From NCBI GenBank assembly GCA_963845755.1, contig CAWJTV010000022.1:64001-128000 (forward strand): DNA of 64,000 nt, read 5' to 3'. The notes below the pieces were generated by a model. The model was given only the letters and a program-made list of their open reading frames with translations, did no database searches and was not told the DNA's origin. Shown here one piece after another: positions 1 through 64,000 of the stretch; position 1 is the first letter of the stretch, and each line of letters begins with the position of its first letter. The translations under genes and the position numbers were made by a program. The DNA is from an uncultured Planctomycetota bacterium. GTDB lineage: Bacteria; Planctomycetota; Planctomycetia; Isosphaerales; Isosphaeraceae.

Positions 1-123
1 ACCGGAGAGGGGATCTAGCGCCAGGCTGCCTGATGCCAGGGCGGCCAGGCCGTCAAAGCTCTTGCGCATGTCGGCCGGCTGTTTGGCGAGATAGACGCGG
101 ACCGCGGCGCTCAGTCCGAACAT
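1..123 (-). CDS. tnpB: IS66 accessory protein TnpB, N-terminus (partial)
   Basis: Manual translation MFGLSAAVRVYLAKQPADMRKSFDGLAALASGSLALDPLSG contains the DMRKxFDGL motif of IS66 TnpB. Not in the ORF track. Confidence 0.85.
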   Translation of the reverse strand, partial: MFGLSAAVRVYLAKQPADMRKSFDGLAALASGSLALDPLSG

Positions 124-476
124 GGGCGTCCCTCCACGACCGCGATGAGATGGCGGAGGGTCAGGGGGTCGAATCCGGGGGCGACGGCGATCCGACGTCC
201 GTTGGAGAGGATGAGTTCGAGGTGGGGTCCCGAGGCGGCGCTCGGCGGGATGGGATCGGGAAGGATAGTGACCGGGAGGAAATGGCGGTCGGCACTGGCG
301 AAAGGACGATCGTCGCTGGGAGTGCGATCGGCCGGGGCGGGCTGGTAGAGATGCTTTCGGAAGGAGTGAAGCGAGATTTGGCGAAGGCGGCAGAACTCGG
401 CTTGAGTCAGACCGCTCCTGCGGAAATCGTTGAGGAGGGCATTCCATCGTAGATCGATGGTTCGGCTTCGAGACAC
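111..476 (-). CDS. tnpA: IS66 accessory protein TnpA (HTH)
   Basis: WNALLNDFRRSGLTQAEFCRLRQIS HTH, FLPVTI, and C-terminal LELILSNGRRIAVAPGFDPLTL; directly upstream of tnpB. Confidence 0.8.
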   Translation of the reverse strand: MSRSRTIDLRWNALLNDFRRSGLTQAEFCRLRQISLHSFRKHLYQPAPADRTPSDDRPFASADRHFLPVTILPDPIPPSAASGPHLELILSNGRRIAVAPGFDPLTLRHLIAVVEGRPCSD

Positions 477-569
477 GGCGTGATCTCCCTGACGGGACCA
501 CTGGCCCCGACAGCACTATCATCGCGGGGAGTCACGCCGCTTTGTAGATGCACTTCACCGGACGGACAC

Positions 570-1079
570 GCGTGAGCTGCGATATAAGGTCTCGACGCCG
601 GGATACCGTGTCGGCGAGGTGACGCTGGTGACGACGCTCCTGGACGCGTCGGTGTACCCGGCGGAGGCGCTGGCGGATCTGTACTTCCGGCGATGGCAGG
701 TGGAAGTTTATCTGAGAGACTTGAAGATCACGTTGAAGATGGATGTGCTGAAGTGCAAGACAGTGGATGGCGTGTTGAAGGAGCTGGCGGTCTTCGCCCT
801 GGTGTACAACCTGGTGCGATCGGTGGCGTGCCAGGCGGCGCAGGCTCAGGGCGTGGCTGCGGACCGGGTGAGCGTGACCGACGCAGTGCGATGGCTGGTG
901 GGCGCCGAAGGGGACGAGGATCTGTCGGTGATCTTGACCGTCCCCAAGCGGAAGGGTCGATTCGAGCCGCGCGTCAAGAAGCGCCGCCCGAAACAGTACG
1001 ATCTGATGACCAAACCCCGCAGAGAACTACGTAAAGAGCTTCTGGACAACAAGGTTGCAGCTTAAATTCGCGGCATTCG
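570..1079 (+). mobile_element. IS4-family transposase, C-terminal remnant interrupted by IS66
   Basis: Frame is open from 571 (RELRYKVSTPGYRVGEVTLVTTLLD...LYFRRWQVEVYLRDLK, YREK-like motif; PKRKGRFEPRVKKRRPK) to the stop at 1065, followed by a probable right end TTAAATTCGCGGCATTCG. Confidence 0.8.
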
Positions 1080-1124
1080 GGAGACTCCTCGCTTATCACC
1101 ACCCCTCGAGGACGGCGACCCACT

Positions 1125-1153
1125 CTCGTTCCCACGCCGAGCGTGGGAACGAG
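1125..1153. repeat. REP-like palindrome CTCGTTCCCACGC-cga-GCGTGGGAACGAG
   Basis: Perfect 13-bp stem. Related copies at ~15976-16026 and (degenerate) ~9961-9990. Confidence 0.7.
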
Positions 1154-1391
1154 GATAAATTGATATAAACTCTTAATGCATAGGGACTTGTGTTCTTTGA
1201 ATCTTGAATTCTGAATCGGCTATCCGATTTTTTCCTCAACCTCCGTGGGAAGCATCATGGGCTCGTCCGTGGCTGAGGGAAGGAGCCAGGTGCTGTACCC
1301 AGACGGATAGCTGTGCTAAAATGGGGAAACTAGGACTCCTGGCCACGACGATCGGGACCGATCCTCCTGGTGTCTCCGCCCCCGACGAACC

Positions 1392-2569
1392 TTGACCCAG
1401 CAGCCGAAGATTCCACAGGGACGGAGATCCCCACCCATGGTTTGGCGTCTGTTCCCTCGTCGTCGAAACCACAGCCGAACCGTCAGCCGGCGGGCGGTGC
1501 CCCTCAGCGAAGCACTCGAGCCGCGGACCGTTCTCAACGGATCCCGCATCGCGGCCGACGTGCGCGACGCGGTGTTGGACCATGTCCCTCGCTCCGCTCA
1601 CGCCCTCGTGAGCCGGCCCGATTGCCAGCCGGCCACGGGAACCATTTCTGGCGAGATCACGATCGCGGCGAACGGGAAGGCCATGAAGGACATTCCCGTC
1701 CAATTGATCGGCTCGAAAGGCCATGTGGTTAGAACCACCTGGACCAACGTTCTCGGAGAGTACCAGTTCGAGATCCCCAGGAGTGGTCCCTATGTCGTAC
1801 GCGCGGTCGCGCCGAGGCGGTTCCTCCAAACTTCCCCGACTTTCCTCCACGGCGCGCCCACGCGCTCGGCGCAAACCTGTCGTTTCAGTCGCCTATCAAT
1901 CTCACCGTGCCGCCCATCAGCCTCAGCCAGTACCTGACCATCACTTACAATGACATCGAGAATGGGCAGGTCGTCAACACGGGCCATGACCTCACCGTGA
2001 ATATCCCGAGTTCCGACGCGGACACCATCGACGTGGGCGGCCGACCATTCAAACTGGCGGCATTCCACTATCACGATCCGTCGGAGGATCAGGTGGACGG
2101 GAAGACCTACTCGATGGAAGAGCACTTCGTGAATAAGACCGCGTCGGGCGCGGTGACGGTGCTGGGCGTCTTCCTTCAGCTCGGCGCCTACAATCCTGCA
2201 CTGCAACCGATACTCGACGCCGTCTCGTCCGGTGTCGCTTCACCCGGCACGACGACCACCTCGACTCCGATCCATTTCGCCGGCTTGCTGCCATCGAACA
2301 TGGAGGGCTGGTTCTTTCAGGGTTCGTTGACCACGAAACCGTACTCGCAAGCCATCAACTGGTTCGTGTTCGCGACGCCCATCACCCTCGATTCCGCGCA
2401 GCTCGAGCGATACGAGCACATGGCCGAAGCATCCGGATTCTTGCCCAACGCCCGCCCGGTCCAGCCCTTGAACGGTCGTCAGGTCAACGAGTTCACCTAT
2501 AATGTGAACTTCCAGAGCCAGTCGGTCGCGGGCTTGAACTTTACCCTCGCCCGGCGTGCCAAAGCCTGA
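1392..2569 (+). CDS. Secreted alpha-carbonic anhydrase with N-terminal export signal and Cna-B/SdrD-like domain (frameshift ~1860)
   Basis: SEALEPRTVL export motif and a TTWTNVLGEYQF Cna-B-like segment. The second frame has FQSPINL, FHYHDPSE, MEEHFV, GSLTT and NARPVQPLNGR, all alpha-CA motifs. Confidence 0.8.
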
Positions 2570-2624
2570 ACGGATTGGCCCCGTCTCCCGGCGGAATGAG
2601 CCGATACCCGGCCACTCCTGCCGG

Positions 2625-3713
2625 TCAGACCGGTCCATAGGTGGTGTAAAAGCTATGGAAGTCGTTGTCAAATATGAAATTGGTGAACGATACGGTCACG
2701 GTGATGTCGAGTCCGTGGACGAAGTGAAGGCAGCCGATCGGCAGGAACAGGATCTCGCCCGGTTGAAGGATGAAATCGAGGATCTGCGGCTGTTCGAACG
2801 CAGGCTGAGACAACGGGGGCAAGTTTCGTCCGTCGACCTGGGAGAAGCAATGGAGAAGATTGTTCATCAAGGGAAGGTCCCACGACGGCGCGATCCTGAC
2901 GCGCTTGCGACCGATCACCTGGGCCATGAAATTGTTGGTGAGGTCGTGGTGGAACGGCGTGATGGTACCGGCCGGGCCCATCCAGAAGAAGCCGCCGGGC
3001 TGGTCCTGGCGTAGATACTCCGGGATCTGCACGATATCTTCCCACAACTCGACCAGGGCCTTCCGGTTGTAGGAATCGTTATTGGCCGTCAGATAGAAGT
3101 CGTTGGTCTCTCCGGCGTTGCGCACGATCTCGACGAAGTCGCCGAGTCGAATCCGCCGCATGAACTTCTCGGACTGGGTCTCATAATTGGGGCTGGAGTT
3201 CCGCCCCATCTGCACCTCGACCTCGCGCTCCCCAAACCGCTCCGAAAAGTAATCGAGACTCCATGTGCGCAAGGCCGGCCAGTCGTCCATCATGCCCGTG
3301 ATGATGACGGGCCGATTGGGGCTGTAGTATTCGGCGAGGAACTCGTCGCGTGAGGGCTTGTGCCGGCGCTCGACCGTGCCCGCCTTGGGGTGCATGCGAT
3401 TGAGCTTGCGATAAGTCGCGAGCATCCAATCGCGTTTTCGGAGCCGGTTCGTCAGCCGCTCCGCGGCCATGACGTAAGGACTTTGCCTCGCGAGATTGAT
3501 CTCATAGACGGCTTCCTGGGGAGCGAAGCCTTCGGCGGACAGGGTGTCCAGAATGCTCTGCGGCGTGGCGCCGAGCATCAGGTTCTCGGCGATCCAGCGG
3601 CGACAGCCGTCGTTGAACGCGCCGGGTGACGGGGGAGATGTCCGGGATGGTCGCCGTGGCGTAAGATACGCCCTGGACGACGGGATTGGATTGGGAACCC
3701 GGATGACGAACAA
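2625..3713 (-). CDS. JmjC/cupin-like 2OG-Fe(II) oxygenase (start uncertain)
   Basis: NRPVIITG..DDWPA, FWMGPAGTITPFHHDLTNN and LQPGEILFLPIGCLHFV give an HxD...H triad. Confidence 0.85.
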   Translation of the reverse strand: MFVIRVPNPIPSSRAYLTPRRPSRTSPPSPGAFNDGCRRWIAENLMLGATPQSILDTLSAEGFAPQEAVYEINLARQSPYVMAAERLTNRLRKRDWMLATYRKLNRMHPKAGTVERRHKPSRDEFLAEYYSPNRPVIITGMMDDWPALRTWSLDYFSERFGEREVEVQMGRNSSPNYETQSEKFMRRIRLGDFVEIVRNAGETNDFYLTANNDSYNRKALVELWEDIVQIPEYLRQDQPGGFFWMGPAGTITPFHHDLTNNFMAQVIGRKRVRIAPSWDLPLMNNLLHCFSQVDGRNLPPLSQPAFEQPQILDFILQPGEILFLPIGCLHFVHGLDITVTVSFTNFIFDNDFHSFYTTYGPV

Positions 3714-3963
3714 CGATCCGTGGCGGGTCCGGCGATCGGCCCGGATCGCGCGGATCTCCCGGCTCCCCGGTGGCGCCTACCAGGGTTTGAGGTCGCCGCG
3801 TTTCGCGAATAGGATCTTGTTCTGGATACATGACCTGGGATGATAACCTGTAGGCCTCGATCGGGAAAGGGGACTTGTTTCCGAGCAATGATCCGGATCA
3901 GCCGCCGGGATCAATCAGTCCGAAGGCCCATTCCCGTCGAGGACCCGTGTCGGAGGACGCGTC

Positions 3964-5046
3964 ATGAGCGAGCTCGATCGCCTGGCGGTCATCGAGGTCG
4001 GTACCCGGGGAATCCGCCTCCTGGTCGTCGAACGCCGCGACCCTCCCGACGGAATGGCGATCCTCCAGAGCCGGGGCGAACTTGGCAATCTCGGGGAGGG
4101 TCTGGACCAGAATGATAGGCGAATGCAGACCGAGAATATCCAGGACAACCTGGACCGGGTCCGTCGATTCCTGCGAATGGCTCAGACCCTGAGTGCGGAT
4201 CGGATCCTCCTGGTCGGCACGCATGTCTTCCGCCGCGCCCGCAATGTGGACGAGTTCTGTGATCACCTTCCCAAGCCGCTGTCGTTGCTCGTCCTGGCGC
4301 CGGAGGAGGAAGCCGTCGGCTCGTTCCTGGCGGTTTGCTGGGGACTTCGCGACGAGAGCTCCACGCGCGGACCACTGGTGGTGATCGACCTGGGCGGGGG
4401 CAGTCTGGAAGTCGTCGCCGGTCTTCAGGGCGACCCACCCCGGCCGATGGCGAGCGTTTCCCTGGGGAGCCTGGGGATCCTCGCGGTGCGGGAGGCCTGG
4501 GCACACGTCGCGGATTCAATGGACCCCGAGGACGGACTTCGCCGCTACCTCGACGCCGAGCTTGGCCGGTCTGCCGGCGCGGTCGCGGCATTGCGAACGC
4601 TCGGGGCAGAAAAGCCGGACGCCTCGACGCTCCTGGTCGCCGGCTTGGGTTCGACGGTGACCGACGCGGCCTGGCTCTTGTCGGGCAGGCCGCTCGCTAC
4701 ATACAAGTCGAAGGAGGTCAACGGCCTGCGGGCGACGCGCGCCGACCTGGAGCGATTGCGGTGCGAAGTCTTGGGAGACGCCCAACAGGGCGAGTCCACT
4801 CGATCGGCGATCTCGCACGATCTCAGGGATCCCCTCGCCCACCAACTGGGCCTGGCGACCTTGGTGGCGGTGATGGACGCCCTGGGTGCGCCGATCATTA
4901 CCGCGTGCGGCACGGGTTTGCGGTTCGGGCTGGCCTACGCGTTTCTCCACGGCATCCCGCTGGCGATGGCGCGTTCCGAACGGACCGCTCCTGACGATCC
5001 GCTCGGACCGGACTTTCTCGGCGAAGGCCTCAAGCCCGGAGATTGA
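3964..5046 (+). CDS. Ppx/GppA phosphatase family protein (divergent)
   Basis: AVIEVGTRGIRLLV, LGEGL, EEEA, VIDLGGGSLEV and GLRFG motifs. Confidence 0.8.
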   Translation: MSELDRLAVIEVGTRGIRLLVVERRDPPDGMAILQSRGELGNLGEGLDQNDRRMQTENIQDNLDRVRRFLRMAQTLSADRILLVGTHVFRRARNVDEFCDHLPKPLSLLVLAPEEEAVGSFLAVCWGLRDESSTRGPLVVIDLGGGSLEVVAGLQGDPPRPMASVSLGSLGILAVREAWAHVADSMDPEDGLRRYLDAELGRSAGAVAALRTLGAEKPDASTLLVAGLGSTVTDAAWLLSGRPLATYKSKEVNGLRATRADLERLRCEVLGDAQQGESTRSAISHDLRDPLAHQLGLATLVAVMDALGAPIITACGTGLRFGLAYAFLHGIPLAMARSERTAPDDPLGPDFLGEGLKPGD

Positions 5047-6060
5047 TCAACCGGCCCAGGTCGTGCGTGAGCGATTCGAGGGTCAAGTTCAGGGCCAGTT
5101 TGCGCTGGATGTGATACTCCGCTTCGAGGCAGCGGTCCGCCAGGACGAGGACATCCTCGGGCTCGAGGCGGCCGGCCAGCACCTCGACGGCGCGACGATC
5201 CGCCGCATCGGCGCAGGGGGGAGCCAATCCCGCGGTCTGCCAGAGGACGCCGCGAAAGAACCGCGACAGCTCGCCGACCAGCAGGCTGGCGCGCCGCCGC
5301 TGGTCGACCGATTCCTTGCCCGCCTCCTTGATGTGGCCGAGTAAGCGATGGGCCAGCGCGGGCGGGTCGATGCCATGGTCGGCGGCCAGCTCGTCGATGA
5401 GGCTGCGGCGGAACCGCTCGAGCTCGGCGTCGGCCAGCCCGATGGCTCGGCGGAGGCTCCCCTCGCCCAGAGCGGCCAGCTTCGCGGCGTCCTCGGCGTC
5501 CCGCGCCACGCCCTGCTCCCGGAGGATCGCCGCGATGTCGGCCTCGGGCAGAGGGTCGAACCGCACGACCTGGCAGCGCGAGACGATCGTCGGGATCTGG
5601 ACCTCGAGCGAGGTGCCGATCAGGATCAGCACGGCCCCCGGCGGCGGCTCCTCCAGGGTCTTCAAGAAGGCGTTGGCCGCCTCGTCGTTGAGGTCGTCGG
5701 CGTCGTCGAGGATCGCGACCTTGCGCAGGCCGCGGGCCGGCTTGAGCCCGAACTGGTTGCAGAGCTCCCGGATTACCTGGATGGGCAGCTCGTGCTTGTC
5801 CTCGGGGCGGGCGGCCTCGAGGAAGTCGGGGTGCGTGCCCGCCTCGACCTGGAGGCAGCCGGGACACGCCCCGCACGGGTCGAGGTCCGAAGCGGGCCGG
5901 GCTTCGCAGAGGAGGGCCTGGGCCAGCTTGCGCCGAAGGTCCGCTTGCCGATCCCCTCGGGACCGACGAACAGCAGCGCGTGCGGGAATCGCCCCTGCTG
6001 GAGGCTCTGGCGAAGTTCCGCCACGACCCGGTCATGGCCGCGGATCGAGTGCCAGGACAC
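5030..6060 (-). CDS. holB: DNA polymerase III subunit delta' (frameshift ~5930)
   Basis: HALLFVGPEGIGK, PCGACPGC..V..GTHPDF, ANAFLKTLEEPP and TIVSRCQ; located downstream of tmk. Confidence 0.9.
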
Positions 6061-6722
6061 GGCCTACCTCACTCTGGATTTGCTGGAAGACGGTTTCCGG
6101 GTCCGTCGAGGCATCGATCAGGATGATCGGCGCGCGATAGCACAGCGACAGGGCCGAGCGCCGGCCGGTGCCCTGCGCCGCCTCGCGATAACCTTGCCGC
6201 ACACGCACCTGGTAATCCGCCGGCCGGTCCTCGATCCGATCGCGCGCCTCCCCAACACGCCGCGCGGGCGACATCCACGTCCACGTCCAGGATCGCGGTC
6301 AGGTCCGGGCGAAGACGGCCCGTCGCTACGTCGCCGACCACCGTGATCTGCTCGACCGGCAATCCTCCCGCATACCCTTGATAGACGAGGTTCGCCAGCA
6401 GGAACCGATCGCAGATGACCACCCGCCCCGCCTCCAGCGCCGGCCGGATGATCTCCTCGACCATCTGCGCCCGGCTGGCCATGTACAGCAGCATCTCGGA
6501 GCGGAGTGAGATCGACACCGAGTCGCGGTCGAGCAGGATGCGCCGAAGCCGATCGCCGAGTGCCGTGCCGCCGGGGTCGCGGCAGGTGACGACGTCGAAA
6601 CCCTGGTCGCGGAGCCAATCCGCCAGTCGTGCGGCTTGCGTCGTCTTCCCGCCCCCATCCGGACCGTCCAGGACCAGAAAAAACCCCGGATGAGGATGCG
6701 GTTTATCCGTCTCTTTGGCCAT
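6032..6722 (-). CDS. tmk: Thymidylate kinase (frameshift ~6270)
   Basis: DGPDGGGKTTQ P-loop, RDPGGT, VVICDRF, YQG and RPDLT; the C-terminus (DRIED..Y..RVRQGY..IDAS) is in a second frame. Confidence 0.92.
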
Positions 6723-7002
6723 GCTCGACTCCCATCTTCACGTCGTGGTGGACGGCGGCTGGAAATGCAGATCCATCCGCCTTGCCCCTCACCAATCACC
6801 GGCCACTCGAGCGCCTCGCGAACGGGTTGCACACGCCATGGCGCCCGCGGGCGCGACCGCGAGCTGTGCACCTGAGAACAGGTCAAGGAACAGGTAAGGC
6901 GACCCGATCCTCCATGCATCAATGTCAGTTTTGTAAACAAAAGAATCCAATATCCGCATTCTTGGCATGTTGCATGCAACCCATCGATAATGCGTCCTAG
7001 CT

Positions 7003-7461
7003 TCACTTCCGACTCTCCCATTTGACGTAGTAGAAGAGGATCGGCTCGCTGCCGGTGTTGGTAATGCCGTGCGGGACATTCGGGACCGTATACATCACCG
7101 AGCCCGGACCGATCTTCGTGGTCTTGCCGTCACAGAAGATCTCGCCGTGGCCGCTCTCGATGATCATGACCTCCTCTTCCGCATGAGTGTGGGGCGCATG
7201 CGGCGACTTGCCCGGCTGCAACACGAAACGTCCCGTGACGAACTTGGTCGAGGCCGGCGTGTCGCCCGCAAGATAGACGCCGTTCTTGCCCACGGCTTCC
7301 CCCTTGTCGGTGAAGCCATTCATTTGGACCTGATCGAGATTGATCGTCCCGGACGTGGCTTGCCGGCTCGGCTCGAAGGCGAGTGCCACCTCGCGATACG
7401 ACCAACCGGCCGCCAGCACTGCAGCAAGACCCGCGAACCCCCACCGTTTGATAGCCTGCAT
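7003..7461 (-). CDS. Exported cupin domain protein
   Basis: Hydrophobic N-terminus; cupin motifs PHAPHTHAEEEVM and PGSVMYTVPNVPHGITN. Confidence 0.8.
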   Translation of the reverse strand: MQAIKRWGFAGLAAVLAAGWSYREVALAFEPSRQATSGTINLDQVQMNGFTDKGEAVGKNGVYLAGDTPASTKFVTGRFVLQPGKSPHAPHTHAEEEVMIIESGHGEIFCDGKTTKIGPGSVMYTVPNVPHGITNTGSEPILFYYVKWESRK

Positions 7462-7815
7462 GATTGGTTCTCCCCAGTTGACCTGATTCATCAAAGGCAT
7501 GATCGGGAACGCCGCGATCGACCGTCCCCAGGAGGCCCGAGATCCTCGTCGCCCTGAACTTACCCCGAATGGCAACCGCTCGCAACCGCCCGGACGACCG
7601 GCGCGAGGGATGTCGGGCGATCCCGCCCATGATCGGTCAACCGTCGAGGGATGAGCCCCGAATTCGGATGCCATCACGCGGAGAATTCGTCCACCTACCA
7701 AATTTACTGTACGGGTGTTGACAAATTGCCGATGATTCGTTTGAATTCCCGAATCCGGCCCACCTCTGTTCATGTGGACAGAGGGGGCCGGGACGACTCA
7801 CGACGGGAGGGTACC

Positions 7816-8295
7816 ATGGCGCAACCGATTCCGGACGGGAACCACGCGATTACTCCGCACTTGGTGATCAAGGGAGCGAGCGAGGCGATCGAGTATTACA
7901 AAGAGGCGTTCGGGGCGGAGGAACTCTGCCGGATGCCGTTCCCCGGACCGGACGGTCAGGTGAAGCTTGGACACGCCGAGTTGCAGATCGGCGACTCACG
8001 ATTGTTCCTGGCGGATGAATTCCCCCAGCAAGGCTGTCAGGCTCCGAACGGCAGTTCGCCCGTGACGATCCACCTGTACGTTGATGATGTCGATACGGTG
8101 TTCGACCGTGCGGTGAAGGCAGGCGCGACGGCTGCCATGCCGCCGGCCGACATGTTCTGGGGCGACCGGTTCAGCAAGATCGTGGACCCGTTCGGCCACC
8201 ACTGGTCGATCGCCACTCACGTCGAGGACCTCACCCCCGAGCAGATGCAAGAGCGGATGGCCGCCGCATTCGCTGGGGAACCCTGCAACGCCTGA
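7816..8295 (+). CDS. VOC family protein (PhnB/glyoxalase-like)
   Basis: ITPHLVIKGASEAIEYY, HAELQIGDS and DMFWGDRFSKIVDPFGHHWSIATH; GGGAGG RBS. Confidence 0.9.
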   Translation: MAQPIPDGNHAITPHLVIKGASEAIEYYKEAFGAEELCRMPFPGPDGQVKLGHAELQIGDSRLFLADEFPQQGCQAPNGSSPVTIHLYVDDVDTVFDRAVKAGATAAMPPADMFWGDRFSKIVDPFGHHWSIATHVEDLTPEQMQERMAAAFAGEPCNA

Positions 8296-8353
8296 TGAGA
8301 GTCGCTCGCATGGCGACGAGTCCCGCCGAGACCGCCGCCAGCGTCACCGAAAG

Positions 8354-8386
8354 GGAGGGGGCCGGAAAGGGGTGCCGGCCCACCTC
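8354..8386. terminator. GC-rich hairpin between convergent genes
   Basis: GGAGGGGGCCGG...CCGGCCCACCTCC imperfect stem between the VOC and methyltransferase 3' ends. Confidence 0.4.
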
Positions 8387-8534
8387 CCTGGTGATGTTGG
8401 CGCGGAAGTCCGTGATCCGACGAGAGACCAGGAGATGCCAGACCCCGCTGCCGTTCCAGGCCGCTGAAGTCCTCTCCTCCGGACCTGATCTGTTCGCGTT
8501 GCCGGCCAGGTCGAGCCGAGGTTGAGGGGCGTCG

Positions 8535-9564
8535 CTATGGGCGTCTTTCCATCAGCGAATACTGGGCGAACAGGTCTGACTTCAGGTCAATCGAGGATTC
8601 GCCCTGGTCCCAACCGAGCCGCGTGTGCCACGCGTCGGATCGCTTCCGAGTCATCGCGATCGAAGGCGAGGATTCGAAAACCCGCGGATTCCCAGACCTC
8701 CCTCGCAAACGGACAACGACCGTCCGCCCAGTTCTTGTAGGGTTGGCCCGGAGGGCTGGGCGCGGGGCAGATGTTGTAGATCATCACGCGGCCGCCGGGC
8801 TTCAAGGCGTCGTGAAGGGCCTTGACGAACTGGGCATCGTCCACTCCGAGGCCGAGGAGTTCGACGCGGTTCGACGGGACGCTCGGGATGAACGTATCCT
8901 CGTTTGAGCGTGTTCTTGGAAACGATCAGGTCGTAGTTCGTTCCTACATTCGATGCGACGGACTTGTCGGCAGGAAAACGCCCATCGATCAAGCGAAGCC
9001 GTCCGTCCCGGCCGCGCCGGCTCTTGACCGGCCCTTGATCTTCGGGAAGCGCCATAAAGGGCGGCGCAACAGGGGGTTGACGTCGAGGCCCGTGACGTCC
9101 GCCCCGAGGCCGGCCAGCAGGCGGAGATGGCCGACCGTGCCGTAGCCAAAGTCGAAGATCTTCATGCCCGAGACATCCTCCAGGCCCGACTGGCCCAGGA
9201 GATCGAGCGGCCGTGCGTAGGCCAGCGGTGATCCATATTTCGTCGTGTAGTAGAGCGCCTCGTTGACCGGAACCTGTTTCAGCGTGCCCCGCGCTTCCCG
9301 GGTCAGGGAGCCGGCTTCGGCCTCGGTCAGATAGGCTTTCTTCACTTCATCGAGGAAGAGTTTGCGAGGTGCAATGGCGGGGAGCGAGTCCGTCGCAAGC
9401 AAGAAGTCCCTGGCGAGCTTGGAGTTCACCAGCGGCTCCAGGGTCCTTGCCTCGCGGCGCAGGAGTGAGAGGCCCATCTCCTCCTGAGGCCGCTCGCGCT
9501 CGACGAGGATCGGCGACGAGCTGCACAGGCCGAGAACCAACGGGAGGAGGATGACGGGGTTCAT
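8535..9564 (-). CDS. Class I SAM-dependent methyltransferase-like protein with signal peptide (several frameshifts)
   Basis: KIFDFGYGTVGHL..ADVTGLDV motif I; YDLIVSKNTL; ALKPGGRVMIYN. Pieces lie in three or more frames; the reconstructed stop is at 8535. Confidence 0.7.
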
Positions 9565-10441
9565 GTGATGTCGCTCCCATGAGGTCTGTGCGCTGACTCC
9601 CATCGACTTCGGCTCATCCGACCTCCACAACATGATGCGAACGGCGAAGAAGGACGTCAAGGGTGAGGGTTATTCGAATCGGGTTGGGGTTCTCGCCTCA
9701 AAAGCATTGTCGTTTGGCAGGGCGATTCGCCTGGAAGTAGATTGGTCGCAACTCTTTATTCCCCAATCATTTCCAATCACGTAGCTCGAGCTTTCGTTTC
9801 GCCTTAACCTCGATCGAACCGGCGTGTACCGCCCCGTATACCCCGTTGTATGGGAGAGGAAGAGCACCGAGGTTCCCCCCTACCCCGCTCAAGGACGGTG
9901 TCTTCGGAGTGCTCGCCTGCCGGGTGCTGAAAGAATTCATGAGGCTGTCGCAAGGAAAACCGCGCTCCCACGCGGGTGCGCGGGAACAAGATCACCCGAT
10001 GTCCTCGCTCCAGTGTCGATTTTTTTCTGAAGAATCGCCTGAGCCACGTTCGGTTTTTTCATCTTAAGGTCCTTATTAAGGTAGACCAGAAGCCGGTCGA
10101 CTCTCGAATTGGCTCGATGCCGTCCACAGGCGCCGTAGGCGCACCGGTTGTGTAGCGCTTAGTTCGGCACAAGAAATCGATGGGTTAGGGTGGAAACCGA
10201 GCGGATTACCGGTCCGGACCGGATGCGCCGGCACTCCTGTTGGCTCGCCGGCTGAAGTGGACATGGACCCCAACAGCGCTCGGTTCCTCCAGGACGAAGG
10301 CGAGACGGGCACACCACGCGGCCCTGTCGCGAAAGTCTCGACAAACCGACTGTTATCTCGACTACCTGCGCCCAAATATCGCCACGACGCTCATGAAGTT
10401 GGAGATGTCGGCGATCGGGCTCAGTTCTCTCGGGTGCGAAG

Positions 10442-10813
10442 ATGGGCCAGAGAACGCGAACCCACCTGATCTCGATTCGGATCCTCCTGATCGCCACCGC
10501 GATCCGGGCACTCACGCCGGACTGGCGTGATCTGGCGTCCGAAAGGGCCGCGCATCTGCTCTGCCCGTTCCTGGACCCGTCCGGGACTTGCGAACACGAG
10601 GACCCCTCGGGGGACGACGTAAGCGGGCCCATTGTGTTCGGTCAGAGAGTGGTCGTGCCCATGCGACGCAACCGCACAGCGGGTCCCCGACTTGTGTCGG
10701 CCGGATCGGCAAAGCGGATGAGCAAGATTGATGCATTTCAATTTGCATTCCCCGGTGGCACGCCCCTGCGCATTAATGGCCTGGTTCTTCTGCTCTGCCG
10801 CCTCACCTGCTGA
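10442..10813 (+). CDS. Small hypothetical protein, hydrophobic N-terminus, C-terminal LCRLTC
   Basis: 123-aa ORF upstream of the ECF sigma gene; no family recognised with certainty. Confidence 0.45.
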   Translation: MGQRTRTHLISIRILLIATAIRALTPDWRDLASERAAHLLCPFLDPSGTCEHEDPSGDDVSGPIVFGQRVVVPMRRNRTAGPRLVSAGSAKRMSKIDAFQFAFPGGTPLRINGLVLLLCRLTC

Positions 10814-11336
10814 GATTCGACCGTCCCGATGGGGACTCGTGCTTCTCTGAGCCCCGGATTGACGACAGGAATCCGACGGACCCCGGAGTTTCTGTCTCTC
10901 CTTCTCAATCCATGTCCGACCGCCGTCTCACGTACTCAGGAACGCGACCGCCCCGATGTTTCGGAAGGCGGATCCGCACCGGAGGCTGTCCAGCGGCAAG
11001 AGATCTCTCCGGATCTCCGAGGTCACCGGAAGGATGGGCGAGGGCGGACTGATCGACCCGGGAGCGCTTCCCCTGGCTCCATCCTTTCGCCCCGTCAGGG
11101 CATTTCCGGATAGCTTCTCTGGAGGCACAACGTGGTGTTCCGCGCGGCCGATCGCCGGCGGAGTCGCCCGGCTGCGCGACTCGACGCGAAAGGGCGGGGC
11201 CCACTCAGGGCCGGGAGTCAGTCCCTTTTTCGTGGGCCATCTGCCATGCAAGCGAGAACCACCATGGGGTCCGGCGTCGAGTCGGATCGCGGTGTAATGC
11301 AACCTCATGAGGAAACACGAAGCGAGGGGACCGGGA

Positions 11337-12024
11337 ATGTCCACACTATCCTCCGAGGAGAGCGAGCGGGAACTCCTCGAGATGACGAAGGCTTATCTGG
11401 AGTGCCGTTCCCAGGGAATGGATCCCTCTCCGATACTGGTGGAAGCCTGGGAGCGGTTTTATCGGTCTCATGAGCCACGGCTCCGGGCCTTGCTTGAGAA
11501 ATGGCGCCTCTCGGACGCGGACCGGGAGGATTGTCTTCAGGAAGTCTGGGTCGAGGTCGTGGCCCACCTGGGCCATTTCCAGCACGATCCGAGACGCGGT
11601 CGCCTCTCGACGTGGCTCACGACCCTGGCGCGGAACAAGGCGGCGGACTCGATCCGACGTCGGACCCGACATCCCTTCCAGTCCCTCGGGGAGGACACCG
11701 AAGTCCCCCTTGCTGATCCCGTCCTCGGCCCGGAGGCCGATTTCGAGCGGCGCTGGGAGCAGGCCCAGGTAAGGGGCGCCCTCGCCGAACTCGCCGACCA
11801 GGTCCCGGTCTGCAGCTTTCGGGTGCTTTACCTGCGCCTGGATCGAGGAACGTAATGTCGCCGAGATCGCCACCGCTCTGGATCTGACGCCCGAGCAAGT
11901 CCGGTTGCGAGCCCACCGCATGAAGGAGAGATTTCGCGACCTATTCGAGCGTTACATGTACCGGGAGTCCTTCGAATCCAATCCAGACCTGTGGGATGGT
12001 GGAATGCAGAATAATTTCTCATGA
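11337..12024 (+). CDS. ECF sigma-70 factor (frameshift ~11838)
   Basis: Region 2: AWERFY..DREDCLQEVW..LSTWL..LARNKAAD. Region 4 in the second frame: WIEERNVAEIATALDLTPEQVRLRAHRMKERFR, stop at 12022-12024. Confidence 0.85.
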
Positions 12025-12047
12025 AACGTTTACCACTGTTCTGCGTG
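12023..12047 (+). promoter_or_regulatory. Putative ECF-type promoter GAAAC-N16-CGTG upstream of the small peptide gene
   Basis: Matches the general ECF AAC/CGT consensus, is preceded by an AT-rich stretch and overlaps the sigma stop codon. Confidence 0.4.
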
Positions 12048-12193
12048 TAATGAATGGCCGGTTTCCCACGGGTGCAACCCGTTTGACTTCACTCCGGGCG
12101 CACGCGAACCCTTTTTCGCTGACCGCATGCGGTAGCCCCCGGGAAGCCGATGGGCCCATTGAATCAAATCTTGGAACGCGCGGAGGAAATACC

Positions 12194-12394
12194 ATGGCGA
12201 ATTCTCCGGTCAATACCCCTCTGACCATCGCCCTGACCGATGATCAGGTCCAACAGCTCAAGGATAAAATCACGGCTCAACTCGTCGATACGCTCAAGGG
12301 CACGCAGGCTGACACAATCATTTCCCACAGGCCGCAGAGTCAGATAGTTCGGAAGGAAGTCGGTCAATCGGTCGTCGTTGATCCTGAGGCATGA
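12194..12394 (+). CDS. 66-aa peptide, candidate RiPP precursor
   Basis: Strong GGAGG RBS. MANSPVNTPLTIALTDDQVQQLKDKITAQLVDTLKGTQADTIISHRPQSQIVRKEVGQSVVVDPEA. A homologous leader occurs at 15544. Confidence 0.7.
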   Translation: MANSPVNTPLTIALTDDQVQQLKDKITAQLVDTLKGTQADTIISHRPQSQIVRKEVGQSVVVDPEA

Positions 12395-13032
12395 TCGACC
12401 CTTAGAGGAATACGAGATCCAGTGCTCGGGCACTCCTCGGGTACAGCCATTCTGGGTCGCCAAGCAAGAGTTGATCAATCTGAGGACCGATCGCCATCTC
12501 ACTCTTCGTGAGGCTGCTGGGAAAATGGGGCTGGGAGTCTCGGTTGATTATTATCCGTAGCGTTCTCGCGAGCTTGGCTTGCCCCGCCCAGGACTCGGCA
12601 AACGCAAGGAGATCCGAGGCAGACATCTCAAACGAGCAAGTCTGGGATGCTCCAAAGGTCTCGCTCAGCGACCCGCGGATGGTCTTCCGGGCCGGGTCGT
12701 CGAAACTCTCGAGCGCACGCAGGCGGCGACGGTGATCGTCGCCGCCATGCCGTGGGCAATTCGAAGTCCGAGGCGATGGGGACTCTGGCCATCGTGCGGT
12801 CAGCGCCCCGATGAATCTGCGGGAAGCCCGGCTCCCAAGGGGCTGGCCAATCCTTCGCTCGGGCGGCGATGATTCCGAGATTTGGGGCTCTGGAGTCCCT
12901 GAGAAAAGGGGGCGGGCCCCGCAGTCTTCGAGGTGCCTGTCCCCGTCCTCTCAGCAAGATCCAATCGGCAATGTATGCCGCCAAAGACATGATCGGTTAC
13001 TGACATCACAACTCAACAGAGGCACTGGCGCC

Positions 13033-15424
13033 ATGTCTCAGGGATCGGAACCCCTCACAACTGTGTTGAATAATGACATACGCGTATTTGGGTTAACCCA
13101 GATCGACGGCGCAAGGGCGCACCTCGGTGCAGCCATGAGTCGGGCCGGAAGCCCGAAGTCCGTCTGTCTCGTCACGGCCCTCACGGTGACCGATTTCATC
13201 GACCTGGAGCTGACCGCCAACGGAGTCACGACTACGGGAGCGCAGCTCGGTGTGCTGACCCTCGCTGCGATCCTGAGAGAGAAGGGATTTCTGCCCCAGA
13301 TCGTGAACCTGGATGACCTCTTTCTGGAATACATCAAGGGCGGCAGACTCCTGCCCGTGGTGGAAGGGGGAAGAGAAGCCAGCCACGCGCCAGCGAGAAA
13401 TGGAGGCGCCGTCGCGGACTCGCATCCGAACAGTCCGGTCTCCTTCTTCGCGTATACCGTTGAGCACTTGAAGCCGCTCTCATTCGACGTTCTCGGGTTC
13501 AGTTCCATCTGCAGCTCGTACCCACTCACCCTGCGTCTGGCCCGGGAAGTCCGACGATCCAACCCGGATGCGTGGATCATCCTGGGTGGGCCTCAGGCCT
13601 CGGTCGTCGACGTGGCAACGATGCGCGAATTTCCGTGCGTTCAACTTCGTCGTCCGCGGCGAAGCGGACGACACGTTCCCGATTCTCCTGGACCACCTTT
13701 CCGTTCCCGATCCTGGCGGCTGGGAAGGCATGCCGGGCATCACATTCCGACGCGGGGACGACGTGATCCGGAATCCCAACGCCTCGCCCGTCCGCGATCT
13801 CGATTACGTGCCGCTCCCCGCCTTCGACCTCGATGCGAAGATCCGGGAGCGGGATGGTATCCATCTGGAGATCGGACGCGGTTGTCCGTTCACCTGCACC
13901 TTCTGCTCCACCAACGACTTCTTCCGGCGGAGCTTCCGCCTGAAGTTGACGCAGAAGACCATCGAAGAAATGCAGTACCTTCACGAGCAATATGGATTCA
14001 CTTACTTCAGCTTCGTCCACGACATGTACACGGTGGACCGCAAGAAGGTCGTCGAGTTCTGCCAGGGCCTGATCGAACTCGGAAAGCCCTTTACGTGGGG
14101 CTGCAGCGCCCGGACGGACTGCGTCGACGACGAATTGCTTGCACTGATGGCGGCCGCGGGGTGTCGAGGGATTTTCTTCGGGATCGAAACCGGCTCCGAA
14201 CGAATGCAGAAGGTGATCCACAAGAAACTCGACCTGGCCGAGGCCTGGAAACGGATCCAGTGCGCGGACCGACACGGGGTGAAGATGGCGGTCGCCTTGA
14301 TCATCGGCTTCCCGGAGGAGACACGCGACGACCTGAGGGACTCCATCCATTTCTTCATCGAGTCGCTTCGTTACGACCAAGCGAAGCCCCAGATCTCCCT
14401 CCTGGCGCCGCTCGCGGCAACCCCGATCTACGATCGTTACAAAGGACAACTGGTTTTTGATCGCATTTTCTCCTCCATGTGTCATCAGGGCTGGCAGCAG
14501 GATGCCGACGAGCTGGCGTTGATCGAAAGCTATCCGGAAATCTTCCCCGACTTCTACGCGATCCCGCTGACCTGGCTGGAACGCCCCTATCTCAGGGAGT
14601 TGGTGGAGTTCATCATCTATGTAATAGAGTGGTTCCGCTGGCTGCCGCTTGCCCTGCTTCAGGACTCCGGGGACTTCCTTGCGGTTTTCGACCGATGGCG
14701 GAACTGGTTGTCAGGACGAATTGCCAGCGAAGGCGACGGAGAGGCGGGTCGGGCACCTTATTATTCCAATGGGAGCTTCCCCAAGGAGTTCCGGCAGTTC
14801 GTTCAGACTTGCTACCTGGAAGAAATGGCCACGGCGCGGGTCGCAATCGAAACACTGCTACGAACTGGAGACTCGCGCCCGGAAGCCGCACACGACGAAT
14901 CGTCTCGATCGATCGAGGAGACTGACCGGTGGGAAGAGGATTGCGTGCCTTTTCTGCGGAAGGACCTGTGCGTTCAGGAACTCGATGTCAACTACAAGGA
15001 GCTGATTGAAAGCCTGCGGAACAACTGGGACCTCAGCCGGGTCTCGCGACTTGCGACCACGATCGTCTACCGGCCGATGAGAGAGAGGTGCCTGCAGGTG
15101 TGGCAACTCACCCCGCTTTCCGCGACCCTGTTGCGCCTGTGTGACGGCAGGAGAACGATCCACGACGTCGTTCGGGAGTTCTCACTGCTGGATACCGATG
15201 TCGTCGGGATCCCGGCCGAGAAGGTCGTGCTCTTCGGATTGATGCGGCTACGGGATGAAGGATTCATCGGCCTTTCCTCCGGTCCGGTGCCGGAAGAGGA
15301 GCCGAGTTTGGCCGACGGAGCACCGGCGGAGCGGCCGTTTAATCCGGCGATGCTTCAAGCGACCGGTACACAGCAACCTTGGCCCCCGCGCCGAGCAAAT
15401 GAAGGTCTCATGCAGGTCGTTTGA
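13033..15424 (+). CDS. B12-binding radical SAM enzyme with C-terminal PqqD/RRE-like domain (frameshift ~13640)
   Basis: B12-binding domain: DVLGFSSICSSYP..IILGGPQAS..FVVRGEAD. rSAM core: GRGCPFTCTFCS, GCRGIFFGIETGS, IIGFPEET. C-terminal QVWQLTPLSATLLRLCDGRRTIHDVV...LMRLRDEGFI has a winged-helix pattern. Confidence 0.88.
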
Positions 15425-15543
15425 CCCGTCACGAGGGATCGTCAGAAACTGATCCGATCTGCCTTCACTGGCTGCATGTCGTAGCTTCCGGGGAGCAAAC
15501 CGCCGCTAGTGCGTCAGCTCTTGGAAAGCGCGGAGGGAATGCC

Positions 15544-15643
15544 GTGGCAGACGTCCAGGTCAAGGTCCCGGCCAGGCCTCGGACTGTCCGACATGCAGCT
15601 CCAACACCTCGGGGACAAGCTAGAGCGCCTAACGGCTGAGTAG
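15544..15643 (+). pseudogene. Second precursor-like peptide (leader only; +1 frameshift ~15574)
   Basis: GGAGG RBS plus GTG. Removing one base gives MADVQVKVPA(G/S)LGLSDMQLQHLGDKLERLTAE*, with 11 of the first 27 residues identical to the 12194 peptide without gaps. The upstream ~80 nt is also homologous. Confidence 0.6.
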
Positions 15644-15975
15644 CGCAGGCCCCTGGGTGATGCGAATACACCGCCCTGCCCCCCCTTCGAAAGCGGGGAA
15701 AAGAAATGGGCCGGTCCGCTTCAATGGTCCCCCCCTTACGAAGAGGGGGTCAGGGGGAGTTCCCACGCTCTGCGTCGTCGAACGAAAGCCCTCCGAATTT
15801 TATCGAGACCAACGCGGTGATGTGCCCCAACTTGAGCGACATCGCCTACGACCCGGTGGAGCGTGGCGACGTTTGCGATCCGACCCCTGGGCGATCCTTC
15901 GGCGCACGGAACTCTGCCGAGAGGGCGTCATGAGTTTCGGTGACAACCGACCGGTCATCCGGAATCGAAGACGAA

Positions 15976-16026
15976 GACGACGCAGAGCGTCGAGGGCGGC
16001 ATTCCCACGCGGAGCGTGGGAACGAG
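15976..16026. repeat. REP-like element GACGACGCAGAGCGTC...ATTCCCACGCGGAGCGTGGGAACGAG
   Basis: Two hairpins; the 3' arm is identical to that of the 1125-1153 palindrome. Confidence 0.6.
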
Positions 16027-16087
16027 TGATGAGTATGTTTTCCCATCGGGCGCGGAAACAGCCTTCATTTCAGGAGTTGATCCTCTC

Positions 16088-17749
16088 ATGGCCAAGGCGA
16101 ACTACGTCGTCCTTCCCAAGAGTGAACGCAAGATGGTCGCCGGAGCACGGTTGGTTGGACCATCGCATCCCGACGAACTCATGGAAGTGTCGGTGCACAT
16201 CCGGAGGGCCCATGACATTCATGGGGCCGGAGGGTTGCAAGCACGCGACCTGACCCATGAGGAAATGGCGAAACAGTACGGCTCAGACCAGAGTGACCTG
16301 GCAAAGGTCGCCGCCTTCGCCCAGCAACACGGGTTGGTCGTGGTCGAATCCAGTTCGGCCAAAAGGCTCGTGAGACTCTCAGGGACTGTCAAGGCATTCA
16401 GTGAGGCATTTGACGTGAGCCTGGGGCACTACGAGCATCCGAATTTCACGTACCGTGGTCGCACTGGCTCGATCAGCATACCGAAGACCCTCGATGGAAT
16501 CCTCACCGCAGTGCTCGGGCTCGACAACCGTCCTTTTGCCCGGCCCCATTTCATCAGGAGAAAAGAGCATCCTCGCGGCAAGGCTCATCCGGCAGACTCC
16601 TCAGCGAGTTTCTCGGGATTCTCGCCTCTGACGATCGCCGATCTGTACAGCTTCCCTCCGGGCGACGGCACGGGCCAGACGGTCGGGATCATCGAACTGG
16701 GCGGCGGCTTCCGCCCGGGCGATCTGGAGACCTACTTCTCGGGAATCGGCATCACGCCGCCTCCGACGGTGCTGGCGTTCTCGGTGGATAAGGCAACCAA
16801 TAGCCCCGGGACGTTACAGCAACCCGATCCGTCCAACGGCGAAGTGATGCTCGACATCGAGATCATCGGGGCCATCGTCCCGAAAGCGACGATCGTCGTG
16901 TATTTCTCGCCCAATTTGACAGACGCCAACTTCTCCGACGCGGTCCTCGCCGCCGTCCATGATACCGTGAACAAGCCATCGGTGATCTCGATCAGTTGGG
17001 GTGGTCCCGAGGACGAAGCCACCGGGCAGTTCCTGGACGCTTTCAAGACGGCGCTCGAGGACGCTCAGAGTCTCAATATCACCGTTCTCGTCGCTTCGGG
17101 AGACGACGGCGCTGCGGATATGCAACCCACGGGTCTGTTCCCATGGGATGGCAAGGCGCATGTCGATTTCCCCGCGTCGAGCCCGTTGGTGCTTTCGTGC
17201 GGTGCGACCCGAATTGATCTCTCGGGGACAACGCTGGCCGGCGAAGCCGTGTGGAACCAAGGGTTCGCGGATCTCGAGGGGAACAGCTTCGGTTCGGCAG
17301 GTGGCGGCATCAGCGATGTCTTCACCCCGCCACCGTCGTGGCAGGCGAGCCTCACATTGCCCGCCTCGGTGAACGGCGGGCCCCCGGGACGCGGAGTGCC
17401 CGATGTCACCGGCGTTGGGGACCCGGGTTCCGGGTATTTCATCCGCTTCGATGGCGAGGACACCATCACCGGTGGGACCAGCGCCGTGGCCCCGCTCTGG
17501 GCTGGGCTCATCACCCGCATTAACCAGATTCTTGGGAAACCGGTCGGATTCGTGAATGCGACCTTGTATGCCTATCCGAACGCCTTCAACGACATCACCC
17601 TTGGCAGCAACCGGGTTAGCAGCTCCGGCGGAAGCGAGAACCTCGGGTACGATGCCACCAAGGGCTGGGACGCCTGTACCGGCCTGGGCAGCCCAATCGG
17701 TACTGCCGTGCTGGCCGCCCTCCGGTCCGCCGCCGCAAGTCGTCGGTAA
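16088..17749 (+). CDS. S53 family peptidase (sedolisin/kumamolisin-like) with pro-domain
   Basis: Activation domain; catalytic GEVMLDIE, ASGDDG and GGTSAVAPLWAG; C-terminal GWDACTGLGSP. Confidence 0.93.
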   Translation: MAKANYVVLPKSERKMVAGARLVGPSHPDELMEVSVHIRRAHDIHGAGGLQARDLTHEEMAKQYGSDQSDLAKVAAFAQQHGLVVVESSSAKRLVRLSGTVKAFSEAFDVSLGHYEHPNFTYRGRTGSISIPKTLDGILTAVLGLDNRPFARPHFIRRKEHPRGKAHPADSSASFSGFSPLTIADLYSFPPGDGTGQTVGIIELGGGFRPGDLETYFSGIGITPPPTVLAFSVDKATNSPGTLQQPDPSNGEVMLDIEIIGAIVPKATIVVYFSPNLTDANFSDAVLAAVHDTVNKPSVISISWGGPEDEATGQFLDAFKTALEDAQSLNITVLVASGDDGAADMQPTGLFPWDGKAHVDFPASSPLVLSCGATRIDLSGTTLAGEAVWNQGFADLEGNSFGSAGGGISDVFTPPPSWQASLTLPASVNGGPPGRGVPDVTGVGDPGSGYFIRFDGEDTITGGTSAVAPLWAGLITRINQILGKPVGFVNATLYAYPNAFNDITLGSNRVSSSGGSENLGYDATKGWDACTGLGSPIGTAVLAALRSAAASRR

Positions 17750-17858
17750 CGTGCCTTTCGGCCGTAACCACCGAGAAGAACGGCTGCCCCGATTTCAAGG
17801 AATCCCCTGCTTTGATCTCGGGGTGGCCGTCACTATGCGGGTCTCTGGAGGGAACTCC

Positions 17859-17900
17859 GTGGGCCTCGGGCCGCGTTGCGGCCTCGACCCACCCTACGGG
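17859..17900. repeat. GTAG-type REP-like hairpin
   Basis: GTGGGCCTCGGGCCGC..GCGGCCTCGACCCACCCTAC, intergenic. Confidence 0.45.
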
Positions 17901-18027
17901 GGCGTCTCGTACATCTTTTTAGCCTATTGATCCGACTGCTTACTCCGAGGATAATGTGCTCGCGACGACGATCGGTCCGGGCGTCGGTGCTGCGTCGCAC
18001 GGATTTCGAACCCATATCGGAGGCAAC

Positions 18028-18483
18028 ATGGCCAATCCCCTGACGTTATTGATGCCACTGGTCCCAAACACCGACCCGCTGGCAATCGCCACGGTGGTCA
18101 AGACCAATCAGGCCGCGATTAATTCCGCACTGACGTCGATCGGCACGGTGCATTTCGCCCGATTCCTGGTCCTGGACGCCTCCGTGCCCAACCTCCAGCC
18201 CAGCGGGAAGAGCACGGACACCTTGGTCCTTGGGGTGATCACGGAGTACGATGGCAACTTCGATGCGTACATCTCGGACTTCGTGAGCAAGATCGGCTTC
18301 GTCTTCGATGCCTTGCTCCCCTTCGTCGTCGGAGGCGCGGGGCTGGTCCCCGTGGCCAAGAACCTGAATGCGTTCACGGCCTTCGTCCAGCAGAATGACG
18401 CGGCGCAGGACCCGGCGGAACCGGCACTCTACAGCGCCTATCCGTTCACCGTCCAGCAGATCCTCGCCAGCGGCTTGAAGTGA
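18028..18483 (+). CDS. Hypothetical protein, Dyp-peroxidase partner (TVHFARF motif)
   Basis: GGAGG RBS; IGTVHFARF..ITEYDGNFDAYI..F..YSAYP..TVQQI; immediately upstream of the Dyp gene. Confidence 0.7.
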   Translation: MANPLTLLMPLVPNTDPLAIATVVKTNQAAINSALTSIGTVHFARFLVLDASVPNLQPSGKSTDTLVLGVITEYDGNFDAYISDFVSKIGFVFDALLPFVVGGAGLVPVAKNLNAFTAFVQQNDAAQDPAEPALYSAYPFTVQQILASGLK

Positions 18484-18540
18484 GCCGAGGGGGGCGTCCA
18501 CGGGTACGCTCCCGGCCTTATTCCGATCGAAGGACCGCCC

Positions 18541-19966
18541 ATGACCGATCCGCCCATCGACTACGCCGATGTGCAGGGGACGATCCTCCGTGGCTACCGC
18601 GTGGATCTGGCGCGCCACTTCATCCTCGAGATTATCGATGCCGCCGGCGCAAAGGCGCTGATCGGCTCGATGGTCAACGGCAGTCCGGGGATCCCGCAAA
18701 TCAGCACCACGGCACGAGGGGCCTCGAAGCCCGAGTCGTTCGTGAATATCGGGTTCACGTGCCCCGGGCTGGCGAAATTGGGCCTGACGGCGGCTCAACT
18801 CGCGACCTTCGACCTGGGATTTCAGCGCGGGGCGACCTCCCCGGTCACCGCCGGGCTCGTCGGCGACGTGGGCGAGAGTGCGCCGGCACAATGGATCGGC
18901 GGGCTCGCCGACGGTACGGCGGTGCATGCGGTGCTCAGCCTCTGGGTGACCCAGGACCCGGCGGTCCTGGAGGGCGTGACGGCAACCCTGCGCAGCGTTC
19001 GTCGGCCGCATGAAGGAGCTTTCGTCGCATGACGCCCGGGCGCTGAGCGACAATCGGGTCCATTTCGGTTACCGAGACAGCATCGCGCAGCCCACCATCG
19101 CCGGCGCACCACCTCGGAAGTGTCCCGTGCCCGACGACCAGCCCGTCGTGAGCACCGGGGAATTCCTCCTCGGCTATCTCAACGAGTCCAATGCCACCTA
19201 CGCGGTCACGCCGGTCGAACTCTCCTTGAATAGCAGTTATTCGTCGTTCCGCATCCTGGAACAAGATGTGGAGGGATTCGAAGCGTTCCTGATCAAGTAC
19301 GCGGCCCAGCTCAAAATCGACCCCGAGACCCTGGCCGCGAAAGTCTGCGGGCGCTGGCGCAATGGCAATCCGTTGGAGTTGATGCCCGTCGAGGCCGGTC
19401 AACCCTTACCACTGGACCGACTCAACGACTTCATGTATGTCAACACCGATCCGAAAACGGACGATACCCTCGGCCTGAAATGCCCGATCGGGTCGCACAT
19501 CCGCCGCAACAACCCGCGCGACGGCGCGGTGGTCGGCGCCGGCTCCACGCATCACCGCATCGTGAGGCGTGCCATGCCCTATGGCCCCGACTACGATCCC
19601 CAGCATCCCGATCCTGCCCCCCGCGGTCTGATCGGTCACTTCATCAACGGCAGCATCACCAATCAGTTCGAGTTCTTGATGGGCCAGTGGGATAATACCT
19701 CGACGTTCGTCAAGTCCGCCCCGGGGATCGACCCCCAGTGCCCGGGCAACGCGGTCCTCAACATCAGCGGGGACGACGTGTTCCTGGGCGTCAACGACCC
19801 ATCGAGCAGCTCGTTCACGGTCGCGGGTTGCGGGAACGGCGGCAAGGGCAATTCCACGATTACCGGCTTCGGCCGCTTGATCACGACGCGAGGCGGCGTC
19901 TATTGCTTCCTGCCCAGCATCTCGGGCCTGAAGTATCTCGCCAAGCTTCCCGCTCCACCCGGCTAA
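18541..19966 (+). CDS. Dyp-type heme peroxidase (frameshift ~19000)
   Basis: DVQGTILRGY, HFGYRDSIAQP, GEFLLGY, CPIGSHIRRNNPR, HRIVRRAMPYG, QFEF and TRGGVYCFLPS. Confidence 0.9.
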
Positions 19967-20233
19967 TCCGGGGAATTCCCGAGGTGGCCGCGTCTTCTCG
20001 AGCGGAAAGCCCGCATGCTTCCGTGATGCTTCCACGGTCAGATGTTCGAGTCTTTGCTGGTTCATGGTCTCGCCACCGGGCATTGATCAACGCCCTCCTC
20101 CCTCCTCCCTCCTCTCGGATAAGGTGGCGGTGGAAGATTGTACGAGGAGCGCCGGCGACTTGAGGTTGAAGGCGCCGTACGATTGCTCGCCAGGTCCGAT
20201 GGGATGAATCAGAGATAAGAGACTTGAGTCGCT

Positions 20234-20539
20234 ATGCCAGGCAAGAAACCATGTCCCAACCCGGCTTGCGGAGAAGAGATCCATGATTGGCATACCGAAT
20301 GGCTGATTCCCGAACATCGCCGGCTGGTTTTCAACGGTCAGGCGGGTACGGACTGTCCGTTGTGCGGCTCTTCCATTCTGATCCCGAGTGAAGAGGTGGT
20401 CGGCTTGGCTCCCGACGCTTTCCCGATGTTCAGACGGACGAAAGCACAGGCCGATAGGTGGGCTTACTGGAGCACCGGCTCCCCTACCGTAGATGCCTGC
20501 TTCAAGACTCGGGAAGGTTCCCAATATGCCAACTATTAA
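20234..20539 (+). CDS. Small hypothetical protein with CPxxxC/CPxC (putative Zn ribbon)
   Basis: 101-aa ORF with two Cys pairs; lower GC than its neighbours. Confidence 0.55.
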   Translation: MPGKKPCPNPACGEEIHDWHTEWLIPEHRRLVFNGQAGTDCPLCGSSILIPSEEVVGLAPDAFPMFRRTKAQADRWAYWSTGSPTVDACFKTREGSQYANY

Positions 20540-20553
20540 TTCAAGATCTGAGC

Positions 20554-20853
20554 ATGATTACACTCACAAGTCTCCAACGCGATTTCCTCGACCGCTACTA
20601 CACTGAGATGGCGGATGCGGAGGTGGGTTACGCGACAACCTTGGCACGGCAGCATGGTTTTACCTATAACCATTTCAACCGATTCTTAGACAGTTATCGT
20701 CGATCTTGGGGCGGGGATCTCAGGGTTTGGGGGCGACCCTATCCTCCACTCTCGCCACCTCCTGATCCTCCAATTTTCCCGTGGTCCTCGATCCAGGATG
20801 TGGAAGAGCAGCTTCGAGCGGAAGAGTCGCGGGTCGCATTGGTACACGCATGA
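20554..20853 (+). CDS. Small hypothetical protein
   Basis: 99-aa ORF starting 14 nt after the previous stop; aromatic-rich with a Pro-rich segment. Confidence 0.5.
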   Translation: MITLTSLQRDFLDRYYTEMADAEVGYATTLARQHGFTYNHFNRFLDSYRRSWGGDLRVWGRPYPPLSPPPDPPIFPWSSIQDVEEQLRAEESRVALVHA

Positions 20854-21059
20854 CTGCGTTCATTCGAGGGAGTTCCAAGGGAGGTTTCCGGGGATATGGC
20901 TAGTTCCCCGGGCAAAATGCACAGGGTGGCGAGCGCGCCGGTTCTCGAGTTATCCATAATACACCAATATATCTAAAAATTCTCATAATGCGCCGCCGGG
21001 CGCGATGTGTTCAACCGAAAAATTACTGCAATCTATACATTTATCGAAATTATTTATTT

Positions 21060-22004
21060 TCATTCGATCTTCACGCCCGGCAGCAGCGTTTGCAATCGGT
21101 TCCGCCGATCTTCGGGGATGCCGATGTGAAGGGTCTTCAGATTCTTCAGCTCGCGAAGCTTCGCAATGCCCTCGTCGCTGACGTGCCAGCCGTCCAGGCC
21201 GAGATGTTCCAGGTTTTTCATGCCCGTCAAGGACTCGAGGCCCGCGTCGGAGATCTGCGGGTGCATCTCGTCGAGAGACAGGTATTTCAGGCGCGTGAGT
21301 TTCTCGAGGTGGGCGAGACCCCGGTCGGAAAAGCCCGCGCCGCCGACCCGCAACTCTTCCAGGTTCGTCAACGTCCCGAACGCTTCCAGGCTGGCGTCCG
21401 TCATCTTCGAATTGTCAACCTCGAGGATGCGAAGCCGCTTGAGCCCCGAGAGGTGCATGAACCCCTTGTCCGTGAGGTGGAACCCCCACCCGATGCTCAG
21501 TTCCTCGAGGCCCATCATCTGACCCACGTAGGACAGGTTCTCGTCGGTGACTTGCTCGGCGCCGATTTGCAGCGTTCTCACGCGCGATTGCGTGGCGACC
21601 TTGCGCAAGGCGTCGTCGGCCGGGCCCATGTTCACCCATTTGGCGTCCGCAGACCCCTTCTTGATGTCAACATAGAGGCTCACATGAACGATCGATTGAA
21701 AATACTCATCGCCGAACGCGCGCCTCAACCAGTCGGGCGCCCACGGCTTTCGGTTGGCGGTGAATTTGCCCCAGGACGGCATCCAGAGCCGATTGCCTCG
21801 CGGGACCTTGACGGGCCCGTTGACGAACTCCCAGTCGTAATGAACGAAGCCGCCGAACTTCTGGAGCGCCGCCACGGCTTCGCGCTGTTAACGCGCCTTG
21901 CCGACGATCCAACCCAGCCACAAGGCGATCGCGAGCACGAGCAGTAACAGCCCGCGAAGGCTGATGGTCTTCCAGCGTGCTTTCGGCCTGTTCTCCCGGT
22001 TCAT
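21060..22004 (-). pseudogene. Membrane-anchored leucine-rich repeat protein with in-frame TAA at 21888-21890
   Basis: MNRENRPKARWKTISLRGLLLLVLAIALWLGWIVGKAR*QREAVAALQKFGG..., followed by LxxLxxLxxLxL/TDxGL repeats in the same frame. Confidence 0.75.
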
Positions 22005-22097
22005 GCCCGCGATCATAGACCACGAACGATTTCGGAGCAAGCGACGGCCGAGGCAAGCCATTTCGTTCGGACTTATGGAATGACCGAAAGAGGGCCC

Positions 22098-25000
22098 TCA
22101 CGGCAAGGTGGAGTAGAAGAGGATCTGGGCGGCGATCTTCAGGGCGCTCTCGTAGGTATAGCCCTTACAGTCGATTGCCGAGTTCCGCCCCAGGGCGCAG
22201 ACTGATGTCAAACTTCGAGTAGATGATGGCCCAGTGGCCCTTGATCTTCACGCCCTCGAGTTGCGGGAAACCTTTCCCGCCGCCGGCCGCCTTGGTGTAC
22301 TGCAACTGCGACAGGTCGAATCCCACCTTGTTCGTATACAAGTCGTCCGTCTGTGGGATCGGCACCAGCGGGTTGTTGGGTAACAACTCGACCACGAACT
22401 TCCGGAACGTGGCGTCGAACGCCGGGCTGCCGCAGGCCGCGTCAGCAAGGAGTGTCCCGCCACCGGGATCGAGATGTCGCCGCAGGGCCTCAAGGTCTTC
22501 TCGGGGGAAGGAGAACGCACCGCGCCCGCTGATCGTGATCAGTGGGTAATAGACCAGGTTGGGGTCGCGGGGAAAGAGAGGTTTCTGGGTCAGGGCGACT
22601 TCCAAACCGAACGGGGGCTTGCGAAGTGCGTCCGCGAGGGTCGGAATGGCCTGGGGCGCGATGTCCCAATCGCCGGCGTGCTTGAGCTTGGCGATCCGCA
22701 GGGCGACCCGTGGTGGGACCCGCTTCGGCGCATTCACCCGGATGCCCCGGATTTCAGGCATGGTGAGCTTGTCGGGTGGGACCTCGCGACTCGTCGCAAA
22801 ATCGATAACGTTCTGGCCGACCTTGATCGCCCGGATGACCGCCGGGTTGGCCGGACTCTGCTCGGACTGGTTCCAGAAGCAGGACAGGTCCTTCGGGGAG
22901 TAGACGACCGCGGTCCGCCCGCCTTGCTGGATGCCCCAGAGGGGGTGAATCTCCGCGTTCAGAACATGGTGGGCCCGCCAGATCGGATGGTCGTCGGCCA
23001 ACGGTCGAAGGTGCTCCGACTGTTCGGGGAACAGCTCGTTCATCAACTTCCGGAAGCCCCCGTCGAACTCGGCGCTGCCGCAGCAGGCTTCGGCCAGGAT
23101 GAATCCTCCGCGCTCGACATACAGGCGCAGATTCTGCTTCTCGGCGGCGGTGAACTCCGGGGCCTTGTGGCCATTGATGAAGAGGATCGGGGCCTGGAGT
23201 AAATCCGGGACCGCCGCGGTAGCGGGATCGACCACCTGCCAGGTCAGCAGATTCTTCCAGTCGCGGGAGATGATGCCCACGAGGTTGCGGATATCGTCGG
23301 TATCGTTGTTCCAGTCGTTGACCGGCGCGTGGGAGAGCTTGTTGATCAGGACGGGCGCCCGCCCCTTGGTCAGGAACAGCAGCGCGAAGCTCGTTGCGAT
23401 CAGCTCGTTCTCCTGGTTGGCTCCGCGCCAGGAACCCGTCAGCGCGTTTTGCTCGCGAACGAGCTCCTCAGCACCCTCGCGGTACCAGTCGTGCTTGCCG
23501 AAGAAGCGGACGCCGGAGAGCCGGCCGGCCCTCTCCAGCCCGTAGAGGTAATAGTACCTCCAGACCTGGCCGCTACCGAAGTTCTGGCCCACCTGGAAGT
23601 GGCTCGCCAGCCAATCGAGGCCAAGGAGCAGCTTGGTGTTGTAACCGCCCTTACCGCAGTCCCGGATTGCCTCGCCGTCGAGATGCTCGAGTCCTTCGTA
23701 GTTCTTCGAGCCGGTGATGATCAGGCTGGAGATCCCGGCGCAGGTCATGCTCCCGGTGAACAGGTTATGACGGGGCGTGTACCCCCAGCCGCCGTCTCGA
23801 TTCTGGAATTTCTCGAAATACTGACGGGACGCCAGCCAGACCTTCGGGTCGACGATGATGCCCACCTCCCTGGCAGCCTTGAGGCCCATCAAGGCGTACT
23901 GGGTATTGGAGTTATCGCCGGCCTGGTACTTGTTGCCGGAATACGTCCAGGTCCCGGGCCAGCCTACCCGGTCGCCGACCTTGATCTGCGCGGCTTCCAG
24001 CCAGTCGACGTTGGCCGCGATCAGGAGGAGATCGCGCTCTGGATCCGCGGCGGCGAAGACCTGGGTTTGCAAGGAGATCGCGTACGTGGAGCGCAGGTGA
24101 TCGGGGCCGAAATTTCGGAGGTAGTCGAGTGCCTTCCGGACCGAGGGCGTGTCGGGCTTCTCGCCGGCCGACAGGAGCGCCAGGGTCACCAGGCTGGTCG
24201 TCCCCGTGTTGGCCTGTTTCTCGACCTCGGGCCAGGAGCCGTCTGCCCACTGCTGTGCCTTGAGGAACCGAACTCCATTCTGGATGGCGAGTTCCACTTG
24301 GATCCCGAGCGCCGATTGACGACGTTCGGTGGCCGCCACGATCGGGTTTCCCCGGGCTCCGTCGGGAATTGACGGCGGACTCGCGGGGCTGCCAGGATTG
24401 GTCTTGAGGACGCTCGTGACATCGCTCCTGGGAACGATCGGGGCTTTCGGCTCGGGCGCCTTGGCCTTGCTGGTGCTGGCCACCTCGTGGGGTTGGGGCT
24501 CGATCTCCTGGGTACGCCGGCCTTGCGGGCCGGCCAGCGTCATCACGAGGATCATTACCCACGCGCAGGCGGCCAGGGCCACGACCGCCGCGAACCCAAG
24601 CTTGGCCAGGAGAATCGCGCCCAACTCCTGTTGCAAGAGCAGGGCGATCGATGGGGAAACGGACGCCGAGACCGGCCCGGCCGTCGGGGCGGTGACCAGG
24701 GCGGCGCCGCGTGGTGGATACGGCGAGTGCCAGCGGCACGGGTGCCCCGGCGGCGGGCCTCGCGGCCAGCGCGAGAGCGGGCGCCAGGCCCCGCCGCGTC
24801 AGGCGGCGTTCCAGTCGCCGACGGCCCCGCACCAACCGGCTCTTGACGGTCCCGACCGGCCAGCGGAGGCGCTGCGCCGCCTCTTCGTGCGAGAGGCCCT
24901 CGAAGGCGCAGAGCAGGATCGGCAAGCGCTGGGTGTTGCTCAGCCGGTCGATCTCCTCATGGACGATGGCACAGAGTTCATCCCGTTCCGCGTCGTCGGT

Positions 25001-25396
25001 GGCCGGGACGGCGATCTCGCCGGATTCGGGGCGTTCGCGCCGATTGCGCCGGCAGAGGTCGACCCGGGCGCAGAGCGCGACCCGGCGGGCCACGCGATGG
25101 AGCCATCCCGCCAGCGCATCCGGATCGTGGATCGAGCGCGCCCGGCGGGCCAGCAGCAAGAACGTCGCCTGGAACGCATCCTCGGCCAGGTGGCGGTCGG
25201 CCAGCAGATGGCGACAGACGCGCAGCACCATCGGCCCATGCCGCTCGACCAGGGTCGCGAACGCCGCCTCGGATGTCTCACCACCGTGGGCGAACTGATC
25301 GAGCAAGCCGCGATCGGGCGTTGCACCCAGCGCCCCGATGTCGAAGAGCGTGCGAATCTGCTTGTCCAGAGCGATCGCCGAATCCCGGTTTGACAT
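22098..25396 (-). CDS. ECF sigma factor fused via TM helix to a prenyltransferase/squalene-oxidase-repeat domain and two DUF4159-like domains (frameshifts ~24700, ~22200)
   Basis: Sigma regions 2/4: AAFATLVERHGPMVLRVC..AEDAFQATFLLL..GLSHEEAA..GTVKSRL. TM helix; QWADGSW, GDNSNTQYA, FQNRDGGWGY, YYYLYGLER repeats; two GGF(I/L)(L)A(E/D)A.CGS..FD domains. Confidence 0.8.
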
Positions 25397-25553
25397 GAGC
25401 TCGCTCGTCCATTCCCGGTTTCGAACCTTCTTTCCCGATCCTACCTCCATTGAGGCGCGCTCGGCGACAAAAGGTCCCGATTTTTCCAGAGAACCGCGAG
25501 AGAGTGCAACCGGAACGGATGAGGCCGAGTCGTCGCCTGTTCCGTGAAGCGAT

Positions 25554-26207
25554 TCAGGATCGCGAGCCGAAGTAGAACCCAACGACCGCCGCGAGGATAT
25601 GCTCCGGGCCGAAACGCCCGACGTGGACCCAGGGTTTGAAGAACTCGTCGATCTGCGCCGTGGGAACGATCAGGTACAGGCGATTTACGACCAGGAACAC
25701 GAGAAGCCCGGCAGCGGCCAGCGAGACCACGGCACGAACATCCTCGACGAGGCGCGGCGGTTGGTGACCCCGGTCCCGCCACCAAGCCATCACCGTGTTC
25801 AACGCCGCTCCCAGCAGGAACCCACCCACAAGGAGGAGGGTGACGACGCCTCGGTTCTGATCGAGCGACGTTAGTCGCCCGTTCTGAAAAAGGAGAACGG
25901 CCAGCGCGACCGAACCGCCCACAAGGAGCAACCGTACGCTGCCTCGCGGGAGAAACAAGGGTGGAGGGCCCTGCTCCTGGACCTCAGGGGCGCGGCGTCG
26001 CGCGGCGAAATAATGCCCCATGATGATAAACAGCAGGCCGCTGAGATAGTCCGGAACTTCTTCGGTCGGGTGGATCCAGAGCAGGCCCCAGACAGTTGCG
26101 AACATCAAGATCGCGAGCAGGGCTCGGATACTGCCCGACGGTAGGCCCAACGCATGGACCGTCCGCCAATCGACCAGGGGCTCGGAATTCGGCGTTTCCT
26201 GACGCAT
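25554..26207 (-). CDS. Integral membrane hypothetical protein
   Basis: About 6 hydrophobic helices; internal repeat LGLPSGSIRALL / LFLPRGSVRLLL; ends VVGFYFGSRS. Confidence 0.75.
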   Translation of the reverse strand: MRQETPNSEPLVDWRTVHALGLPSGSIRALLAILMFATVWGLLWIHPTEEVPDYLSGLLFIIMGHYFAARRRAPEVQEQGPPPLFLPRGSVRLLLVGGSVALAVLLFQNGRLTSLDQNRGVVTLLLVGGFLLGAALNTVMAWWRDRGHQPPRLVEDVRAVVSLAAAGLLVFLVVNRLYLIVPTAQIDEFFKPWVHVGRFGPEHILAAVVGFYFGSRS

Positions 26208-26725
26208 AGAGCTGCCTCACATTGAGATCTTCTCAACAACTCGATTCTCTGATGCTATTCGTCCGACGCACCGATTATCTTCGTCATCACCGAGTCGAAT
26301 ATCGACAGGATCAGGGTATGACCTGCGTTAGCCAGAGGCTCCTCACAGGACCGCGAACACCCCTTACACCATCCACGCATTCATGGATGAACTCTGGCCT
26401 TTAGCCTGAGAATCCCCCTGAGTTCATGGGGGGGCGAGTGGGGCATCGATCTGCCTCGGGATCGTTGAAACCGTCGAGACAGGGGCATCGGCGTGGAGAT
26501 CGGTCAACACCCACCTGGGCCGCGGCGAGGCTCGGCTTTACGCTCGGCGCCGGGGTCGAGTATGATGCTTGCTATCGAGCGACTCGCGGTAGATCGTTGT
26601 GAAGCGAGGCGACAGCACGAGACAGAAACGTAGCGCACAACCCTCCGAATTGGCTTATTGTCGAGTCGGGGAAACTGGACCTCCGAGACGGCCGATCGAT
26701 CCTGAATTATTGAGGCAATCACACG

Positions 26726-27350
26726 ATGCTTGGTGCGAAGCTGGGGATTTCGGATTATTTGACTCGGGTCTGCCAGGAGATCCAGCGGCTGGATCCGGCG
26801 CAGGTCGAGAACGTCAGCGAGCTGGTCGAGGCCGTCTACGACGACGGTCGATTCGTGTTCATCATCGGCAATGGCGGCTCGGGTGCCAATGCCTCGCACC
26901 TGTGCGAGGATCTGGCCAAGTGCACGCTCCGCGACTTCGAAATCGCAGAAGCGGCTGAAGGTCCTGAGCCTGACGGACAACACCGCCGGCATCATGGCCT
27001 GGGCCAACGATGAGGGTTACGACCGGATCTTCCTGGAGCAGCTCAAGAACCTGGCCTCGCCGGGGGACCTGCTGCTAGCCATCTCCGGCTCGGGCAACAG
27101 CCCCAATATCCTCAAGGCCGTCGACTGGGCCAACGAGCACGGACTGACGACCGTGGGGTTCACGGGTTTCTCGGGGGGCAAGCTCAAGAACCTGGCCCAC
27201 CACAATGTCCATGCGGCGATCGATGATATGGGGATCGTCGAATCGTTGCACCAGGTCGTCTTCCACTGGATCATCGACGACCTCTACCGCCGTTTCTCCG
27301 CCAAGGAGCTCGCCCACGCGGGTGCCGGAGCGATCGGATCGCATGGCTGA
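26726..27350 (+). CDS. SIS-domain sugar-phosphate isomerase (GmhA/phosphoheptose isomerase-like; frameshift ~26940)
   Basis: [38 protein letters not shown] and ESLH. Confidence 0.85.
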
Positions 27351-28337
27351 AGATGCCTGGGTCCTGGGGATCGAGATCGGCGGGACCAAGCTGCAGCTCG
27401 GGATCGGCCGGGGCCAGGGCGAGCTCGTGGGACTGGAACGGCTCCCCGTCAACCCATCCCGTCATGCCACAGGCATCCTGGACCAAATCCAGCAGGTTTT
27501 CCCGAGCCTGCTCCGGGGCGCCCAGTTGACCTGCTCGCAAATCCAGGCCGCCGGTGTCGGCTTTGGCGGGCCGGTTGACACGGAAAACGGCGTCGTTCAG
27601 AAGTCCTATCAGATTGCCGGCTGGGATGATTTCCCGCTGGGTGCCTGGATCCGCGAGCATCTGAAGGTCCCTCGAGTCCTCGTTCATAACGACGCCGATA
27701 CGGCCGGTCTGGGTGAAGCTCGGTTCGGTGCGGGGCGCGGCTACTCACCCCTGCTGTACATGACCGTCGGCAGCGGGATCGGCGGCGCCCTGATCATCGG
27801 GGACCGGATCTATCGGGGCTTCGGCAAGGGTGCGGGCGAGATCGGGCACATGCGCGTGGTTGATGTCGCGCGGCCGGGCGCCCCCCCGCCGAACTGGAGC
27901 AGGTCGCCTCCGGCTGGGCCATCGCTCATGCCGCCCAGGATCATGCACGGATGATGATCGAAGCGCGAGGTGAGTGGGAGGTCCTGGATCGGGCCTGCGG
28001 CGATCCGAGCCAGATCACGACCGTTCTGGTCGCCCAGGCCGCCCGAGAGGGAGACTCCGAGTCGGCGATGATCCTGGCGCGCGCACACTCGGCGATCGCG
28101 TTCGCCCTCGTACAGGCCATCGCGCTGGTCGCACCCAGGCGAATCGTCATGGGGGGTGGCGTCTCCCTGATCGGCGAGGCCGAGTGGTTCGACCCGATCC
28201 GTCGCCTCGTCGAGCAGGAGGTCTTCCCCCCCTTTCGAGGCGGTTTCGAGATCGTTCCGGCCGCGCTGGGCGAGGAAGTCGTCGTCCATGGAGCACTTGC
28301 CCTAGCTCGCGATGCCGTCTCCGACCGAACTTGTTGA
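27343..28337 (+). CDS. ROK family sugar kinase (frameshift ~27890)
   Basis: [42 protein letters not shown] and IVMGGGVS. Confidence 0.88.
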
Positions 28338-29181
28338 GAATCTTCAACACGCGTTCCCTTCTGGCCACGGACGCCCCGCCCTGCCCCTCCACCACCCTCT
28401 GTCCTCGTGCCCTACTCTTGACAAGGGTGAAACCAAGCATACATAATTGGGTAGATGTCGCGGTTATTGGGGAAATTGACCTGGTGAAACGATTTCGAGA
28501 GTAACTTAGTCTAAATAGAAGAACCAAAGGAAGTTAGGGAATGGATCAGGGATTGGCGATCATTTTGTTCAGGATTATTGCCGCGTTCTGATCGGCATCG
28601 AGAGAGGGATGTACAATATTGTTGGTTAGGTGATGAATATGCAGCAGGTCTTCAGCGACTGTTCCGTGGGTGGGACCGATGTCGGTATAGGGTAGGTTGA
28701 GCCACGGTTGATCGCTGCGAACCCCTGCGAAGGCTTGGACACGTTCTCGGACCGGGAGTGAGCGAGGGTCGAAGATTGCCCTGGGGACGGATCTGCGACT
28801 TGCACCGGCAGCACTTTCCGAGAAAAACGCTGGGGAACGTCCGCATCGGCGCTTCTTTTGCCCATGTGGGAAGTAGAAGCCTTGAGAAGTCCTTGGATCC
28901 GCCTAATATCTAGGCAAGCCCGCTCGTTCGGAGGTCAGGTCTCGGGATGCGAAGTTGACGTTCGGAGACTTGAACCAAATCGATTTCCAGTTCGTCTATA
29001 CGATTAGTGCCCGATCGAGGATAATCCGAAAGCCGAGGGTTAATTTCAGGACGAATGACATGCGAATAGCCTGATTCGAGGATCGAGTACCGGCGGTTTT
29101 GCGGAGGGTGAGGGCAAGATTCCGAAGCGTGCCTCGAATTACTTACGGATGGCCTCTTTTTTCCTGCTGAAGGGGCACACC

Positions 29182-29424
29182 ATGACGGCAAAATTGGCAG
29201 AAACCCAACTGTGGCAGCAAAATCTCGCATCGCTGATCCGGTCGGGTCTCTTTTCCAAGGCGGCAATCGGCGAGATGAACGGTTTGTACACGGTGGTCGG
29301 TGTCTACGCGGACGAGACGCGTTCGGCACCGTTGGCCAAGTACTCCGATCTGAGACGTGCGAACGATGCTGCTGATCTCGTCAATCGCATCTCGATGGTT
29401 CGGCAGTCGATCGAGTCGAACTGA
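29182..29424 (+). CDS. Small hypothetical protein
   Basis: 80-aa ORF with AAGGGG RBS and protein-like composition (WQQNLASLIRSGLF..ETRSAPLAKY). Confidence 0.6.
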   Translation: MTAKLAETQLWQQNLASLIRSGLFSKAAIGEMNGLYTVVGVYADETRSAPLAKYSDLRRANDAADLVNRISMVRQSIESN

Positions 29425-29589
29425 ACCGAGTGGGTCCGTAGGACCGGGAACCCTCAACGACCATGGCCTCCCGCAGGACGCGGACCGAGGCCATGGTTTT
29501 TTTCGTCCAGGTCGGCCGGGGTCGCGCGACGGCGATCCCGCATGTTGGGAACGGCTCGGTTTCGTCGGCAGGAGGCGCGGATCGCGGTC

Positions 29590-31522
29590 ATGGATGCCAC
29601 GGCCTGGCGGAAGAAGCGGATCGTGATGGTGGTGCTCGGCACCCTGGTGGGGCGCTGGAGCGACCCGACGCCGGGATCCACCGTTTTCCCGTCCCCTCAA
29701 GAGACCGTCCGGGCGATAGGCCGCCGCCTGAGCCAATCGTGTTCGGAGCGCGAGCTGACCGCGATCGCGACGCACGCCGCGGCGATCCTGGATCGCCTGC
29801 AACCCGGCGAGCGGGCCGCCCTGGGGCGGGACTACCTCCGGCTGAACGTGGATCGTCCGGTCGTCGTGGATGTGGCTGTCCCGATCGGTTCCATCCCGTT
29901 CTGGCTGGGAGATCGCGGCTTCCGCATCACGGATCAGGAGCTGGTCAATCCCGACACGAGCTGGCGGCTCTATCGACGCATCTTCGATCGCGGACGCATC
30001 GAGCTGGGAGTCAACGGACTCGATCGGACTCCCGCGGCGCATTACGTGGTCTTCCTCAGGCCGATCGGGAAGGACCCGGCCAACGGAGGCCGGCCGGTCG
30101 TCACGCTCGCCGCCGGACAGGAGGCGAGCTGGAGGATCCTCATCGCCCGACCTGGAGTGAGTGCAGCGTTCGACGCCTGGAAGCCCTTCGCGGCGCTTCC
30201 CCAGGAGCTCGATGGTGCCGTCATGCTCCAGGCCTCGCACGACCGCCGGCACTCGGTCCTGCTCGCCACCGGCCGAGTCTGGAAGACCCATGTCGTCGCC
30301 GGCCAGCAGCCCGATCAGGTCGCGATCGCCTTCGGCGCCGATCCGCGCGAGAGCTGGTCTGGACCTGGCGGACATCGCCGGACGTCAGGACGACGGCCGT
30401 GCGGGTCGTGCGATCCTCACGCGGCGCGGATCGGAAGAGGCCGCCGGGATGGGAACCGCGCCCGGAGGCGGTCCGGATCGTCGGTGGTGACTCGACGTGC
30501 CTCGACGTGCCGAGCGTGCTGAACGATCCGGTCGTCCGTGAACACCGGGTCAGGGTCTCGGGCCTGGAGCCCGATACGGTTTACGACTACTCCCTCGGAG
30601 ACGGGACTCCCCGGGGGTGGGGACCCTGGAAGTCGGCAAAGACCGCTCCGGCCCGCGGGCGTCCGATCCGGTTCCTCTACCTGGGGGATGCCCAGACGGG
30701 GCTGGCGGCTGGGGACAGCTCCTGGAAACGGCCGCCCGCGCGCACCCGGACCTCGACTTCCTGATGCTGGCCGGCGACCTCGTCGATCGGGGAAACGAGC
30801 GGACCAACTGGGACCATTTCTTCCTCCGGGCCGCGCCGGTCTTTGACCATCTGCCGTTGATGCCCTGCGCGGGCAACCACGAGTATCTCGACGTCGGTCC
30901 GCGCTGGTATCGTGCCGTCTTCGAGCTACCGCACAACGGACCGCCGGGTATCGAGCCGGATCTGGTCTACTCATTCGAGGTGGGGGAGGCGTGCGTGGCG
31001 GTGCTCGACAGCACGCGCGCCGTCTGGGATCCGTCCACCGCGCGTGCGACAGGCGGAGTGGCTCGACCGGACATTCGCGAGGACTCGCGCGGCGTGGAAG
31101 CTCGTGATGTTCCATCATCCGGTCTACCCCTCGCATCCCTCGCGCGATATGCCCGCCCTGCGCCAGGACTGGGTGCCAACCTTCGACAAGCACCGTGTCA
31201 ACCTGGTCCTCCAGGGACACGATCACGCCTATCAGCGGACTTATCCGCTCCGCGCGCACCATCGCGTCGAACGGCCCGGCCAGGGGACGGTTTATGTGAT
31301 CGCCGTCTCCGGAGACAAGTACGTGGACCTGTCCCCGCGACGTACGTCGAAGTCGGCTTTACCGGTGTCTCGACCTATCAGACGATCGAGATCGACCCGG
31401 AATCAAATCGCCTCAGCTATCGAGCCTGGACCGAGGACCGTCGGATGATCGACGAGTTCACGATCGAGAAGCCCGCGCGTCGCGGCCTGATCTCCAGGAC
31501 CGACGGCCGCAGCGGGCAATGA
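29590..31522 (+). CDS. Purple-acid-phosphatase-like metallophosphoesterase with FN3-like domain (several frameshifts; start uncertain)
   Basis: HRVRVSGLEPDTVYDY, FLYLGDAQ, AGDLVD, GNHE, FHHPVY and LQGHDHAYQRT. Confidence 0.8.
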
Positions 31523-31577
31523 TGTCTAGAAAGAACTCGCCGCCGTGGGGCATTCTCGCAGTCGATCGCCCCCGGAG

Positions 31578-32594
31578 TCAGTGGGCGCGTTGCCGATAGG
31601 TATCGAGCCAATCCTTACCGGTCTCCTTCGTCAACCCGGCGAACGCGGCGTCGATTGTGGACTTCGACGGCCGACCCGCCTTCTCGCGGGTCATACCCTC
31701 CTCGGCCATGGATTGGGCGATCCTGCCCCAATCGTTCGAGCCCAGTCCGTAGGAGAGAGCGGCATAATACCAGACCCGTGCATCGTCCGGATGCGACGAC
31801 AACAGCTTCCGGAACAGGCGGTAGGCATCCGGGTATCGTTTCTCGCGGAACTGGCTGATGCCCGACTCGAGCGACGCCTCGGCAGACGCCTCGCCTTTCT
31901 CCAAGGAGGTCGAACGCGCCCTCGGCTCCTTCGGCCTTTTGAGTACGATCGACGACGGGCGACCCCTCCCGACCCCGGCCGCCCGGCGCACGATCCTGTG
32001 CGAAGGACACCTGTTGTCGGAGATCTTCAAACTTGTTGTTGAGTTCCGTGACCTTCTTCTCGTATTGCACGAGTTGTTCGTGCAATGGGTTGACTTGCTT
32101 CCCGATCGCCTCGACCTGCTGCGAGAGCTGGCCGACCTGGGCAATCTTCTCCTGAATCGGCCCCAGATCGGGAACGGCCGCCGATTTTGGCAATGCATCC
32201 AACCGCTCTTGAAGTTGCTTGTAATGATCGGAGAGGCTCTTGCATTCCTCGGATAGTTTTTTCGCGATCATCCAGACGAGCAACGTCCTTCGGAATCTCC
32301 GAATCCCGGCCCGTCGGACTCACCGAGGAGTTCCCGCCCCTCGACGTCGCCAGGTAGCGGTCGTATGCCCAGGCGCCGGCACCGCCGCAAACCAACGCAA
32401 CCACGGCGGAAATCAGGAGCATGCCCGCGCCAGTGCTCCCACTGCGCCGGCGGTCTCCTTATGGACGATTCCTGTCCCATATTCACATTGAGCCTCCCTG
32501 TATCGCCCATTCCGGGGGCATTCCGACTGCGATCCCCAGGGATCGGATCGATGGGAACTCGCCCAGTCACGTCTTGTTCCGTGGCTTCGGCCAT
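31578..32594 (-). CDS. Membrane-anchored coiled-coil protein with C-terminal TPR-like domain (frameshifts)
   Basis: TM segment LLISAVVALVCGGAGAWAY; coiled coil; PDDARVWYYAALSYGL. Confidence 0.65.
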
Positions 32595-32973
32595 GGAAAT
32601 GCCTCCTGTCGTGCAGGGAATCCCATGTGGAAGTGCGGATGTCCCTATGAGATGGCGCGGACGGTCGAGAGAATCTCCAGGTCGGACTTGCCTGCGAATC
32701 CGATGCCGTTTTCACACTGGACGAGCCGAAGCGATCCCCCACGCTTGGGTGTCACCTCGCGACCTGTGCGGGGGACCCAGGGTCAAACATTGTTGGCTCA
32801 TGTGGGGAGTTCCGAGGGAAAACAAGGATGGCCGGGGCCGTGCCATCGGCTCTGGTCGCCGAACCCTGGTCTCTCACTCTCAGGGCCTTCAGGCGTGCCC
32901 TCCGTCTGACGCCGGCCGAGTGCCCATTGATTCTCTTCGCTGACCGCGTCGTAGAAACCCGCGCGTCGATGAC

Positions 32974-33008
32974 TTGTCACGTTGGTAGCAAATTGCTACC
33001 ATTGAGGT
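32974..33008 (+). promoter_or_regulatory. Sigma70 promoter with overlapping operator palindrome
   Basis: TTGTCA-N17-TACCAT, ending 6 nt before the ATG at 33009; inverted repeat TGGTAGCAA-A-TTGCTACCA (32983-33001). Confidence 0.65.
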
Positions 33009-33383
33009 ATGAGTCAACCGGTCAAGATATCTGATGAACTCATCCTCGATGCCCGACTGACGGCGGAGATCGCGGAGCGCTCAATCGCCGGTCAGATCGA
33101 GTTCTGGGCCCAACTCGGCCGAGCGATCGAACCCTTGCTCGAGGGCTCCCGAGCACTCGCCCTCCGGCGGGCCGGCGCAGCCGTGCCGCTTTCCGAGTGC
33201 CTGGCCTCGGTGGATTCGGCTACGGGCCGCCGGCGTGTGGTGGAATACCTCGACTTGAGGCCGTTTCCCCACTATCAGCCGGTTCCAGGCTCGCCGGGCG
33301 TGGTGGTCCGCGTCGCTGCCGATGGCACGCGAACCGTGGGGCGATTCGTGGGTCGGGAATTCCAGGCGGTCGCATGCCCCTGA
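33009..33383 (+). CDS. ParD-like antitoxin family protein
   Basis: MSQPVKISDELILDAR..RSIAGQIEFWAQLGRAIE RHH-like N-terminus; overlaps the downstream toxin-like gene. Confidence 0.75.
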   Translation: MSQPVKISDELILDARLTAEIAERSIAGQIEFWAQLGRAIEPLLEGSRALALRRAGAAVPLSECLASVDSATGRRRVVEYLDLRPFPHYQPVPGSPGVVVRVAADGTRTVGRFVGREFQAVACP

Positions 33384-33964
33384 CGGAGTTCGCCGAGTTT
33401 GATCGGCGGCCGATCCTGGTGGCGATTGCCGGCCCGAATGGAGCCGGGAAGACCACCTTCTTCCACGCCCATTTGGCCTGGGCGGGGCTGCGATTCGTGA
33501 ACGCGGATGTGCTTGCCGCCGAACTTGCCGTCGAACCATACGACGCGGCTCGTCTGGGCGATGCCTTGAGACAGGCTCTGGTCGGGCGCCGGGAGAGTTT
33601 CGTCTTTGAGACGGTTTTCTCCGATCCGGTGGGCGCCAAGGTCGCGTTCCTGACAGAGGCGGCTCGCTGCGGCTATGTCGTCGTGTTGTGTTACATCGGC
33701 CTCTCCGGCCCCGATCAGTCGCTCGAGCGCGTGGCGATGCGCGTTTCGCAGGGCGGTCACGATGTTCCCGACGACAAGCTCCGGTCAAGGTTTTCTCGAA
33801 CGCTCGTCAATCTCCAGGCCGCCATCGCGCAATTACCTCATGTCTTGATTCACGATAACAGCGACTTGAATGTCCCATATCGCCAGGTGGCCGTTTTCGA
33901 TCACGGGCAACTGCGCCATCTTCAGGAACCGGTTCCCCAGTGGCTTCGACCCATCTTCCCCTGA
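33374..33964 (+). CDS. Zeta-toxin-like P-loop NTPase/kinase
   Basis: AIAGPNGAGKTT, FVNAD, FVFETVFS, RVAMRVSQGGHDVP and DNS. Confidence 0.85.
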   Translation: MPLTEFAEFDRRPILVAIAGPNGAGKTTFFHAHLAWAGLRFVNADVLAAELAVEPYDAARLGDALRQALVGRRESFVFETVFSDPVGAKVAFLTEAARCGYVVVLCYIGLSGPDQSLERVAMRVSQGGHDVPDDKLRSRFSRTLVNLQAAIAQLPHVLIHDNSDLNVPYRQVAVFDHGQLRHLQEPVPQWLRPIFP

Positions 33965-34245
33965 GAGGTCAACCCAGGGGGACCAGCGATAGGGACAGAT
34001 GCCAAGTCAGGGAGATATCCCTCGATCGTTTCGGCAAGACCCGAGATCTGGATCAAACCCTCTTGGCTGGCTTGCCTGAATTGCCAAGTGATTGAGGAAT
34101 GTCCCGTTACTTTCCCGCAAGGATCAGGTTGCAGCCGACGCCGACGATGGTCCGGCTCGCGGATCGCTCAGGGCTGGCGCAGTGCGGCCCTCGGCGGCCG
34201 CTCTCGGCGTTTTCGGTGGGGTGCTTGAGGTGCTCGGTCATCGGC

Positions 34246-37200
34246 TCAGCTGATCCGGTTCTTCCGCCAGCGCAGGCCTCCAGGTCGGCGATTGCCGGCT
34301 CGAATTGGTTTGAGACCTGTCCGATCGCCGCCCGGACGACCCGGAGGTGCATGTCGCCAGGCCGCTGCCGGATCGCTCGGTTGAAGTCGTCGAGGCGCCT
34401 CGGGGAAGCGTTGCAGTTGAAACAACGCATGGCCGCGCTGATGATAAGACTCGGCGTCTTCGGGGTCCTTGCCGATGCGTTGGGTGTGGAGGGCGACCAG
34501 TTCCTCGGGCGACAGGCCGTTCGGCTCGATGTGACCGTCCAGCGGGTCGAGCTCGACCTGGATCCGCGGCAGTGGGGGTGCCGATGGTTCGGCCGGGTCG
34601 TCCCTGGGCAAGGCAGGGGCGTCCCAGTCGAGGCACCGCGATCGAAGATGTCGGCGGATCGCCCGCAGGTCCCAGACATGCACAGCCGGCCCGTCATGGG
34701 TGACTACCACCAGCCGCGAGCCATCGGGGCTGAAGGTGGCTCCTCCTTCCACCAGTGCACACGAGTCTGGGGTCTCGAGCCGAGCGACCGTGCGGCCCGT
34801 CTCGGTCTCGACGAGGCGAAGGACCTTGTTCGCCTCTTGAACCAGCAGATGGCGGCCGTCGGGGGAGAAGGTGAGCCCGTCGCCCCCCACCGCAGCGCCT
34901 CGTTCCAGGTGCCGGCAGCCCAGAGCCGGCACGGGGACGGACTCGTCATCAACCATTTCCCATCGGGGCTGAAGGCGACACTGACGAGCCCCTCGACCTT
35001 CAGATCGGCGACCCGCCGGCCATCGGCGATCCGCCAGACCTGGGCGCCGTTCTTGCCGTGGCTGCCGGTCGCCAGCCATTGACCGTCCGCGCTGACCGCG
35101 ACATAGCGGCAGTCATCCAGCGGGCCCACGCGGGAACGTTCGACCCGGAGTCGAGGACATGCGGTGACGTCGAGAATCCGCTGCGGCCACGATTCGACCT
35201 GACCGGTCCGCGGCTAATCGCCCAAGACCGGCTACTGGCAACGGGAGGCGGCGCGGCGGGCCGACGCGGAATTCCCCCTCCTTGGGATCGAGCTGAACCG
35301 GCCACCGCTGAACGCCGAGGTCGACCGCTGGTGACCGTGAGCAGGTCGCCCGAGGCCTCGAACAGCGGGTACCGGGGAATCCGATCGGCAGGAATGCGAG
35401 TTCCGCGCCACGGGCCAGATCCCAGAGCACCACGCCCCGGTCCGTCGCCAGATGCGAGCACCCGGCCGTCGGGGCGGATCGAAGCATCTCCAATAACGAA
35501 CCGGCTGGCCGAACGCATGGGCCAAGGTTTGGTATTCGAGGGCCGGCTCGACCACATACGTCGTCAATCGGCTCCTCGACCGAAACGACGATGCGTCCGT
35601 CCTGGCTGAATCCCGCATGAAAATAGTAGTGATCGCCGGTCAAGCTCAGCACGGGCCGGCCCAGGGCCGCGTCCCAGAGCCGAAGACGCCTTCCCATCCG
35701 TTGCTGGCCAGCAACGCGCCGGTGGGGTGGAAGGCGACGGACAGACCGGCATTGGTATGTCCTTCGAGGGTCGGCCTTGCGGATGCCGGTGGCAGCGTCC
35801 CAGAGGTAGATTTTCTGATCTCACTCGGTGTTGCCAGCGTGGTGCCGTCAGGACTCCAAACGACCCTAGACGCAGGTTGCGGCAGCAGGATCGACCAGGA
35901 GGCGGCCGGCCGCGACTCCACGATCCGGCAGGTGAAGCTGGCCCGCTCATTATGGATCGTGGCGATCCGGCCCCGTCCGTGCAAGGCCAGGTCCTTTGCC
36001 GACCCCGGGCCGGCCCAGGACCTTTCTGTTGCACGATCCGGCACGTCGAGTTTCGCGGGTCCTTTTGCAGGATCGCCATCTGGGCCCCGTCGGCGCGGAA
36101 GGCGATGTGCCCCGGAGTCGGCATCCGCCAGCGTCGCATCGGTCAACCGGTCGCCAGGTCGTAGACGAGGAGCTGTCCATCCGCGTGGCATAGGGCGACC
36201 CGCCGGCTGTCCGGGCTGAACTGTGCCGTGCCCCCCGCGACAGGGCCGGGATCGCTGACGGCGACCGTACGCTTTTCGATGTCCCAGACCGTCAGGGCAA
36301 ATCCGGGAAAATGGGTGGTCGCCAGGTAGCGGCCATCTGGACTGAAGCCGAAGACGAAGATTTCGCGATCGCCCCGGGCCGGAAAGCGGGCAATCTCTGC
36401 GTCATCGGCGAGGCGGCGGACCTGGATCGTCCCATCCTTGAACCGCAGCGCATAGCGGGTCATGGCCGTGTCGAACGCGGCCAGGAACGACTTCGGGTGG
36501 TCGATGGATGACCTGGCCGGTCTCCTTCAGGTCAGGGAGGGCCAGGCAGGCGATCGCCTCATCGCGGAGACGGTCGAATTGGTCGGGTGGCAGCTTCAAG
36601 TCCCGCGCGATCGACGACCGCTTGTTCCAGGGCGTGCAGGCTCTCGAAGCGCTGCCCGACCCGGCGGCCGAACCGCCGGGCTTGCGCCTGGGCGACCAGC
36701 GAGTCGTACAGGTTCTTGCGCGAGTCGAGCAGGTTGCTCGCATCGCGCTCCGCATTCTGGATTCGCAGGCCATCCTGATGGAATCTCCAGGCCGACATGA
36801 TGGAGCCCGACCGTCACGAACACCAGTAGGCCCACTGTGGCGATGCTGGCCGCCGCCAGCCCCGGGCTGCGCTTGCACCACCGCCAGAGCCGCTCCGGAG
36901 GCCCGGACCGGCCGCGAGCGGATCGGCCGGCTCTCGAGGTATCGACGCAGCTCGTCGCCCAGCTCCCCCGCCGTTGCGAACCGATCCTTGGGGTCCTTGG
37001 CCAGCGCCTTGAGCACCAGCGTCTCCAGGTCCCGAGGGATGCGGCGATCGTGCTGCCGCAACGCGCTCGGCGGTTCGTGCGTGATCCGGTCCATCAGCCG
37101 GGCCTGGTCCCGCTCATCGAAGGCCGGCTTCAGGGTCAGAAGCTCGTAGAGCGTCGCGCCGAGCGAGTAGACGTCACCCCGCGCGTCGGTGACGCCCCGG

Positions 37201-38218
37201 AACCGCTCGGGAGCCATGAAGCGGAGGGTCCCGACCAGGTCATGCGAGTGCGAGAGGTCGTCCCCCTCGACCAGCTTCGCCAGGCCGAAGTCGGTGACCC
37301 AGACGTTGCCCTGGGCGTCGAGCAGGAGGTTGGAGGGCTTGATGTCGCGGTGGATCACCCGCTGTTTGTGGGCGTAGTCCAGCGCGTCGGCGACCTGGGC
37401 GCCGAGGCGCGCGACCTCGCGGAAATAGACCGACTCGGACTGACCGAGAATCGAGCTGCTGGCCAGAACAACGCCTTCGGTGGCGGTCGTGTCGCCGGTC
37501 GTCACGATCGCCGTCGAGCTCGACTCGGCGGCAAGGGGAGCCATCGGTGCCTCGGCGAACCGGCCGGTCAGCAGGCCGCGGGAGATCGCCGTGAGCGGGT
37601 CCGCATCCTGCGACGGTCGCCGTCTCCTGCCCCGCACCGATCGCTCTCGGCCCCGGCGTCGCGCTCGGCCGCAGGGCGGAGGCGGCGGACGTCGTCCAGC
37701 ACCCGCTCCAGCCCGACACCGGCGATGTATTGCATCGCGTAATAGAAGACGCCGTCCTGCTGGCCATAGTCGAAGACCGGCACGATGTTGGTGTGGTGCA
37801 GCTTCGCCGCCGACCGCGCCTCGGTCTGGAAGCGCCGCACGTAGTCCCGATCGGCGCGGAACCGTGCGTGCATGACCTTGAGCGCCATGCGGCTCTTGAG
37901 CGATTCGTGCTCGGCCTCGTACACGATCCCCATACCACCGGCGCCGATGCGGCGAAGCAGGACGAACTCACCCAGACGCTGCGGCTCCGGTCCGCCCGAG
38001 CCGAACGGCCCCACATCGAGGCCGGCCCCCTGGCTCTTCTCAGGGCCGACCTCCTCCAGGGCAACCAGTGTGGGAAAGACGGCGCGAATCCGTTCGGCGA
38101 GCTCGGGATGCCTGGCGGTGTATTCGCTGAGCGAGGGCCGCTCGCCCCGGCGGTATCGCACGAGGAAGGCGTCGGCCAGATCGTCGATCGGGTCGAATTC
38201 ACAGGAAGGCTCGCTCAT
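34246..38218 (-). CDS. Ser/Thr protein kinase with WD40 repeats and C-terminal TPR (many frameshifts; 3' end uncertain)
   Basis: IGAGGMGIVY, ALK, HRDIKPSN, TDFGLAK, FMAPE; multiple FSPDG/HPTG WD40 blades; YHQRGHALF TPR. Confidence 0.85.
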
Positions 38219-38859
38219 GACCTCATTCCTCCCAGGCCACCCGGCGAGTGCCCCAGGATCCGTTTCAGCCGTTCCAGGGCCCGGATGTACCGCTTGCCGG
38301 CGGCGCCCTCCGAAAGTCCCAACAACTGGGCAATCTCGGCGCGGCTCAATTGCTCGAAGTGGCGCAAGGCCAGCACCTCGCGGTCGAGTGGGTCCATGGT
38401 GTTGAGTCCGTCCTGCACGCGAATCCTGAGCTCGGCACGGACCGCCGCCTCGCTCGGCCGCGTGTCATGCCCCAGGAGCTGGGCGGCCAGCGCGGCCGAG
38501 GACGCTTCTGGCACCGGTCCCCGGCACAACGCCACCTCCTGGTCGGCGGCGCGCATCTGCGCTCCCAGATGATGCCGATGCAACGTCACCAGCTTCTGGC
38601 CGGTGAGGAACCGGAGCCACAAAAAGAACGGCATCGACGGATCGCCGAGGTACTCGGTCAATCGAACGGATGCCTCCAGATACGCTTCCTGGATGACGTC
38701 CGACGCGTCGATCCGCCCCTGCAACCGCCGATCCATCCTCAGCGCAACCATGCGCCGGAGCCGATCGCCGTGCCGTGTCAGCAGGGCCCCCAGAGCCCGC
38801 GGATCACCGCGGGCCGCCTGCTCGAGCAAGTGGTTGGTCACATCCGAGTTGCTGGTCAT
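38215..38859 (-). CDS. ECF sigma-70 factor (planctomycete kinase-associated type)
   Basis: RLRRMVALRMDRRLQGRIDASDVIQEAY, FFLWLR, DREVLALRHFEQLS; ATGA overlap with the kinase gene. Confidence 0.92.
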   Translation of the reverse strand: MTSNSDVTNHLLEQAARGDPRALGALLTRHGDRLRRMVALRMDRRLQGRIDASDVIQEAYLEASVRLTEYLGDPSMPFFLWLRFLTGQKLVTLHRHHLGAQMRAADQEVALCRGPVPEASSAALAAQLLGHDTRPSEAAVRAELRIRVQDGLNTMDPLDREVLALRHFEQLSRAEIAQLLGLSEGAAGKRYIRALERLKRILGHSPGGLGGMRS

Positions 38860-39386
38860 CGAAATCACCGTGCCGAGAGTGGTTCACGCCGCAACCAGGG
38901 GCCCGCGCATCCGAGGCCGACGGCAAGATCGCGCACGAACCCCATACAAAGAGTAAACCGCGCAAGCGGACCAAAAGGGGACAGGAAAATGGACCTTTTT
39001 TATGCCTCCCTCACGCATCATATCGAGGAGATCCGCAAGTTTTCAAAGATTCGTGACTTTTTATCGTACCGTTGGGGGCAAGTCGCGCGGTTAAGGGTGT
39101 AGCGACGCCCAGCAGAAGTCTCACAAGGCGGGCGTGCCCGGCGAGAGGTGCGCGGCCGGGACAGCGGCTCCGTCGTGGTATCGCGGACCGTATTCCGACA
39201 GCCCAGAGGCTGATCATGTCCCGTTCATCGTGGCGTTCCTGGCGCGTTTCGATCAGCCAGGCCCGGCGCGGCCCGCGTCGCAACTCGGCGTAGCGGCCGA
39301 AAACGGCCCGCCTTGTCCTGGAGTCGCTCGAAGGTCGGGCACTGCTGACGACCTACGACGCGAGCAGGGTCTCGGCCCTGATCGCC
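38653..39386. repeat. ~730-bp direct repeat, copy 1 (sigma 5' end, divergent promoter, vestigial export-signal ORF)
   Basis: Near-identical to 46678-47407, with scattered substitutions and small indels. Confidence 0.95.
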
Positions 39387-39440
39387 AGATTCCCGATGAA
39401 GGCCTCATGTCGAACACATCTTCTTGAGAGGACGCTTCCA

Positions 39441-39998
39441 ATGTTGCGCAGATACATGACAACCCTCGCCCTGGCCGTGCTCTCGATGTCGTTCTTCGCC
39501 ATCGCGTCCGGCTCGCAGCAGGCCCAGGTGCCGCAAACCGGCACTCAGAAGGCCCACACTCAGAAGGCCCACACTCAGAAGGCCCAGCGCATCTTCGAGA
39601 TGTGGATGTACGTCTCGGACCACACCAAGCACGACCAGGTCGATCAGCACTTCCGCAATCATGCGGTCCCGCTCTACCAGAAGCACGGGATCGAGCTGAT
39701 TGGCTCCTGGACCATCCACGTCGAGCCGCCTCACGTGGCTCAAGACCAGAAGCACGCCGCGACTCCGGTCCAGAATCCCCCGGGCAATGCGATCCACAAA
39801 GACCAGAAGCACGCCACGAACGATACCGTGGTCGCGCTCCTCGCCTTCCCCAGCCATGAGGCCGCCGCCGCGTCCTGGAAGGCGATGGCGACCGATCCCG
39901 AATGGACGAAAGAAGTCCAGGCCACCAACCGGGGGCATTACTTCATCAAGTCGGAGAAACTCGGCCTCCAGCCGACGGATTACAGCCCGATGCGGTGA
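39441..39998 (+). CDS. Exported NIPSNAP-family protein
   Basis: Signal peptide; RIFEM..Y, HFRNH..LYQKHGIELIGSW, FPSHEAA..SWKA..DPEW, LQPTDYSPMR; 15-nt tandem repeat x3 (TQKAH). Confidence 0.8.
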   Translation: MLRRYMTTLALAVLSMSFFAIASGSQQAQVPQTGTQKAHTQKAHTQKAQRIFEMWMYVSDHTKHDQVDQHFRNHAVPLYQKHGIELIGSWTIHVEPPHVAQDQKHAATPVQNPPGNAIHKDQKHATNDTVVALLAFPSHEAAAASWKAMATDPEWTKEVQATNRGHYFIKSEKLGLQPTDYSPMR

Positions 39999-40122
39999 TC
40001 GGATCGACGATCGGGATTTCCCGTCGAGAAGGCCGCGCGATCCACACGTCCCGGTCGCGGGGCGATCGTTCTCACGACGCCCGCGACCGGCCACACTTTG
40101 CCACATTTCCGAGGAGACTACC

Positions 40123-42696
40123 ATGAGACCATCGAGCATTCCGAATCGCCCTGCGTTCGCCCGTCATCCCGGGAGATTGCGGGCCCTGAACCTCACCATC
40201 ATGACGTGTCTCGCCACGGTCATGCCGGGAGGTTCGCTACGAGCACAGGTCGCGAAATTCAACCAGATCGACATCACGATCCAGACCGGCGGCGACGACC
40301 TGCGCAAGAGCAGCTCGGCGACCGCGACACTGGAGTCGCCGAAGGGAGCCCAGCTTCAGGTCATCACCTTGAAGGGGCATAACCAGGGGAGTTTCGACAA
40401 CAACTCGATGCACAAGATCCACGCGGACTTGAAGCATCCGATGACGAGGGCGGAGATCGGGCATATCGTCATCGCGCTCCAGGAGCACAAGGGGATGTTC
40501 CAGGGTGACGATAACTGGAACGTCCAGAGTGTATCGGTCGCGCTGTCGAACAAGGGCGCCGACGAGACCCCGATCATGTCCTTCTCGGGCGACCCGCTCG
40601 CGAGGCTCACGGGCAGCGTCCACAGCTTCTCGCTCCCGGAGGAGGCGCGAGGGCCCGCGGGCACGTTCAATTCGATCCAGTTCTTCATCCTGACCGGCGG
40701 CGACGACCTCCGGGGAGACAGCTCGGCGACCGCGACCCTGCTCTCGGCGAACGGAGTCAAGCTCCAGGTCCTCACGCTGAAGAACCAGAATCAACCGGGC
40801 TGGGGGAACAACTCGAGGAACTTGATCTCGCTCGAACTGAAGCCGCCCAGGCCCCTCTTCGCCATCCAGCACATCCAGATCGACCTCCAGTCGCACGACA
40901 AGTTCGGCGAGACTGCCGACAACTGGAATGTGCAGGACGTGAATGTGATGCTGGGCAACGACGGCGTCGGCAATCGCGAATTGATGGGAGCCGTCGGCGA
41001 ACCGTTGCAAAGACTCACCCACAGCCTGCCCAGCCTGGTGATCGACAATCCGCACTTCCACAGGAATGTCCTGGGTCCGCAGAAGGCTCCCGCCGATTGA
41101 GGGGCTTCGTCGATCTCCACACCCATCCGCTCTCGAACCTCGCCTTCGGGGGAAAGTTCATCTATGGAGGCGTGGATGTCGGCTCGCTCCTCCCGGCCGA
41201 TCCTGACTGCCACCACAATGTCCGCGCGAAGTGCATGCAGCAAGCCCTGGGTCACGACGGTTCGACACATGGACCGCCTATCAAGAGTCTCAATCCCATC
41301 GGGGGGGCCTCGGACTTCAACTCGTGCGGTGACCTCATCCGCTGGCAGGTTATTCACAATGCCCAACAAAAGAGTATCCCTCCCGCCGCAGACGAGAGCG
41401 ACGACGGCACAGCGCGCCGGACTTCAACGAATGGCCGGTATGGAATGATGTCACGCACCAGAAAATGTGGGTCGAATGGATTCGGCGCTCTACGAGGGCG
41501 GATTGCGGGTCATGGTCGCACTCGCCGTGAACAACAAGACGATGGCAGACATGACGTCGGGGCCGGGAGACGGACCGACCGACGACCGCGCGTCAGCCGA
41601 CCTTCAGATCAAGGAGATCAAGGCGTTCGTGGGACGGCATGCCGACTTCATGGGGATCGCTTCCACTCCAGAGGAACTGGAACAGCTCGTCCGGGCGAAC
41701 AAACTCGCCGTCGTCCTGGGCGTGGAGATCGACAATATTGGAAACTTCAATCATGTGTCGCCTCTGACTGAGAAAGCGATCAGTGCAGAGATCAATCGTC
41801 TGTACCAGGAAGGTGTGCGTTATATCTTTCCCGTCCACCTCCTGGATAATGCCTTCGGAGGAACGGCCGCCTACCAGGACCTCATGAATTACTCGAACCG
41901 TCGTGAAGCTGGGCACTGGTGGGACCTCCGGCGCACGCCGCACTATAGCTATCACTTCGGGCAGGATGGTGTCGGAGGCTTCTGGTTCACCTCCGGCGTG
42001 CTCGCCAAGCTGGCGATCGTATTCGATCCGCCCAACTATCCCGCACCTAAAGACGGGAAGGGCCAGGCGAATAAACGCGGTCTGACGCTGCACGGCGAAT
42101 TCGCGATCAGGGAGATGATGCGGCACGGCATGCTGATCGACATTGATCACATGTCAGAGTTATCTCAGGCCCGGACGATTGAGATTGCCCAAAAGGCCGG
42201 TTATCCCCTCAATAGCGGCCACAATGTCCCGCTCTCCTCCCCGGGAGGCTCCGAGCGGAACATGACCAGCGCAAATTACGCGGCCATCGGCAAGCTGCAC
42301 GGAATGGCCGGGATCGGCATCTCGAGCCTGGATGCCCAGCAGTTCGTGACGAAATACCAGGCCGTCACCACGGACATGGGGCCTGGGGCCGTGGCCGGCT
42401 TTGGCACGGACACGAACGGCCTCGCGGTCGGGATGCCGCCCCGGACGGGCTCGGCGGTCCACTACAGCGACGCGTTCCCGAGGAGCCGGCTCGGTACCAG
42501 GACGTGGGACTACAACCACCAGGACGGCCACGGCGGCGTCGCGCACTATGGGATGTTGCCGGATTACCTGGAGGACGTCGGGTCCCTCCGGCAGCAGGGG
42601 GGGAAACATGTGGTTGACGAGATGATGTTTGGCGCCGACTATTTCCTCCATACCTGGAAGAAGTGCGAGGCGGAAAAGGCGAGCGTGAAGCCGTGA
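40123..42696 (+). CDS. Secreted protein: two PLAT-like repeat domains fused to a membrane dipeptidase (M19)/amidohydrolase domain (frameshifts ~41093, ~41410, ~41490)
   Basis: Two TGGDDLR...DNWNV domains. GFVDLHTHP, LAVVLGVEID, HLLDNAFGG, MLIDIDHMS, FGTDTNG and GVAHYGMLPD. A 1-nt correction at ~41093 joins the ORFs. Confidence 0.72.
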
Positions 42697-42991
42697 GAGA
42701 CCGTCCCGCGCGGCGACCCTTGGACCGAGAGGGACCTGTTTCCCGACCCGACCGCGGGCCTGAGCCCGCGATCCGGAAGGGGGGCGCAGCCCACTCGTTT
42801 CGCACGTCGGCGCCCCGAGTCGTCGCGAGTGGCGAGTCTCGGGAGCGTCGAGCCGGGCCGGATCGGTATCCGCTTTCCTCGCCCCTCGCGACGATCCCGG
42901 GTCCCGTCCGGACCGCTCGCTCACGTGGCCGGTCACAACGGATCCGATGACCCGTCAAATATTGAAAAGTAAAAAAACTTTTACGACACAT

Positions 42992-43017
42992 CTGTCACGT
43001 CCCCGCCGGCGGGCGTC
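42992..43017 (+). promoter_or_regulatory. Putative ECF-type promoter TGTCAC-N15-CGTC with upstream A-tract
   Basis: AT-rich island (AAAAGTAAAAAAACTTTT) in GC-rich DNA, followed by ECF-like -35/-10 elements. Confidence 0.35.
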
Positions 43018-43124
43018 GTCGGGATGATTCGCACGAAATGCCTGCATCGTGGCCATCGAGCCAATGTCATTCAACTCGGGGAGTCGCCCGGGGCGCTCCC
43101 CTCCCTTACTCCCTGGAGGTCACC

Positions 43125-45125
43125 GTGCCAATCCGCGTCATCTGCCCGTCCTGCGGCCGAACGAGTCGCCGACCGGACCGAGCCATCGGGCGGACCATCA
43201 CATGCCAGGCTTGTAGTTACAGCCATATTCTAACAGAAGACATGACGGAGCCCGAGGACGAACCACGCCCGAAGGCAGCCCAGTCATCCCGAGTGCAGCC
43301 TCGGACGCAACCGGCCGTGCCGGCGCAACGGCCGACCAGGACCACGCCCGTTGACCCTTCGCATGACGGTCACGACGTTCCGGCCGGGCTACGCCTGTCG
43401 GGACGGGCCCTGGTGAGCGGGGCGATTGGCGCGGCCCTGCTGTTGATCGTGTCGGCCTGCCTGGCCGTCACCATGTTGCTCGGTTCTGCCAAGGTGAGCG
43501 AGGTTGAGGTGGCGTCCGTCGCAGACCCGAAGGCGCCCCAGACCCCGGCCGCCGCAGCCCCCAAACCGGCCGCCGTCAACTCCAGTGGCGCGGCGGCCCA
43601 GCCCGATCCCGCCGGCACGAACCCGCCGGCGACCGCCGCCGACAAGACCGGCGCCTTGACTCAGCAATCCGCCTCCAACGGCGAGAAGTCGCCCGCCGCG
43701 GATACCACCGCCGCGAACCCGACCCCAGACACGCCCGCAACGGATACCACCGCCGCGAGCCCGACCCCAGACACGCCCGCAACGGACACCACCGCCTCGA
43801 ACCCGACCGCGGACACGCCCGCAGCGGACACCACTGCCGCGAACCCGGCCGCCCCCCCCGCGGCGAACCCGCCCGCGACCGTCGCCGATGCCAACGCCGC
43901 GAACCCACCGACGACGCCCACCGACGCCAACGCCGCCGGTGCGAGCCCGACCGCGGCCACGGCCGCCGCCGACTCCAGTGGCACGGCCGCCCAGCCGGAC
44001 CCCGCCGGCGCGAACCCGCCGGCTACCGCGCCCGCCACGGACGCCAACGGTACGAACCCGGCCGCCAACGCCGCCGGCGCGAGCCCGACCGCGGCCACGG
44101 CCGCCGCCGACTCCAATGGCACGGCCGCCCAGCCGGACCCCGCCGGCGCGAACCCGCCGGCTACCGCGCCCGCCACGGACGCCAACGGTGCGAACCCGAC
44201 CGCACCCCCCACCGCGAGCCCACCGGCGACCACCGCCGATGCCAACGCCGCGAACCCATCGGCGACGCCCACCGACGCCAGCGCCGCCGGCGCGAGCCCG
44301 ACCGCGGCCACGGCCGCCGCCGACTCCAGTGGCACGGCCGCCCAGCCGGACCCCGCCGGCGCGAACCCGCCGGCTACCGCGCCCGCCACGGACGCCAACG
44401 GTGCGAACCCGGCCGCCAACGCCAACGCCGCGGGCACCGGCGCCGCGAACCCTGCCGCCCCCCCCGCCGCGAACCCACCCGCGACCGCCGCTGATTCCAA
44501 CGCCGCGAACCCGACCACCGACACCGGCGGCGCGAACCCGACCGCAGCCAACACCGACGGCTCGGCCGCCCAGCCCGATCCCAACGCCGCGAACCCGACC
44601 GCACCCCCCGCAGCCAACACCAGCGGCACGGACCCGCAGTCCGACCCCGCCGGGACGAGCGGCGCTGGTACGACCGGGACCGGCACCTCGGGTACCGGCA
44701 CGACAGCCACCGGCACAACCGGCACCGGTTCGTCGGGCATCGGCGTGCCGGCGCCGGGCCCGACCGTAGTCGGCTCGCCAGGGACTGGTCCGACGGTAGT
44801 CGGCTCGCCAGGGACTGGTCCGACGGTAGTCGGCATGTCCGGCCAGGGCAAGGGTCCCCGTCCGACCGGGACCGGTGCGCCGGCCAACGGCAAGGGCTCC
44901 CGTCCGACCGGGACCGGTGCGCCGGCCAACGGCAAGGGCCACCGTCCGACCGGGACCGGTGCGCCGGCCAACGGCACGAAAGGCACCGGCGCGTCGAGCC
45001 ACAAGCCTCCCTCGCAGGCGCGACCCCGGCCGGGACCGCACCCGACGCCGCACACACTTCCGGCGAGGCAGAAGAGCCCGCACCCGTCGCAACCAACTCC
45101 AAAGCACCGCGCGCACACGAGATGA
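43125..45125 (+). CDS. Zn-ribbon + single TM + long Ala/Pro/Thr/Asn/Asp low-complexity repeat protein
   Basis: GGAGG RBS and GTG start; CPSC..CQAC; TM segment GAIGAALLLIVSACLAVTMLL; nested tandem repeats; basic Pro/His tail. Confidence 0.75.
   Translation: MPIRVICPSCGRTSRRPDRAIGRTITCQACSYSHILTEDMTEPEDEPRPKAAQSSRVQPRTQPAVPAQRPTRTTPVDPSHDGHDVPAGLRLSGRALVSGAIGAALLLIVSACLAVTMLLGSAKVSEVEVASVADPKAPQTPAAAAPKPAAVNSSGAAAQPDPAGTNPPATAADKTGALTQQSASNGEKSPAADTTAANPTPDTPATDTTAASPTPDTPATDTTASNPTADTPAADTTAANPAAPPAANPPATVADANAANPPTTPTDANAAGASPTAATAAADSSGTAAQPDPAGANPPATAPATDANGTNPAANAAGASPTAATAAADSNGTAAQPDPAGANPPATAPATDANGANPTAPPTASPPATTADANAANPSATPTDASAAGASPTAATAAADSSGTAAQPDPAGANPPATAPATDANGANPAANANAAGTGAANPAAPPAANPPATAADSNAANPTTDTGGANPTAANTDGSAAQPDPNAANPTAPPAANTSGTDPQSDPAGTSGAGTTGTGTSGTGTTATGTTGTGSSGIGVPAPGPTVVGSPGTGPTVVGSPGTGPTVVGMSGQGKGPRPTGTGAPANGKGSRPTGTGAPANGKGHRPTGTGAPANGTKGTGASSHKPPSQARPRPGPHPTPHTLPARQKSPHPSQPTPKHRAHTR
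43690..44975. repeat. Coding tandem repeats
   Basis: 39-nt units (PAADTTAANPTPD), ~120-nt unit x3 (AAGASPTAATAAADSSGTAAQPDPAGANPPATAPATDANG), 30-nt x3 (GPTVVGSPGT) and 42-nt x3 (GKGxRPTGTGAPAN). Confidence 0.85.
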
Positions 45126-45204
45126 GATCGCGATCAACGGACGATGCCCCGCAAGTAGCATCGAGTCGCGCCAACGAAGAACCATCCCTTTCGGAGAACG
45201 GACG

Positions 45205-46554
45205 ATGATCTTCCTTCGACGATGCCTGGCCGGCCTACTCCTGCTCCCCGGTCTCTGGCCCGCCGCGTCGGTCCGCGCCGACGAGGCGGAGGACGAGGTG
45301 ATCGCCGCGCTCAAGAAGCTCGATGGCAGGCTCATCCAGGACCCGAAGATGGCGGGCAATCCAGTCGTTCAGGCATACCTCCGGGGCGTCAAAGTCACCG
45401 ATGAGGCGCTCCCGGAGCTGTCGAAACTCAAGCAGCTCCGCATCTTGTTCCTCGACCGAAGCCATGTATCGGACGCAGGGTTGAAGGTCCTTCGTGCCTG
45501 CGAGAACTTGCACGCCCTGGGCCTCCAAAGCACCGCGGTGACGGACGCGGGGTTGAAGGAACTCCGAGGACTCGGGAACCTTCGCGCACTGCACCTCACT
45601 AACACGAGGGTGACCGACGCCGGGCTCGAGGAACTCCGCGGACTCGAGAACCTACGGACGCTCGACCTGGGCGGGACCCGTACGACGGATCGAGGGAGGA
45701 AAGAGCTGCTCGCGGCCTTGCCGAAGCTCAGGATCATCGACTCGACTCGCCGGCAAAGACTCGCGCATGCGAAGGCAAGCCCATCGGCGTCGGTCCGACT
45801 GCCCAAGGACACGAAACCCGACGTGCGGTTCGTCTTCGAGTTCGACAAGCTGGACTTCCACTCGGGCGATGCCCAGAAGGACGCCGACCTGAAGGCGGAC
45901 TGCGATTCCTTCGCCGAGACGATGCGCAGCCGGGTCTATCCCATCCTCAGGGAGATCACCGGCGTCCATGTAGGGCAATACCAAAAGGAAATCCGATACA
46001 CGATCCATCCGGCCGGGACCATGGGCGGGAGGACCGTCGGCAATCACGTCGACCTGGACCAGCGCTATAGCGTCAGTTGGGAGGATGATCGTCTCCCTCA
46101 CGAAATACATGAATTGATTCATGTTATCAATGGTTATTCCCATGTGCTACGAGGAGGCGGCGACCACATCTGGCACGAGGCGCTCATCGCCGCCGTCGAA
46201 GTGCGCCTGGGTTGGCAACCCTCGATGACTCGGGCTCGCATGATGGCCGAAGCCGGGAGACTCCTCGAGAGGATCGAGGCGTCGCATGACATACCGAATT
46301 CCTACTCATCCCGCTGCGGGCTCCTCTCGGACCGACTTGGGGTCCTGTATTTCGATCTCGGGGAGGAGGCCATCGGGCGGCTCTACGGGAGCACGATCAA
46401 GCCTCTCCCCACTCGCAAGCCGAGCAAGGAGATGATTGACGCCTGGCGCACGGAGGCGGAGGCCAGGAAAGTTCAGGCCCTCCTGGAGATGCTGAAGCAC
46501 GATTACAAGTTTACATTCGACCAGAGGACGCGCTTGGCGCTCGGCTGCCCATAG
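45205..46554 (+). CDS. Secreted LRR protein with C-terminal HExxH metallopeptidase-like domain
   Basis: Signal peptide; about 5 VTDAGLKEL LRRs; IHELIHVING followed by IWHEAL. Confidence 0.75.
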   Translation: MIFLRRCLAGLLLLPGLWPAASVRADEAEDEVIAALKKLDGRLIQDPKMAGNPVVQAYLRGVKVTDEALPELSKLKQLRILFLDRSHVSDAGLKVLRACENLHALGLQSTAVTDAGLKELRGLGNLRALHLTNTRVTDAGLEELRGLENLRTLDLGGTRTTDRGRKELLAALPKLRIIDSTRRQRLAHAKASPSASVRLPKDTKPDVRFVFEFDKLDFHSGDAQKDADLKADCDSFAETMRSRVYPILREITGVHVGQYQKEIRYTIHPAGTMGGRTVGNHVDLDQRYSVSWEDDRLPHEIHELIHVINGYSHVLRGGGDHIWHEALIAAVEVRLGWQPSMTRARMMAEAGRLLERIEASHDIPNSYSSRCGLLSDRLGVLYFDLGEEAIGRLYGSTIKPLPTRKPSKEMIDAWRTEAEARKVQALLEMLKHDYKFTFDQRTRLALGCP

Positions 46555-46677
46555 GGGGCCCTTTCACAAAGGCCGGGTTCGCGACGCACGACGCGATCGC
46601 GATCGCGATCATCGACAACGGTGGCTGGCCTGTAGACATCGTCCACGGTCCTCACTCCCATGAATTGAAGTCCGCTC

Positions 46678-46885
46678 CTCGGTCGATCGAACGGATGCTT
46701 CCAGATTACGCTTCCTGGATGACGTCCGACGCGTCGATCCGCCCCTGCAACCGCCGATCCATCCTCAGCGCAACCATGCGCCGGAGCCGATCGCCGTGCC
46801 GTGTCAGCAGGGTGCCCAGGGCCCGCGGATCACCGCGGGCCGCCTGCTCGAGCAAGTGGTTGGTCACATCCGAGTTGCTGGTCAT
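46678..46885 (-). pseudogene. Truncated ECF sigma factor (5' third only)
   Basis: MTSNSDVTNHLLEQAARGDP...DASDVIQEA*, nearly identical to the start of the 38859 gene; homology ends at 46678. Confidence 0.85.
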
Positions 46886-47407
46886 CGAAGACACCGTGCC
46901 GAGAGTGGTTCACACCGCAACCCAGGGCCCGCGCATCCGAGGCCGACGGCAAGATCGCGCGAACCCCTCAAAGAGTAAACCGCGCAGGCGGACCAAAAGG
47001 GGACAGGAAAATGGGAATTTTTTGACTCCCTCACGCATCATATCGAGGAGATTCGCAAATTTTCAAAGATTCGTGACGTTTTCTTGTACCGTTGGGGGCA
47101 AGTCGCGCGGTTAAGGGTGTAGCGACGCCCAGCAGAAGTCTCACAAGGCGGGCGTGCCCGGCGCGAGGTGCGCGGCCGGGGACAGCGGCTCCGTCGTGGT
47201 ATCGCGGACCGTATTCCGACAGCCCAGAGGCTGATCATGTCCCGTTCATCGTGGCGTTCCTGCGCCGTTTCGATCAGCCAAGCCCGGCGCGGCCCGCGTC
47301 GCAAGCCGGCGTAGCGGCCGAAAACGGCCCGCCTTGTCCTGGAGTCGCTCGAAGGTCGGGCGCTGCTGACGACCTATGACGCGAGCAGGGTCTCGGCCCT
47401 GATCGCC
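46678..47407. repeat. ~730-bp direct repeat, copy 2
   Basis: Near-identical to 38653-39386. Confidence 0.95.
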
Positions 47408-47559
47408 GACTCGCCCATTGTTCGGGCGAGTCAGGGGAACTAAACGGTCTGGCGGTCGGGTCGGCTCTCATCAGGGAATCCACAGAGTGATCATTCCTGA
47501 GTGAGGTTGCCGCCTGCGCCGTCGGGAAGGTCAACTCAATAACAACGAGGAGGTGATCG

Positions 47560-48450
47560 ATGACAAGCCTGGCGAAGAGACGGTGGTTTCACGGGATGGT
47601 GGCGACCCTGCTCCTCACGCTTGGCGCGGCAGCGGAGACGAGGGCGGACACCGTGGTGTACGCCACCGCCGACAACGGCACAACGAACCTGTTCGGCACG
47701 ATGGACCTGACGACAGGTCAGTTCACCCAGATTGCGACGACGACCCCACTGTTCGGATCCATCACTGCCGGGGCTGGTGGAACCCTCTACGGCGGGGAGG
47801 GCAACCTCAACTACAACCTCGCCACGATCAGTCCCTCGGGCGTGCCGTCCCAGTTCGGCACGGTCACCGCGCCCAGCAATTCCTATGGCTTCACCGGGCT
47901 CGCCTCGGCGGGAGCGGCGGGTTTTTACGCCATTTACCAGATCGGTTCGTTACCCGGGCCATTCTCGGCAACCTTCGAGCACATTTCCGCCGACGGCAAT
48001 AGCTCGAGCGTCGTGGGGACTCTGAGTACATCGTTTTGGAGCTTCAACAGCGGCAACCTCGCTTTCGGACCGGATGGGAAGCTCTACTTCGACGTCTGGC
48101 CCACGTCGAGCAAAGTCGCCACTCTCTACCAGGTGAATACCACGACTGGGGCCGCGACCGCGGTGGGCTCTGGCCTGGGCACGACCGACCCCCTGGCGCT
48201 GGTCTCCGCCGGATCAACGCTCTATGGAATCGACACCTTCATCCCCTCCGCTCCGTCGATCTTTACGATCAACACCACTACAGGCGTGGCGACCGAGATC
48301 GGCACGGTCTCTGGCCTGCCGACGGGATACACGATCGACACGATGGGTGGCAGCGTACCGGAGCCTGGCACGATCACGCTTCTTTGCACTGGCACACTTG
48401 TCCTCCTGGTTTTCTCTCGGCACGTCCGTAGGACCTCATGCAGGGGGTAA
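47560..48450 (+). CDS. PEP-CTERM sorting domain protein
   Basis: Signal peptide; beta-propeller-like body; C-terminal VPEPGTITLLCTGTLVLLVFSRHVRR. Confidence 0.85.
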   Translation: MTSLAKRRWFHGMVATLLLTLGAAAETRADTVVYATADNGTTNLFGTMDLTTGQFTQIATTTPLFGSITAGAGGTLYGGEGNLNYNLATISPSGVPSQFGTVTAPSNSYGFTGLASAGAAGFYAIYQIGSLPGPFSATFEHISADGNSSSVVGTLSTSFWSFNSGNLAFGPDGKLYFDVWPTSSKVATLYQVNTTTGAATAVGSGLGTTDPLALVSAGSTLYGIDTFIPSAPSIFTINTTTGVATEIGTVSGLPTGYTIDTMGGSVPEPGTITLLCTGTLVLLVFSRHVRRTSCRG

Positions 48451-48635
48451 GATCCGTGCAGGGGGTGCCGGGCCCAGTTTGAGAACCAGGTGAACAGGAA
48501 AAGAAAGGCGGCGGGTGAGGCCCTCGCCGCCAAGAAAGTCTCTGGGGCCCGGCGAGTCCCGGCGCTGGTACCTGCGCCAGGGTCCACTTGCTCATTCATT
48601 TCATTGCGGACCGCATCGAAACAAGGAGCTTCACC

Positions 48636-51269
48636 ATGTCTCTTTCCACCTGGCTTTCGGGGAGTTTTTCGCACAGCCTGGCCCGGCGCGCGCAGCGCCC
48701 TGGCCCGGCGACAGCGTCGTCCCACCGCCGGCACACCTTCCGGCCCAGTCTGGAAGGACTCGAGATCCGGCTCACATTGAGCCTGACCACGCTGGCTACG
48801 TTCGTCGGCAACGGCGGTGAAAGCCCGATCGGCGGCGTGATCATGGACAGCAGCGGCAATCTCTATGGCACGACCGAGTATGGAGGCGCTGACAGCCAAG
48901 GCACCGTTTTCGAGCTCGCCCAGGGCGGCAGCACCATCACCCCCCTGGCGTCGTTCAACGGCACCAACGGAGCCAATCCACAGGCCAGCCTGATCATCGA
49001 CAGCAGCGGCAATCTGTACGGCACCACGTTCTATGGAGGCACCTCGTGGAACGGAACGACCAATGACGGTTATGGCACGGTTTTCGAGGTGGCGAAGGGG
49101 AGCGGCACGATCACCACGCTGGTCTCGTTCACCGGCGCCAATGGCAACGGTGCGTACCCGCGTGGCGGCGTGATCATGGACAGCGGCGGTAATCTGTACG
49201 GCACAACGGAGGAAAGCCGCGGAGGCTACGGCGAGGTTTTCGAGTTGGCCCACGGCAGCGGCACGATCACCTCGGTCAACCTCACCGTTGGCGAAGACCC
49301 GCAGGGCGGCGTGGTCATGGACAGCAGCGGTAATCTGTACGGCACAGGGACCGGAGGAATCGACGACATCGTTTTCGAGCTGGCCCACGGCAGCCGCGAG
49401 ACCACCGAGCTGGCTGAGCTCAACAAACCCATCGGCGCAGACCCGTATGACAGCCTGATCATGGACAGCAGCGGCAATCTGTACGGCACAGCGGCGGAAG
49501 GAGGCGCCTACCAAGACGGCACGGTTTTCGAGTTGGCCCACGGCAGCCACAAGCCCACTGCCCTGGCTTCGTTCAACGGCACCGACGGCAGAGAACCGTA
49601 TGCCAGCCTGATCATGGACAGCAGCGGCGATCTGTTCGGCACAACGTGGGAGGGAGGCGCCTCCAGCGACGGCACCGTCTTCGAGCTGGCCCAGGGCAGC
49701 GGCACCATCACCACCCTGGTCTCGTTCAACGGCACCAATGGCGCAGGCCCGAAAGACGCTCTGATCATGGACAGCAGCGGCAATCTGTACGGCACAACCG
49801 CTGGTGGAGGCGCCTCGGGCGAGGGCACGGTTTTCGAGCTCGCCAAGGTCGGCAGCGGGTACAGCAGCACGATCACCACGTTGGCTTCGTTCACCGGCGC
49901 CAATGGCATCGGTGCACACCCGGCAGACACCTTGATCATGGATAACAGCGGCAATCTGTACGGCACAACGCGTAATGGAGGCGTCTTCGGAGCCGGCTCT
50001 GGTGGTTATGGCACGGTTTTCGAGATGGCCCAGGGCAGCGGCACGATCACCACCCTGGCTTCGTTCAACGGCTCCGACGGCGCAGATCCGGAGGCCGGCC
50101 TGATCATGGACAGCAGCGGCAACCTGTACGGCACAACGTGTGGAGGAGCCTTCAACGGCGGCACGGTTTTCGAGTTGGCCCACGGGAGCGGCACGATCAC
50201 CACGCTGGCTACGTTCAACGGCACCAACGGTATGACCCCGTCTGCCAGCCTGATCATGGACAGCAAAGGCAACCTGTACGGCACAACATCTCAAGGAGGC
50301 GCCACTTTCGGCGTCTCGGATTTCGGAGACGGAACCGTGTTCGAATTGGCCCAGGGGAGCGGCACGATCACCACTCTGGCTTCGTTCAACGGCACCGACG
50401 GCGAAGCCCCCGATGGGGCCCTGATCATGGACAGCAGCGGCAATCTGTACAGCACAACATCTGAAGGAGGCACCTCCAACGACGGCACGGTTTTCGAGCT
50501 GGCCCATGGCAGCGGCACGATCACGACGCTGGCTTCGTTCAACGGCACCAACGGGTCAACACCGCTTGCCGGGCTGATAAGGGACAGCGGCGGCAACCTG
50601 TACGGCACGGCGTATGGTGGAGGTGCCACCGGCGACGGGACCGTTTTCGAGCTGGCCCATGGCAGCGGCACGATCACGACGCTGGCTTCGTTCAACAGCG
50701 CCGACGGTCTAGGTCCGTATGCCAGTCTGATCATGGACAGCAGTGGCAATCTGTACGGCACAACGTCTGGGGGAGGCCTCTCCTGGGGCACGGTTTTCAA
50801 GCTGGCCCACAACAGCGGCACGATCACCGCCCTGGCTTTGTTCAACGACAGCAACGGTGACGGTGAAAACCCGCTTGGCGGCCTGATCATGGACAGCAGC
50901 GGCAATCTCTACGGCACGACTCTTTTTGGAGCAGGCACCGCCGCCTCGGGAACGGTTTTTGAGCTGTCAGGGGCCGATGCCCTGCCGGCTGTGCGAATCG
51001 GCGGTTTGCGTTCCTCCACTGGCGCCGGCGCATCTCGAACACTCACCGCCAACGTTCCGGATGCCGTCGGCACCACCGACACCGGCGATGCCGGCACAGT
51101 CGACCTCACGAGCAACGACAGCACGGCCGGCCTGGCCGCGAATGACACGGCCGCGGAGATTGGAACGGATCCCTTCGGCGGGCTAGTTCCGCAAGAGAAA
51201 GGTAAGCCATCGATCACGGGCACGCTCTTCAGCTCGACCACGGGCAGCCTGAGCGCGGATGGTTCTTGA
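48636..51269 (+). CDS. Secreted tandem-repeat (GloVer/choice-of-anchor type) beta-propeller protein
   Basis: RPSLEGLEIRLTL export motif; 14 repeats of LIMDSSGNLYGTT..GG...GTVFEL. Confidence 0.88.
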   Translation: MSLSTWLSGSFSHSLARRAQRPGPATASSHRRHTFRPSLEGLEIRLTLSLTTLATFVGNGGESPIGGVIMDSSGNLYGTTEYGGADSQGTVFELAQGGSTITPLASFNGTNGANPQASLIIDSSGNLYGTTFYGGTSWNGTTNDGYGTVFEVAKGSGTITTLVSFTGANGNGAYPRGGVIMDSGGNLYGTTEESRGGYGEVFELAHGSGTITSVNLTVGEDPQGGVVMDSSGNLYGTGTGGIDDIVFELAHGSRETTELAELNKPIGADPYDSLIMDSSGNLYGTAAEGGAYQDGTVFELAHGSHKPTALASFNGTDGREPYASLIMDSSGDLFGTTWEGGASSDGTVFELAQGSGTITTLVSFNGTNGAGPKDALIMDSSGNLYGTTAGGGASGEGTVFELAKVGSGYSSTITTLASFTGANGIGAHPADTLIMDNSGNLYGTTRNGGVFGAGSGGYGTVFEMAQGSGTITTLASFNGSDGADPEAGLIMDSSGNLYGTTCGGAFNGGTVFELAHGSGTITTLATFNGTNGMTPSASLIMDSKGNLYGTTSQGGATFGVSDFGDGTVFELAQGSGTITTLASFNGTDGEAPDGALIMDSSGNLYSTTSEGGTSNDGTVFELAHGSGTITTLASFNGTNGSTPLAGLIRDSGGNLYGTAYGGGATGDGTVFELAHGSGTITTLASFNSADGLGPYASLIMDSSGNLYGTTSGGGLSWGTVFKLAHNSGTITALALFNDSNGDGENPLGGLIMDSSGNLYGTTLFGAGTAASGTVFELSGADALPAVRIGGLRSSTGAGASRTLTANVPDAVGTTDTGDAGTVDLTSNDSTAGLAANDTAAEIGTDPFGGLVPQEKGKPSITGTLFSSTTGSLSADGS

Positions 51270-51573
51270 CATCCAGCGCTCAGTCAATCGATCGCGGACC
51301 GCACCGCAAAAAAGACGGCGGACTTGCTGAAAAAGGCCGGCAACGCCAAGGCATAGCGTTCCGACGACGACCGGAACAAGTCAACAGAAAAAGCGGCAGG
51401 TGAGCCTCACCGCCGCCCAGGGGCTTGACCGGATCGGCAAAGCCCTGGCGCTCGGTCTGCGCGCGGGGGTGCTTGCTCAATCAGTGTATCGCGGACTGCA
51501 TCAGCGTTCGTGAGGGTGTCAGAGAGGCTGTTCATCGATCGAGATTGTTTAACATCAAGGGAGCAACAGAACC

Positions 51574-53988
51574 ATGTTTTCCAGCAGGCGGAACGATCGG
51601 CGGAGGAGCGGGCTGGCAACGATCGAGGCACGGAAACGGCGGCGGATACAGCCGACGTTGCTGGCGCTGGAGGACAGGCGGCTGCTGTCCAACATCGTCG
51701 TGACCAACACCGCCAGCAGCGGCACCGGCTCGTTGGCCTGGGCGGTCGGCCAGGCGAATTTGAACGGGGGCGCCGAGACGATCACTTTTGACAAAACGGT
51801 GTTCAAGACGGCACAGACCATCGACCTGAACGGCAGCCGGCTCGAGCTGAGCGACACGACCGGGACGGAGACGATCACGGGTCCCAAAGCGGGCGTTACC
51901 GTCAACGGCGGTGGCCTGAGCGGGGTGTTCGCGATCGACCCGGGTGTCAAGGCGTCGATCTCGGGACTGACGATCACCGGCGGCAGCACCGGGGGCTGCG
52001 GCGGCGGGGTGGATAACTCCCTTGGCACGGTCGCGTTGACCAACTGCACCGTCAGCGGCAACTCCTCAGTCGGTAACGGCGGCGGGGTGTATAACCTCTC
52101 TGGCACGGTCGCGTTGACCAACTGCACGATCAGCGGCAACTCGTGCGCCAACGGTAACGGCGGCGGTCTCAACAACTACACGGGCATTGCCAAGCTGACC
52201 AACTGCACGATCAGCGGCAACTCCGCCAACAGCGAAGGCGGCGGTCTGATAAACTCCGGCACGGCCACGCTGACCAATTGCAGCGTCAACGGCAACTTCG
52301 TCAATGGGGAAGGGGGCGGCATGGACAACTTCAGCATTGCCACGCTGACCAATTGCACCATCAGCGGCAACTCGGTCGGCTTTTTCGGCGGTGGTGGCCT
52401 GTACATCCACGGCGTTGGCACAACCAAGCTTCGCAATTGCACCGTCAGCGGCAACTCCGCCCCATACGGCGGTGGCCTGTATGTCAATGGCGAAAGCACG
52501 GCCACGCTGACCATTTGCACCGTCAGCGGCAACTCTGCCAAAGTCGGGGGTGGCATCCATGACAATGGCACGGCCACGCTGACCAATTGCACCGTCAGCG
52601 GCAACCAGGCCAACGCGGGGGGCGGCATCCTGATGGAGGGCGGCGGTGCCGTCAGCATCAGCAATTGCAAGTTGACCGGCAACGAGGCCCTCGGCACTCC
52701 AGCCGGCGGTGGGTACGGCGGCGCCATCGAGGACATGTCATCCTCGTCCGGCACGCTGACCGTCACCAATAGCACCTTCGACGCCAACGAGGCCATCGCC
52801 GTCGGTCCCAACGATCCCATCGTCAGTCCCTCCTACATCTTCGCAGCGGGCGGCGCGATCGACCTGAATCTGGCCAGTACCGGCTCGGCCACGATCAGCA
52901 ACAGCACGTTCACCGGCAACGAGGCGCTCGGCGGCAGCCCCGGCGCCAGTGCGGGCGGAGGGGCGCTCAGCAATTCCAGCAACGTGGGTGCGACCCTGAC
53001 CGTCACGGACTGCACGCTCAAGGACAACGAAGCCCTCGGTGCGGCCGACGGTGACGGTGTAACCAACTTCGGCTCCGGCCAGGGCGGCGGCATCAACAGT
53101 ATCGGCACCTTGACCGTTAGCGATTCGACCCTGACCGACAACCTGGCCCAGGGCGCGCCTCTGGCAGCGGACGTCGTCCCCTCGCAGGCAGTCTTGAGCA
53201 ACAGTGCGACCGCCGGCGGCGGCATCTTCTGCCTCGACCTCGCCGGCGGCCCCGTGCTGATTGCCGACAGCACGCTCACCGGCAATCAGGCGGTCGGCGG
53301 CTCCGGGCCGGCGCCGGCCCTCGCCGAAGGAGGCGGCATCTCCCTGGTCCTCGTTCCTTCCGGCCTCGTGGCCGACTGTACGGTCAACAACAACGTGGCT
53401 CAGGGCGGGGCCGGCGGCGCGGGCACGGCCGGCGCCGACGGCGTGAGCGGTGGCATCGACCTGTCGGGTGGCTCGGTCGTGACCGTCACCAACACCACCG
53501 TCAATCAAAACCAGGCCATCGGCGGCGCCGGCGGCGCCGGTGCCAATGGCGGCTCCGGCGTGGGCGGCGGCATCAACGTCGGCACCGGCTTCATCCTTTT
53601 CGGTGCCCCCGACAACTCCTCGCTGACGCTCATCGACTGCACACTTAACAAGAATGAGGCCATCGGCGGCGCCGGCGGTTCGGGCGCCAGCGGCGGCGAC
53701 GCCTGGGGCGGCGGACTGTCGGTCCTGACCGGTTCCGCCGCCCTTACCAACTGCACGGTCCACGCCAACCAGGCCAACGGCGCGAATGCCTACGGCGGCG
53801 GGATTTATGCCCTCGACAGCACCGTGGACGTGGAGAATTCCACCGTCAACGGCAACCAGGCCAACGGCTCGGTGGACGGCGAAGGTGGAGGGATTTATGC
53901 CTATGACACCACCTTGACTCTCGTGAACACGACCGTGAAAGGCAACAAGGCCACGACCGCCTACAGCAATATCTTCGACGGCCCGTGA
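51574..53988 (+). CDS. Secreted right-handed beta-helix repeat protein
   Basis: PTLLALEDRRLL export motif; VVTNT..GSL; many TLTNCT(V/I)SGNS..GGG and Gly-rich repeats. Confidence 0.88.
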   Translation: MFSSRRNDRRRSGLATIEARKRRRIQPTLLALEDRRLLSNIVVTNTASSGTGSLAWAVGQANLNGGAETITFDKTVFKTAQTIDLNGSRLELSDTTGTETITGPKAGVTVNGGGLSGVFAIDPGVKASISGLTITGGSTGGCGGGVDNSLGTVALTNCTVSGNSSVGNGGGVYNLSGTVALTNCTISGNSCANGNGGGLNNYTGIAKLTNCTISGNSANSEGGGLINSGTATLTNCSVNGNFVNGEGGGMDNFSIATLTNCTISGNSVGFFGGGGLYIHGVGTTKLRNCTVSGNSAPYGGGLYVNGESTATLTICTVSGNSAKVGGGIHDNGTATLTNCTVSGNQANAGGGILMEGGGAVSISNCKLTGNEALGTPAGGGYGGAIEDMSSSSGTLTVTNSTFDANEAIAVGPNDPIVSPSYIFAAGGAIDLNLASTGSATISNSTFTGNEALGGSPGASAGGGALSNSSNVGATLTVTDCTLKDNEALGAADGDGVTNFGSGQGGGINSIGTLTVSDSTLTDNLAQGAPLAADVVPSQAVLSNSATAGGGIFCLDLAGGPVLIADSTLTGNQAVGGSGPAPALAEGGGISLVLVPSGLVADCTVNNNVAQGGAGGAGTAGADGVSGGIDLSGGSVVTVTNTTVNQNQAIGGAGGAGANGGSGVGGGINVGTGFILFGAPDNSSLTLIDCTLNKNEAIGGAGGSGASGGDAWGGGLSVLTGSAALTNCTVHANQANGANAYGGGIYALDSTVDVENSTVNGNQANGSVDGEGGGIYAYDTTLTLVNTTVKGNKATTAYSNIFDGP

Positions 53989-54054
53989 GATCTCCCCGAC
54001 CCGACTGAGCGCCGGGCCCTCCCGGTCGCGAGCTGCGTGATTGCCCGTCCATGA

Positions 54055-54094
54055 AAGGTGTCCGGAACCGCCGTGATCGCGTTCCGGACACCTT
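54055..54094. repeat. REP-like hairpin AAGGTGTCCGGAAC...GTTCCGGACACCTT
   Basis: Perfect 14-bp stem downstream of the beta-helix gene; could also act as a terminator. Related imperfect hairpins at ~11190-11230 and ~12903-12945. Confidence 0.65.
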
Positions 54095-54383
54095 CTTTTC
54101 GGGCTCGCGAACCGGGGCAAAGAAGAGGGTGGCCAACGCCAGGAGGAGCGAAACTCAAGGGTACGGGACTCATTGTTCCCGGAATGAAAGCGACTCCCGC
54201 CTCCTTATCTGTCCGCGAGGGCCATGAGTGCGGAGGGCGTGTGGTCGATCCGATTTCCCCTGGCCGGCAATGAGCCGCACCGACGGGTTTGGCGCCTCGC
54301 GTACGCGCCGAACCATCCCGCCCAGGATGTTCGAGTTCCTGGTCGTGCGACCGAGCCGGTCCTTTGCGATGAGGAGGGAAGTC

Positions 54384-55046
54384 ATGAATGGAAATCCGCG
54401 CGTCAACCTGTGTTCGTGGGAAGAGCGACTGCTCGGCCACCCAGGGACGTTGAGAAGGACACTCACCATCCCGGTTCTGATCATGCTCGGAGCGGGGGTG
54501 GCCTACGTGAAGATTGACCACGCCACCCAGCCCCGTAAGGAACAGGCCGGGCACCTGGGCGCGGTCCTGTCGGACATGGCGGTTCCCGAGCCGCTCTTGC
54601 TCGAAGCGCAAAGAAGAGGGGAGAGGCCGGTTTTCACCGACTTCGGCGCCTACGAGGAGTTCCTCCTGAAACATGGACTCGCGGAGGGCGTCCTCATCAT
54701 CAGGGTCCGCTCCAGGGAAAGCAACTTCCTCTACGACGCGTTCCCGCCCTTGCGTGATCGCAACACGTTCTCCACCCTCACGGCCACCCTGCCGGATCTG
54801 GTTTCGGATCGGGGGGAGGAGTGCGAGCTTCGCCACCGCGTCCGCGTCTATCCCCTGCCTGTCATGCGGCTGTCAAGTCGGTCGGCCGCGGAGGGCGCCC
54901 TCGATGCGGGAGTTTTCCCCTCGCTGCGAAGGGAATGCCGTGATTCCGAAGACTCCCGAGCGGTCGAGGAACGCACGTTTCCACGGCCTTCGAATGGCGA
55001 GAGGCAGGTAGCGGGCAGCTCCGGCGCACGAGCGAAGTGGCGATGA
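54384..55046 (+). CDS. Hypothetical protein with N-terminal TM helix
   Basis: GAGGAGGG RBS; LTIPVLIMLGAGVAYV helix; no family recognised. Confidence 0.5.
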   Translation: MNGNPRVNLCSWEERLLGHPGTLRRTLTIPVLIMLGAGVAYVKIDHATQPRKEQAGHLGAVLSDMAVPEPLLLEAQRRGERPVFTDFGAYEEFLLKHGLAEGVLIIRVRSRESNFLYDAFPPLRDRNTFSTLTATLPDLVSDRGEECELRHRVRVYPLPVMRLSSRSAAEGALDAGVFPSLRRECRDSEDSRAVEERTFPRPSNGERQVAGSSGARAKWR

Positions 55047-56644
55047 AGCCGAGGGAACGTCATACCGATCAATCCCAGGAAGAGCTGCTGCACCGAGCCG
55101 GGCGTGGTGTCGCGGTCCTGGATCTTTGAGGCCAGCCAACGCAAGCAATTCAGGCAAGCTCCCCGCCAGGCGCCACTTCTCCTCGAGCCAACGATCCAAC
55201 GAACGCGCCCACACGCTGGCGACTGGCTCTCGCCCAACAGGGCCCTCCGCAGGCGATCGAAACTGGCTCTGAATTCCGGTAGTCCCGCACTCGTGATAAA
55301 GCCAGCCCTTCTCCGGCCCAGAATGCCCGAGAATCGCCAGGGGAGCGAGGGGCGTCGCACGAACTGGTGGCGCCGGATCACCGGGAGTGGGGGAGAACCC
55401 GTTCGAAATCTCTCGCACTCCTGATGACGATGGTACCACTCAGGCCCTGAACGACCGAGAATCCCGTTAAGATGGGGACTCCTGTGCGAGTTGGCGGCCA
55501 TGGATCATCGAAAGTGGACGAGAGCCCGGATTCTCCGATCGGCCCCAAGAATCCTCAAACTCGACCGATTGTCGGGCGTCTCAAGGTGTTTCCACACTCA
55601 TTCAGAAAGTTCCGACCCATCCTCCTCGAGTCCACGGTCAAAAAATTAAGTTGAAAAATTTTAAAAGCCCATCCAATAACAACTTAGGGATCGAAAAAGT
55701 CGATTTCGAGGCATAGGTGCATTAATGAAATTTCAGAATTGCGGCATACTAAGATAGAGAAAGCGCAAATTGAGTCGGAATCACGGGCTTTGCCCCGCAT
55801 CAACAACGAGTTGCGGTCCTCATGGTCGGTTTTCACGCGTGATCGCCCACCGGGCAGACGGCCAACAAAGTAGAGCAGTGGCTGCCGTCGCCGAGGAGCC
55901 ATCGATCTCGAGCCAATCATCTCCAGACTGCGTGCATGTCCTTGTTTACTACGCGGTCACCCCAGGCGTGAAGTGCTCGAAATCGTGAGAGGAGCGGGTT
56001 GCACCGGTGCGGCTCAAGCATGGTACCAACGGCGAAGGCGCCGGTCCGGCGTGCTTTGAAATCGTGCAGAACGAACCGAACGCTGGAGTCGAGCGAGAGT
56101 TTTGCAAGAACTCGCGAAACGAGCCTCATGACGCCATGCGACACCCACACCGATGAAAATGGCGTCGAGCGGATTTCGGGCCCTGTGAATGGTCTCGGAC
56201 GTTTCTCTCTGGTGCCTTTGTATTTCGGCGGGGCTGGAGCCCCCCCGAAGCCCCAACTTTCAGAGCAACCCAAACTCAAGGGTGAGAAGCCGACGAGGGC
56301 CGGTCAAACACCTGTAAAACGAAGCCATCTGCCATATCGACAGCTTTTGTAACGCTCCAACGAACTTGCGAAACGAAGCCACCTGCCATATCGGCAGTTT
56401 TGCCGCGAGTTCGTTGGCATAGGGGGTAGAACGATCAGTGATCACCTGTCAATTTCCGAACCCAGGCGAGCACCTGCGGCGCCCTGGCCTGGATTGCCAT
56501 GAGGGCGTAGGTCCATCCCCAGAACAGCACCCATGCCAGCGCGATCCAGCCGCGCCAGTCCACGCGGTCTCGAGCCAGATTGGGTCTTGTATGTCTCTGT
56601 GCCATTCAACATCCCCTCGAATTGAGGGCCGAGACGGAGAGCCG

Positions 56645-58003
56645 TCAGAGGGGTGCGTGGGGCGACTCCGCGCGGTGAGTTCGGGACCACCAACGCATGG
56701 CGCTGCGGTAGACCCGGTCAGGATCCAGTCCGGACATGCAGGGGTGGTCGGCGAGCGGACAGACCTTCTGGTGGCACGGCTGGCAGGGGACGCGGCGGCG
56801 GATGGTGAGGGAATGTCGCGACCAGGGCCGCCACTGACGGGGTTGGTTGGTCCCGCTGAACAGGATGACCGAGAGCGTGCCGGCGGACGCCGCCAGGTGA
56901 GCCGGTCCGGAGTCCGCCCCGATAAACATGTCGGCACGCTCCAGGAGGGCGGTGGTCTGGGTGACGGTCAGGGTCCCGGTCCAGTCTCGGAGGCGGTCGT
57001 TCGGGGTCAAGCCTTCCGAGAGCGGGAGGTCATCGATCCCCCCAACGACGATCACCCGCCATCCGTCGGCGAGGAAGCGCGCGATCAGGGCGTTCCAGGA
57101 CTGGCGCGGCCAACGCTTGGCCGCATTGCCGGCCCCGAGATGGACGGCCACAAGGGGGGGCCGTGGCGAGAAGCGGCCGGCGTGCAGCCAGTCGGGCTCG
57201 TCGGGAACAGCACCCGGCACGGAGGTGGCGGGACGGGATTGTCGGTCGTCCGCGTGACGCCCGCGACGGGTCCGGGCATGGACCTCCAGCCGGCGCGAGC
57301 CGACGCTTCGCCGGGGCCAGGCTTCCACCAGCCGTCGGGCGACGATGACCCGGTCGTCGTCGGTCACGTGGACATCGACCCGCGCCGATTCGTCCGGAGC
57401 GATGCCCAACTGGGTCAGCAGGGCCAGCCGGGAGCGAACCTCATGGCGGCCGGGAATCCAGCCGGCGACGTCGGTCAGCAAGAAGGCCCCGCCGCCCATC
57501 GACCAGCCCACGCGGCGGCGGACTCCCGCCAGCGTCAGCACCATCACGCTGAGGACATCGCCACGCACGTCGATGCCGAGGTCGTAACCCATGCTCCGAA
57601 GCGAGCGACCGAGGCTCCAGACCGCGGTGGCCAGCGCCCAGCGGTCGGGCCGGCGCTCGAACCATGTCCGCTCGGCGACCCAGACCCGGTCGACCTGGGG
57701 ATCGGCCTCGAAGACCTCGTGATTGCTCGGAGAAGCCAGCACGTCGATCGCCGCCGCGGGATAGGCGGCCCTCAGCTCCGCGATCAGGGGCGTGCTGAGT
57801 ACCGCATCGCCGAGGTGGTCCAGTTGCACGACCAGGATCCGCCGCGGCGCGGTCACCGGCTGGGCCGGCCGGAATCGCCGCAGGATGGACACGGCGATCG
57901 TCCCCAGCAGGTCGAGCGCGCGGACCAGCAGCCGCCAGCGGAGCTTGCTGTAGCGGTACTTCCCGACCTGAACGGGCCTGGGCTTCACGCGCGACTGGGT
58001 CAT
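56645..58003 (-). CDS. Glycosyltransferase family 9 (heptosyltransferase-like)
   Basis: RILVVQLDHLGDAVLSTP, YDLGID, HLGAGNAAKRWP and FIGADSGPAHLAAS. Confidence 0.9.
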   Translation of the reverse strand: MTQSRVKPRPVQVGKYRYSKLRWRLLVRALDLLGTIAVSILRRFRPAQPVTAPRRILVVQLDHLGDAVLSTPLIAELRAAYPAAAIDVLASPSNHEVFEADPQVDRVWVAERTWFERRPDRWALATAVWSLGRSLRSMGYDLGIDVRGDVLSVMVLTLAGVRRRVGWSMGGGAFLLTDVAGWIPGRHEVRSRLALLTQLGIAPDESARVDVHVTDDDRVIVARRLVEAWPRRSVGSRRLEVHARTRRGRHADDRQSRPATSVPGAVPDEPDWLHAGRFSPRPPLVAVHLGAGNAAKRWPRQSWNALIARFLADGWRVIVVGGIDDLPLSEGLTPNDRLRDWTGTLTVTQTTALLERADMFIGADSGPAHLAASAGTLSVILFSGTNQPRQWRPWSRHSLTIRRRVPCQPCHQKVCPLADHPCMSGLDPDRVYRSAMRWWSRTHRAESPHAPL

Positions 58004-58021
58004 ACACCATCCGGTCTGTGT

Positions 58022-58079
58022 GAGGTGGGTGAAAACCCACCGGTATCGGGCCATTTCCCTGGTGGGTTTCACCCACCCT
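58022..58079. repeat. Paired inverted REP-like hairpins
   Basis: GGTGGGTGAAAACCCACC ... GGTGGGTTTCACCCACCC between the GT9 and GT4 genes. Confidence 0.6.
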
Positions 58080-58081
58080 TC

Positions 58082-59206
58082 TTAGCGACCAATCTGGTCA
58101 TAGACCTCCGCCGTGACCTGGGCCACATGAGGCCAGAGATAGTGGGTCGCGACCCAGGGCGCCAGCCGAGGGTCGGGGCCATCCTCCCAGCATGCCTTGA
58201 GGCTGCGTCGAATCTCCTCGGGGCGGTCGGGACGAGCGTACGCGACCAGGCCGCCGAAGTAATCCCGGGTCGATCCGAATGGCGTGATCATCACGGAGCA
58301 ACCCGCCAGCGCGGCCTCCAGGGCGGCCAGGCCGGGCGTCTCGAACCAGCTCGGCAAGGCGAAGACGCGCGCCGCGGAGTAGGCCGAGGCCAGGACGGCG
58401 TCGTGGTGGTCCAGCCGTCCCAGCCAGGTCACCAAGCCCTCGCCGGCCTGCCGGCACTTCTGGGCATACCCCCGGTACCCAGGCGCCGCCTCGCCGATGA
58501 CGACCAGCGGCAGCCCCAGCCGTCGGATCGCCTGGACCAGGCCCAGCGTGTTCTTCCGCGGCTCGATCCGCCCGACCGAGAGGACGAAGGGATCCGGCCC
58601 CCATCGCTCGCGGAACGGTTCCGGAGTGGCCGTGCCGAACGCCGGGAGCACGCCGTTGGGTACGATGTGGAAGCGCTCCCGCGCGACGCCGAAGAGCCTC
58701 GCCAACTGGTCGGCCTCGGCCCGCGAGTTCGGCAAGACTGCATCGGCCAGGTGCAGCAACTCGCGACGCCAGGAGGGGACGCGGTGGGTGAGGCGTCGCA
58801 AGCACCAGGCCGCCAGCCCCACGGCCTTCCGCGCGGGATGCGTCTCGAGCGCGGCCAACGCGCGGGGTTCGTACCAGCAGATCGGCGAGAGGACGACCGG
58901 GACGCGGCGGGTCCGGGCCAGGCGGGCCAGCTCGAGCCCCTCGCGCGACATCCCGAAGAGGTGGAGCAACCGGGCCGACTCGAGGCGATCGATCCACGGC
59001 GAGAACAGACGGACCGGGACGTCCAGCGACTCGAGGTGCCGCGCAGTCTGCACCAGTTGATTCTCGCCGCCGCCGGGCGCCTGGAACGCGACGGCCGGCG
59101 CGTGCAGAAAGACTGCTCCCGCCGGGCACTCGCGCCGGTTCCGGGATGCCAGCCACGACTCCGTCGTCGCCGGGGCCGTCCGGGTGATCGGATGGTTTCG
59201 CCTCAT
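58082..59206 (-). CDS. Glycosyltransferase family 4
   Basis: PGGGENQL, IVPNGV, VLSVGRIEPRKN and FALPSWFETPGLAALEA. Confidence 0.9.
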   Translation of the reverse strand: MRRNHPITRTAPATTESWLASRNRRECPAGAVFLHAPAVAFQAPGGGENQLVQTARHLESLDVPVRLFSPWIDRLESARLLHLFGMSREGLELARLARTRRVPVVLSPICWYEPRALAALETHPARKAVGLAAWCLRRLTHRVPSWRRELLHLADAVLPNSRAEADQLARLFGVARERFHIVPNGVLPAFGTATPEPFRERWGPDPFVLSVGRIEPRKNTLGLVQAIRRLGLPLVVIGEAAPGYRGYAQKCRQAGEGLVTWLGRLDHHDAVLASAYSAARVFALPSWFETPGLAALEAALAGCSVMITPFGSTRDYFGGLVAYARPDRPEEIRRSLKACWEDGPDPRLAPWVATHYLWPHVAQVTAEVYDQIGR

Positions 59207-60703
59207 ACGCCGATCCTCGCTCGCTTGAGCTTCCACCATCTCAGCCCGCGCTTGACCCGGTTTGGCAGCGACGAGCGAGGGATTTCCGCGAGGGGCGTCA
59301 CCGTCTCCCAGTCGATCGCGGTCTGCACAGCGCCCTTGAAGCTCAACGGCCTGCGGTCGATCTGGGGCGGGTCGGGGATCGGTCGCCGTGCCGCCGCTCC
59401 GCTCGTAGACCAGCCCGGTGAGACTCAGCGACATCCGCGGTCCCGTCACCGGCAGGGCGCAATGGAAGTCCCCGCGATGGATCTCCAGGGCAAACGGGTA
59501 TTCACCGTCCCACTCGTCGAACTGGATATCCAACCGCTGTCCCTCCCGGGGAATGACCAGCCACTTCCGCTCGGCACGCCAGCGCCACCAGCGCGCCAGG
59601 TCCGTGAAGGTCGCCCGCCAGACCAGGGGCCGGCTGGTCACCACCTGCGTGAGAATTCGCAAGATCTCGGGCATCCGGCCGAGCCGGCGCTCGGGATGTC
59701 CGTAGGCGATGGCGAGCTCTCCGGCATCCAGCCGCGCGGCGACGACCTGGCCGAGGGCCTCGCCGATGACGCGGGGGTCGGCGATGCCGGCCTCGAGGAA
59801 CAGCCCCTCGCAGACCGGATGCACGGGGATCTGGAGGATTCGCGAGAACCGGTCGCCCTTCCAGGGGTAGAACGGGAGGTCGTCGTAGCCGACCTGGAAG
59901 TCCGAGGAGTAGAGGTAGCCGAAGTCCTCGAGGGCGTCGTCAAGGCCGGGACTCCATCGGCCGTGCGGTCCGGCGAAGCCGCACGGCTCGACGCCGAAAG
60001 TCCGGAGGATCCGATGGGCACGCTCCAGATTGATCCGGTTGGCCTCCGGCTCGCGATAGACGTGATGAAAGTGTCCGTGCGATTGCGTGTCGCAATCCCG
60101 CAAGTCGCGGAGGACCGTCGGATGATGGGCGTAAGCCTGTGTGCTGACGAAATGGGTGCAGCAGTCGGCCAGCGGTTTCCTGGCAGCGGCGAAGCGGTGG
60201 TAGTCCTCGGGCAGGGTCTCGTCGAGGTCGGCCCGAAAACTGAAGGCCGAGCGATAGGGATAGGGAAAAGGAGCCAGCCGGATCCACACACCACCCGCCC
60301 GGGTCACGGCCTCGCGCGAGCCGGGCGACCAGGCGACGGCGGATCCACGCCTTGGGATCTCGCGAGACCCGTTCGTGGATCCGATGCTCGCCCACGGCCC
60401 AGGAGGCGCGTGCGCCGACCGATGGCCGGCCAGGGCGACGAACGGGTCGCAGGGCTCGCCTTCTCGCAGGTTATCGACATCGATCAAGACGTGTTCCGAG
60501 GTCAAGAGGCCGACGAGCGATCCTCGGGGCGTAGTGTGGCCGTCGAACAGGACGAACCGACCGCTGCGGAACGAGAGGGGGTGGGCATCCTTGACTGTCT
60601 CGAACGGCACGCCTTCCTGGGCGAGCATCAGCTCCAGGCCGGGCGGCGTGCGCCAGAGCAACAGCGGCAGTGATGCGGGAATCGATGAGTAGCGTGGTTT
60701 CAT
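59203..60703 (-). CDS. Polysaccharide deacetylase-like protein (frameshifts)
   Basis: FSFRADLDE, QSHGHFH, GFAGPHG, YLYSSDF and YGHPE NodB-like motifs. Confidence 0.75.
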
Positions 60704-61403
60704 GCGAGTCCTCCGGGCGTCCGCGCCGTCCATGCCGCGAAGAGTCGCGCGGCCGGCACCTGTTGGAACGGGAACCGGCCCGCCTCGACTCTCGAGAGCA
60801 GGTGGACGACCCGGACCTCGGCGAACCGGCGCTCCAGCCGCCGGCGCAGGCCGCCCGGCCGGAACCAACGCTCCCGCACCATCCCGCGATGGGGGTACAT
60901 CCACCGGCCGCGCCGTTCGTCGATCCACTTCACCGCCACACTGGGCAGCCAGCGGCGCCGCGCGTTCAAGGAATACACGTTCTTGTTGACCACGACGAAC
61001 GTCCCGCCCGGCCGGAGCACGCGACGCACCTCGGCACAGGCCGCGTCGACCGCGCCGGGGGCGAGGTGTTCGAACACCTCCACGGCGATGGCGGCATCGA
61101 AGGTTGACGGCCCGAAGGGGAGCCGGCGCGCGACGCTCGCACGCGATCCCATCCCGCCCCGTCGGTCCCGGCGAGCATCGCCGGGGACACGTCGAGCCCG
61201 ACCACGCTCGCCCCGCGATCTCCCAGCGCCCGGGCGAACCGCCCTTTACCGCAGCCCAGGTCGAGGACCCGACGGCCGGCCAGCGGACGCAGACATCCGA
61301 GAATACTGAGGAGGCGCGGGTCGTCCACGGCAACCTCGTCCTTGAACCGCGCGTGCAGGGCGTCGAACCGCGCGGCGACGGCCGCTTCGTAATCCGCGAT
61401 CAT
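60700..61403 (-). CDS. Class I SAM-dependent methyltransferase (frameshift ~61150)
   Basis: VLDLGCGKG, GLDVS, LPF..STFDA and RVLRPGG. Confidence 0.85.
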
Positions 61404-62167
61404 GGGGTCCTCCCCGCCAGGGTCAGCTCGCGGTGCTTCCAGGCCCGCACCGCCGCCGACACGCCCGAGAACAGGCAGAACATGAACCCCTCGACGCCGT
61501 CGCGGAACCCCTGCTTGAGCACATAAAGCTTAAAGAAGGTCCAGAATGGATGAATCGCCAGGTCGGTCGTCCGATAGGCCCGCCGAGCGGCGGCCAACCC
61601 CGCGGCCTCCAGCGTCGTGTAATTATTGATCTTCTCCAGGAAGATCCGCATGGTGGGGATTGTCCGGTGTCGCAGGTCATTGTGGACAGCGCCAGCGACT
61701 CCGCGGAGCTCGACGATCTCATGGACCAGGCCGACCCATCGTCCGGAATCGCGCCGGAAGAGGCGCAACGGCAGGTCGTGCTGGGTCCCGGAGAAGCCGA
61801 AGCGGCGGCCGAGGATCTCGCTGCGAATCGGCACGCGGTATCCCTGGTATGGGGCATCGGGATCCGCGATGACCCGCCGGATCTCGGCGGCCAGCGCGGG
61901 AGTGATGCGCTCGTCGGCATCCAAGGACAACACCCAGTCGCCCGACGCCAGGGCCAGCGCGGCGTTTCGCTGGCCGGCGAAGTCGTCAAAGGCCCGGACC
62001 GATACCACGTCCGCGACGCGCCGGGCGATCTCCGCGGTGGCGTCGCGACTGGTCGCGTTGACCACGACGACGCGCTCGTCGGCCCACGCTGCCGCCGCGA
62101 GGCAATCGGCGAGGTTGTGCGCCTCATCCTTGGCCACCACCAGCACCGAGATCCGGGGCTCAGGCAT
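61400..62167 (-). CDS. Glycosyltransferase family 2 (LPS beta-glucosyltransferase-like)
   Basis: ISVLVVAKDE, FAGQRNAAL, WVLSLDADE, RLFR, VHE and GFRDGVEG. Confidence 0.9.
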   Translation of the reverse strand: MPEPRISVLVVAKDEAHNLADCLAAAAWADERVVVVNATSRDATAEIARRVADVVSVRAFDDFAGQRNAALALASGDWVLSLDADERITPALAAEIRRVIADPDAPYQGYRVPIRSEILGRRFGFSGTQHDLPLRLFRRDSGRWVGLVHEIVELRGVAGAVHNDLRHRTIPTMRIFLEKINNYTTLEAAGLAAARRAYRTTDLAIHPFWTFFKLYVLKQGFRDGVEGFMFCLFSGVSAAVRAWKHRELTLAGRTP

Positions 62168-63221
62168 AGCGAGCCCCCTTCCGGATCGCACCGGCCAGGG
62201 CCCGTAGCGGGAAATACACCGCATATGCCGCCAGCGCAACGTCCAGCCGGCCGGTGGCCGCCAGAATGATCCAGAGATGCCAGCGAACGTCGGCGTGGCC
62301 GACCATGTGCACGACGCCGGCGAGGCCGCGCGGACGAGGGATCATGCCGGCCGATCGGGAGTTCGGTCCGCTGAGGCTCGATCGCCGCTCGAGCTCATCG
62401 CCCAGCGTCGACTGGACAAGGAAGAGGTATTTCCCCGAGGCGTAGAGGATCCCCACGACGAGCCAGAGCGGCAGTCCGTCCCGACTGTAGGCCCACCAGG
62501 CGATCGCGGCGTGCAGGGCCACGTCGGTCAGCTCATCGAGGAACTGATCGAGCCATCGGCCGAACGCGGAGCTGGTGCCCTGCAATCGGGCGAGGCGTCC
62601 GTCGGCGGTGTCGAGGACCAGGGCCAGGGCCATCGCGGTCGCCACAGCCGCGCGTCCAGTCCAGCCAGTCGCGCCCGCGCCCGCGGCGACGAGGCCGGCC
62701 GCCGCGAGCATCAAGACCGCTGCCGCCAGGGTCACGAGGTTGGGCCGGACCGGGGTCGGGCGGAGCCCTTCGGCCAATCGCCGGGCCAGCGGAAACGCCC
62801 AGTACTTGCCGATCGGCTGATAGGTCAGCCGATGCGTCAATTCCTCGTCGGCCGAGAAGATCGCTTCGGGGCGGTCGAGCCGCCAGAGCACGGCCGATTC
62901 TGGCGATTGGCCACGTCGCAGCCGGCGACGCAGCCGGCCCGTGTCGTAGAAACGATCCGTCCGCAGGACCGGCACACCCTCCCGCGGTGCGCCACTCACG
63001 AAGGAGACCGCACTGGACCGATCGCCGACCAGTTCGCGGAGCTCGCGGTGCTCCTCAGGCCGGGCGTGCACCAGCACGGGCTCGCCCGCGGGCGCCAGCT
63101 CCTCGGCCAGATCCAGCACGTGGCCGAACATGCTCCGTCCGAGCACGACCTCGGCGGCCATCAGGCCACGAGGCCCGCGCGGGCGGGCGTCAATCGCCAG
63201 GTGGAGCGGCCGAGAAGACAT
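62160..63221 (-). CDS. CDP-alcohol phosphatidyltransferase family protein with degenerate nucleotidyltransferase-like N-terminus
   Basis: RPNLVT and the signature LDTADGRLAR..TSSAFGRWLDQFLD. Confidence 0.85.
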   Translation of the reverse strand: MSSRPLHLAIDARPRGPRGLMAAEVVLGRSMFGHVLDLAEELAPAGEPVLVHARPEEHRELRELVGDRSSAVSFVSGAPREGVPVLRTDRFYDTGRLRRRLRRGQSPESAVLWRLDRPEAIFSADEELTHRLTYQPIGKYWAFPLARRLAEGLRPTPVRPNLVTLAAAVLMLAAAGLVAAGAGATGWTGRAAVATAMALALVLDTADGRLARLQGTSSAFGRWLDQFLDELTDVALHAAIAWWAYSRDGLPLWLVVGILYASGKYLFLVQSTLGDELERRSSLSGPNSRSAGMIPRPRGLAGVVHMVGHADVRWHLWIILAATGRLDVALAAYAVYFPLRALAGAIRKGARYA

Positions 63222-63293
63222 CCATGCCTCCCTGCTCTTCTATGGTTGCTATTTAAACGACTTCTCAACAGAACCGCGAAAACGGCACACAGC

Positions 63294-64000
63294 TTACCAG
63301 GAAAACCGTCGATAGAATGCCTCTTGCCTCTCGATCCAGGTGCTGCCGCCCACATCTCGCTCGCGACGCGACGACAGGATCGCGCGGACGCGGCGGAGGG
63401 CGGAGAACACGGCCAGGGCGAAACCCGGACGTCCCCGCACCAGTGAGGCCAGCAGGCGAATCGGCAGCCAGAGCCAGTGAGCCAGCAACCGGACTCCCGC
63501 CGTGTTCTGCCACATGAAGATCACGGTGTTCCGGCTCGCCAGCCATTGGGAGCGCGTCAGGCCCAGTTCGGACCCGAACGTGGCGAATCCCCAGTGATAG
63601 GCGACCGACTCGGGGACGTAATAGCCCCGATACCCGGCCATCCAGCCCCGGAATCCCAGGTCGAGGTCCTCGATCCGGCCGGGGAAGTAGATCGGGTCGT
63701 ATCCGCCGAGGCCCAGGAACTTCAGGCGGTCGACTGCCAGCACCGGACCGGCCGCGGCTGTCTGGTCGGATGTCCCGACGGCCTCCTCGAAGCCGGGCAC
63801 GCGGCACATCCCCTGAACCAGGCCATATCGCATGCGGACCCGCGTCCTCATCCCCTCGTAGGTCCGACCGTCGAACGTCCAGCACATCGGGGCGGAGAAA
63901 AGGGCATCGTCGTGGCGCTCAAAGACCTGGAGCAGAGGACCGACCGAATCCGGGTCGAGCTTGATATCGTTGTTCAACAGCAGGACGACCGGCTCGTCCA
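63294..64000 (-). CDS. Glycosyltransferase family 2 (5' end outside window)
   Basis: VVLLNNDI, GGYDPIYFPG.IEDLDLGFR and YVPESVAYH. Confidence 0.88.
   Translation of the reverse strand, partial: DEPVVLLLNNDIKLDPDSVGPLLQVFERHDDALFSAPMCWTFDGRTYEGMRTRVRMRYGLVQGMCRVPGFEEAVGTSDQTAAAGPVLAVDRLKFLGLGGYDPIYFPGRIEDLDLGFRGWMAGYRGYYVPESVAYHWGFATFGSELGLTRSQWLASRNTVIFMWQNTAGVRLLAHWLWLPIRLLASLVRGRPGFALAVFSALRRVRAILSSRRERDVGGSTWIERQEAFYRRFSW

Follow-up and report, generated by a model that had tools for sequence, protein, structure and literature searches.

Organization of the precursor–enzyme locus

The window, the whole 64,000-nt stretch of DNA that was analysed, carries a precursor peptide gene, a B12-binding radical SAM enzyme gene and an incomplete second precursor copy, all on the forward strand. 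An ECF-type sigma factor gene (11307-12024, +; Pfam Sigma70_r2), which is split in the assembly by an extra C at 11837, lies at the upstream end of the locus. Precursor gene 1 (12194-12394, +) is intact and encodes a peptide of 66 residues, a leader followed by a core. Its start is ATG 12194, a correction to the initial annotation, and it is preceded by a 5' untranslated stretch with a ribosome-binding site (12115-12193, +). Between precursor gene 1 and the enzyme gene are located a segment that looks like a decayed third precursor copy (12636-12743, +, perhaps from ~12611) and a dispersed hairpin repeat (12893-12947) with up to 52 genomic copies. The enzyme gene (13033-15424, +; Pfam B12-binding and Radical_SAM) is split in the assembly by an extra T at 13641 and encodes an RRE-like recognition domain at the C-terminus of its product.

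The second precursor copy, hereafter copy 2, follows the enzyme gene. It is composed of an upstream part, a 5' untranslated stretch with the ribosome-binding site GGAGGG (15464-15543, +), and a coding part, a GTG start with the first 26 leader codons (15544-15622, +), which begins 120 nt past the stop codon of the enzyme gene. A composite block of dispersed repeats (15619-16030) takes the place of the rest of copy 2, and a sedolisin (S53) peptidase gene (16088-17749, +; assigned by Pfam) comes next. No Rfam family was found in 11900-16200, where the one match (E 0.46) falls on a repeat.

A two-gene cassette of peptide and radical SAM enzyme

The enzyme contains a B12-binding domain (PF02310) and a radical SAM domain (PF04055) with the Cys motif CX3CX2C (CPFTCTFC), and its C-terminus matches the recognition protein ApyI at E 1e-7; two of its relatives carry PF05402 (PqqD). 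With a B12-binding domain, a Cys triad and a recognition domain, it has the features of a class B (cobalamin-dependent) peptide radical SAM enzyme, of which the chemistry is predicted. The best curated NCBIfam match is ApyD at 277-332 bits, followed by ApyI at 27-31 bits, both below the cut-off. Against NF050148 (rSAM_ApyD), for which the cut-off is 750 bits, the C-terminal 618 residues of the window's enzyme score 277 and the full-length relative P0001 scores 332; values so far below the cut-off indicate that the enzyme is not an ApyD equivalog.

A phmmer search with peptide 1 against 1.84 billion cluster representatives returned five matches, including P0121 and P0125. P0121 has 64 residues, is 59% identical to peptide 1 (E 1e-14) and is the orthologue of copy 1. 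P0001 and P0121 are encoded on one 5,397-nt contig and P0125 on a contig of 3,546 nt; neither contig was among the loci returned by our metagenome scan. The other three matches, P0122 to P0124, were set aside as relatives, being long proteins matched in 4-6 stretches (P0124, for example, is a repetitive protein of 261 residues).

Homologues of the enzyme are numerous, 1789 of the 8000 candidates scored matching at E 1e-10 or better. We collected 80 genome and 80 metagenome loci by enzyme homology alone, the genome relatives coming from an alignment-based scan (a single-protein scan returned none). These loci belong mostly to Acidobacteriota, with some from Streptomyces, Kitasatospora, Bradyrhizobium and Hoeflea. 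Iteration from peptide 1, P0121 and P0125 yielded a peptide profile that detects 122 peptides over the 160 loci, all upstream on the enzyme strand, plus one on the opposite strand. Upstream sequence of 900 bp or more is available for 135 loci; at least one peptide is present at 104 of them, and nine have two in tandem. Examples of the cassette among loci L014-L173 include L014:5136-5333, L062:5245-5442 and the pair L095:3823-4008 and 4123-4320. The opposite-strand match (L089:2747-2824, minus) is a convergent copy just past a partial enzyme match on a short contig, and perhaps belongs to a second cassette.

The peptides share the leader consensus ..IP.DLGLT..Q...L...F..QLVETL.G, whereas their C-terminal parts, the cores, vary widely, many being Val- and Ile-rich with runs of these residues. 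Precursor gene 1 matches the family HMM at E 5e-13. None of peptide 1, P0121 and P0125 matches an NCBIfam model, and peptide 1 matches no Pfam family. A literature search over titles and the beginnings of abstracts, covering journals other than subscription ones, found no description of the peptide family, which may still have been published. Judged by sequence, the peptide family is genuine. The initial annotation had called gene 1 a precursor and taken copy 2 as independent support; the call is strongly supported, mainly by the upstream peptides at the 104 loci, but copy 2 adds little beyond what the relatives provide.

The flanking genes differ among eight loci scanned against Pfam, and the unit therefore consists of the peptide(s) and the enzyme. 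A wider conserved cluster containing the sigma factor, the sedolisin and a DyP peroxidase was rejected, no homologue being present in the 160 related loci; for the sedolisin this holds at E 1e-5 or better.

The predicted fold of the recognition domain with peptide 1 scores 0.53, as compared with 0.08 for the best control. This lends weak support to an interaction of the two: the mark used is reached by 116 of 157 solved complexes and by 2 of 215 mismatches, and scores of 0.60 or below include only 18 of those solved complexes together with both mismatches. Over three fold runs the contacts agree in at least 63%, and the pLDDT of the partner is at least 53. Enzyme and leader peptide together form a very common and apparently uncharacterised two-gene cassette, which is a better experimental target than the copy that lies downstream.

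Copy 2 is homologous to precursor gene 1

At copy 2, GTG 15544 is preceded by GGAGGG with a spacer of 6 nt. The first frame reads VADVQVKVPA (15544-15573), and the next frame reads LGLSDMQLQHLGDKLERLTAE followed by TAG (15578-15643). Removal of one base within GCCAGGC (15571-15577) joins the two, exactly as the initial annotation had described for a base near 15574.

The DNA of the two copies is clearly related. When 12100-12400 is compared by blastn with the whole 14.27-Mb genome on both strands, the best non-self match is 15464-15618, which spans 157 nt with 68% identity and 6 gaps (E 3.7e-12); the second-best non-self match has an E of 0.55, leaving copy 2 as the sole significant one genome-wide. 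The pair is also the top direct repeat within 11000-17000, and a MAFFT alignment of the two places a one-base gap where it is expected. The homology, which had been proposed for the leader, also covers the 5' untranslated stretch and starts ~80 nt 5' of the start codon: 12115-12193 and 15464-15543 share 69% identical columns and the coding parts 62%, as compared with 51% for flanking controls of equal length. Upstream similarity of this kind, beyond the ribosome-binding site, does not extend to the relatives. In addition, copy 2 contains an inverted repeat (15471-15493 / 15577-15599), for which no counterpart is seen by eye in copy 1.

At the protein level, the read-through of copy 2, with X at the break, aligns without gaps to peptide 1 with 11 of 26 residues identical. 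Its Smith-Waterman score is 53, a value reached by none of 5000 shuffles (maximum 47, z 7.7). The shuffled-control comparison thus bears out the gapless leader alignment proposed initially. Without frame correction the pieces of copy 2 score 36, against a background of 37 in the window, and copy 2, being divided by the frame break, is not reported at E 10 or better in a tblastn of peptide 1 against its own genome. These two results could be taken to mean that the similarity arises by chance or base composition and that there is no second copy. They show instead that the frame-corrected reading is both necessary and correct; the genome-wide DNA match, the shuffles and the agreement with an independent database peptide described below refute the chance explanation, to which we assign practically no probability.

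An independent comparison is provided by P0125, which has 66 residues and begins VADVQIKVPASLGLSDEQLQQLGDKL, its first residue being V (GTG) as in copy 2. The read-through of copy 2 is identical to it at 22 of 26 positions when A 15574 is dropped and at 23 of 26 when one G is dropped. Copy 2 is therefore a second, older type of precursor, which exists at full length elsewhere, and a true paralogue of the precursor leader, as first suggested. This match to the P0125 type led us to reject copy 2 as a recent partial duplicate of copy 1. Moreover, P0121 is a separate orthologue of copy 1, which places the divergence of the two types before that of these organisms. A contig of a soil metagenome study (run X2) aligned to 15514-15603 carries a diverged copy 2, which has ~5 differences over the 30 nt that follow 15572 and stays in frame. 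This peptide type, together with a near-identical upstream stretch, is thus also present in a related organism or locus.

The family HMM, which has 47 positions, matches copy 2 at positions 1-24 only, in two pieces. Copy 2 possesses the first half of the leader, with its beta-branched residues, P, LGL[ST] and the spacing of Q and L. The second half (F..QLVETL.G, HMM positions 25-47) has no match in any frame of 15425-16090.

One-base surpluses in the assembly

Three frameshifts occur within 4 kb, in the sigma factor gene at ~11837, in the radical SAM gene at ~13641 and in copy 2 at 15574-15576. The surplus bases are all located in two-base runs, CC, TT and GG, respectively. Short-read contigs of the soil metagenome study were aligned to 11300-16100 at a depth of only 2-3. 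The contigs that are free of the surplus bases differ from the window at 0-1 positions per 151 nt, and these same-strain contigs cover 11837 and 13641, leaving 15573-15577 uncovered. One such contig is a base shorter at 11837, and a second one is a base shorter at 13641. Removal of the base at 11837 gives a sigma factor of 238 residues with no internal stop, and removal of that at 13641 gives an enzyme of 796 residues, also with no internal stop, which aligns end to end with P0126 (796 residues) with 658 of 796 positions identical. The frameshifts at 11837 and 13641 are assembly artefacts.

The frame of copy 2 is interrupted in the assembly by one surplus base, at a site that no same-strain read covers. 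One diverged contig of the same soil study matches 15514-15572 with 3 differences and then has one base fewer, continuing in frame (...VPAGFELSDEQLQ). The shorter form in this relative, together with the two neighbouring errors, makes it quite likely that the surplus base is an over-called G at 15575-15576 and that this +1 frameshift, too, is an artefact of the assembly. The real sequence therefore probably has an open frame of 32 codons.

The assembly thus contains one-base over-calls in short runs, and apparent frameshifts or pseudogenes in it (the sigma factor, the radical SAM enzyme and probably copy 2) are suspect where reads are lacking. Farther downstream, the N-terminal domain of a DyP-type peroxidase ends within 18541-19032, and an overlapping long ORF (19010-19966) lies in another frame. 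The change of frame here may be another one-base assembly error.

Copy 2 appears truncated at dispersed repeats

Copy 2 ceases to resemble peptide 1, P0125 and the family profile past ...GDKL, at ~15619-15622. Dispersed repeats set in at the same place: when 15400-16200 is compared with the genome by blastn, the coverage climbs between 15618 and 15622 from 0-6 genomic copies to 24-40, and 31 of 200 repeat matches start at 15619-15622. Since the homology ends where the repeat starts, the last six codons of the ORF and its TAG (15641-15643) are repeat DNA and lie outside copy 2, a correction to the extent first assigned. The earlier statement that copy 2 lacks a core agrees with this boundary, the ORF stopping six codons past the homology, inside the repeat.

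The repeat block is 410 bp long and composite, with ~40-62 genomic copies of 15619-15762, 7-11 of 15763-15975 and ~118-126 of 15976-16030. Inverted repeats are present inside it (15759-15780 / 15976-16023), and metagenome contigs pile up at 15978-16028 with many different flanks, forming loose ends. The repeat families, which have from 7 to ~126 copies in the 14.27-Mb genome, form hairpins, occur on both strands and cluster in intergenic DNA. From ~16031 the sequence is unique and continues into the sedolisin gene with no trace of the peptide. Moreover, in a tblastn with P0125, residues 27-66 have no match past 15622 and, elsewhere in the assembly, match only the segment at 12636-12743; as the genome is 87.9% complete, the missing 3' part could conceivably lie elsewhere.

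These observations bear on the alternative that the organism has the complete gene and that a misjoin or collapse of the assembly at repeats produced the truncation. In its favour, the sequence at the break is highly repeated, 15573-15970 is spanned by no short contig, and one-base errors are proven at 11837 and 13641. However, one-base errors cannot yield a 410-bp replacement, the block is flanked on both sides by unique sequence within one 189.6-kb contig, and residues 27-66 of the P0125 type are encoded in no frame past 15622 and nowhere else in the 14.27-Mb assembly as an intact continuation. We consider an assembly origin of the truncation very unlikely, and the truncation appears real. 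Among the fates proposed in the initial annotation (a relic, a leader-only decoy or activator, or a copy truncated by an insertion), an insertion involving REP-like hairpins fits best. Nevertheless, an intact gene was not simply interrupted by an insertion, as its 3' part is gone.

A decayed segment at the canonical precursor position

The segment between precursor gene 1 and the enzyme gene (ASLGCSKGLAQRPADGLPGRVVETLERTQAATVIVA) aligns without gaps to residues 10-45 of P0125 with a score of 62. A frameshift-tolerant alignment gives a score of 64, whereas 250 random genomic windows reach 45 at most. Its DNA is similar to copy 1 over just 28 nt, which is not significant genome-wide, and P0125 resembles the segment more than copy 1 does. 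At the position of the start codon it has GAG, and ~7 nt are absent before the ASLG motif. No reads cover 12636-12743. From its sequence, this segment looks like a decayed precursor at the canonical position.

Copy 2 and this relic were also considered as the two halves of one split gene. Both of them span residues 10-26 of P0125 and are therefore separate copies, and the split-gene reading was rejected.

The downstream position is peculiar to the window among the loci examined

Among related loci that contain the 3' end of the enzyme gene and at least 300 bp downstream, none of 122 has a peptide on the enzyme strand past the enzyme gene. Since copy 2 would itself go undetected in this full-profile search, the downstream test was repeated at the level of fragments over 600 bp. 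No domain scoring at least 7 was found on the enzyme strand at the 122 loci, where copy 2 itself scores 7.5, nor was any found on the opposite strand (0 of 122); a control region farther off gave 3 domains across 100 loci. Copy 2 thus departs from the family position, upstream of the enzyme on the same strand, in which the 160 loci have 122 peptides upstream and none downstream. The downstream site is therefore peculiar to the window among the loci examined and is not a hallmark of the family.

This disagrees with the earlier view that peptides on both sides of the enzyme are typical of such systems, the extra copies of the relatives being in tandem upstream (9 loci). Nor does a full-length orthologue, as envisaged there, occupy the position after the enzyme at any of the 122 loci.

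Among the 40 nearest relatives of the organism, four have an enzyme match at E 1e-20 or better, all distant (26-32% identity), and none of 400 genomes of the same phylum (G001-G400) has one at E 1e-80 or better. The nearest named relatives of the enzyme are Acidobacteriota. The lack of a close match in the phylum, together with these relatives, suggests that the cassette was acquired horizontally.

Copy 2 as a probable remnant of a second precursor paralogue

The sequence at 15464-15622 is probably what remains of an old second paralogue of the precursor gene that has lost its 3' part, a non-functional pseudogene fused to repeat DNA. It would belong to a two-gene cassette for peptide modification, with one or more leader-bearing peptides and a B12-dependent radical SAM enzyme fused to a recognition domain. 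Copy 2 would represent the 5' part of the second paralogue, comprising its untranslated leader, ribosome-binding site, GTG and 26 codons. The remaining leader and the whole core would have been lost, with the 410-bp repeat block now abutting the break and contributing six unrelated codons and a stop. Its product would be without the second leader half and the core, and we therefore read copy 2 as a non-functional remnant and not as a substrate. The homology and how far it reaches, the boundary with the repeats and the errors at 11837 and 13641 are shown by the data, whereas the artefactual nature of the surplus base in copy 2, the loss of function and the manner in which the remnant came to lie downstream are inferred. 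The preservation of the remnant is good: it shares 23 of 26 residues with P0125 and retains its ribosome-binding site and start codon. The relic at 12636-12743, in contrast, has decayed heavily. This difference means that the truncation happened recently or that the remnant is still under selection.

Good preservation is also what would be seen if the 32-codon leader-only ORF were expressed and acted in trans on the recognition domain, as a decoy damping modification or as an activator. The intact ribosome-binding site and GTG, a frame that is probably open when the surplus base is left out as a likely artefact, the 23/26 similarity to P0125 and an untranslated stretch whose conservation equals or exceeds that of the coding part (69% vs 62%) are all compatible with expression, and the predicted fold with peptide 1 (0.53 vs 0.08) adds weak support. 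On the other hand, none of the 122 related loci has a leader-like fragment downstream, so this arrangement lacks conservation; copy 2 is also without the second conserved leader half, and the tail of its ORF consists of repeat DNA. An expressed, acting leader-only ORF is thus unlikely. Its most specific form, a natural 'leader in trans' in which the putative 32-residue peptide binds the recognition domain and blocks or primes modification of the upstream precursor, is one in which we place very little confidence.

Alternatively, the promoter and untranslated stretch of the remnant might now drive the sedolisin peptidase and place it under the same control as precursor 1. The peptidase gene is indeed the next one on the same strand, and the untranslated stretch is conserved between the two copies. 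Against this, the 410-bp block of hairpin repeats lies in between, no sigma-70-type promoter was found in 11900-16100, the peptidase is linked to the cassette at none of the 160 related loci, and the upstream similarity of the copies beyond the ribosome-binding site does not extend to the relatives. A regulatory role of this kind is quite unlikely.

A truncated, non-functional paralogue fused to repeats thus remains our preferred reading of copy 2. Together with the relic at 12636-12743, it would indicate that the precursor paralogues near this one enzyme have turned over, and dispersed repeats mark the break.

Comparison with known systems

Some RiPP clusters, such as those of lanthipeptides and cyanobactins, contain several precursor paralogues per enzyme, which are conserved in the leader and variable in the core and are subject to turnover, some of them being decayed. 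The nine of 135 related loci with two tandem precursors resemble these multi-precursor clusters. In contrast, the extra copy of the window follows the enzyme gene, breaks off within the leader and continues directly into repeat DNA. The repeats themselves are similar to REP/MITE-like intergenic repeats, being short hairpin units present on both strands in tens to more than 100 copies.

The aminopyruvatide system of Burkholderia thailandensis (ApyA/ApyD) is similar in the architecture of the enzyme. ApyD is described as a B12-dependent radical SAM enzyme with an RRE, which methylates the beta-carbon of a tyrosine in a leader-bearing precursor (PMC10635010), and the window's enzyme likewise combines cobalamin, radical SAM and recognition domains. 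Its best NCBIfam match is ApyD itself, and its C-terminus matches ApyI. Unlike the Apy system, the eight related loci scanned against Pfam contain no P450, MNIO or ApyS-type partner. Truncated paralogues of the ApyD substrate gene, for comparison with copy 2, are not described in the accessible part of that report (PMC10635010).

The clavusporin system of Streptomyces clavuligerus (MpcA/MpcB/MpcC) provides a second comparison. In this system a B12 radical SAM enzyme introduces many beta-methyl groups, on Val, Ile, Thr and Pro, into a hydrophobic peptide in a leader-dependent manner (PMC10849626). MpcB has a CX7CX2C motif and requires the DUF5825 partner MpcC. The window's enzyme instead carries CX3CX2C together with a fused recognition domain, and none of the 42 ORFs of the eight related loci scanned against Pfam matches DUF5825. 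A likeness lies in the substrate: many cores of the window's peptide family are rich in Val and Ile, residues that are among those methylated in the clavusporin system.
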